DNA from: Guillardia theta CCMP2712
Taxonomy: Eukaryota > Protista > Cryptophyta
DNA: 55,372 nt
Direction: 5' to 3'
NCBI RefSeq assembly: GCF_000315625.1
Contig: NW_005434665.1
Location: 849,188-904,559, forward strand
How positions within the stretch are numbered: position 1 is the stretch's first letter; every line of letters begins with the position of its first letter. The notes under the pieces are model-generated. The model saw only the letters and a program-made list of their open reading frames with translations. It did no database searches and was not told the origin of the DNA. Shown in pieces: positions 1-55,372 of the stretch. The position numbers and the translations under genes are program-made.

Positions 1-3000
1 CTCCCGCATCTCCGGCCATCATCCCCGTCATGACGCGGATGCTCTGAGAGAGTTCGCAAGGCTCGTAGGAAGTTCTGCCCGACTATGAGATGAAGCAGGG
101 AGAGAGGAGAGCTGGGGAAAGGAGGAGGAGGTGAGGGAAAGTCTATGTAGGAGGAGGAGGAGGAGGAGGAGGAGGAGGAGGAGGAGGAGGAGGTAGTAGT
201 AGAAGTAGTGGCGGCAGAACTGATGGAGGAAGTGAAGGAGAAGATGAAGGAGGAGGTGGGGGAGGTGAGGTTGGAGGCTACTGGAGGAGGAGGCACCTGT
301 TCTTGCGGAGGTATCGTTGCTCGATCTTGCGAGGATAAGAATCCACGGAGAAGGGCTTGTTGAAATCTCCTGCTCGGGTCCCGTCCTCCAGGCGGCAGAG
401 AAGCGAGCACCCTCGGATCGTGTGAACCCCTCCCTCCGTCTCCAACTTCTCCAGCACAGTGTAGGGGTATTCCGCCTCCCCTGCCAGCGCGTCGAAGCGA
501 TCGAGCATGGAGCTGGTGGGAACTTGCGAGAGGATAAGATCCTGCAAAGGGCAGGAGAGGAGGGAGGGAGGGGGAAGAGAGAGGAGGGGAGGGAGGGAGG
601 GAAGAAATGGGAGCGCATATGCAAGGAATACCTGTAGGAGCTGATATCCAATCTGTAAACGCGGTCGCACTCTGCGCGGAAATTACACATGGTTGCTGGA
701 CAACAAAGAGGAGGAGGAGGAGGAAGGGAAGGCGAAGGAGATGAAGCATGAGGGGGCAGGAACGAAACGGCGAGAGGAGGAGGGGCATGCAAGATAGGAG
801 GAGCAGGAGCCTGTACCTTGAACTTCTGGTTGTAGATGTAGGCAGACTTGCTGTTGAGCTGCTCCTGGTCGGCTCCATGAGCAAAGATCGGGAGCTGAAA
901 GTTGGCGGACTCGAGGAAGCGACCTTGATGAAACAGGGGAAGCACTCCGAACCCCAACTGCTTCACCGTCACCTGCTCCGTTTTCTTCTTCTTTTGCCCC
1001 AGCGTCCCCTTGAGCTTGTACGAGTTGATCAGGACCCGCACGTCCACCAGCATGCAGAGGTCGCAGGTGCTCAGCTCGCGCGCGTCGAGCTCGAGGTGGA
1101 AAGAGAGGAGCCCGTCCAAGAAGCGAGGCCTGCGGGCATCGGAGTCGTAGTCGAGGAGCGACACGAAGCGGAGATCCTTGTGGATGTGGCCCTGGCTGTG
1201 GTAGAAGCTCCCGTGCGGGAAGTGGGAGAGGAGGAGGAGGAGGCCGTCGTAGTCAAAGTCGGATGGCAAGTTGTCGATCCCGTCCACACTGAAGGAGAAG
1301 CCGACCTGAGGTGAGTACTCGATGCAGGTGTTGGGGTCCACCAGCTCCAGTCCCTTTCCCTTGTACCTGCTCATGACCTGGCGGACTTTCAGCTGGAAGC
1401 TCTTGAAATCCTCGCTGGACACGCCCGGGTCGAAGCTTCTCAGGTCCTCCAGGGCCTGCAGCTCTGCTGGGGTCAAGGCAACGCCCAGCTGCTGCAGGAA
1501 GCTGAGCACGGACATGCGGTGCTCCTGCCCTCGGAGCGAGCGCTGAGGGAAGAGGAGGAGCTCCTGCTCGCTGGGTTCGCAGAGACTTTCGTTGCTGTAG
1601 ACCCCCTGGCTGTAGGGCTGAGGCTTTACAAGGGCCCCCCTTGCCTCCATCCTCCCCTCCGTCTCCGCCTTCTCTTCCTCCTGCTGCTGTCGCTGCCCTT
1701 TCCTCGCGCTCTTGACGATCCGCACCAGGAGGGAGGAGCAGAACCTCCGAGGCGACCGCGCCATGGAGGACAAGGAGAGCGGCTGCCCCTGCGGGACGCC
1801 GGAGCGGAAGATGGGGAGCTGGAAGGAGCCTTCGTTGAGGACAAACTCTGACACTTGCGCGCTCTTGGGCTGCTCCTTGGTCGTCGGGTCAACGAAGACG
1901 TTGAGGACGGAGAAACCGACGATGCTGGTCCTGAACGTCTCCTTCCTCCGCTCCAGCGCATTGATCTGCACCAGGACGGTAGAGGTTGGGTTCCACTCGC
2001 TCCCTTCCTTGATCCAGATCTCTTTCCTGGCGTTGAAGATCGGGGAGGAGAGGGAGGGGCTACGAGGATCGATCTCCTTCTTCATCTTGCTGTAGAAATC
2101 CTTCATGGCGCTATCCGTCACAAACGCCTCGACGGCTGTCAGGGTTACGTTGTCCGGTAGGAAGCGAGCGGCGTCGATGTAGAGCTGGAAGCCGTCGACT
2201 GAGGAGAAGAGAGCGACGGGAGGAGGAGGGAGGGGACGTGGAATGAAGGGACGAGCGTCCTGGAAGTTCCAGATAGTCTCCCTGGACATGCGGACGCCCC
2301 GGAGCTTCCGGAAGAGCCGCTGGAGGCGAACGATGCTGACGATGCTCGAGTTCATCTGCTGGAGAGAGAGGGGGAAGGAGGAGGCAGGGCCGATCTGAAG
2401 CGACAGCCGAGGGAGAGGAGGCTCAAGGCGAGCGGAGGAGTTGTCCTGATGGCTGAGGAGCCCCGACAGACCGTAGAGGTTGGCCTGCTGCTCTTGCATC
2501 GCCAGCACCTGCGAGATGGCTCAGTCTCCCTCCTCCTCCTCCTCCCTCACACTGAAGACCTTGGGGAAGTCGCGCTTGAGGTCCACAGGAGGAGCAGCGA
2601 GGAGAAGGTCGTGCTCGTTGTTGTTCAGCTCTGCGGCAGCAGAGTGTGTAAGGAGGAAGAAGAGAGGACAAGGAGGAACGGACCAATCTCTCCATCTTCC
2701 TCCGCCTGCCCTCCAGCTTTCTTGAACAGCCTCAGGGAGGCCCAGCCAACAAGAATGTCCTCGTCCTTCACCACCGGGTTCGCCCGCTGCGCTCCTGCTC
2801 GCGCCTGGAAGACTTCCAGCAGGAGGGAGGAGCGAACGTCATGGGGGAAACAGCTGAGACTGCATCCCTCCATGACCCGCAGAGCTTCGTCCCCCAGGTC
2901 AGCCAGCAAGGACGAGCACCAGAAGTTGCTCCTCTTCTGCTGGGGATTCGCCGGCTGCCCTCCGTCCTCCTTGCGGAAGTCCAGGTCGGGGTGGTCGGAG

Positions 3001-6000
3001 AGGTCGAAGGGAAGCTGTATCCCCTTGCCCTCCTCGAAGATGGAGACGCGCAGGATGATACTACCTGCCTGCTTGCAGTGCGCATGCCCGCTCAGCCTCC
3101 CGCTGATCGACCGCAGCCCCAGGTAGACCTGGAACTTGCATATGGCTCCCTCCTGGTACAGGGTCGGGTCGTCGGGGTTCGCAATGTCCTGGAAGGGAGA
3201 CTGTCGCTGCGGAGTGCGGGGGGGAGGCTGCCGCTGCGACCTTGAGGAGGGAACTCGCTCAAAAGCCTTCTTGGACGGCGCTGCGTTCTCCGCTAGCCTC
3301 TCCTCCTCTTGCTCCTCCCCCTCTGCCATGTAATGCTTGTACTGCATCCTGGTGCTGTCCGGGTTGACGACGAAGGCAGCATGGAAGTCGATGGAGCGGG
3401 CGTCCACCAGCCGGAGGAAGAGCGTCAGGTGCGGGATCGGCTGTAGCCTCTTGCGGAGGATACGGGAATCAAGCTCGGGCCGGACTGGCGGATGGTACAT
3501 GTCCAACCTGCAAGAGGATGAGGGGAATGAAGAATTTTACCTCGCCCCCCGGCCATCCACTCCTCCCCTCCTCCCCTCTTTTCCTCTCCTCCCCTCTTTT
3601 CCTCTCCTCTCCTCCCCTCTCCTCTCTTTCATCCCTCCCCTATCTCATAACCCTGCTTTGGTTGCTACTTTGGACCTTCTCTCCATCTCCTCCTCTCAGA
3701 TCTCCTCCATCCCCCCCTGCCTCCTCTTCCTCCTCTCACTTCCACAGCCCGTTGTTCAGATTTTGATCTCCTCTGAAGAGCGCGAGTGACGTCCATCCGA
3801 TCGGGAAGGTCCGCGGGCCACTTCCCGAGTTCGAAGTCTTGACCTCCTGCACCAGCTAAAGTTCAGCTGAGAAACCCCTGACAGGTCAAACAGGGGTAAA
3901 GTTCAGCTGAGAAACCCCTGACAGGTCAAACAGGGGCTTCACCTGGACCTCTAGGACTGCCTGTAGGTCGATCGATGGGTAGACCTTGTTGAACTGACGC
4001 TTCACCGCAAACACAGCCTGTTCTCTGTCACATGCTGCTGTCGCCCCCATCTCCTCCATCCCCTCCATCCCCTCCCTTCACTTCCTCCAGCGGGCCCTCT
4101 GGCCCCTGCCCCTCCCCCACGACCTGGCTGTGCATCGAGTTCGACAAGTTCTCCGTAGGGGCCATAGGAAGTGACTAGAAGAAACAAAAATGTCAAACAC
4201 AGAGCGCCGTGCCCAGCTCGCCCCGACCTTGGGCTGAGTCTTGGAGTCTCTGCCTTGGTAAAAGGCGTATACAACCTGCACTTGACTGATCCGGGGCTGG
4301 AGGCCCAGCAGGTAGTCCACGAAGATAACGAAGCCGGCCTCAGAGCTTGCTAGGGTGTCAGGGGACGGGCAAAGGACTCTGAGGAGAGGAGGAGGCACAG
4401 CTGGGAAGTTTGTGGGGAAGAGGGGGATGTGGGAGGGCAGGAGAGCAGCGGTGCGGTTCGGACCTGTAGGAGTCGACTTCTAGATCAGCATTCTTCATCA
4501 GCGACTTCACAGGCTTCTCCCGAGCCTGCACGCGAGTCAAGGCACGCAAGACCGAGGGGAGGGGACCATGTGCTTGCGGTACTTGGCTTCCAGCAGCTGC
4601 TTCTCTTGCTCGAAGGACCACTCCCTCTTCTTCTGCTCCTTCTTCAAGTTGCTGACCTCCAGCTGCAGCTTCTCTCTCTCCGCTTCCTGAAGAACGTCTC
4701 ACCTTCGGCAGGGCCGGCGCGGAGCCGGGCCGCGGGCTCGGCATCGCACCTGCTGCATTCTTTGGATCTCGTACTGGAGGCTGATCATCTCCTTGAGATG
4801 CGCCTTGCGGAGTCTGGACGAGGGTCAATCTGAGGATGAAAAGACGTGTGTGTACCGATAGATCTCTGAATCCTGGGGCAGGCGCTCCAACTCAGCAAGC
4901 TCCTCCTCCTGTTCAGACAACCCGGCCCTCCCCTTGGGAGCCTCCTGACCCTTGGCTTCCTTGGCCGAGAACGTGCGCCATTCCTTCTCCGTCTCCTGCA
5001 GCTGCTTCTTGAGTCTCATGCTCTCATCGACAGCTTGTTTGATCCGCTGATCCGCTTCGCGCAACATCTTCTCAAAATCCGTCAGGGGGGGCAGCAGAAC
5101 ATCGAGAGCAATTTCTGAGGATCCAACAAGGTGCGGGAAAGGAAGGGAGGCAAACTTCATCATAACCTCCAACTCTCTCATTTCCTGTCCACTGCCAGTA
5201 CCGCGCTGAGGCCCTTGCAGCCAGTCCTGAACCCGAGCATGTCAGTTCCTCCACTGGTCTTCTTCACAATTTCTTCACCCGATTCAAGTTCCCGTCTACA
5301 GCACTCCTTCCGGCAAGAACTGACGGAGCCTTGTCCCCACTCTCAATGGTGACAAACAGGAGAAACAAGGAGCCTCACATGCTTCTTCCTCGAGTACATG
5401 TCTGTAGCCAGAAGCAACGCTTCCCTCTCCAGCGACTCTATCGCCTCCAGGATCGCTGGATCGTTTCCACCGCTGCTCAGGTACTCCTGTCGAAGCTTGT
5501 CGGGCAGGTCAGCTCTGTTCATCTCTTCCTCCAATGATTCACCTCACTCGCTTGCTGCGCCACTGGAATGTCTCTGTTCTTGTCTTGCAACTCACCGGCT
5601 CTGTGATCAGGCACCGGGACCGCCTTTGGCTGAATGTTGGTGTGCTGTTTCACCTGCTCCGTCCTTGTTGCTGCTCTGGGGACCTCTGAAGCCTGGCGAT
5701 CAACAACGAACGGCCTCACTTGTTTCTCAACCTCTTGTCGTGTCTCCTGGTGTCTTTGTTCAGATAGCTCCGACATCTGTGTTTCGAGCGCTCGTTGGTA
5801 GGCCTCCTCGATCGGTTGCTTCCAAGTGTTGTTCTGAATGCTCTGCTGCTCCTGAATCGTCTTGTTGAGTTCTTCCCTCATTTTCTTCAGTCTTCGAGCG
5901 TTGTCCTCGAAGTTCTCTTCGATGCTCTGGATCGCTTTCATGCTGTCTTTGTACGCCCTGCTGCCTTTCAACACTCTTTGCTGTTGTGGCTCATCTTCCA

Positions 6001-6310
6001 CCTTTGTCGGGATGTCGAGAATGTCTAGCAAGACCTTTCCTCCCCCCTCCCCGCTCTCCAATACGCTCTTCTTCTTTCCCAGCTGTTCCTTCCTCGCCGT
6101 CAACCTCGAAAGTTTTGCAGCTCTCTCTGCTGCTAGCTGCGCCATGGAGGAGGAGAAATCTTTCCCCCCTGGGTTGGACAAGGAGGGGTGCAGTTGATCA
6201 GCAGAGGACGCTAAGCGCATGTCCACTCTGAGAGAGGTCTCTTCTCCCTCGATCTTCTTGAGCTCCTCTTGCAACTCCAGCAACCGCACAGCAGAACTAC
6301 TATCCGCCAT
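1..6310 (-). CDS. Large multi-exon coiled-coil + C2-like domain protein, CCDC17-like; 3' end probably at or beyond the left window edge
   Basis: ATG at 6310 (MADSSSAVRLLELQEELKK) followed by coiled-coil exons. LRQEYLSSGGNDPAILEAIESLEREA and AGFVIFVDYLLGL...VQVVYAFYQG recall CCDC17 motifs. Repeated C2-like blocks: GFQLYIDAARFLPDNV...VGFSVLNVF...GSFQLPIF and GFSFSVDGIDNL...LGFGVLPLF...NFQLPIF. Many GT-AG introns; exact exon chain not fully resolved. Confidence 0.6.
3857..3936. repeat. Perfect 40-bp tandem duplication inside an intron
   Basis: taaagttcagctgagaaacccctgacaggtcaaacagggg at 3857-3896 and 3897-3936. Confidence 0.9.
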
Positions 6311-6522
6311 GCCGCCTAGGCCGGCAGTAGACTGTAGTTGCGAGCGGTAGAGGGTAACAGAGAGGGAGAGCGAGTAGCGGCTAGTCAAATGTGTAACGGA
6401 TATTTGATTGAGAGAGCGCGTCATTTGACTAGGCTCCTCAACCGACTGCCGTTTTCAGGTTTTCAATATCAAAATCAGCAGCACCATTGGCAAGAGAATC
6501 GCCGAGGTCACCGTCAGTACTA

Positions 6523-6620
6523 CCCTCGGAGTTACTGGCAGGAGTCTCGGAGAGCGGCCCGCCGGGCCGCTCTCCCTCGGAGTTACTGGCAGGAGTCTCG
6601 GAGAGCGGCCCGCCGGGCCC
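6523..6620. repeat. 51-bp-period direct duplication containing a 13-bp perfect inverted repeat
   Basis: ccctcggagttactggcaggagtctcggagagcggcccgccgggccg starts at 6523 and 6574. ggagagcggcccg-c-cgggccgctctcc (6549-6575) is a perfect palindrome with a 1-nt spacer. Confidence 0.9.
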
Positions 6621-6886
6621 GAGCCGCTCCAAAGAAACCGTGTCAAAGATACAGAGAATACGCCGATGGCACCCGGCCGGGGCAGAGGACTCAGTCTGAG
6701 AATGGTCCCGTTGTACTAACTAAGGCTCAGCCCCGGGCCTCCCGGCGATCATCGACCTTCTACCGGAGAAGACTCTCAGTAATGAAGTGCAAAAAGAAAT
6801 CTCATTCACAGTACTCAGAGTACTTCTCCGAGTCCAAACAAAGAGCAAAACAAAATTTTCACCCTCTCCTGCGAGGGTCTCTAGCT

Positions 6887-6959
6887 CACCCCCCGCGGGG
6901 CTCGAACCCGCGACCACACGGTTAAAAGCCGTGCGCTCTGCCGACTGAGCTAGAGGGGC
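6887..6959 (-). tRNA. trnK-UUU: tRNA-Lys (anticodon UUU), intronless, 73 nt
   Basis: Reverse complement GCCCCTCTAGCTCAGTCGGCAGAGCGCACGGCTTTTAACCGTGTGGTCGCGGGTTCGAGCCCCGCGGGGGGTG gives a cloverleaf with A box, GGTTCGA T-loop and TTT anticodon. TA-rich tract 20-33 nt upstream (6978-6992) and T-runs downstream (6847-6855) fit Pol III transcription. Confidence 0.97.
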
Positions 6960-7224
6960 ACGATTATTTGTCCAGTCCTATACATATATATACCATATTA
7001 GTCCTCCTCCTGCCTTGTTGCTGCTCTCCTTCCCTTGATTCTCCTCCTCCCCCTCTCTAGTCTTCGCCCCTGCCACTCGCTCCTCCTCCGAGCCGCTACT
7101 TCCTGTCCTCCGCCCCTGTCCCTTTCCTTGTCCCCCTCCTCATTGGCATCTCTCTATCTCCTCTTGTCCCTGTCGTGACTTATCAGAGGCAACCTCCGCG
7201 TAGCTGCACTTTCCACTGCTTGCC

Positions 7225-7786
7225 ATGTCTACTCAAACAATCAAGGACATCCTTGTTCGACCGGTATATCACTCTGTTCTCTCTCTTGTCAACAACAAGC
7301 AGTCTCTTGACATGCGGTGAAGGAGAATCGACCAGCTTTTGTTCTCCTGATGAAGTCGACAGTCGGTGAACCACAACTGCAATTCGACGTGTTCCCCCTT
7401 ATGACATGAATGCAGCAATGATCGTGTTTCCCGTTGCAGTCTACTACTTCTGCTTCCTCTTCCTGTTCAACAAAGGAGGAATTATCGACCTCAGCGATGA
7501 TTTGAACAATCGTGTGAACTACAGCGGGTTTGCTGCTGTAGCTGCCGTACAGGTTTACCTCCCTCACTTTGTTTCTTATCTGTCCCTCATATCAGCCAAG
7601 ACTTTCTTCTGTTCTCTTTGTTCCTCCTGCTTGTTATCTAAAACATTTTCTGAATTTCTGTTTCTTTAGGTCGTTATCGCGTTCCATGTCATCCTTGCCT
7701 TCCGGCAAGATGCGTATGAGATAGAACAAGAGAACAGGGCTCGAGGTAACACAGGTGCCCAGCAAGGGGATAAGAAGTCAGACTGA
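7225..7786 (+). CDS. VMA21: V-ATPase assembly factor VMA21 (4 exons: 7225-7263, 7323-7365, 7416-7552, 7670-7786)
   Basis: Spliced product MSTQTIKDILVRPENRPAFVLLMKSTVAMIVFPVAVYYFCFLFLFNKGGIIDLSDDLNNRVNYSGFAAVAAVQVVIAFHVILAFRQDAYEIEQENRARGNTGAQQGDKKSD* has two TM helices, a Vma21-like MIxxPxxxY and AAVAAV..V motif, and a C-terminal KKxx ER-retrieval signal. All introns are GT-AG. Confidence 0.8.
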
Positions 7787-7880
7787 GGATGGACCCTATG
7801 CTTCGTCCTGTTCTCGTTGTATGCAGATATTTTATTGGTTCTCGAGAGAACAAGCTTTGCGTTCAAGACGACATGATATC

Positions 7881-10800
7881 TCAAGAATGCTCCTGCTCCC
7901 CCTGCTCCTCCTGCTTGTCCTGTATCGCGTCTTCTGTTGGCCTCAACCTCTTCTGCTCCACCTCGACTTCATCCTTGTCCTCCCGTTCTATTCACAGCCT
8001 TAGCGACAAAACAACTCAGCTCTCATCTCGTGGATACCTCGTTTCTTGTTTCCTTGTAGATCAGTCAAGATCGCAATCAAGATCTCGTTCCGTTGCTGCA
8101 CCTCCAGTCATCTTGACCCCTCCCTCCGTCAGAGAGTCTATCAGACCTCCTCTCCAAGAGCTCCGAGCTGGTTCCACTCGGTGATGTCCTGCAGCTCCCC
8201 TCCGAAGCGGCAGCAGCTCTCCTTATCTGCGCGACTCAATTACGAGACTCGTCCCCGAGCACGAGCCAGAACCTGTCAGGTCCATCGAGCGGATCGCTTC
8301 AGCTTTCTCTTCAGACACCTTCTGTTGCAGACTCTCCTGGCAGCCGAAGGTGAGACTGGGAGACGCTTTGCTTCCTCCCAGACCTTGGTCCTGGCGATGA
8401 AATCGCCCCTCCACTTCTTGAAGCACTGCTCCCGCCGGCTGGCTGACAGCTGGACAGGTCGCTCAGCACTTCCCTTGGGGTTCGAGCCCTCTGGCTGACC
8501 TGCACGAAAGTGCCTTCTCGCCCTTTGAGCTTCTCCTCGACCTCCTCCCAGCTGCGATGACGTCAGCAGCGAAGCACCGGAGCCCGAGGTGGACCTTGAG
8601 GAGAGGGTGACGTCCTCCATGCTGTCTAACAACCGCTGCATCATCAGAATCAGCATCGTCCTCCGCTAGATGGACCGGCCGGGTCACCTCAAGCTCTTCC
8701 CCGATCTTGTCCAGCATGCTTTCGATGTGATCCGAGAACATGGACTCTCTCTCTATCGCTGTGAACCCCTCCGCGCACATGTGATACCGCTCGTTCTGCA
8801 CCCTCCCTTAGAAACTTGCGAGGAACAACGGATGCAAGCAACCTTTCTTAGTTTCTCACGAGCATCCGTCCAAGTCATGCTGGGATCCTGCGGCGGAAGA
8901 CCAAGTCAGCAGTTGACCAGAGGTTCTTGAGTCGGAGAGGGTGCAAGGATAGGAATGCAGACCTTGATGAGATCCTGAAGAAGTTCATAGAACGCGTTTC
9001 TGCCATACACGATGTCAAAAGAACAAGGATTTTGCAACCAAGTAGAGAAACAACTTCTTGTAGTTCTTCTTGGGCCTGCAAACAGCCGTCAGCGCTCGTA
9101 CTCTCCCCACATCTCATCTCCCACTTGCTTCTCCCTCTCCCCCGGTCCTCTTGCCTGGCACAAGACATCAGTTCTGAAACGCCAGTGTGAGCCCTCGACC
9201 TGTAGTCGGAATAATTCCTAGGAGGCTCCTGCCGAAACACGTCAAGACGAATGTTGTAGTCATGAACCAGGCACGAACAACAACAAGAACTGTCTTGTGT
9301 TCCGATCTTCAAACGGACGAGACTCACTTTGGCATCGTCGTCGGATCGGTCAGAGGTTGAGTCCTTCTGGCCTCCATTCGCCTTGTCTCCATGAGAAGCT
9401 GGAGGCTCCCGGTGAAACTGCTTGATATGATCCCGGAACAGCCTCTCCTTGTCCTCCATATCAAGGTCGGACAAGGATGAAGGAAGCTTTCCCTCCTGGG
9501 AGCGTCAGAATCAACTCTTGGACGCAAGTGTGAGCACAGGAGAATGATCCCAACCTTCTCCATCTCCTGCAGCTTCTCTTTGTAAGCTGTCCACTTGGAT
9601 TCATGATTGAGCTCAGTGTCTCCCGTCAGCATTTTGATGAACTGATTGCACTTTCACTACCCTTCTCCATCTCCCACCACAACAAAACCTCTTCTCGAGC
9701 TCTGTTCCTCGCTTCTCTCGCCATACTCCGGAGGGGTTCAATCCTCATATTAAACAATTGGAGGACCTGCGACTTCCCTTGACAAGCGATTTCCCTTGCC
9801 GACAGGGAGAGAGGGAGGGAGGGAGGGAGGGAGGGAGGATGAAGAGGAGCCAGAGGCAGACGAGTGCGTTCACCTTCTTGTCGGTCTTCTCCAAGATCGC
9901 AAGTCTTTCATCCGACTGGATCTGATAAGACAAACGACAGGATCAAGAACGCACATTCTCAGTACATTGTGACAAACCTCCTCCCAGAACGAGTCGAGCG
10001 TCGTGGCGGCTGTGACTGAAGGCTGGTTCAAGAGCTCCTACAACAAGCGTCAACTCTTCACAGAGTGGACCGGTAGTCGACCTTGAAGATCTCCAGCGCT
10101 TGTTCACGGAGAGCAGCATTCTTCTTGCGCTCCTTCTCCTTGTACCTTGAGCCTTCACGTCATTCCTCGCCTTCCCGTCCTCCCTTCTCTCACCTCATCA
10201 CGTCGGACCTCGTCAACGACGCAAAGACCGTCTTCCGGTCAAACTGTCAACACCATAATCACCAAATCTAGCCGACATCACACCAGCCAAGGACCCACCA
10301 CGCTGTCCAGCAGCTCCTTGTAACGAGGCTCGAAGCAGAACTTGGGCAGCTCCTTCTCCCACGAGGACCCTGACAGAGTGCCCGTGAGAAGCGAAGGAGC
10401 GCATGCGGGGGAGGAGGTGCAGTAACCTGGAACGACTCCTTTCTCCAGCAGCATCTCTTTGAACTCAGCCTTCCGTCTTGCAAGATCAGCCTGACGGAGG
10501 TCAAGGAGGATAAGATGGGCTGTTACTGAAGGGCAGCATGTGCACTGACCCGTTCTGCAGCGAGTCTCTCTCTCTCTTCCTCCTGTTGCAGCACCAAGTC
10601 AGTGTCCCAGCCAATAGCGAGCGGGAACAGACCTGCTTCTTCTTCTCTTCCTCTCTCCTCTTCTTCTCCTCCTTATCTACAACTGGAAAGCGTGAGCACA
10701 TAACTCTCTGTGAGGGCAGCCAACCTTTGTTTTGCTGCTTCGGTTGACCAGCACCCCCTCGAGCAGCAGACTCTTCTGATTCGCCTTCCTCTGGTTCCTC

Positions 10801-13279
10801 TGCCTGAGCGTTAAACGCCTGATTGAACGCTCTGTCGTGCTGGATGTTTGCGGGCATCGCGTATCCCGTCCACCCGCTCTCTTGCATCGCGTCAGCTCCT
10901 TGATAGAGCATCTGGTTCGACATCATGGCCGCTTGGTACGCACTCTTGTTCTGTTGGTACTCAGCCACCTTCATGGGACCCGTCAGCCCTTCTTGCTGCA
11001 GTCGCGTCAGCCCACCTCATCAGGAACGTCCCACGTCGTCTCTCCTGTCTCCTTGAAGTAGTAACAAGATCCGTCACTCATGTTCGCCTGACTCCATCCT
11101 GTGTCTCCGATCTGAAGCGCGCGAGTTAGAAGGAAGAGGAGCCGGCCATGTTGAGGTTGCCTGCTCGGACCCGATGACCGTGGCATCGTCCTCGTCCTCG
11201 TCTGGTTCAGGAGCATTTCCGGCAAACCTGGCGACGGGTGGATCCACAAAACCTGGAGACGAGCGAAACATCAATTCATGCGCATGACATAGCTAAATCA
11301 TAACAAACAACGATAACGTGTAGTGGAAAGAACATACCAGGGGGCTTGTCCCATGTGGTTTGGCCGTTTAACGTATTGTAGTAATAGATGGCGCCGTCGT
11401 TTGCTAATGACAAACATAGATCACTGATTCAACTCCCATTAGCTTGTCAGATGTTACTTGTGAAGGCTTGCCAAGGCTGTGATTCACGCTGCATTTGGAA
11501 TTGTGGGTGCTCCCTTTGCATGTAGTTCATCATGGACACTGAGAAGCACCGTTACTCCTGTTCCCCTCTCGCGCGAGAAAACACCACCATCAGCGTTGCC
11601 ATAGGGAACAGGAGCAGCATGTCCAGGTTGCATCGGCTTCATCTCTTCCTCGGACTCATAGTCGTCGGGTGGGAGCTCTGGGGAACATCTCGCCAGTCAG
11701 CCTAACAAACAGCCCGGGAGGATTTCAGCAGGAGGAGGTTCAGACCTTCGTGTCGAATGATCTCGAGGCGATAGGCCTCCGTTTCTCTCTCCCTGTACGT
11801 CTCTCAGGTTCGACCAACTTTGCTGATGTTGCCGACGCACCTTCCATCAGGCAGTCGGATGCAATACGACGGAGGGTCCAATGTCCTGTCGGCCAACTCA
11901 GACATTCATTGGCAAACGATAGAGACTGACCTATCAATGGAAACAACTTGCACCTTTCCGGGGAACACAAAAAGTGAGAACGCAGTCAAAGCAACGAGCA
12001 AGAAAGAGCAAACCTCTTTGTAGGAACCATCTCTATCCCTGGCGAGAAGAGAAATTAGTAAATTACGTAATGATCGTTCGGAATGCAGTACTTGTATCGA
12101 CAGATTGTTCCCAGTCTTATCGAATCCTTGATCGCATTTCCAGATTCTCTATAGTTTCCTCCATGACTCCTCCCACTGATGGAACAGGTGGGATGCGTGA
12201 CTTGTGGCGTAATGAAAGATAGAAAGAAAACCTTTCAGCAGGCATCCCTTTTGACGTTCGGTTTGAGGATGAAAAGGAAGCATTTCCTTGAGGTTTAGGG
12301 AGGAATGGTTGGGGTACGGATTGGTTTGGAGGGAACGAACCCCTAGGCTGGTTTTGGAAGTTGCTCGAGTTGAAGGTCCCTGCCACGATCTCAGCAAGTG
12401 AAGCCCAGGGGTCAAGGTAACAGACCTTGCATCGGAAAGTTCGAGGAGTGACGTGGGTTCTGCATTCCACTGTGTTCACAAGGGATGCATGGATGGAAGG
12501 GGTGGACGCCCGTGCTCATGACATACCATGCTCATCGGCTTCTTTGGGTCCATCTGTCCTCCAGGCCCTCCCTGTGACATCATCTGCAGACAGTCTGAGC
12601 GATGCGTAGGAGGAAGTGAAGCTAGTTCCCAACATCATCTGAAGGCATGAAATTTGCGCGATTGACCGGAGGAACAGGAGGCATCCCCTGTGCAGCAAGT
12701 CGACCGAGTCATCTTCTGCGCAAGCAGCCCTCTCTGATCCTCCAAAGAAAGCTCACCTGGCCCATAGGCTGTCTGCTCTGCATGTTTGACATCTGATTCG
12801 GTGCCATGAACTGATCCCCCATTCCTCTCGGGAAACCTTCAACGGCAGGTCATTCATGCTGGGAGCGATCAAGTAAAACCATTGTTCATCCAGTTCCCGT
12901 TGTTTTGCTGTTGGTTCCATTGCGCCTGCTGGCACCATGAGTAAGGTCAGCCGTCTCCTCGTCCGCATACCTGAGAGCTAAATCCAGGATTCATCATCAT
13001 GTTCTGAGGCACGTTAGGTTGCATGGCCATCCCAGGCATCACTTGCGGATTCGCCTGCATCCCTCCCGGCATGGAAGGGCCACCAGGCATGGCAACAGGT
13101 GGGAAACCTCTCATGTCGCCAGCTTGAGGGCGATTGCCAGGCATGCCGGGAGCGTGCATGTTAGGAAGGGGCGCGTTCATGGTCTGCTGCATCCCCGGTA
13201 TGACACCAGGGAAACCAGCGGGACCAGGCATGGCGTTCATCATGTTTGGCATGTTTGGCATGTTAGGCTGCATGTTCAT
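7881..13279 (-). CDS. WW- and FF-domain splicing/elongation factor, TCERG1/PRP40C-like (multi-exon)
   Basis: Met/Pro-rich N-terminus at 13279. WW1 WQAFTTNDGAIYYYNTLNGQTTWDKP (about 11340-11480, split by an intron). WW2 GWSQANMSDGSCYYFKETGETTWDVP. FF repeats FKEMLLEK / WEKELPKFCFEPRY / ESKWTAYKEKL / KERLFRDHIK. Likely stop 7881-7883. Linking 11700-13279 to the WW/FF part is inferred. Confidence 0.75.
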
Positions 13280-13839
13280 CCCGCCTTAAGCGCCTTGAAA
13301 GCTGGGAGGTGCTGCTTTGCCACCAACAGACGATGCGAGAGCTGGAGAATGCAAAGAGTCAAATCGTTCATCCATGATGCCAGCCGCCTACCTAATAGAA
13401 AGCCAGCCCTTCAGACAACCTGTCGCGGAATCAACTCAGCCAAATGGAGAAAGCAGATGGAAAAGCCGTCGTCTCTCATCAGCGATAGAAATATCAACAT
13501 CAGATTGCCATTTCTCGACATCACAAAACACAACACGAGGAATATTGGACGGAACATTCGTCGATGCAAGCCACAAATACACGAGATCTGCAACCCCGAC
13601 GCATACATCATCGTCATCTTTCCACACCATCAGCAGGAGAATGACAGGAGGACCATGTTCTTCTTCGCATGAACCTCCGTCCTCTCCTCTTCCACCTCTC
13701 CCTCCCGCTTCCTCTGCCGGCATGCTGATTACCTCCATCTTCCCTCCATGCGGAAGCACGACCGTTACAGATATGAAACCGAAAGCAGTTATGGAACGTT
13801 TCTTATACGTTACTCCATCAGTACGTTGATATTGGATAA

Positions 13840-14105
13840 AGTACCCCACCCACCGGTACCGAAAAGTACCCCAGGTGAATCAGTACCCCCACCATTACTT
13901 ATAAGCACTGTTCTTTACATTGGTGGGGTAGTCGGCATAAGGGGTTGTAGCAGACAGCAATTGGATTCATTTGGAACAGCCCTGGGGTTTTCAACAGGGG
14001 GTAGGGGTACCTTTAGGGTCCAAAATTAAGCTAATAATCAGGGGTGCTTTACATTATTCATCTGGGTAGGGTCATTGATATGTTCTGATATGTAGGGTGG
14101 GGTGG
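13840..14105. promoter_or_regulatory. Divergent intergenic tract rich in TACCCC/GGGGTA motifs
   Basis: gtacccc x3 on the left, then ggggta/gggtag repeats on the right, between head-to-head genes. Function inferred only. Confidence 0.4.
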
Positions 14106-14122
14106 CAAGGAGGCAGCGAGCT

Positions 14123-14647
14123 ATGTCGGCTACTTCAACGATGATGCCGAAGGCGACGATGGTGATGGCGATGGTGGTGATGATGGCGATGCTGGTCCAA
14201 GCCAGGATGCCCAGGAATGAAGAAGACAGGAGGAAAATGGAGGAGAGCTTGCGCGCTCAGAGAGACAACGGCGTGCATGTTTACTATGTTCTGGTCAAGC
14301 GCCCGGAAAGTGGAGCCAACACCTTGGAACGCACCCGTGAGATTGCTGGAAAGTTTCAGCAGAGAATCGCAAAAGACACTCATGTTGCTGTCCATGCAGC
14401 CTCCAAGGCAAGAATGAGATGACAAGCGTTAGTTGTTCGGTACTGACAGCGTTTGGTACAGGATAAGATTGTTGTCAAGGTTCAGGGCGATGAGAAACTG
14501 GCCAACGAGATTGTTTCTGCTGTTGAGGCCTTCCCTGAAGCTGGCATTGTAGAGAAGAGGCCTATCTACAGGACGCTCGGAGACCAGTCAAGGTTCGGAG
14601 GAGGAAGGCGCATGGGAGTTCCCAAGCCGGAGACCGCAACAATGTAG
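14123..14647 (+). CDS. Small secreted/ER protein, MESD-like (exons 14123-14407, 14462-14647; GC-AG intron)
   Basis: Signal peptide (MVMAMVVMMAMLVQA). The intron aag|gcaaga...tactgac...cag| removes an in-frame TGA. Mature core VYYVLVKRP...LERTREIAGKFQQRI...DKIVVKVQGDEKLANEIVSAV resembles the MESD ferredoxin-like core. Confidence 0.55.
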
Positions 14648-14879
14648 ATAAGAGGAAGGATGAAAGGAAGGACCAAGTGAGAAGTTAGCCTTCTCTTCAG
14701 TATGTTGAGAGTTTGTCAGATTTGCGTGTTTGTTTTAACGATTGCAAACTTGTCAAGCAATTGTGTCTGGGAATGCTCCTGCATTAACCAGAGGTGCAGA
14801 ACAAAGATTTGCACTTGTAGAAGTGTGAAAACGCGGGGCAGATATCGATTACACCTCGAACATCCGTCTTTTCACTCCT

Positions 14880-16471
14880 TTACTTCTTCTTTGATGAAGC
14901 AGCAGAAGCGATTCTACAGTTGCTCATCATCTGCATGACCTGAAAAGAACAAGAAACAAAGTCAAGGATTGAAATGCAGCGGCGAACAAACAGACCATAT
15001 CATGGTCTGCCATAGCTTTGATCAACTCTCTCTCGACCGGGGTTGCATCCTTAACAAACATTCCCTGGGCTTGTTTCGCAACCTTGCAAGTACCATCAGA
15101 GTCTATCCTCCACGCCTGGTCTCCCATCGCTCACCTTTCCTTTTTTACCTTGTCCAGGAGTTATCTTCACCTTGTACTTGTAGTTCTACTTGGCGGTGAG
15201 GACGAGGCAGGAAGGGAACGATCGATACCTGCATGGCGAAGTACGGCGCACACACCGGCAGACAGTAGAGGAGAACATCGTCGCTTCGAGGCTTATGAAA
15301 TTATGTCAAGGAAACAAAGATGTAGTCTTAACGTACAAGCGCAGTGAAGAGGTCGAGGTCGACGACCTGGCAAGCATGATCAGGGTGGGCATGCGAAGAC
15401 CAGCAGCAGGCCAACCTTGTCTTTCTCTTCCTCATTGAGCTCGACGATCCCCTGATGCAGACATCACGTTCGAACAGGCCGAAAGAGCATCGCAGCACCT
15501 CATCCTTCTTGATCGCCTGAATCTCTTTCTTCTCCGCCTTCGCCTTCTGACGAGTCGCCTTGGCCTGCTGGTCTCGGAAGCGATGGCAGATACCCGACAG
15601 GAACGCGGCCTTGTTCTTCACTTGATCCAATATCTTCCATGCATGTCATCCCCTTCCGAAGTCCCCCCCATTCTAATAGTTTCTAGAGTGCAAACCTGAG
15701 CGTCTGCAAAACGAGCAAGGATCTCCAGAGCATCTGGCACTCAACTTCACAACCCGACATCCACAACTCCTCCTCCTCGTCTCTGCCCACACAAGACAAT
15801 CCCTCACCTTCCTCGCCAAACTCCGCCAACTTCGCAAGAGTGCTCTTGTCGAAGTCCTGCTGCCACGTCAGCACGCCAGGGAGCCAAGGAAGGGCCGCGG
15901 ATGCTCCTCCTCCCTTTACCTTCCTCGCGCATTTCCCGTCTTCAATGATCTTGAAGAGCCTTGCTTCCACACTGCGACCGCAACAGCCGTCAACAGAGTA
16001 GCAGCATTTCTCCAGCTGGACTCAACCTGGTCTTCAACCCCGTGGGCTCATAATCCTCTTCCTACAAGGTTGTGAGGAGGAACACAAAGGGAGGGAACGA
16101 GAGCTACCTGCGCCTCCTCATCCTCCTGCTCTTCATCATCATTCGCTGCCCCCGGAAACTCCTTCCGGTGTCTGCCAACGTCCATCGTGAGCGAAGGAAG
16201 GGACGCCTCCGGCATCCCTTCTCACCCGAGCATGAACATCGCCGCCTCCCTCTCGTCATCGTCCTGAGTGAACGCTCACACGTGGAGGAGGAGAAGGGAG
16301 AGGAAGCAGCGGACCTGATCTCTGTACTTCCCTTTCTTCTTCTTCTTGGCGTTCTGGCCCCTCTTGGTCTGAGGCGGTTGGTTCTTTTCCTCTTCCGGTG
16401 CTTTCTTCTGCGCTTTCTTCTGATTCCCTTTGGCCTTCTGACAAATCGAGAGTGATTTCCCTTCCTGCATC

Positions 16472-16543
<72 letters not shown>

Positions 16544-19500
16544 GTTCTCCTTTCACTTTCTACTCACTCTGACGTCTTACTCTTCCTTTGGTTTTAATTC
16601 TCCTGATTCCTCTTCACCTGCTCAACTTCTTGCTTCTGCTGTATCTCAGCGTTGTCTTCTTCCCCGCCCCCCGTCGATGATTTCTTCATCTTCCTCCTCT
16701 CTGCCGCTGAAAGATGTCGCTTGCCGCCTGCACGGGTTGAGCTGGGGGCATGCGGATGTTCGGTCTTTGACCTGGTCTTCCCGCATCGCTCTTGGTCGCG
16801 TCCTCGCCTCCTTCCTCCTCCTCCTCATCGTCGTCCATGAACGCTGCCATGCTCACCTGTGCAGTGACAAGTCAGAAGGAAGGAGGACGAAATCTTTGCG
16901 GCGAGCTACCGCAGCTCCTATGCGGATGCCGTCGGATCCTTTGCTGCCCGAGTCGACGTTGTGCGCATCCTGGTACGGGTGAGGGGATTCATCGCACCAA
17001 GGCAAGTGAACTTACGGGCTGAGCAGGAGCAGCTCGGAAGTTTCCTTCCTTCGGGTCTTTCTCTTGCACGGGTTGAGCGGCTGCTCCTTGGCTCTCGCTC
17101 ACTTTTATCGCCTCCATCTTTCTCTCCGCGCTGTTCACATCTTGCTGTACTTTATCAGAGCTCTTCCCTCCTGCCTTCGTTTCCTTGCTCCCCATCTTCT
17201 GCCCACCTGCGCAGATTGTTATCATCTGCCTGCCCTCATCTCCGCCATCTCACCTTTTGATTGCCTTGCATCACTGTCCTTCTTGCCACCATCCTTCTCC
17301 TTCGTTTCCTCTCCCTCCTCCTCTCCTTCCTCCTCCTCCTCCTCCTCCTCCTCTGGAATCTCGTCCGAGTCCCCAGCTTTGCCCATCTCTTCCTCTTGCT
17401 CGCCCAGCCCACGGATCTTTCGTTCCCCAACATGGTGGGCGAGGCAGCTCTCGTCAATCCGAAAGAGGAGCCCAAACCCCATGATGAGCGAGTTGGGAGG
17501 GAGGTAGTTCTTCTTTCCTCGGATCATGAAACTTCCCGTGCTCAGGTACTCTCCTGTTGGTGCGCTCTTCGACACTTGCTCCGGGTGCACCCAGTAAGCG
17601 CTCGTTACCATCTTGGCGTCCCATGCCTGGCTCCTGCACACACAAGACAGCCCAGCCTGTGCGAGGGTAAGGGGAGGAACGGCATCCTTGGTATGGTTCT
17701 TTATGATGTGGGTAGCCGCGCCATGGATGTCAGCGTGCAGGTAGATGTCTCCTTTCTCCATGTGCCGCTTCACCAGCAGCTCGTTCTGCTGCGCGTCTCT
17801 ACCGCACAGCACGAGGAAGTTCTCCGAGCTGATAAACCAGATGAATTTCTCGAACCAGTGGGTCTTCCTGATCTGCTGTATGCTCGCCTTCGTGTCTGCC
17901 TTCTTCAAGTCCTCCTTCGCCTTCCTCTCCGCTCCCTTGATCGCCTTCCCCGCTGCCTGCATGGTCTTCTCCGCCTTGAGCGCCACCTTCTTCTTCGAGC
18001 TGTAGTAGCTCTGCGCGTTCTGATACGCGTTCATCCCCAGGTCCACATCCACCGCCACCACAGGCAGCGTCTGCTCCTCCTCCTCCATCGCGTCCAGTCC
18101 GAAGGTGAGGAGGAGGGTGATCTGGTTGGAGTCGAGCTTTAACCCATGGATCATCTGAGCAATCGGATTCCCCTTCCTCCCCTCCTCCTTCACGAGCTTC
18201 TTCAGAGACGCCCAGTCCATCCCCTGACTCAGCATGCTGTTGATCACCAGGATAGCGTTGTCCACGTCGCTCAAGTTCGCCTCGATCAGCGTCGCCCGGT
18301 GGTAGTTCTCCGCCTCCTCCTCTTGCAGCGCCTGGATACTGGCCTCGTGCGCACGCTTCACCCTCTCTACCTTGCTGACCGCAGCCTTCTTCTGCTGCAC
18401 CTTCTGCTGCTCTAGCTTCTTGTCCTCAGCGATGGAAAAGTAAGCATCCATGGCCTTGTCGAACGAGTCGAACATGTCAAGCTTCTTCCCGGCGTACTGT
18501 CGGAGGACCACAGGGCCGAAGTCGTCGTACGGGCTGTCCTCCCCTGCTCCCTTGCGGACCAGCACGCCCTCGATCATCTTTCCGCCATCCGTCAGGTTCG
18601 CAATCATATCGTCCACCTCCTTGAAGACGCCGAACAAGGTCGAGACGACCGGAGAGTCGCGAGTGATCTCCATCTCTGACACCTTCATCTTCCCATCCAA
18701 GCTCGTCCCCAGCAGGGCGTGCTCGACGAGAGCTGGGCCGTAGTCCAGCTCCTTGATCAGCACGTCCCTCATCGTTGCCTTCTCGTTCTTCGCGCCCTTC
18801 CCAAACGCCTCCATCAGAAGGTCGACCGATATCTTTCGGTTCTCGTTCTGGTTGCTGTCTAGCTGGTAAGTTTCTTTCACGGCAACCTTTGTGTTGGTGG
18901 CTTCATCCGTGTACGTTCGCAGGAGGGCCAAGATCGTGTACTGGTGATCTACCAGGATAATGTTCCCACCCGCAAACAGCTCCAAGATCAAATGAAATGC
19001 CTCGTCTGCAATGAAGAGAGGAGGAGGTCGAGAGCGAGAGGAAAGAAGAGAGACCGTCAGCCTTGAGCATCAACTCATCGACACTCCACCTGCCGCCCCG
19101 AACGTGAAGATCACGACGCGATCGACCCCCAGCTGCTTCACCTGCAGGGACCTGAGGAGGAAGCCAGCCAAGAGGCTCCTCAACCCGCTCACCTCTTCGA
19201 TCCTCTTCATTCGGATGTGCTTCCGCAGCTTGAGCGTGAAGCCTGACGGCATGTTGCTCTTGTCGCGCATGAACTCCGTGGTGTGGAACCGGATCCCCTG
19301 CATCGCAGGCCCTCACAACCATGCCGCACGTCAAGTCTACCAAGGACGCGGAACCCACCGACTCCAGCAGCACCAAACACTTCTCCCCGCTCTGCAACGG
19401 GAACCGTTCAGTCATCCAAGGAGAGAGCAGCCAAGCCCCTCCAGCAAGAGCATGCCGTACCTTGTTGGTCTTGAGGAGGTACGTCTTGGCATCGAGGTCG

Positions 19501-19642
19501 TATATGTTAGCCAACCTCGCCCCCAAGAGCTACGTTACACTGTCAACCTCCAAAGAATCTCGCACGACAAGAAGATCACCTGAGATCTCAGATTTGCCAC
19601 GGATGCCTTGACATCCAGGACTGTCATACGAGTCTTCCCCAT
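14880..19642 (-). CDS. NEMF: Ribosome quality control factor NEMF/Rqc2 (NFACT-N, coiled coil, NFACT-R, NFACT-C)
   Basis: Start MGKTRMTVLDVKASVANLR; LGARLANIYD, PSGFTLKLRKHIR, LILELFAGGNIILVD; HWFEKFIWFISSENFLVLCGRDAQQNELLVKR, LHADIHGA, QVSKSAPTGEYLSTGSFMIRGKKNYLPP; NFACT-C LYCLPVCAPY...YKYKVKITPGQGKKGK; stop TAA 14880-14882. Confidence 0.95.
16475..16542. repeat. (CTCCTG)n intronic microsatellite
   Basis: About 11 tandem hexamers within an NEMF intron. Confidence 0.85.
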
Positions 19643-20154
19643 GCTCCTATGCAATCCGGCGGCTGGCACGAAAGATTCTCAGGTCAACAGCTAGCATATC
19701 ACGTACACGCCATATGCTGTGAGAGGGAGGGAATGAATACTTTGGAACACTGCTCTCTAGTATCTGATGGACATGTCACCTCCACTTCGTCTCGAGCTGT
19801 TGCATGCACTTCACTCCTACGGAACATAATTCTATTCTGTTCTGCGACATGTTTTGCTCTGATCTTTGCTCAATGCTCCTCTCATCTCTTCTTCACCTTC
19901 TGTTCTTGAACCTTCATGCTATCATGTCCTCCTTCTCATTCCTTACCCCTCATCCTTCCGTCCCTCCTCTCCCTCCTCCTCCTCCTCGGCGACATGAGCT
20001 GCATGCGTTCGCACGAACTGCACGGAGCATGTCCAAGAACCTCAGACTTCCAAGGAAGCGAGAAATGAGGGCGATGAGTCGGTCGACAGTCACTGAACGG
20101 CGGCCGGACTCCGGTCGGCCCGGCCGGGCATCACTGAGTCTTTTTGGGTCCATT

Positions 20155-20680
20155 CAAAGGGTGGGTGATAGAAGTCAGAAGGAGGGGTCATGCTACAACC
20201 TGACTTTTTGATTGGAAAAGAGATGAGTAAAATGAAGGGAACAGTATACTAAGGGGTGGGGTATTCAGACGGTGGGTGAGGTATCATGATGGAGGTGAAA
20301 GGAAGGGGTCATGGACAAACTATGGGTAGGGAAAGCAAGATCAAAGACCGGTAGGGTACTTAAAGTAGGGGTAATGAAAATATAAAGGGGTGGTAGGTGT
20401 AAGGGGTGGTCCCTGGTACTACTTTGTTTGGGGGCAAAAGAAGCAACTAGTCGAGATGATCTGGGATTTCAAGAAGGTTTTGACAGGGGTAGGGGTAGGA
20501 TAGGTCAGGGTAATGGATAAAGAAGGGTGGGTACTCTCAAATGTATCATCGAAAATGAAGGGTCATCTGGGTATTTTTATTTAGTCAGATGGTTGGTAGG
20601 GGTGTGATATTTAGGGGTAGCAAGAAAAAGGGTGGGTCTTTGTAAAAATGACACAAGCAGGGTGGGGTGGTGATCTCGTT
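20155..20680. promoter_or_regulatory. GGGGTA/GGGTGG-rich intergenic tract between divergent NEMF and U-box genes
   Basis: Many ggggta/gggtag/gggtgg motifs on the + strand, flanked by a CT-rich tract on the left and a GA-rich tract on the right. Confidence 0.4.
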
Positions 20681-21456
20681 CAGTACTCTATGGCGCAAGG
20701 AGCGTGACTGCAGTGAGAGGATGTGTGGGGCGATGGCAGGGGAGAGGGGAAAGGCGAAAGATAGGTATGGTTCGGGAGAGAGGATGAAGAAAACAGGAAG
20801 AGTGAAAGAAGAGGAGGAGAAAACAAGGAAAGCGTAGGGGAGGAAGGTTTGGGAAAGAAGCATGTTCGATTACCAACCATTCAAATCGGGTCGAGGTTGG
20901 AGGAATGGGCGTGGAAGATGCGAAGATGACGAGCGGTACCAGTAAAGCGAAAGTAAGTTCGAGGAGCACAGACAGCAGGGGACGAGGAATGATGGAGGGA
21001 GGGAACAGAAGTCCATCGAAGCGAACGGTAAAAAGTCAGAACCATTGTAGCTTCAACTATGTCAGATGATGATGGATGGGCGGTTTGTAGAGATGAGAGG
21101 GTTGGGTACAAAGTAGCAGATGATGATGCGAAGATATTTGTCGAAGGGTAGATGCGAACATGATGATGTACTCGAAGTGCAGGGAATTTTATCACCTGCC
21201 TTCGGTCTGCAACGTATCGAAACAAACTCAGTCTACACTAGCACAACAACCCAACATGCATACCTTGCAGTGAGTCAGAATCATTGTAGAGAATAGGGTA
21301 ACAGACGAGTTCGAAAGGTGCGATGGGTGGTTCGTTCTGTTGAGGGTCCCTATCATCTTCGACCTTTCCGACTGATTGAAGTGTTGCAGCCAGTTTACGG
21401 CACGAAAGATGGCTTGAGGTGCAAACAGGACGAGGAAGGATTGTTGAGACTCGGCC

Positions 21457-24400
21457 ATGATGCAGCACGAAGTATCGATATCGAAGGACTTTGAGGACAT
21501 GCCGCCTTCCTTCATCTGTCCCATCACGAATGAGATGATGCGGGATCCTGGTATGTTCTGGTGTTGGAGCATGGCAGTGTGGTGACTTACCTGCAGTTTC
21601 CACGTGTGACGGGCACAGCTATGAAAGGAGCGCGATAGAGGATTGGTTGCAGAAGCACAACACGAGCCCAGTGACGAACCTTCTGCTGGAGAGCACCATC
21701 CTTATCCCCGTGCATGCGCTGAGGAACAGCATCGAGGAATGGTGCCAGAAGAAGGTGAAGTCGGTGCTGAAGCTGTCTGACTTGAAGATGGACGAGATTG
21801 CTCTCCATTCTAACTCCACCAAGGAGATCTTTCGAGCGGAGACCAAGAAGTCTGGGATGCCTTCGAGCGTTGCCGTCTTGAAGCTCTCAAAACACGCAAA
21901 GCTGAAAGAAGCCAACCTCTTCATGAAGATCAGCAATCATCCATCCATCGTCAGCTTCTTCGGCTTGTGCTATGAAGATAACGAACGATACCTTGTGACC
22001 GAGTACTCGGAGCACGGGTCTGTGAATGATGCCATGGAGCGATTTGAGGACGATTTCACCATGCAGCACAAGCTTGTGATAGTCCAGCAGGCATGCAGCG
22101 CGATGTCCTACTTGTCGGACTCGTCTCTGCTCCACGGCAATCTGCAAGCGAGGAATATCTTGTTGTTTGAGTTCGACAAAGAAGATCACTCAAAGCTGGT
22201 TGCCAAGATCTCTGACTGTCTGCACCCCCTGCAGCAGTACGATGATGCAAACTTCGCCTCTGACTACTTGAGGAGGGTACGATACCTTCCGCCGGAGACC
22301 CTGATGAAGAGGAGGTTCACCACCAAGAGTGACGTGTGGGCCTTCGCTGTCACGGCCTGGGAGATCATATCGGGAGGCATGCTTCCGTACTGGGAGCTGG
22401 CGGATGAAGCAGAGGTGAAGCGTAAGGTGTCGCAGGGCTACCGACTTGCGAGGCCGCAAGAGCTTGACAACCACTGGGAGCAGCTCTGGAAGACCCTGAG
22501 AGACTGCTGGGATACAAACCCCAAGGCCCGTCCTTCTTTTCAGGACATCCTGTCGTCGGTGTCTGCAGAGGAGGGCGCTGCAGCTGCAGCTACTGTACCT
22601 GTTGAGCCAGCCGCGGGTTCAGAGGGGAATCGATCAGGTTCTCCTGAATCGCCTCAGAAGAAGCGGCAGCTGAGTGCGGTCGAGTCATCTGAGGGAGGAG
22701 GAGGCGGGGGTTCGAGTGCTGGGCAGCACCCTGCAAAGATTGCAAGGGCAGCTGAGCATGCAAAGCCGTCGGAGGCGTCCATGGTGGGCAAGATCCCACA
22801 AGACGTGAACTCGAGTTCGAGACCAGGTGGGGACCAGCAGCAGGTGGAGTTCTCGGGGAGAGTCACCTACTTTGCGGGCTCCAAGGAAGCCTTCATGGAG
22901 TCGATAGATGGGAAGGTTCTGGGTTTCATCCCCAGCGCGATATGGCAAAGCCAAAGCCCGACCCTGGGGATCAATGACCTGGTCAAGGCCATGGCGGTCC
23001 CCATGCTGAACAACCCGCAGCAGTACGAGGTTGTCAGGATTGTCGATGTCAGGAAGAGCTCGAGCGAGCAGCCAGTTGTGTCGCCCCTGATCAGGGACAC
23101 TGTCGTGAAGAAGGAGAAGATCGACCCCAGCCCACCAGCTAGCAGCACAACGCTGAGCTCGTTCCTCCACGGGGACAGCACGCAAGCGCAGCAGAGCCGG
23201 AGCCCGTTGGTGAGCAGGCCAGACGATCTTTCATCGTCCTTCTCAGGCCTCGCGCGATCGGCGAAGACAACCAGAGCTGGCGACCAAGTTGATGGGGAGG
23301 TGAAGGAGAGCCCCACCGGGGTGAAGGAGGATGCGTCAAGGCCATCGTCGAAGCCATCTGGTGTCTTGTGCTTCTTGATTGTTTCTTGGAAATGACGAGA
23401 GGATGCAGAGAGCTGGAGGCAGGTCGTTGAAAGTGACGCCTATGATCCCGTGGCAGCGTTTGAAAGCGATCCAAGGGAGGAAGAGAGCAGACGCATGACT
23501 TCGACTCATTCGCGACAGTGAGCCTTCTACCTCGAATCCTTCAAAACCCTCCACTCCCCCCCCACACCTTTCTTCCGCAATCTTGTTTAAACGATTTCCT
23601 CCCTCCAGTTTCTTTCTTTTTCGTGTTTGTTCCTCCCACTCCCGTCGTTCTCCCACTTCTTCCTGCTGATCATGTTCTCAGAAGCCCCCATAGATCTGCC
23701 GCCTCAAATCAGGAGGCGATTGCTCTGGCTCCCGCACCTTCGCCTCCCGTGCAAGACAACGGGATGCATGTGCTGGGCGCCTTTGCGACCTATGGCTGCG
23801 CGAAGGATTACAAGACGGTGGTATCGATGAAGGATGAGGTGGTTGCCATCGCTCGGAGGATCGATGCGGATCAACCGAAGCTGGCGATGGTGATTTTCAA
23901 GGGGCTGGGGGAGGCATACTTCAGCTTGGGGAACTACAGGAACTCCCTCGAGATGCACCACGATCAGCTGAGAATCGCTGACAAGATCGGGGACGATGAG
24001 AACAAGAAGATCGCCTACAAGTGCCTGCACAGGGCGTACGTGCTGCTCAAGGACGTGAAGATGCAGGAGAAGACTCTGAAGAGCCTCCTTGACGTCTGTC
24101 ACACTTGTGTGGATGTTCAGACCGAGATTGACACCTTGAGGGAGCTGGAGGGGCTCTACATCGCGACGAAGGACAGGTTCAACTTGATCGAGACCCTGAG
24201 CAAGCTGCTCAGGATCTACACCGAGACTCAGATGACAGACGCGGCGAAGCGGGTCAGGGCCCACCTGACCTCCCTCATGGCGGAGGTGGAAAGGGAGCTG
24301 GAGAGGACCTCGTCTTCCTCGGAGGACTTCAGCAAGCGCTACCTCGACTACGGGAACATTCTCCATGCGCTGGGTAAGTTCGATCAGGCCGTGGATATCT

Positions 24401-26169
24401 ACAGGAAGTTTGTCCGGTCGGATCAGGGTGGAAAAGCCTCGAGCAAGGAGCCGATGGCGCAAGAGCAGCCCCGATCATGGGACAAGCAGGAGAGAAAGGG
24501 GAGACCGGACTCAAGCTCTGGAAGCAGCAGCAAGAGGCCCTACGAATCCAGCGATGGAGTTCACGACGACGGCGATCGGCATAAGAAGAGGGACCTTCCC
24601 TCTCTGCGATTTACCGGGAGTATCCTGACCATCCTAAACTCCAGCGCCATCCTGGAGTCGGAGTACGATTCTAGCAAGATCGAGGTTCCGTACGACCTCT
24701 TCAAGCAGAGCAAGACCTACGTCAGGATCGGTTCGAAGCTGACGGTTGAGGCGCGGAGGTGTCCTCCCAACGAGACGGAAGCGACTTACCTGGCGACTGC
24801 CATCGTCAATGATGGCGCGGGAGCAGCGGATAGTGGACACGGGAGCAAGCAGAACCCTGGGCCGTCGGGAGGAGGCGACAGGAGTCCGTTAGGAGAAAAG
24901 TCGTACGAGGTTGGCGTCACGATTGAAGTTGTGAGGGAAGGGATCAAGAAGATGTTCGCCGTCCGATCGATCGTGCGAGGAAGCACCGCAGACATGCAGG
25001 GGCTGCTCGTTGGTGACGTCATCATCAGCATCGACAACACGCCATGCGCTGGGATGAGCTTCGAGCAGGTCGAGTCGAGGCTGCGCGGGCCCAAGGACTC
25101 GGTGGTGAGGCTCAAGTACGAGAGGCAGAGGTCGCGCAACCAGGACTACGTCTCCGTCGGCTTCGTGTCGCTCTGCTGTACCATCCCCGTCTCCCACGTC
25201 TCCCAGAGCAGCTCCTTGTCCTCGGAGGCGAAGAGAGCCTTTCGCATCCTCAAGGAGTCGCTGGAGAACTTGCAGGACCGAGCGACGAAGCTGAATGTGA
25301 GTGAGGTGACGGATTGATCGCTTCCTGACCTGGCGGCCAGAACTGGCTGGATTGGGCGTTCTCTGTCGAGGGAAAGTTTGCCGGCCCCATTGCAGCCCGA
25401 CACATCAAGGCGGAGCTGAGCTCTCGGCTGGTGGCGATGGGGAAGGGTTCCTTCTCGGAGAAGGTGAGAGGAGAAAGGGGAGGAGGGTGGACGAGCACGA
25501 GCACGAGCACGAGGAGCTGAGGGGACTGATGAAGGAGCTGAGGGGGCGAGCAGTTCAAAGTGGAGAGGGGGTGATGGATGAGGGAGTGTTTGTTTCCTGC
25601 ATGCCGAAATTTTACGATCTACAGGACCTTGGCTACTCTCGTTTCTCGGATTTTCTACAAGATGCCATGGATCACGGTAAGTTGCTGCCGATGTCTCGCA
25701 TCCTACTGTCTTCTTCCTTCCTTTTTGCCTTGTCTCCTCCCCTCTCCTGTTTTCTCCTCTCCTCTACTCCTGTGTCCTCTCCCCTCTCCTCTCCTCTCCG
25801 CTCCTTATCTTCCCTCCTCTTGTCCTCTCCTCCCCTACCCTCCCCTACCCTCTCCTCTCGTCTGCTCTCGTCTCGTCTCGTCTCGTCTCGTCTCCTCTCC
25901 TCTCCTCATGTCTTGGTCGCCTTGCAGGAGTGGTGACCATCATCTGGGTGGAGAACAAGGTCTGGGTTGACACCTTCGGGTCAAAGTTCGTGGCCCCGAA
26001 GCTGGTCAAGAAGGTGGAGGCGAAGAACATCTGCCGTCACTGGCAGAGAGGCTACTGCAAGGACGGGGCCATTTGCCCATACATTCACAATGAGAGCTGC
26101 AAGCTCTGGCTCAGATACGGCCACTGCCCCCGGGGCTCCAAGTGCTCCCTGCTGCACATGTACACATGA
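21457..26169 (+). CDS. Multidomain protein: U-box, tyrosine-kinase-like pseudokinase, OB/CSD-like, TPR, OB/CSD-like, PDZ, LOTUS/OST-HTH, 2x CCCH zinc finger
   Basis: U-box PPSFICPITNEMMRDP|VSTCDGHSYERSAIEDWLQKHNTSPVTN (intron 21551-21596). Kinase HPSIVSFFG...HGNLQARNILL...KISD...RYLPPE...KSDVWAF. TPR LGEAYFSLGNYRNSLEMH. PDZ VGVTI...GLLVGDVIISID...LRGPKDSVVRL. LOTUS FSEK|DLGYSRFSDFL. CRHWQRGYCKDGAICPYIH and CKLWLRYGHCPRGSKCSLLH*. The junction at 23360-23690 is inferred. Confidence 0.8.
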
Positions 26170-26286
26170 GGGGGCGAGAGGAGGGGGCGACATGGGAGGG
26201 ACGAGGAGGGGTTCGGAGGGTTTTTGTAACATATCAGTGAATGAGTTAAGTATGATAACGGGAGCGGAGCGTTCATGGCAATCTCA

Positions 26287-27935
26287 TCAGAGCTCTCTCC
26301 CCGCCCGCCTGCCCCCCTCCTGATACTCGCTGATGACGTTGGTGCAGTGCTGCATCCAGTCCACTAGCTCCTTCCAGAGGCTCTCTATCACCTCCCGCCA
26401 GTCCACCTGAGGATACGCCATCATGATCGCCCTCCGTAGAACCTGCAAGACCGTCAGGCTCGCTGGCGCCTTCCCCCGCCCTCGTCCTACCAAGACGAAG
26501 ATGCAGCTGAGGAGGAAGCGGATGACGGAGTTGAGGAAAAGCTCGTCCTCCGAGGGAGGAGGCACGTTGTGCCCCTCGACCCTCGTCAGTCGCTGCCTGT
26601 GCGTCCTCACCGCCCGTGGCACCTCTGCCCGAGCTGGAGCTCTCCCCTGCAGGCCCCTCAGCTCAGCCCTGCGCGCAAGCCCTCTGCTCACCATCGTGTG
26701 CTGCGGAGGACGAGCTTCGTTCCTCTGCACGCCAGTCCGCTGGACGGCAGCTGGGCTACTCGAGGCTGGAGGGGCCACAGCTGGGATGACAAGTCAGGCA
26801 GTCGAGCAGCTGGCGATCAGCTCACCTGCGCTCTCAGCAGCAGGAGTGACGCAACTTCCTCCCTCCTCCCCCGCTGACTCGCCATGTCGAGCTCCATCGC
26901 GGCCCCCCATGCCCGCAGCGCTCGGGGCTCCCTCCTGGCGAACAGCTGAAGGTGCTGCTGGGCCTTCTTGAGCCTCCCTCCCCTCCTGCACGCTCGGGGT
27001 GGCTGCTGGGGCAGCAGCAGCAGCACTCGCCGCGCCCCTGCCTCCTGCCGCGGCAGGGGAGGAGCCAGCTGGGGAAGTGTGGGCTCGTTGCAAGAAGTCT
27101 TGGAAGGCTTCCAGCATCCTGTTGGGCGTTAGCTGAGCGATAGGAGCGATAGGGGGATCGCTCACCCGTGGGTGCGGAGGGAGGCGGCCGAGTTCTCCTT
27201 GGATTTCTCCGCTAGCTTTCTGAGCAGCCGATCAGCCCGCACTCTCCTGTCTCTCCCCCTCACCTCCTCTCCTCGTCGCTGTAGTCGAGAGCCGCGATGG
27301 CTCCGTTCCCCGGAGTCGGCATGAAGCTCTGGATGGCAGTGAGGGCTGCAGTGGAGACGCGTCAGACGAGTCCAGCACCAGTCCAGCTGAACACTAGCTG
27401 ACGGACCTGTACGGATATCCCAACCAGGCTGCCATAGCTCGGGGTGGTGCTGGGAGATGCTGAGGCAGATCTTCTTGCCGACCTCGAACCTCCCCTGAGG
27501 GCACAGGAACATGAACTCTGGAGGCTTGTGGGGGTACTGAGGACGGGAAATCTATCAGCGTCTTTTGAAACTGACAGGGCAGCATCGAAACTCTCACGCT
27601 CGCTTTCAAAGCACACCTCATCGCGACACAGCAACCAGCACATCAGTCAGGGAGCAAACGTCACCTGCGACGGTAGGATGATCCTGCCATGGTAGAGCCC
27701 TCCAGCGAACGGAGTGTCGGAAGGTCCTCGCAGCACAAAGTGCCAGTCGAACAAGTTCTCCTCGACCGGGTGAGCTTCAAAATCGTCGGACGGGTCCGCT
27801 TGCTGATCGTTACATGCACCCAAGTAAGCGGTGCAGCTGAGGAGGTAAAGGGAGCTTAGGGGGTCTCACCAGTTTCTTCAATTCACTCAGAATCCTACGA
27901 ATAGCAGGATTGTTTGTGTTAAGCTGTGAAGACAT
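26287..27935 (-). CDS. UBE2J1: ER-anchored ubiquitin-conjugating enzyme, Ubc6/UBE2J1 class (multi-exon)
   Basis: MSSQLNTNNPAIRRILSELKKL, AHPVEENLFDWHFVLRGPSDTPFAGGLYHGRIILP, YPHKPPEFMFLCPQGRFEVGKKICLSISQHHPELWQPGWDIRT, FMPTPGNGAIAALDY; C-terminal TM VIRFLLSCIFVLV. Confidence 0.92.
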
Positions 27936-28529
27936 TCTTCCTTCCTGCCGCAAGCCAGCAGATACCCCTCACTCTCTTATCTCTTATGTTCCGATCTGCC
28001 AACGCTGGTGTCAATCAATAGTCCAAAGCACAATATTTACTGCTGTCGACAGGGGAGAAAGAAAACAACATCTCAAGCAAAGCTATCAGAGAGTGTTGTT
28101 CTTTATCATAGCATGACTTCTACTTGACTAGCAATGCATAAAATCAAAGCATCTATTTCTATGCCCCGCTGCAAAATTCTACAACCTTTCCTGTTCTCAT
28201 ATCCTCACCATTCACTTCTTCGTCCTTCTCTCTTTGCTTCGTTTAAATCCTTAGATACAAATATCTGCTTCTTTCGTTCTGAATTCTCTTACACACTTTC
28301 TATTTTTGATGTAGCATAGGCGTTCCTTCCAGCCAACCATCCACCACCTCCACTCACAGATTCCTCTCTACTTCTCTTCTTCTGATCTCTCTTCTTCTCC
28401 ATCTCCTCTCTTCTCGTTCTTCTCCTTCTCTACATCATGTTTTCCTTCTCTTCTCCTCTACTCTCGCATCTTCAACTACCTACCTCCTCCCTTCCCTTTT
28501 CTCCTCCCATGTCACCTTCTTACGATCGT

Positions 28530-28692
28530 CTCCACCCCACCCCCCCAAATCCAGCGGAGTACCCCATCACCCGCCCTAAGGAATTCAACCTACCCCCACC
28601 CATATATTTTCCCCAAACATACCCCCTTCTAAAAATTTACCTACCCCTGATTTTCTATGACAATACTACCCCCCCCGACCTGCCCCCACCCG
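28530..28692. promoter_or_regulatory. TACCCC-rich tract in a divergent intergenic region
   Basis: About 6 tacccc-type motifs on the + strand, between a CT-rich block and a GA-rich block. Confidence 0.4.
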
Positions 28693-28978
28693 TTTGCTGG
28701 CCGTTGGATCGCAATGGTGGAAGGCGACGGGAGGAGGAGAAGCGCATGGAACAGGACGGGTGAGACGAAGAGGAGGAGAGAGGAGAAGGATGAGTATAAG
28801 AAACGTGATCATGATGAGATGAGATCGTAAGCAGAGTTGCTGAAAGATGATTGGTGAGCTGTGTATGTTATGATCGAGTCAAATTGGTGTCGATGGAAGG
28901 TAGATTATCGTCGGGAACGACAACCAAAGCGCGCTCAAGATCCGTAAAGATGCAGAATGAGATCGTTGACGAGGATCC

Positions 28979-31368
28979 ATGAAACTAGCAGCAACGAATG
29001 CTATGTTCACGACCGGTGGAGAGAACGGAGCGATTAGAGCAGGCGTTACGATCGTTTTGTTCTATCTCTGCTGTGATAATGTTATTAGACATCCTGATGA
29101 TACGTGTGTTGTGACCACTTGCATTCTTCACTGCCTTACACTGAACATCTCCTCCAGGCTCGTCATTGTATGCAACGTCGTCGAGGCAGTCTCTCACCGC
29201 AAGCGCATGCCTCATGGTGCGTTCCCAACCTCCACATTATCGGCCCGTGCGCTTCTCCGTCTCACCCATCCACCATGCAGAGGCTGAGGGATAACGTCAT
29301 GAAGACAGACGACGTGGGGAGCAAAGAGGTCAAAAGCAACCCCAGCACGAGGAGATGCGGCATGAGAGGCTGACTTCTGTAGCAGGTTGGGGGAAGGACG
29401 AAGAGTAAGAGAGAAGATCCGGGGTAAGTTTGTCGATCTCAGCCTCGTCATTCCTTGATGATTGTTTGCTGCAGCTCTCTTGACACAGACGAGGGCGAGA
29501 ACAAAGTTAGGAAGTCCTACAACGTCGTCCTCCAGGCAGGCTTGCAGTAGCGGCGTATCGTCCCAGCCTGACGATCTGATTGGCAGTTGGCCGATGCAAC
29601 TAGAATGACAGGATCGAAGACGGTGACCAAAGAGTCCGTTTCTTGCATACCCTTGACCTCTTCCGCAGGAGTTGGACCCCAACGATGTCCCAGCGTGGAG
29701 AACGAAGATGTGTCAAAACCGAATGTCTATCCTGGAGGTGAATGAAATGTTGCTCGATCCTCCCGCTTTCTTGAGGCTGATCTCGCAACTCCGCGATCAG
29801 GGGGAGAAACACAAGCTGGAGCTCAAGAAGCGCCTGGTCACAGCTGAGATAGAAAGGAAGACGGTGAGTTCTCCCCTTCGTGCAAAGTTTGAGCCCTTCT
29901 AATCCTGGACGCGAAAGGCGCTGAGGAATCGAGCAGCAGAGGACCTCTCAGGGAAGATGAAGGAGGTGGAGTATGTGGAGACGTAAGCTTGCTTCATGGA
30001 GGGAGAGAAGGGATCTTTGATGTGCACGCGTTTCGCAGCCAGATCAAGGAGTTTCGGAACATGCTGCAAGATCGAGAGAAAGTGGTAAGTTCGACATGGT
30101 CGGCGTTATCGGCCCTGTTGACTCTCGCTTGAAGGTGGCTGAGCATACAGCTGCTCAGAAGGAGGCGGTTCTTGCGGACACTAGAGAAATCGGAATGATG
30201 GTAGGGCAGGATACTCCACTCCGTCCTCCTCCTGCTCTCCTCCTCCTCAACCACCTCCTGCTCCCACTCCCACTCCCACTCCCACTCCCACTCCCACTCC
30301 CACTCCACTCCCACTCCCGCATTTTCGTTCCCTCCTTCTGCTTCTACTCCAGGATCTGCCTGCTCCGTTACATCTCCCTCGTCTCCTTCCTTCTTCCTCT
30401 GCATGGTTTGACAAGGATGGTCAGATGCGCAGTGCACAGTCAGCACGGGAGCGGAATGTTTCAACGTTCGCTGCGTTCGACCTTGCGGTGATGCTGGTCA
30501 TCCTACCGAGCTCATCCTCTGAGACCGTCGCAGGAGCGGACGAGGAGGAACCACGAGGCTACGAGGACGCAGACTCTGAACATCAGGAGCCTGTTCTCCT
30601 CCATCGGTTTGTAGTCTTGCTTTCGTGTTGGGCCAAGTTGGTGACGTAGCGACCGGGCAGCGGCCGAGAAGATCTCCAATGGGATAACAATGCGCCATGA
30701 AAGGTTGCAGGAGCGTTGAAGCTATCCTTTCCTCTAATTGTCGACAACAGAAAGAAGAACATGGAAACCATCGAGGCCCTCAACAAGGTATCTTTCCCAC
30801 CTCCTCCCTGCCCCACGGATCTCAACAGCGTTCCAGGCTGAGCTGGCCAGGCTGCAGGGGTTGAACGAGACGGTCAAGAGGGAGCAGGTCGATCCAGCTC
30901 CCATGGGAAGGAGCAAGTCTGACTTGAGTGTTGTGCAGGAGCTATCCGCCAAGAGGCTAAAGGAGAAGGTGATACCCTGCCTGTGCTGAGCCAGAGGGAT
31001 GACAAGTCTATGCAGATCGACCTGACGCAGAGGAAGAGGACGGAGGAGGTGGAGTCGCCGCGCGTGCTCCGCGCTCCCACTCAGTGACACTGTCCTTGTA
31101 GTACCTTGCGAACAGGACTGCTCAGTTTAACGAGTTCAAGAAGGCAGCCATGGTGAAACTTGGGCAGGAGATGCTCTCCTTGATCTCACTGTTGCTGATG
31201 TTGCAGGTGACATCGGACATGCAAGATAAGGCAGCGAAGATCGTAGAGGAGCTGAGAGAAACCTTCGAGGTGATGCGCGACCTGCTGTTGCGTCATCGTT
31301 GCTCTCTTGCTTGACAGGATTTCTTGCAGAACACAAGAGATCTCGAGAGAAAACTGAGAAAAATATGA
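28979..31368 (+). CDS. Uncharacterised multi-exon coiled-coil protein
   Basis: Chain of short exons with GT-AG borders (e.g. ELDPNDVPAWRTKMCQNRMSILEVNEMLLDPPAFLRLISQLRDQGEKHKLELKKRL; QIKEFRNMLQDREK; last exon DFLQNTRDLERKLRKI*). Start uncertain. Confidence 0.5.
30261..30318. repeat. (CCCACT)n intronic microsatellite
   Basis: About 9 hexamer copies. Confidence 0.85.
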
Positions 31369-31995
31369 AGAGTGAGAAGATCAACCAATAGACAAAATGC
31401 TTAGTCTCTGTACAACATCGCCCTCTCTTGATTCCCCTTCCCTATACCCTCTCTCTCTCTCCTCCTCTCCCCTCGTGTTCTCCTCTCCTCTCCTCTCCCC
31501 TCGTCTCCTCTCCTCTCCTCTCCTCTTGCATGTCAAGCTCTCATCGGAGCCTCATCGCGCCTGCAGCTTTTGTAATAAAGTTACTCAGAGCTCTCTTTCC
31601 CTATGTTTCGTGGGTAACATAGCTAAAATAGCTTAAACTCGCCTCCGCCTCAGATTTCAATTATTGTTTTTTAGAGGACAGCAATTGCAATTAATGCAAC
31701 GACATTTCAGCAGTCTAATTCGGGTGGGGCAGCTTTCACTACCCTGACGACATTTCGCGTCAAATGCTCGTTTAACGCCTCTGCCATCTGCTCCGCATCC
31801 TCGTCCTCCCCACACCCTCCCATCCTCCTCGTCCTCCCTCCTTCCCTCCCTCCTCCTCCTCGTCTCCTCCTCGTCTGACTACTTACTTCTCCTCTCTCCT
31901 TCGTTGCTCCCCTCCTCCTCTCTCTTCCATTTTCCTTCGTCACCATCATTCCTCTTGCCCACCTGCGTTCACTTGCTCCTCGCCCGGGTCCAGCT

Positions 31996-33358
31996 ATGAG
32001 GCTCCTTTCCTGTCTCTTGCTCTTGATAATCGCAGGATCTGCTGCAGAGCAAACATGCTGCGGTCAGAACACAGCCATCGTGCTATCTTTGGAAGTAGCC
32101 CTGACGAGTGAGACCAACGTGCGGAGAGATCAGATGGTTGAGATTACCAAGAGCGCCATCGCCGGGGCACCTGTCCCCCTGCAAGTTGACGGACTGCAAG
32201 ACTTCAACGACACTTGTGGGCAGAGCGGGCAGCAGACCATCGGGCTGACAGTCCCCTGCATCCAGATCTTCTTTGCAATCAAAGTGACGTCGGTAGAGGA
32301 CGGCCTCTTGCTGATAGACTACATCCAAAACTCCGTGGGGAACCTGCAGGACAATCATGGCGTCTTCACTCTTGTTCCTAACAACATGCAGAGGTTCTGT
32401 GAGGGCTACTCCCAGCCTTCGGGTTGTGTTGTGTCTGAGCAGGTCAAGTCTAGCAAGCTGCTAGAGATCGCAGGCCACTTGAACGCCAGCAACCTCTTCC
32501 TTGTCAACGGCCAGCCGGTCGAGAGCGAAGGTGTCAGTGCGAGGATCTTCGATCTTGAGATGGTCAACTCGCTCAACTCCTCCATCTCGTCCTGCATCGC
32601 CAAGGTTGCGAACCCGACCAACGTCCTCAACTGCACAGAGTCTTTCTCCTCGGACTCGCTGAGAGTGTTCCGTCTCGAGGGATCCAAGGTCCTGGCCCGA
32701 TACTACCTGTGGGGGGTCAGCGAAGCTGCTTCCTGCTCCCTGCAGGTGAAGGGTCTCTCCTTCAGCTTGGAGGATGTTGTTCTCGCTGTCCCGCAGCTCT
32801 CGACGAACAAAGTCTGTTTTTTTCAGCCGTACGAGATGTTCGTGCAAAGAGCGAATCTGAGCACGTTCCTCGACAATTTCGGGGGGATCCTGGTGAGAGC
32901 TGAGGACCTTGCTAGCTCTCCGTGACTTCTCCTTCCGCAGACCGACAGCCTGTTCACCTTGGCCTCGCTGCCCAAGGACCTTCAGCTCCAAGTGACGGAC
33001 ATCGAGCACTGGCCAGGGTACAGCAACAACATGCTCGATCCTGTGCTCTGGAAGGAGCCAGGCATCTCCGTGAAGCTTCTCATCCCCCTCAACTCTCAGG
33101 TCACACTGGGCGAGATGCTTGTGTTTCATTGAGGTTTGACAGGGTGACAACGCCACTGCTCTCAGCGCTCTGTCGGAGAACGTGGGGCACATGGCTGTTG
33201 CCGTTGCGGTGAGATTAGGTGAAGAGAGGGACTAGGAGTTTGACATGGAGCTGCAGGACATGGTGGTCAATTTCTACGACCAGAGCTACGTTCAAGACTG
33301 TCTTTTAATCAAAGGGAATCAGAAATGTGTCCCGAAAAATTATACTTGCTCGTCATAG
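31996..33358 (+). CDS. Uncharacterised secreted Cys-containing glycoprotein
   Basis: Signal peptide MRLLSCLLLLIIAGSAA, a ~900-nt first exon, several N-x-S/T sequons, last exon DMVVNFYDQSYVQDCLLIKGNQKCVPKNYTCSS*. Confidence 0.65.
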
Positions 33359-33601
33359 ATGCTGTCCCAACTGATGCTTCCTCATTGCATGCGAGCCCAA
33401 CTTCTGAACCACGAGGGCCTTCCTCTCCTCCCACACGCGAAACGAATCTTCGCTAAGAGCCTGCGAGAGCATCTCCTCTACCCGCAGCTCGTCGCATCAT
33501 CCGATCCCGTAAAGGGAGGGAGCATGAGGAGGCGGTGCGGGAGGGTGACGGGAGGGGGAAGGTGCCAGCGACGCTCTTGTCTAGCAGACGATCCTCAGTC
33601 C

Positions 33602-35603
33602 TCATGACCTTGAGCTGCAGGGGGTCAGCTGGGAGGAATCAGGGTGGCAAGTAACCTGTCAGAGCTCGAGCTGCTCGATGATGACCTGCTCCGCCGTTTC
33701 CTCTCTGAGCTCCTGCAGAAGCTGTCAGCAAGAGGAGGAGGCGTCAAGAGGTGTGGAGACCTGTCCCGACTTCTGCTCCTGGACCTCCTGCATCAGTGTC
33801 GTCAGTTTGCTGGAGTCAAGGACCAGCAACGGCTGTACCTCTCATTCCTTGGAGGGGGCGAGTCTTTCTTTCCGCTGCCATTTCGCTCTGGCGATCTTCG
33901 CCTACACAAGGCAACCGTCATACTCTGGCAGCAGCGGCTCATTCGAGGGACCTCAGAGGAGACTGCCGTCTCGGGGGGCTACGGAAGCGACGTGGAGAGT
34001 TTCTTCGAGGAGACCTTGAATTTCTCCTAAAGGGAGATGGAAACCGTCGCCTTCTCGGCGATCTTGAGTCCCTCCTGGGAGATCTTGACCTCCTTCTCAG
34101 CGGCGAACGTGACCGACGAGGCGACCTAGAGCTGCGTCGAGGAGGAGACCTCGATCCTCGCTTAGGAGGAGACCTCGATCCTCGTCTAGGAGGAGACCTC
34201 GATCCTCGCTTAGGAGGTGATCTCGATCCTCGTCTAGGAGGAGACCTCGATCCTCGCTTAGGAGGAGACCTCGATCCTCGCTTAGGAGGAGACCTCGATC
34301 TACGCTTAGGAGGTGACCTCGATCCTCGCTTAGGAGGTGACCTCGATCCTCGCTTAGGAGGAGACCTCGATCCTCGCTTAGGAGGAGACCTGGATCCTCG
34401 CTTAGGAGGAGACCTCGATCCTCGCTTAGGAGGAGACCTCGATCCTCGCTTAGGAGGAGACCTCGATCCTCGCTTAGGAGGAGACCTCGATCCTCGCTTA
34501 GGAGGCGACCTGGATCCTCGCTTAGGAGGCGACCTAGACGCTCGCCTAGGAGGTGACGCTCGCCTAGGAGGTGACCTAGACCCTCGCCTAGGAGGAGACC
34601 TAGATCTGCGTCTGAGTGGGGACCTGGATCTCCTCTTGGGAGGAGATCTCGACGCTCGCTTAGGAGGAGACCTAGATCTCCTTCGAGGGGGTGGAGGAGA
34701 ATTCCTCCGGCGAGGAGAACGAGAGTCCCTTCTCTGAGAGCCGTGGTGTTGTTCCTTGCCGTGGGGCGATGGTTTGCCATCACGATCCTTAGATCTGCGC
34801 TCATGCTCTTGGGGATTAGAGGTTCGCCTTTCTTTCTCAGACTCGTGACGAGTCTCTTCTCGGCCCCTGTGATGGTGTTCGCCTGCATGGTTGTGAGCAT
34901 CCGAGTTCTTGTCCTTGTGTCGATGATCCTTCTCCGACTTGGACTTCTTCGCTGCTTTCTTGGCTGCTTTCTTGGCTGCTTTCTTGGCTGCTTTCCTCGC
35001 CTTTTTCTCTGCTTTGCTCTCCTTTGAATCGTGTTTCCTCTTCCTATCCTCAGAATGTCTTTCATCCCTGTCCTCAGCAGCGTGCAGAACTCCACAAGAA
35101 TGAATCACCACGTCATCAATGGGCTTATCTCGAGGACCAGTTTGCACTTTCTCCATCTCTCGAACCACCTCCATCCCCGCAATCACCCGTCCGAACACCA
35201 CATGCTTGCCGTTCAGGTGAGGGGTCGGCTGGAAGGTGATGAAGAATTGCGAGCCGTTGGTGTTGGGCCCGGAGTTTGCCATGCTCAGCAGACCGGGCCG
35301 GTCATGCTTGGACACAAAGTTCTCGTCCGGGAACTTCGCCCCGTAGATGCTCTCGCCCCCGGTACCGTCCCCGCGAGTGAAATCTCCTCCCTGCGCCATG
35401 AACCCGGAGATGATCCTGTGGAATTTGCATCCTTTGAAATGCAGAGGCTTCCCGCTTGCTCCCTGCCCCATCTCGCCCGTGCACAACTTGAGGAAGTTGG
35501 TGGCGGTCTTCGGGACTACATCCATGTAAAGCTCCATTTGGATCCTTCCGGCCGGAAGGAGTCCGATCTTGATGTCGAAGAACACGACGGGGTTCTTGCC
35601 CAT
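33602..35603 (-). CDS. Cyclophilin-type PPIase with a long RS/SP domain (PPIG/CYP63-like SR-cyclophilin)
   Basis: [11 protein letters not shown]...[28 protein letters not shown]...[20 protein letters not shown]...[12 protein letters not shown], followed by Lys-rich and RSPP repeats. Short 3' exons inferred to a stop at 33602-33604. Confidence 0.93.
34130..34690. repeat. Coding 24-bp tandem repeat, (RSPPKRGS)n
   Basis: Unit ggaggagacctcgatcctcgctta, about 16 near-identical copies plus degenerate flanks. Confidence 0.95.
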
Positions 35604-36325
35604 CTGTCAACCATCGTCAAGAGGGAGGGACATGCCAGCTGATCTCAGCTAGCAAGCAATCTAAGTGAGTTTGTCAGTGAGTACTGATACGACCCGACAA
35701 GTTTGTAGGGCCCCGTACCACCACACTGCTCATGATCCTGCCACCATTCCTGATCCTCATCCTATCCACTTTCCTAATCATGATCTCCACTGCGTGAGAG
35801 GAAGTTCTTTCGTGCGTCATAACTTCCTTCTCGACATTCACTACCTCTCGCCCATTTGATCCTCGGACAAGACCCGCGGAATCAACATTCCGGTCGCCGA
35901 GGTTGAGGAAACAGCAGGTTTAACGCCATCGTCATCATACACAACAACAATGACATGACCTGTAGCATCTACCATGACGCAATATCCTTGTCTCCGCACT
36001 GGAAACATCACCTCGCATCTACCACAGCATCCTCCGCACCCAGGCACAATGAGCAACCCCTTCCACTCCCCTCCCTCCTCGTCCCAGCACTCTCAGTCAC
36101 CACATCTCGTCAAGCAGCTGCTCACGTCCTTCAACACCCTCCCTCCGACTTCTCTTCGCTCTCCCCATCCCCCATCCTTCCTCCTCTTGTCTTTCCCACA
36201 TGCCCTCTGGCGGCGCAAGTGCGAATTGCCCTCATCCCCCCTCAAACATTCCATTCCGGGCCACCCGAGGCGGGCTTGACCTCATCCCCCCACAGGCCCC
36301 GAGGACATCTAAGGACAGATCCAAT

Positions 36326-37026
36326 ATGCTGCGGCGCCTCGTGGTGGTCGCTATGCTCGCGTGCGCGTCAGCGTTCCATGCTCCCTCCTTCCTCCCTCCC
36401 TCCTCAGGTCTCCACAGAAATCTCCATACCTCCTCCATCTCTCCTTCCAGAGGCTTCGGGAAAGCCATCCCTGCCGCGTGCCCTGGAATCAAGTCAAGGG
36501 CTTCACGGGCCCTCGTGGCTCCCAGGGTGAGTGGGTTGATGTGCCGTTGAGAGCGAACTGTAGCGCTAATTACTGCTGCTTGATCTTCGATCCTGAGATG
36601 AAGATTTGTTTCTTTGAGAACCTCCTTGCGCTTCTCCCTGCTGCCTCGTTCGCGCTGATGTTGGACGTTGTCAGATGGAGCTGGATGATTCGACAGTAGC
36701 AGGAGCCATTGCTGCGCTCGCCGGTATCGGCGTTGCTGTGGGAGGGATCTACTTCGTTGAGCAGAGGGCAAAGACGAGTTCGTCGGGGATGAGCGAACAG
36801 CTGTACACGAAGCTCGCCTCCAAGATGGACGGGGCCGACGCTGAGAACAAGTTCAGTGGATCGGATCAGACCTTGGAGAGCCTGATCGCAGGCATGGAGG
36901 AAGCACAGGCATGTGTCCTTGCTGCCTTGAGGATGACATCTGATGACCTGATGTTTTGAGCAGGGAGTTAAAAGAGAGCCGAAGGCGAAGGCCAAGGTTG
37001 AGGAGGAGGAGGATGACGGATGGTGA
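36326..37026 (+). CDS. Small plastid-targeted single-pass membrane protein (exons 36326-36526, 36675-36908, 36964-37026)
   Basis: Bipartite leader MLRRLVVVAMLACASA|FHAPSF plus a Ser/Arg-rich transit peptide; TM VAGAIAALAGIGVAVGGIYFV; acidic end EEEEDDGW*. The second intron has a GC donor. Confidence 0.8.
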
Positions 37027-37319
37027 AGTTCGCGGGATCTTATCGCCCGCACGCTCACAGACGCTGGTGTGAGGTGTCTTCTGCTGAGCTTTCTAGCATG
37101 TGAAGAGAATGATGATATCGAAACTCTCTGTGAGACTTCTGGTGATGTGTTCATCCTGAAGAGATAGCAAGGTTTCAAATCTATGGCTCATTTATTCTTT
37201 CATTCTTACACTGCATCTTCTATCAAGCCATCATCCCCACTCCTAAGTGTGATGAGAGTGATAGTGCACTATGAAGTTAAGCTGCAAGGACGGACTGACA
37301 CCCTCCCGTGTCTATTCTT

Positions 37320-38267
37320 TCACGCCTTAGACAAGGACGTTAGTCGAGTCATCAGCTCCTGCAGCGTAGATCAGCGGTGAAATCATTCACCAAAAGGAAG
37401 ACGGTCACCTTTGAACTGAGGTTGAGCCAATCAACAACAACCATGAAGATAACGATGATGACCGTAGACAACAGGCATGATGTTGGGCCGAACGCCCAGG
37501 CCACAGCAGGAAAGGACACGAGCATCTGTCTATTTGCCCACCACGAACACGCAGCCGCTCTACAGACAGCAAAAAAGTGAGCGAACGACATGGCTACGTC
37601 TAATCACACCTGTCGTACAGTTTGGCGACCATCTTCACCACTTCCTCCTGATTACAGAGACTTGAGTACTGATTACAACCAGGCAAGGCAAGCACCTTGT
37701 TTGCCTCACAGCTCGAGCAGCCGACTAGCAGAGACATGTGGCGGAGAAGTCGAAGATATTGTGTGGAGCACAGGAATACTCCACCAAAGAGGATGAGGAC
37801 GAGAGAAATCTTGACGGATGAAGGAACTACGGAAGATTTTCCTGCAGGAACGAGAAAGTCCAAAGTGCTCAGCATCTGAGCAAACCCATGAGAGTCTGAA
37901 GGTTGACCGAACATCTATATCTCACCTCAAGACGTTTGGAGAGGTCAACGGAGGAGGCAGCGGCGATGATCACCGTCACAGCGACAAACGCGCTCTTTGC
38001 GATGAAGATACCGATGAATATCTCATTCCTGATTGATTGCACTCCAAGAATGGCGTGCTTGTTGTCCGATAAGATCTTTTCAACCCATATAGTCCTGAAC
38101 ACTCTACCGAAACCAAACACTGTGTGCTCTGGCTTCTTAACGATGTAGCGGTGGTGGATCGCGTGGTAGGTGAAGATCAAAACGAAGGAGGTGAGCAGGA
38201 GGAGGGGCTCGACGACGAAGTCATACTGGGGTGGGGCTGGCGTTTCATCGAAAAGAATGTCAGCCAT
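37320..38267 (-). CDS. DUF599-family multi-pass membrane protein
   Basis: YH...PEHTVFG...RTIWVEKIL...AILGVQSIRN, later FPAVAWAFGPTSCLLST; last exon ELMTRLTSLSKA*. Confidence 0.75.
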
Positions 38268-38821
38268 GAGAGGTGCGAGGGCCTTGGGGTCTGTTGAGCT
38301 CTTCTCAGAGCAGCTGATTCAAGTAGGAAAGACAGTCCTGCAGACAAACAGTGAATCATACACGATACGCTGTACACCTTTGCATGCTCTTTTCATCACT
38401 GAGATCTTATCCCTTAACTTCAGGATGTTCTCCTCCCTCCATCCCCCTTTCCCCCTTTCCCCTCATTCCTCTCGCTCCTATGCTTACAGGCAACTTGGCC
38501 CTTGTTCAGCAGCTCCCTCTCCCTCTCCCTCTCCGTCTCCGTCTCCGTCTCCGTCTCCCTCTTCCTTGCTCATCTCCTACACTCTCTTCCTCACTGAATC
38601 TTCTGCTCCTTCCCTCCCCGTCCCCTCCTGATCTACCTCGCTCTCCCTTCCATTCTTCCTCTCGTCCTCCCTCTCTCCCTCTCTCCCTCCTCTTCCCATC
38701 TTGCGGCTCCGCACCATTCCCCAACACCCCCAAAATTTTACTCAACCAGGGAAGTACGGCGAACTTTTCCAATAAATGAGTTTCCCAGGACAGGAATCCG
38801 CCCCGACCCGGCGGACGCCTT

Positions 38822-44723
<5,902 letters not shown>

Positions 44724-44909
44724 AGGCGACAGGAAAGTTTTTGACTAGATGGTGGGTACCACGAATGTCGGAAGACCCTGTGCTATAGATATTTATATAA
44801 CACGTTGAATTTGTATAGTCACCATGAATATTTTTGCAATAAAACTGATCGATAGTCAATAAAATATATTAGAGCACAATAGATCCCCTCCTGCGCGGGA
44901 GAGGCGAAG

Positions 44910-47357
44910 ATGGCGTCGGGGCTTCCAGCGAACTTTTTCGATGCAGCAGGAGCAAGCTCCGCCTCTCTGTCAGGACGAGAGCATGCTGTCGAAGGATTCT
45001 TTGATAAGCAGGAGGACGAGCAAGTCGGAGGAAAGAGGAAGCGAGAGGAGGAGGAGGAGGAGGATGAAATGGGAGCTGATGGGATGGAGGAGGCTGGGGA
45101 GGAGGAGGACGATGAGACGAAGATGAACAAGATGCTTGATCAAGCTGAAGGGGTTGAGATTATGGACATTCATCAGGTGAGCCATTCTTTGAAATTCCGT
45201 TTATATCTCCTCGTCTCCTGTTGAGAGTCAAAATGCAGTTAAAGCGAGCGGTGCTATCACTGGAAAGGAAGATTGCGAAGAATCAGGAGATGAGAGTGAA
45301 ACATGCAGATGAACCAACAAGATTCCTAGACAGTGAGGTGAAATTCTCTCGTTTCCTACGATTTCACCTCTTCACCCTCCCTCTGTCTTGATCTCCTTCC
45401 CTCACTTCGCATCTCCTTGGTCATCCTTGTGATTGACCCGTTCTCGTTCAGGTGGAACTCTACGAGGACATCAACAAGCTTCAAGCACTCGCAACGGCAC
45501 CAGAGCTTTATGGAGAGTTCGTGAAGCTGAACGCCGTGCAGAAGGTGGATGAAGCCCTCTCTACCTTTGATCGTCTTACTCTCGAGCTTCAGCTCTCCGA
45601 ACTTCTGGATCACGAGAACGTTGACATAACTTTGGCCACAATTGAGCTGATGAACGAGCTCACGGACCCTGATGCTCTGGGAGAGATGGAATCTGAAGAT
45701 TGCTTGAAGGTGCAGATGTTTCTCTTCCCATTGAACTATCCTGATAGCAGTTGCAGGACCTGGTCAACTCCTTGGTTGAAAACGCGTTCCTAGAGTTGCT
45801 GGCGAAGAACTTAGGTACGAGTATCAATCCAATGCACAGCAATATTACTTTCCTCTGACCGGATACTTGCAGCAAGAATCGACGAGGGCGAGGACGATGG
45901 AAGACAAGGGATATATAACGCACTCTCCATCATCGAGAACTTGAGCGAGCTTCAGCCGCATGCCCTGGAGGCGATCTGTGACAAGACAGAATTGGTTGAG
46001 TTGGTCTGCGGGTATTCCCAATCCTGAACGGACCTTGCAGGTTCCATGGTTGTTCAAAAGATTGCGCGTCAAGACCTTCGATCAGAACAAGCTGTACTGC
46101 AGCGAGATCATCTCGATATTGTGAGATTGCCTGAAGAGCTCCTCCATTACTTACACCCTGTCGCTCTCAGATGCCAGCAGAATCAAGAAAACCAGAAGAA
46201 GATCGGCTCGGACGGTGGGATGGACAACCTGCTCCAGTTGACTTCTTCGTGGAAGAAGAAGGATCCTAAGGACAGCGATGAATCTGAAATGATCCAGAAT
46301 CTCTTCGACTCCATCTGCTCTTGCGTCATGGTGCCAGAGAACCTGGCTGCATTTGTCGAGGGGGAGGGAATCGAACTGATGGTTATCATGCTTCAAGCTC
46401 GAAAGTTTGCTGCTCGCTGTGCATTGAAGGTGAGCGTCGTCCTTGGTTCACGTCTCCCTCAGAGTGGAAAAGGTGCTGGATTATTCTCTTTCAAGAAGCA
46501 ATGCCGCCTGCGAAAGATTTGTGAATGCTGCCGGCCTCAAAACACTCTTCCCAGGGTTTCTCAAGCCTCAAAGCATTCTGGTAATCTCGGATGATGATCA
46601 TCGCGCGCAGTGACAGAATTCACAACAGGCGAATTGCAACTTCAAGGAGGCGAAGGGAGGTGCGAGAGAAGACGAGGAGCATGTAGTATCCATCATCTCA
46701 TCGCTGATTCTCCGACTCGGCGGAGACCTTCACTCGAGGGTCCTGCAAAAGTTTGTGGAGAATGGATTCGAGAAGGTGGTTAGCGTGCCTGTTCTTCGCG
46801 TCTTGACGAGCTACACAGCTTGACAAGTTGATCGAGCTCCACGAGAAATATTATACCTTGGTGGAATCTGCTGCTGATGTACGCACGCGCCTCCGATCGC
46901 TGGGGACGTGGTTGGCTGATTCTCGTTCAGGAGGAAGAAAAGGACGAAGACGAGGAGGACGGCTATGAAAACATGACTGCGGAGGAGAGGCGATACCTTG
47001 CGCGCTTAGACAAGGGCCTTTTCATTCTTCAACTGGTCAGATTCGTCGGATCTGGAGGAGGATGGGGAGGTTTGATCTTTCCAGCAGGTGGACACTATCT
47101 TAGCTTTCTTGCTCACCGAAGATCTTCCCGGCATCGAGAAGCGAATCCGCATGCTGCTCCACCAGAGCGACGCTGGGATCGAACAGGTACGCTAGCCCAC
47201 GGCAGGTCGAGGACGTGATGGCAGCACGCAGGTGATCAAGGTGATGAAGGAGTACCACGACAACATCGGCGATGAATCGACAGGAGGAGAGGATGCTTTG
47301 AACATGAAGGAGATCACCGGGGACTTGCTGGATTTCCTCAAGGAGAAGCAGCCGTAG
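44910..47357 (+). CDS. CTNNBL1: Beta-catenin-like protein 1 (Prp19/CDC5L complex subunit), multi-exon
   Basis: LERKIAKNQEMRVKHADEPTRFLDSE|VELYEDINKLQALATAPELY, LLDHENVDI..IELMNELTD, FDQNKLYCSEII, EMIQNLFDSICS, FVEGEGIELMVIML, YLARLDKGLFILQ; stop TAG 47355-47357. Confidence 0.93.
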
Positions 47358-47563
47358 TGGAGTCAAGACATCGCATTCATTACATCTACAAGTTTCCTAA
47401 GACACACCTCGTGTCGCACAGCAGCACACAGTCTGATGTGTCGAAAAAATCTTCACATGTTGAACTGATTGTTGACCGTCTTGTACTCGAAGCACAGTGC
47501 AGCTGGTCGACCCCCCTTATCGGAAACGATCCGTGTCGCTGCGATTCGGTTACTCCCACCATT

Positions 47564-47866
47564 CCTATGTTCACATCCATATGTTCACATCCATATGTTC
47601 ACATCCATATGTTCACATCCATATGTTCACATCCATATGTTCACATCCCTATGTTCACATCCATATGTTCACATCCATATGTTCACATCCCTATGTTCAC
47701 ATCCCTATGTTCACATCCATATGTTCACATCCCTATGTTCACATCCATATGTTCACATCCCTATGTTCACATCCATATGTTCACATCCATATGTTCACAT
47801 CCATATGTTCACATCCATATGTTCACATCCATATGTTCACATCCATATGTTCACATCCATTTGTTC
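47564..47866. repeat. 14-bp minisatellite, (TATGTTCACATCCA/C) x about 21
   Basis: Tandem units with one variable position (a/c) and no spacers. Confidence 0.95.
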
Positions 47867-47989
47867 TCCTCTTCATGTCTTTTGTGATTGCCCAAACGCG
47901 CTGTCCTCCCTCCCCGCATCTTCCTCGTAAATCTTTCTCCTTCCCTCTCCCTCCCCCTTCCCCTCCCCTTCTTGCCGGTTTTTCCGACT

Positions 47990-48590
47990 TCGTGGAGGGG
48001 TGGGGTACATAAATGGAAGCCTGGAGGTGTTTTTGAAGGGCAGAAACAGGGTGGTTTAGGTGGTACAGGGGGTAGGGGTCCTCAGCAAACCAAGGGCGGA
48101 AAGGGGGGGGAGGAAATGACTTTTGGACGGCAATACTGTAGTGACAGTAGGAGGATTGGGGGGGTAACCGTTTACTAGGGGTGGTAGGATGGTTGTTCAG
48201 AAGGGGAAAGTAGGGGTACTTGAGAAGCTAAACCTTGATAGGAGGGGTACTAAAACGATCCTCAAGGAACCGATGAAGTTTTCGGTTCGGATCGGAGTAG
48301 GAAATTGAGTAGGTGGGGGTGGTTCAGCGGTAGTAACCAATTCGTGGAGACCAGGTAGGGGTCATGGTAGGAATTGGAGGGGTGGTACAATTCGTGGAGA
48401 CCAGGTAGGGGTCATGGTACCAATTGGGGGGGTGGTACAACTCTTGCCGCGCACTGCAAGAGGCAGGTGGTAGTGGACTGAGTCATACCGAGAGGGTAGG
48501 GGGTCATTTCATGGAGGCGCTTGGGAGGGGTGGTGGGGGTGGGGGTGAAGGGTGGCGGTGACTGTAGGGGGTGGGTGTAGGGTAGTGGAT
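47990..48590. promoter_or_regulatory. GGGGTA-rich intergenic tract containing a 50-bp tandem duplication (48338-48437)
   Basis: Dense ggggta/gggtgg motifs; caattcgtggagaccaggtaggggtcatggta occurs twice with a 50-nt period. Confidence 0.45.
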
Positions 48591-49093
48591 CTGGAGCCGC
48601 AGAACATGATGCAGCAATCATCGTCAGCAGCCGCAGCAGAGGTGAGGGGGGAAGAGGAGGAGGGAGGGGGCGGGAGAGGGGGGGGAGGGAGGGAAGGAAG
48701 GGGAAGTGGAGGAAGGAGGGGGCGGGAGAGGGGGGAGAGGGAGGGAAGGAAGGGGAGGAGGAGGAGCAAAGAGGAGCAGTAGAGAAGGTGCGGGAGAAAA
48801 GAGAAGCATGGAGAGGGGGTGAGAAAGTTTCAAGAGCAGATGAAAGGTTTGAATGTGATGAAGGACGGAAAGAGAAGGAGGAGGAGATGAAAGTTTCTAG
48901 GCAATATGAAGGGGATATCAGAGAGGTATCAACAATGAGATTCAGAACTTCGTTTGCGAACAATTTGATAGAGTTAGAAATCTCAACACGATGAGGATGG
49001 AGAGAGTGTGACGACGCCAACCACAGCGAGATAGTTAAAGACACATTTCTAAGAGATGCAGGACATGTGAATTAAAACATGGTTGCAGGATGA

Positions 49094-50513
49094 ATGGATG
49101 AGAACAATGTTCAGACCTTCTACAATGTACTCCGGGCCGGGGAGCCGGTGCAGGTGCAGGACTTTGCCCTCTACGGGTCCAACGCGAGCGGCTCTCACGT
49201 TTCAGATGCCGCGAGCATGCTGTCGATGATCGATGACTACTCCTTCGATCAGAGAGAGATCCCCCAGGTCCTCATCAACCCTCAGATGCTTCCCGCCTAC
49301 GACGCCCGGCCCGTCCGCTACGAGTATCCGGCCGAGACCCTCCATCCTCAAGTGACGTACGGGGCTCTTCCTGCAGGAATGACGTTTGCACCTTCCTATG
49401 CCGTCGAGCGTCAACCCTACTTCTCGCAGCCGATGATGGCGCAGCCCGTCGTCACCTCCCAGTACCTCCCTGCCCACCACATGCTGCATTCCCAGCCCAT
49501 GATTCCCCAGCAGCAGGTCCTTCACTCCCGGGCATTGCAAGGACAGCAGCTGCTTCATCCTCAAACCCTTCACTCCCACCATCTCGTTCAGCCCCACCAG
49601 ATGCTCCAACCCAAGAACGTGCACCAGCCTCAACCCATGATCTCAGCGCAGTATGTGCCTCAGCCCCAGCACATGGTCCAGCCCAGGCAGCTCGACCGCG
49701 ACCCCCGTCATCCCGTCCCTCGAGAGCAGTTCAAGTCGGATCCCAGGCCTTATCCCCGTGAAGTTGAACAGCCTCTTGCAAGCACCACCCAGCAGCCTCC
49801 TCAACCTCCTGTCCTCGCCACGATCGGCATTTCCCTCTGGCAGCGCGGCAAGTACTTCGTGGTATCTGGAGTGACCCAGGGGTCCAGCGCTTACAACCTT
49901 GGCCTTCGGGTAGTCGACGCTCTTGTTGTCAGCGCATGATCTGATCGCTATGCCAGGTTGGGGATGTGATCAGGAAGGTGAATCGGGTGCCAGTCAAGGG
50001 ATGGACCCTAGAACAAGTCCAAGCTGTGCTCACGGTCGTTGCTCTTCATTCATTGCTCCTGCTCTGTTTGTGAGACTTTGAGAGCAGGGCAAGGGAGGGA
50101 GCAGCGTGCTTATCAGGACCACTGACCTCAAGGTCAAGGTCAGGCGTGACTGCGCTTACGTGCCCGAGCATCGCAAGCAGGTTTCAGGGCAGTACAACGG
50201 TGAACTTGCAGATGTCTTGCCCAACTCTCGCTGACAGGCATCAGGTCACATGCATGCGAGGAACGCTCCGCATCAGCCCCATCCTCACCGACACGCGGCT
50301 CACCACATGCAGCACGTGCCCGACCATGGTAGCCAGGTGAACCAGAGGATGCAGCCTCCAGGGTACCAGCCCACCCCGTGGACAGAGGCAGACGAGCAGC
50401 GACGCAATCAGGCATACGACGATTGGATCCATCGGCCTCGCATGGTCGGCAATGGTTACCCCGTGGACAGCATGAACCCGCAGGGTGGTGGAGAAGATGT
50501 TGTTAGGTTGTAA
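49094..50513 (+). CDS. Pro/Gln/His-rich protein with one PDZ domain
   Basis: Spliced PDZ IGISLWQRGKYFVVSGVTQGSSAYNLGLR|VGDVIRKVNRVPVKGWTLEQVQAVLT|GKGGSSVLI; low-complexity flanks; last exon ends GGGEDVVRL*. Confidence 0.7.
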
Positions 50514-50623
50514 CTCGTCATGACAACAAAGGGAAAGGAGACGAATCTTGTTCGCGTACACTGAGTTTGTGAAACCTCCGACAACTCCTGCTCTACTGCT
50601 AGTTGCACCCATCAGCATCTCCA

Positions 50624-52150
50624 TCATATGTGAATGTAGCCCAGGATCTTCATGAGAAGAATCAAGGACATCATTCCCAGCGCCACTGCGAGGATTATAA
50701 TGCAGCACCTGCGCCAGCGTTCACATACAGCCGTCCACTCCCTCCCTCCATGCTCACATGGCTGGGTTTCGACGTTGAGACTTCTCTGCCTTGACAAGCT
50801 CATCAGATGCCTGGGGAAAGGGAACATCAGGCGGGCGGGGGGAGCAAGGGCTGAAGCTGTGTACCTTAGCCGTGTGTTCAGAAGCTTTCTCGATGTTGTA
50901 GTCTATGCGATCAATGATGCTGCCCTGAGCAAGACACATTCAGAAGAGAGCCTGAGTTGAGAGCTTCTCCGCACCTGGTCGATGATCAGAACGGCCAATT
51001 CCTTGAAGATAGTCTGAAGCTCCTTGATGGAATCAGCTACTTTTTCAATCTCCTTCTCCCTTAATTGCACAGACTCTTCCACATCCTCCAACTCTTGCAG
51101 TTGTGCTTGTGTGAAACCAGAATCTTCGAAGTCGAAATTTTCATTCTTCACGGCGGGTTTGTACCTTTGACACAGCAAATGTCAGACATCCAACGTTGCG
51201 CACTGCACGGCCTACTGTGATTTAGCCTCGTTCTCCTTGAGCTTTTCTAAATATCTGCACAGCACAGAGGGAACGTGAAAATGACATCGACAGAGTGTCT
51301 CCGCCTACCTCTTCTGATCTCTTCTGAAAGTCACTGAGAGCTCATGCAGAGTCGTTGCCAACGAAGACTACCGGCCTCTTAGTCAACCACCTGGATGGGC
51401 ACGGGAAACAGACCTGAACGTTTTTTCGCATTGAGAGGTCATGAGCATCCTTCTTGTCTAGCCCGATCGCCACGTCCTACTGGTGCATCAGCCGCCCGCC
51501 CTCTGACAGAAGGAAAGACAGACCTGAATGTTCCTCTCACACTTGCGGAACAAGTCTGAGATCTCATCCGCCAGGCACGAGATCTCCTCTCTCCTCCTCC
51601 TCTCGCTGTCCTCGTCGAAACCTGGCGCAGCGGCTCAGCTTGGAACGAGCAGAGCACACGTGATTCACCGATGCGCTTCGACTTCCCCATCATCTTCGAT
51701 CTGGCATCACAGCTGCTCAGCACTCAAGACAAAGAGGCATCAAGGAGCTTACAGCTCCTCCTTCTTGGTGCGGATGATCTCGAACAACGCCATGGTCCCT
51801 TCCACCTGTTCCCCCCAACATCATCCATGGCTTCTCTTCCCAGATAACCTCCTCACCATCCGGACCCACGAAGGAGCTTCATTCATCACGCCCATCTCAA
51901 TGTCCCCGTTGCCATCCAGCAGTTTCTGCTTGTCTATCTTCTTGGCATGCTTGCTCTGTCAGGACGAGTCAACCATCAACAACTCCCATGCTTCCCTCAC
52001 ATTCTCTCTGTATGACTCCCCAAGGTCTGGACGAGACGCCAGACCACGGAAACTTTCCCTGCCGACGTCGTCGTCAGCATTTTCTCTGCAAGTACATGCG
52101 GGTTTTCACCGGTATCGGATGAAGAGGGAAGTGCGATCGCGACAGGCCAT
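50624..52150 (-). CDS. STX16: Qa-SNARE syntaxin-16 / Tlg2 / SYP4 (multi-exon)
   Basis: N-peptide MACRDRTSLFIRYR; SNARE motif REKEIEKVADSIKELQTIFKELAVLIIDQ|GSIIDRIDYNIE; C-terminal TM CCIIILAVALGMMSLILL. Confidence 0.92.
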
Positions 52151-52926
52151 CTGATGCTCTTCTTCCCTCCTCTGTTGTCGCAATGCTTTCTTCTACTCCT
52201 CCATGAAGCTAGCTCCCATCTTGGGTCAAGCAGACACACCAAGACGTCTCGGACTCAGTTTATCCCCGTCCCCCCTCGCCAAATCCAATCGATTTCCTAA
52301 CCCTCAGCACCCTGTGCTCCACATGACTGGTCGCTCCTCCCCCACTGCAGTCACCGACTCTTCTCTTCACTTCATGTGTTGCTCTCCTCTCCTCTTCCTT
52401 GCCCTCCCCTCCCCTCCTCCTCCTCCTCCTCTCCTCCCTCTCGGTTGATCTTCCAGCGCCCACTCCATGCGCTGGCATATCCGTTACAATCATAACTGTA
52501 ATGAAAGACCACCCCTACAATCAACCTGCTGTACCCCCACCCTGGGAAGTATTTCAGAACATGCCCTACACTGCTGGAATCTCAATGAAGGCTAGAGAGG
52601 GGAAGAAATGAAGAGCGGGGAGAGGAGAGGAGAGGAGAGGACAGGGCAAGACAGGGCATGACAGGGCATGACAGGGCAAGACAGGACAGGAGAGTCTGAA
52701 ACTGGTGTCTGGAAGGATAGTGGAAGGAGAAAACTAGGATGAATACTGAGGGTGGAAGAAGAACGACACTAGAAACATGAAGGAAGAAAATAAGGTGAAT
52801 CAAACTCATTTGTCTCAGTCAGATGTGGCGTCGGATCCGCGGAGCAGACTCTCTGCCATGAATGCTTCCACCATGGCACAATTCTGATCCTCCAATTATA
52901 CACGCGTCCACGAATCCCTGGGCACA

Positions 52927-54850
52927 ATGTCCAAAGAATTCCCAGAGCTGCGACGAGGAGAGTCGGAGCAGCTGATCGACCAGGCCATCGCAGATGTACT
53001 TCCTTCAGAGGATCCGTTCGAGAGCCCCAACTTTGACGTCATCGCCATGCTCAACAAGCACTTTCCCAACGAGCTATCGCTGACTTCCATTGAAACGACC
53101 TGCGATCGACTTGCCGTTAAGATGAACGAGGTCTGTCGTCGCGCACCCTCCCTCGCACTCACTCTGCCGCAGCTTGACATCTCCATCCTCCATGCGGTGG
53201 AGCTGCAGAGCAGTGAGGGCGAGGCGGCCAAGCAGGACCTGGAGCGAGCGAACCGATCAGTCTCAGAGCTGATGGCGAACCTCAAGAGTATCAAGGAGAG
53301 GGGGGAGGCGACCAAGAGCATGGTCCACGAGATCTGCCGAGACATCCAGGTGAGCTGGGAAGCTGCTGGTCTAGAGCTGACTGGACCGTAGACGTTGGAC
53401 TTTGCCAAGCAGAACCTGACGACGACCATCATCGCGCTGCGGAGGCTGAACATGCTGGAGAACGCGATCGAGCAGCTGTCGGAAATGACGGCAGCTCGAG
53501 CTTACAAGGAGGCAGCGAACCTCCTGGAGGCCATGACGCAGCTGGCCGCCAACTTCGACGCATTCAAGAACGTCCCCAAGGTTTGCGAGCTCCTCGCCTC
53601 CGTACGAGCCCTGCGGTCGCAGCTGCAAGCTCAAGTGCTCGAGGAGTTCAAGCTGCACATCAACGTCACGATGCCGGAGGACGTGTCGTGCATGCTCAAG
53701 GACGCGGCCCAGGTGGTGTGCGTACTGGGGCAGGGGCTGATCCTCAAGCTCGTCAAGTGGTTCTCCGATAAGGAGCTCGGGGAGTACGAGAATCTGTTCG
53801 ACCCCTCCAAACATCCCGCGGGGCTCGAGAGCGTCGAGAAGAGATTCGCATGGCTGCGTCGCTGGCTCCGCTCCTTCTCCTTCTCGTACGGGGAGGTGAT
53901 GCCGAGCAGCTGGGAGGTTCCTCGGGTGGTGTCGGAGGAGTTCTGCCATAGGACGAGGAATCATCTGGCGCAGCTGCTGCAGAAGAAGAGCAAGGAGATG
54001 GACGTGCGGCTGCTGATGCACGTCATCCAGAAGACGATCGAGTTCGAGCAGGAGCTCTCGGGGCGGTTCTTCGTTGCTGGAGTCGAGGCGGAGGCGGAGG
54101 GGAAGGCAGGGGAGGGCGAGGGGGCGTCGAACGAGGGCCGCATGAAGTTTGCCGTGAACTGTGGGAGTGAGAACAGGAGGAGTGCGTTCGATCGAATCAT
54201 CAGCCGAGTGTTCAAGCCCTACATGTCGCTGTTTCTTAAGCTCGAGCGCGCGCACATGGCTGACCTTGTCAAGTCGCTCCTGTCCAAGGAGGACTGGGGA
54301 GCAGGTATGGGACGTGAGGAAAGGGTAGAAGGGACGAGGGTGAAGGAGACAGCAGAGGGAGGGAGGGGGAGAGAGAGGGAGGAAGAGTAGCAGGGTGGAT
54401 GAGGAGAGGAAGGAGATCGGTGCAGGGAAGAAGCTGGGAGTTGAACGCTGCTGCTGCCGCTCCTGGTGCTGCTGGTGGTTGTGGCAGGAGCGAGGGAGAG
54501 GAAGGGTTGGGAGAGGGGAGATGTTGATATGTGGGGCCGGCTGTGAGATGCCGTGGTGGCGAAGAGACCTGACGGAACTGCAGGGCTTGACAACGAGACA
54601 GAGGAGGAGGAGGCGCCTGTGCTGTCCAGCACGGGAGAGCTCTTCCTGTACATCAAGAGATCCTTGAATCAATGCAGCGCTGTAGACACGGGGGAGACTC
54701 TGCTGCACCTGTCACGTGCGTTCGAGGAGACGCTGATCCAGTATGCGCAAGGGCTTCATAAGCACATCGCCGAGAAAGCAAGGTGAGGACGATAAGGAAG
54801 GGGGAGGGTAGTGGAGGAGGAAGAGGAGGGAAAGAAAGAAAAGGAAGAAG

Positions 54851-54935
<85 letters not shown>

Positions 54936-55372
54936 CACCAGTGCCCCTTTCGTCACGTTGTAACATGGAAGAAGGAGCAAGAAGAATCTTCCGGCACAGG
55001 ACGAGCGGGTGATGGCGATAGTTATCAACACGTTGGAATATTCGTCAGATATCATGGAGCAGCTTCAGACCACAATCTCCAAGGCCATCGACCCCTCCCT
55101 CGCGCAGCATGTCCTGCTCTTCCATCCTCCTCCTCTTGCACCCTCGCACTCCTCTTCCGTCCTGTTTTCTTGCCAACTCCTCTACCCTTTCCATTTCCTT
55201 TTCCTCTTCCCTACTCTTCCTCCTCATGTTTTCCCTCCATCTTTCTCCTTCGCTTCCTCCTCCTAACACTTTCCAGGTCTCTTTCGCCGGGCTGAGTGAC
55301 AGTTTCGACAATGCCATCGCTGAGGCTCAGGTATAAGTTATCCCTCCCTCCCTCTCTCGTCGTCTCTCTCTC
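52927..55372 (+). CDS. VPS53: GARP/EARP tethering subunit Vps53 (partial; runs off the right edge)
   Basis: DPFESPNFDVIAMLNKHFPNELSL, SMVHEICRDIQ|TLDFAKQNLTTTIIALRRLNML, LESVEKRFAWLRR, EEFCHRTR, KTIEFEQEL, VLSSTGELFLYIK, VINTLEY. Confidence 0.93.
54850..54932. repeat. (GGAGCA)n intronic microsatellite
   Basis: About 13 hexamer copies in a VPS53 intron. Confidence 0.9.

Follow-up and report, generated by a model that had tools for sequence, protein, structure and literature searches.

A predicted U-box ubiquitin ligase of Guillardia theta that combines a pseudokinase, a TPR array, a PDZ domain and two CCCH fingers

A nuclear gene of the cryptophyte Guillardia theta, at positions 21457 to 26169 of the analyzed window (the whole 55,372-nucleotide stretch of contig NW_005434665.1), probably encodes a cytosolic or nuclear U-box ubiquitin ligase (E3) that is recruited by RNA. 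The region holds a single gene of seven exons, with a 3,999-nt frame that encodes 1,332 amino acids without an internal stop; all features described here lie on the + strand. Judged by its sequence, the protein is an unusual member of the large algal U-box-kinase family rather than a protein of an entirely new type. On balance, the usual armadillo tail appears to have given way to a TPR array and a PDZ domain, together with two conserved units and two CCCH fingers.

Over 21300-26400, the window runs collinear with two transcript contigs from two studies, X1 (5,724 nt, depth 250) and X2, both of which skip six GT..AG introns: 21551-21596, 23361-23408, 23518-23681, 25297-25340, 25464-25624 and 25677-25927. 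Introns 1-5 are retained in DNA contigs of run X14. The coding sequence starts at ATG 21457 in exon 1 (21457..21550), which encodes the opening third of the U-box (PPSFICPITNEMMRDP); upstream of this ATG, within the same mRNA piece, stands an in-frame TGA at 21445-21447, and the start of the Hanusia phi relative (P0151) coincides with that of exon 1. Intron 1 (46 nt) interrupts the U-box, with the joint at 21549>21596 (cut +1) in both X1 and X2, and exon 2 (21597..23360) carries the remaining U-box, the kinase-like domain, a linker, a conserved unit ('OB1') and a second linker. Intron 2 (48 nt) holds an in-frame TGA at 23393-23395, the codon behind the apparent break in the frame near 23400. 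Exon 3 (23409..23517; 109 nt) encodes an acidic linker, and the CT-rich intron 3 (164 nt) differs in length by one base, at 23556, in DNA run X14. Exon 4 (23682..25296) encodes the TPR array, a second conserved unit ('OB2'), the PDZ domain and a C-terminal helix, and is followed by intron 4 (44 nt), exon 5 (25341..25463; 123 nt), intron 5 (161 nt) and exon 6 (25625..25676; 52 nt; DLGYSRFSDFLQDAMDH). Intron 6 (251 nt) is CT-rich with a TCTCGTC-type repeat; X1 is contiguous across it (4422>4423), although its joint falls in a stretch removed by the repeat filter of the joint listing, and no DNA contig spans it, the lone X14 contig that enters the repeat ending at 25723. Exon 7 (25928..26169) encodes a beta-hairpin-like segment (VVTIIWVENKVWV), a basic linker and the two CCCH fingers, and closes with the stop TGA at 26167-26169. 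The raw RNA-seq run X19 yielded 13 reads only, at the 3' end, which gave no information on the joints.

The contigs X1 and X2, together with the open 3,999-nt frame, bear out the original prediction that one spliced frame links these domains. The two gaps that it placed at 23360-23690 and 25297-25927 are each compound: the first consists of two introns with a 109-nt exon between them, and in the second, exons of 123 nt and 52 nt separate three introns. For annotation, the gain is a seven-exon model that includes three exons of 52-123 nt. An E2 is the neighbor of the gene, an observation from which we make no claim that the two proteins bind.

The C-terminus carries CCCH finger 1 (26032..26088; C-x7-C-x5-C-x3-H) and finger 2 (26098..26157; C-x8-C-x5-C-x3-H), which match zf-CCCH (PF00642) at 43.5 bits in two stretches, both with canonical ligand spacing. 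Tandem fingers of this type usually bind single-stranded RNA, and proteins or poly(ADP-ribose) are also possible ligands. By profile and spacing, they are the only verified nucleic-acid-type module in the 1,332-residue protein. The TPR array (23758..24429) comprises about six helical hairpins of the LGN/Pins and kinesin-light-chain (KLC) type; the AlphaFold (AF2) model has 12 helices at pLDDT 65-90 over exon-4 residues 26-249, and the top Foldseek matches in the PDB are the LGN and KLC TPRs (~2e-6, probability 1.00), though Pfam TPR_12, TPR_7 and TPR_8, at 24-26 bits, each fall slightly under their cut-offs. LGN/Pins and kinesin light chain are thereby the best structural matches to the array, with identities of 13-23% and TM-scores of 0.2-0.5 that indicate a fold class and not orthology. 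The PDZ domain (24898..25137) exceeds the cut-offs of both PF17820 (40.2 bits against 27) and PF00595 (38.4 bits against 23.2). The fingers, the TPR helices and the PDZ domain, each called earlier from the letters of the sequence, are therefore all present.

The two conserved units and the segment ahead of the fingers fared differently. The original prediction had read both units as OB or CSD-like folds. OB1 (22832..23056) is 73% identical to Hanusia, against 48-59% in the flanking linkers, and OB2 (24601..24810) is 76% identical, against 46-66% in linkers. Neither unit has a paralogue in the genome or a Pfam match, whether to S1/cold-shock OB families such as PF22707 and PF14444 or to any other. 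For OB1, the Atlas look-alikes are S1CSD-TOTE-2 at 0.93, with recognition below threshold; a self-built S1/CSD profile scored it at 1.9 bits (rank 8 of 657) and hhalign at P 0.033, neither significant. Searching the sequences of the PDB with the OB1 profile returned nothing relevant, and the AF2 model from a two-sequence alignment (pLDDT 42) is too poor to use. Of the two units, only OB1 has an S1/CSD-like lead, and it is a weak one. For OB2, the best Atlas match (0.86) is without family, hhalign to S1CSD gave P 0.092 and the self-built profile gave nothing; the OB2-PDZ part of the exon-4 AF2 model, again from a two-sequence alignment, reaches a pLDDT of ~21-34, with OB2 not folded. These tests leave the OB/CSD calls unsupported. 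The units are not repeats of each other (BLASTP empty, hhalign P 0.41). Nor is an embedded bacterial TOTE-like TPR-OB module supported (TOTE stands for TPR, OB, TBP, Effector): compared with nine such proteins, which have the order TPR-DUF7017-S1CSD1-S1CSD2, exon 4 gave an hhalign P of 0.09 from generic TPR similarity only.

An OST-HTH or LOTUS domain, which had been proposed to lie across the short exons, would call for a profile match across a winged-helix domain of ~70 residues. Exon 5, the candidate N-terminal half, is recognized by no profile and has no Pfam or PDB match. Exon 6, with 17 residues, is the best of 1,482 window tiles against our own 33-sequence LOTUS profile, at 3.5-5.7 bits only; the match falls at the correct profile positions (hhalign P 0.011) and is the sole piece that resembles the 'yGF.kL..li' helix. 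Exons 5 and 7 had no score against the same profile when exons were searched singly, for a domain that would span three. A six-frame OST-HTH (PF12872) scan of the genome did not find this locus and did find a separate one at 40.6 bits; prokaryote genomes held no loci related to the genome's own LOTUS gene. In this exon-by-exon test the LOTUS call lacks profile support, with only the 17-residue middle exon matching. It is doubtful that the OB units are S1/CSD folds and that the LOTUS domain is genuine, which together would give a U-box ligase with three classes of RNA- or RNP-binding module in addition to a pseudokinase, TPR array and PDZ domain. Were this so, the protein would represent a dedicated E3 for RNP surveillance or granule remodeling, invented in the Guillardia/Hanusia lineage, to which the RING-type RNA-binding ligases offer no counterpart.

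Because the scanned paralogues pair the U-box-kinase head with protein-binding ARM tails, the default role of the family need not involve RNA. Alternatively, the protein could be a protein-only signaling scaffold E3 with no RNA role: it would ubiquitinate peptide ligands that the TPR array, PDZ domain and pseudokinase capture, and its CCCH fingers would contact proteins or poly(ADP-ribose). The tails of the examined relatives (ARM/HEAT, ubiquitin, UBA, TPR, PDZ) include none that binds RNA, and the OB and LOTUS calls are without significant support, as such a scaffold would have it; two close canonical fingers with a 43.5-bit zf-CCCH match, however, form the kind of pair that typically binds RNA, and OB1 carries its S1/CSD lead. 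We consider this explanation possible but rather unlikely.

The U-box (21502..21757), which spans intron 1, matches PF04564 at 37.7 bits on exon 2 alone (curated cut-off 21.4) and at 16.4 bits on exon 1, over profile positions 2-17. The kinase-fold domain that follows (21860..22558; PF07714, 5e-52, 177 bits) is predicted to be inactive from motif alignments, with HGNLQARN in place of HRDLAARN, SDCL in place of DFGL and the glycine-rich loop absent. Hanusia P0151 carries the same substitutions (HGN, DCL and NSTKEI, against HRD, DFG and GSFKTV in relatives), and intact HRD and DFG or DYG are seen in P0152-P0154, which are haptophyte or metagenome relatives, and in the closest paralogue (L188). 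The fold is thus present with its catalytic motifs lost in both Guillardia and Hanusia, and the domain is therefore a pseudokinase; in this, as in the U-box, the original prediction was correct. A U-box as dead as the kinase would turn the protein into a non-catalytic adaptor that merely bridges partners. The kinase domain is clearly degenerate and dead enzymatic domains are often seen in multi-domain families of this genome, but the U-box retains the CPI...DP...GHSYER...W...SP.T pattern common to all relatives and its exon-2 part, 98% identical to Hanusia, is the best-conserved segment of the protein; such an adaptor is improbable.

In sequence searches, no match outside the Guillardia gene and Hanusia phi showed this exact combination of domains; in Hanusia, both halves lie on one transcript (record 758085, ORFs.1 and.2). 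Between the two species, identity is 73-98% in domain islands and 36-66% in linkers, and the TPR-to-PDZ exon (exon 4) has a full-length relative in Hanusia only. A full-length product of ~1,330 residues was not found with exon 2 and exon 4 queries, which returned Hanusia ORFs of ~640 residues in length-limited searches that carry little weight, or in a region search with the 970-residue relative P0154, a query picked to raise the length limit. There is very little chance that adjacent U-box-kinase and TPR-PDZ-CCCH genes were joined by chimeric transcript assembly: overlapping transcripts can be bridged in assembled contigs, and the halves are two ORFs in the public Hanusia record, but the same two GT..AG joints and 109-nt exon occur in two independent assemblies with the frame staying open, and the Hanusia ORFs share one transcript and each end by reading into a retained-intron match. 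The two-gene model is rejected on the spliced contigs that cross both halves, the halves on either side of the supposed break near 23400 being bridged by the 48-nt intron, the 109-nt exon and the 164-nt intron.

With a U-box that looks intact and two canonical CCCH fingers, this single protein can fairly be read as a predicted ubiquitin ligase able to bind RNA; to that extent the scaffold coupling RNA sensing to ubiquitination that was originally envisaged is supported, and its OB and LOTUS part is not. E2s are the binding partners of U-box domains. As an RNA-recruited ligase, the protein would recruit a charged E2 through the U-box and dock on mRNA or RNP particles through the CCCH fingers, with help from the LOTUS-like module if that is real. 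The TPR groove, PDZ domain and dead kinase would hold peptide ligands, and the ligase would then ubiquitinate proteins on or near the bound RNAs, in the manner of RING-type RNA-binding ligases. To our knowledge, RNA-binding ubiquitin ligases have so far been RING-based, and the gene would add a predicted U-box example to them. It also suggests how one algal lineage put a common U-box-kinase head to new use: the kinase was inactivated, and modules that bind peptides and RNA took the place of the armadillo tail. Since elaborate fusions of ubiquitin and kinase domains are frequent in this genome, the gene opens no long-standing question.

Among the closest known systems is the protist U-box-kinase family, with a kinase of the tyrosine-kinase-like (TKL/TK) type, to which the gene belongs by having a U-box directly followed by PK_Tyr_Ser-Thr, with both domains alignable. 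Family members share this N-terminal order at 34-39% identity over ~320 residues; examples are the Emiliania huxleyi protein EMIHUDRAFT_62203 (P0153) and metagenome proteins (P0152 to P0156, P0165 to P0186), with P0152-P0156 matching at E 1e-34 to 1e-62 and covering 54-57% of the exon-2 query, its U-box-kinase part. At least 17 paralogues of the full-length head in the Guillardia genome match approximately query residues 1-320, and all five whose tails were scanned end in ARM/HEAT repeats. Tails across the protist relatives carry ARM/HEAT, ubiquitin, UBA or FYVE domains, or else one TPR or PDZ module, and CCCH is listed in none. The tails of P0169 (TPR) and P0182 (PDZ) showed no specific similarity that would indicate a common origin with the one described here. 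The view that the architecture comes from no described family is therefore too strong, the head belonging to a large protist family. Plant PUB-ARM ligases likewise couple a U-box E3 to substrate-binding domains of the repeat type. A kinase domain occurs in some plant PUBs, where it precedes the U-box, and plant U-box ligases, unlike this gene, are not known to carry CCCH or PDZ.

In protists and plants, the partners of OST-HTH include CCCH, S1/cold-shock OB, U-box, RING and B-box domains (Anantharaman, Zhang, Aravind, 2010; PMC2848206). The links of OST-HTH with U-box, RING, CCCH and S1/CSD had thus been described already. Its CCCH, S1-type OB and U-box partners match those proposed here, where the OST-HTH itself is a candidate; kinase, PDZ and TPR, by contrast, have zero occurrences in it.

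The RNA-binding RING ligases Roquin, Makorin, MEX3 and CNOT4 combine an E2-recruiting domain of treble-clef type with RNA-binding modules in one polypeptide, in Roquin and Makorin by means of CCCH fingers. Their E2-recruiting domain is a zinc-binding RING and not a U-box, and they are not known to have a kinase fold, TPR or PDZ. No exon of the Guillardia gene has a RING profile in Pfam, and sequence searches showed no relationship to these ligases beyond the CCCH motif. By analogy, the gene may work like the RING-type RNA-binding E3s while not being a member of that group.

A comparison of four public sequencing runs with positions 21300-26400 indicates that the gene at 21457-26169, which lies in eukaryotic nuclear DNA, is transcribed across its full length. 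Read in six frames, its + strand is open over two long stretches, 21647-23395 and 23518-25317, with short ones beyond. Two runs from separate studies, X1 and X2, behave like cDNA assemblies, and one X1 contig, 5,724 nt long at a word depth of 250, follows the whole of 21457-26169 in order, skipping six segments. The first five, at 21551-21596 (46 nt), 23361-23408 (48 nt), 23518-23681 (164 nt), 25297-25340 (44 nt) and 25464-25624 (161 nt), have + strand GT..AG joints in both X1 and X2 and are unspliced in the genomic run X14, whose contigs continue across them. Intron 6 (25677-25927, 251 nt) falls within a CT-rich repeat that was masked from the joint listing; its flanks directly abut in X1 (record positions 4422>4423), while no X14 contig spans it and one enters it and ends at 25723. 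The spliced contigs define seven coding exons (21457-21550, 21597-23360, 23409-23517, 23682-25296, 25341-25463, 25625-25676 and 25928-26169) totaling 3,999 nt, or 1,332 codons and a stop, with no internal stop in the frame of any exon. An in-frame TGA 12 nt upstream, inside the same mRNA piece, fixes ATG 21457 as the start, a position matched by the Hanusia phi ORF. The in-frame TGA at 23393-23395, the source of a suspicion of two genes, falls within the 48-nt intron 2. Collectively, these data bear out the original prediction of one gene with a frame joined by splicing.

Introns 3 and 6, the two longest, have a strong CT bias on the coding strand (GC skew to -0.54, AT skew to -0.61); intron 6 contains a TCTCGTC-type microsatellite (25850-25895), and X14 DNA differs from the window by one base at 23556, within a C run of intron 3. 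Upstream, 20200-21100 is purine-rich on the + strand (GC skew to +0.63) and may in part be transcribed as a long 5' UTR, since the X1 cDNA contig reaches 509 nt upstream of 21300. Downstream, a - strand cDNA contig (X2 record 9; 26207-26400) begins about 40 nt past the stop, and 828 nt of the X1 contig lie beyond 26400; the 3' ends of the gene and its convergent neighbor probably overlap or abut. In an exon of that neighbor (27399-27524, - strand), phmmer matches yeast Ubc6 (3e-9) and human UBE2J2 (3.6e-8), and the encoded residues (PPEFMFLCPQGRFEVGKKICLSISQHHPELWQPGW) are the active-site region of a ubiquitin-conjugating enzyme of the Ubc6/UBE2J2 type; Pfam has no match for this short exon. 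The exon places an E2 gene tail-to-tail with the U-box gene, an adjacency that by itself is no sign of protein interaction.

Domain scans of each exon separately upheld five of the eight domain calls, leaving the two OB units and the LOTUS domain without significant profile support. Pfam identified the U-box (exon 2 by itself gives 37.7 bits against a cut-off of 21.4, and exon 1 covers profile positions 2-17), the kinase fold (PF07714, 177 bits), the PDZ (40.2 and 38.4 bits with two models) and the CCCH fingers (43.5 bits over two stretches, spaced C-x7-C-x5-C-x3-H and C-x8-C-x5-C-x3-H). Individual TPR models scored 1-4 bits under cut-off on exon 4; an AlphaFold model of its residues 26-249 confidently gives 12 helices (pLDDT 65-90), with LGN/Pins and kinesin-light-chain TPR domains as top Foldseek matches (~2e-6), and on this model the presence of a TPR array holds.

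The pseudokinase call stood. In alignment, three haptophyte and metagenome U-box-kinase relatives (P0152-P0154) and the closest G. theta paralogue (L188) have HRDLAARN or HCDLAARN with DFG or DYG, and GS[FS]K (GSNK in L188) at the glycine-loop position, whereas HGNLQARN, SDCL and NSTKEI stand at matching positions in both the G. theta gene and its orthologue from Hanusia; judged by these motifs, the kinase domain is dead. Other G. theta paralogues and the relative P0155 degenerate differently (HRDLAARH with AG[YF]G, HRNL, HQDL or HRKL), and because of these differing motifs, catalysis is predicted to have been lost repeatedly across the family. A block of near-identical paralogues, L192-L199 (contigs C74, C192, C337, C207, C62, C361, C300 and C363), replaces HRDLAARN with HRDLAARH (HRNLAARH in L192) and DFG with AG[YF]G, which amounts to another, independent path to loss of kinase function in the family; Pfam confirms an ARM/HEAT repeat tail in L196. 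The haptophyte-type P0152 and P0153 lack the beta-3 lysine (VAVLC, IAVLR) but retain one at the glycine loop (GSFKTV), in keeping with a WNK-like arrangement.

Units 1 (22832..23056) and 2 (24601..24810), originally predicted to be OB/CSD folds, are, by their conservation, real modules, with 73% and 76% identity to Hanusia as compared to 77% for the PDZ, 81% for the TPR and 36-66% for linkers. Profile searches did not support the OB/CSD assignment: Pfam gave no match at E up to 10, and genome scans with PF22707 and PF14444 found neither unit. The units show no detectable relationship to each other and have no paralogues in the G. theta genome, and two-sequence AlphaFold models were unusable over both. 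A language model likened unit 1 to S1CSD-TOTE-2 (0.93, 176 shared features), a recognition below its reliability threshold. Against our profile of 12 bacterial S1CSD-TOTE-2 domains, unit 1 aligned in register across 46 columns at only 1.9 bits, eighth among 657 window tiles (hhalign P 0.033), and unit 2 gave P 0.092, beside 0.086 for a decoy profile. These results provide a lead only for unit 1 and none for unit 2.

The proposed LOTUS, split across exons 5, 6 and the start of 7, is a putative domain only. Our profile of 33 LOTUS sequences ranked the 17-residue exon 6 (DLGYSRFSDFLQDAMDH) top of 1,482 window tiles, at only 3.5-5.7 bits, and aligned it to the most conserved LOTUS helix at the correct profile positions, a weak match (hhalign P 0.011); exon 5 and the start of exon 7, tested singly, did not score, exon-by-exon Pfam and PDB searches were blank, and a PF12872 genome scan had no match at 21457-26169. 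That scan found the one clear OST-HTH/LOTUS match of the genome elsewhere (G000:C22:525210-528419, 40.6 bits), on the opposite strand to an acetyl-CoA-carboxylase-like open frame and just past its end.

Beyond the gene structure, expression, domain identities and lost kinase motifs established here, we lean modestly towards an RNA- or RNP-tethered E3. The U-box would recruit E2~ubiquitin, the CCCH pair, possibly with a LOTUS-like and an S1-like module, would tether the protein to RNA or RNP, and the TPR, PDZ and pseudokinase would bind peptide ligands, with nearby proteins then ubiquitinated. An E3 scaffold dealing with proteins only is unlikely, and a non-catalytic adaptor quite improbable. 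An artefactual fusion of two genes is very improbable: splice joints in both X1 and X2 connect the halves, and the only close relatives, Hanusia ORFs.1 and.2, are the two halves on one transcript record, each terminating by read-through into sequence matching a retained intron, so the original refuting condition, transcripts ending near 23400, is not borne out.

The protein belongs to a wider family, and the original view that it matched no described family was overstated. Among 1.84 billion representatives, exon 4 (TPR to PDZ) has one full-length relative, the Hanusia ORF, the remaining matches being generic TPR or PDZ only. The head, a U-box followed directly by the same kinase type, is common, occurring in Emiliania huxleyi and many marine metagenome and transcriptome proteins with ARM, ubiquitin, UBA, FYVE, TPR or PDZ tails; these TPR and PDZ tails show no specific relationship to the present one. 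At least 17 loci in the G. theta genome (87.1 Mb, 669 contigs) match the whole head at 34-39% identity, with ARM/HEAT tails in all five scanned. For protists, linkage of OST-HTH to U-box, RING, CCCH and S1/CSD domains has already been catalogued (Anantharaman et al., 2010; PMC2848206). The protein is a lineage-restricted variant of an already known protein kind.
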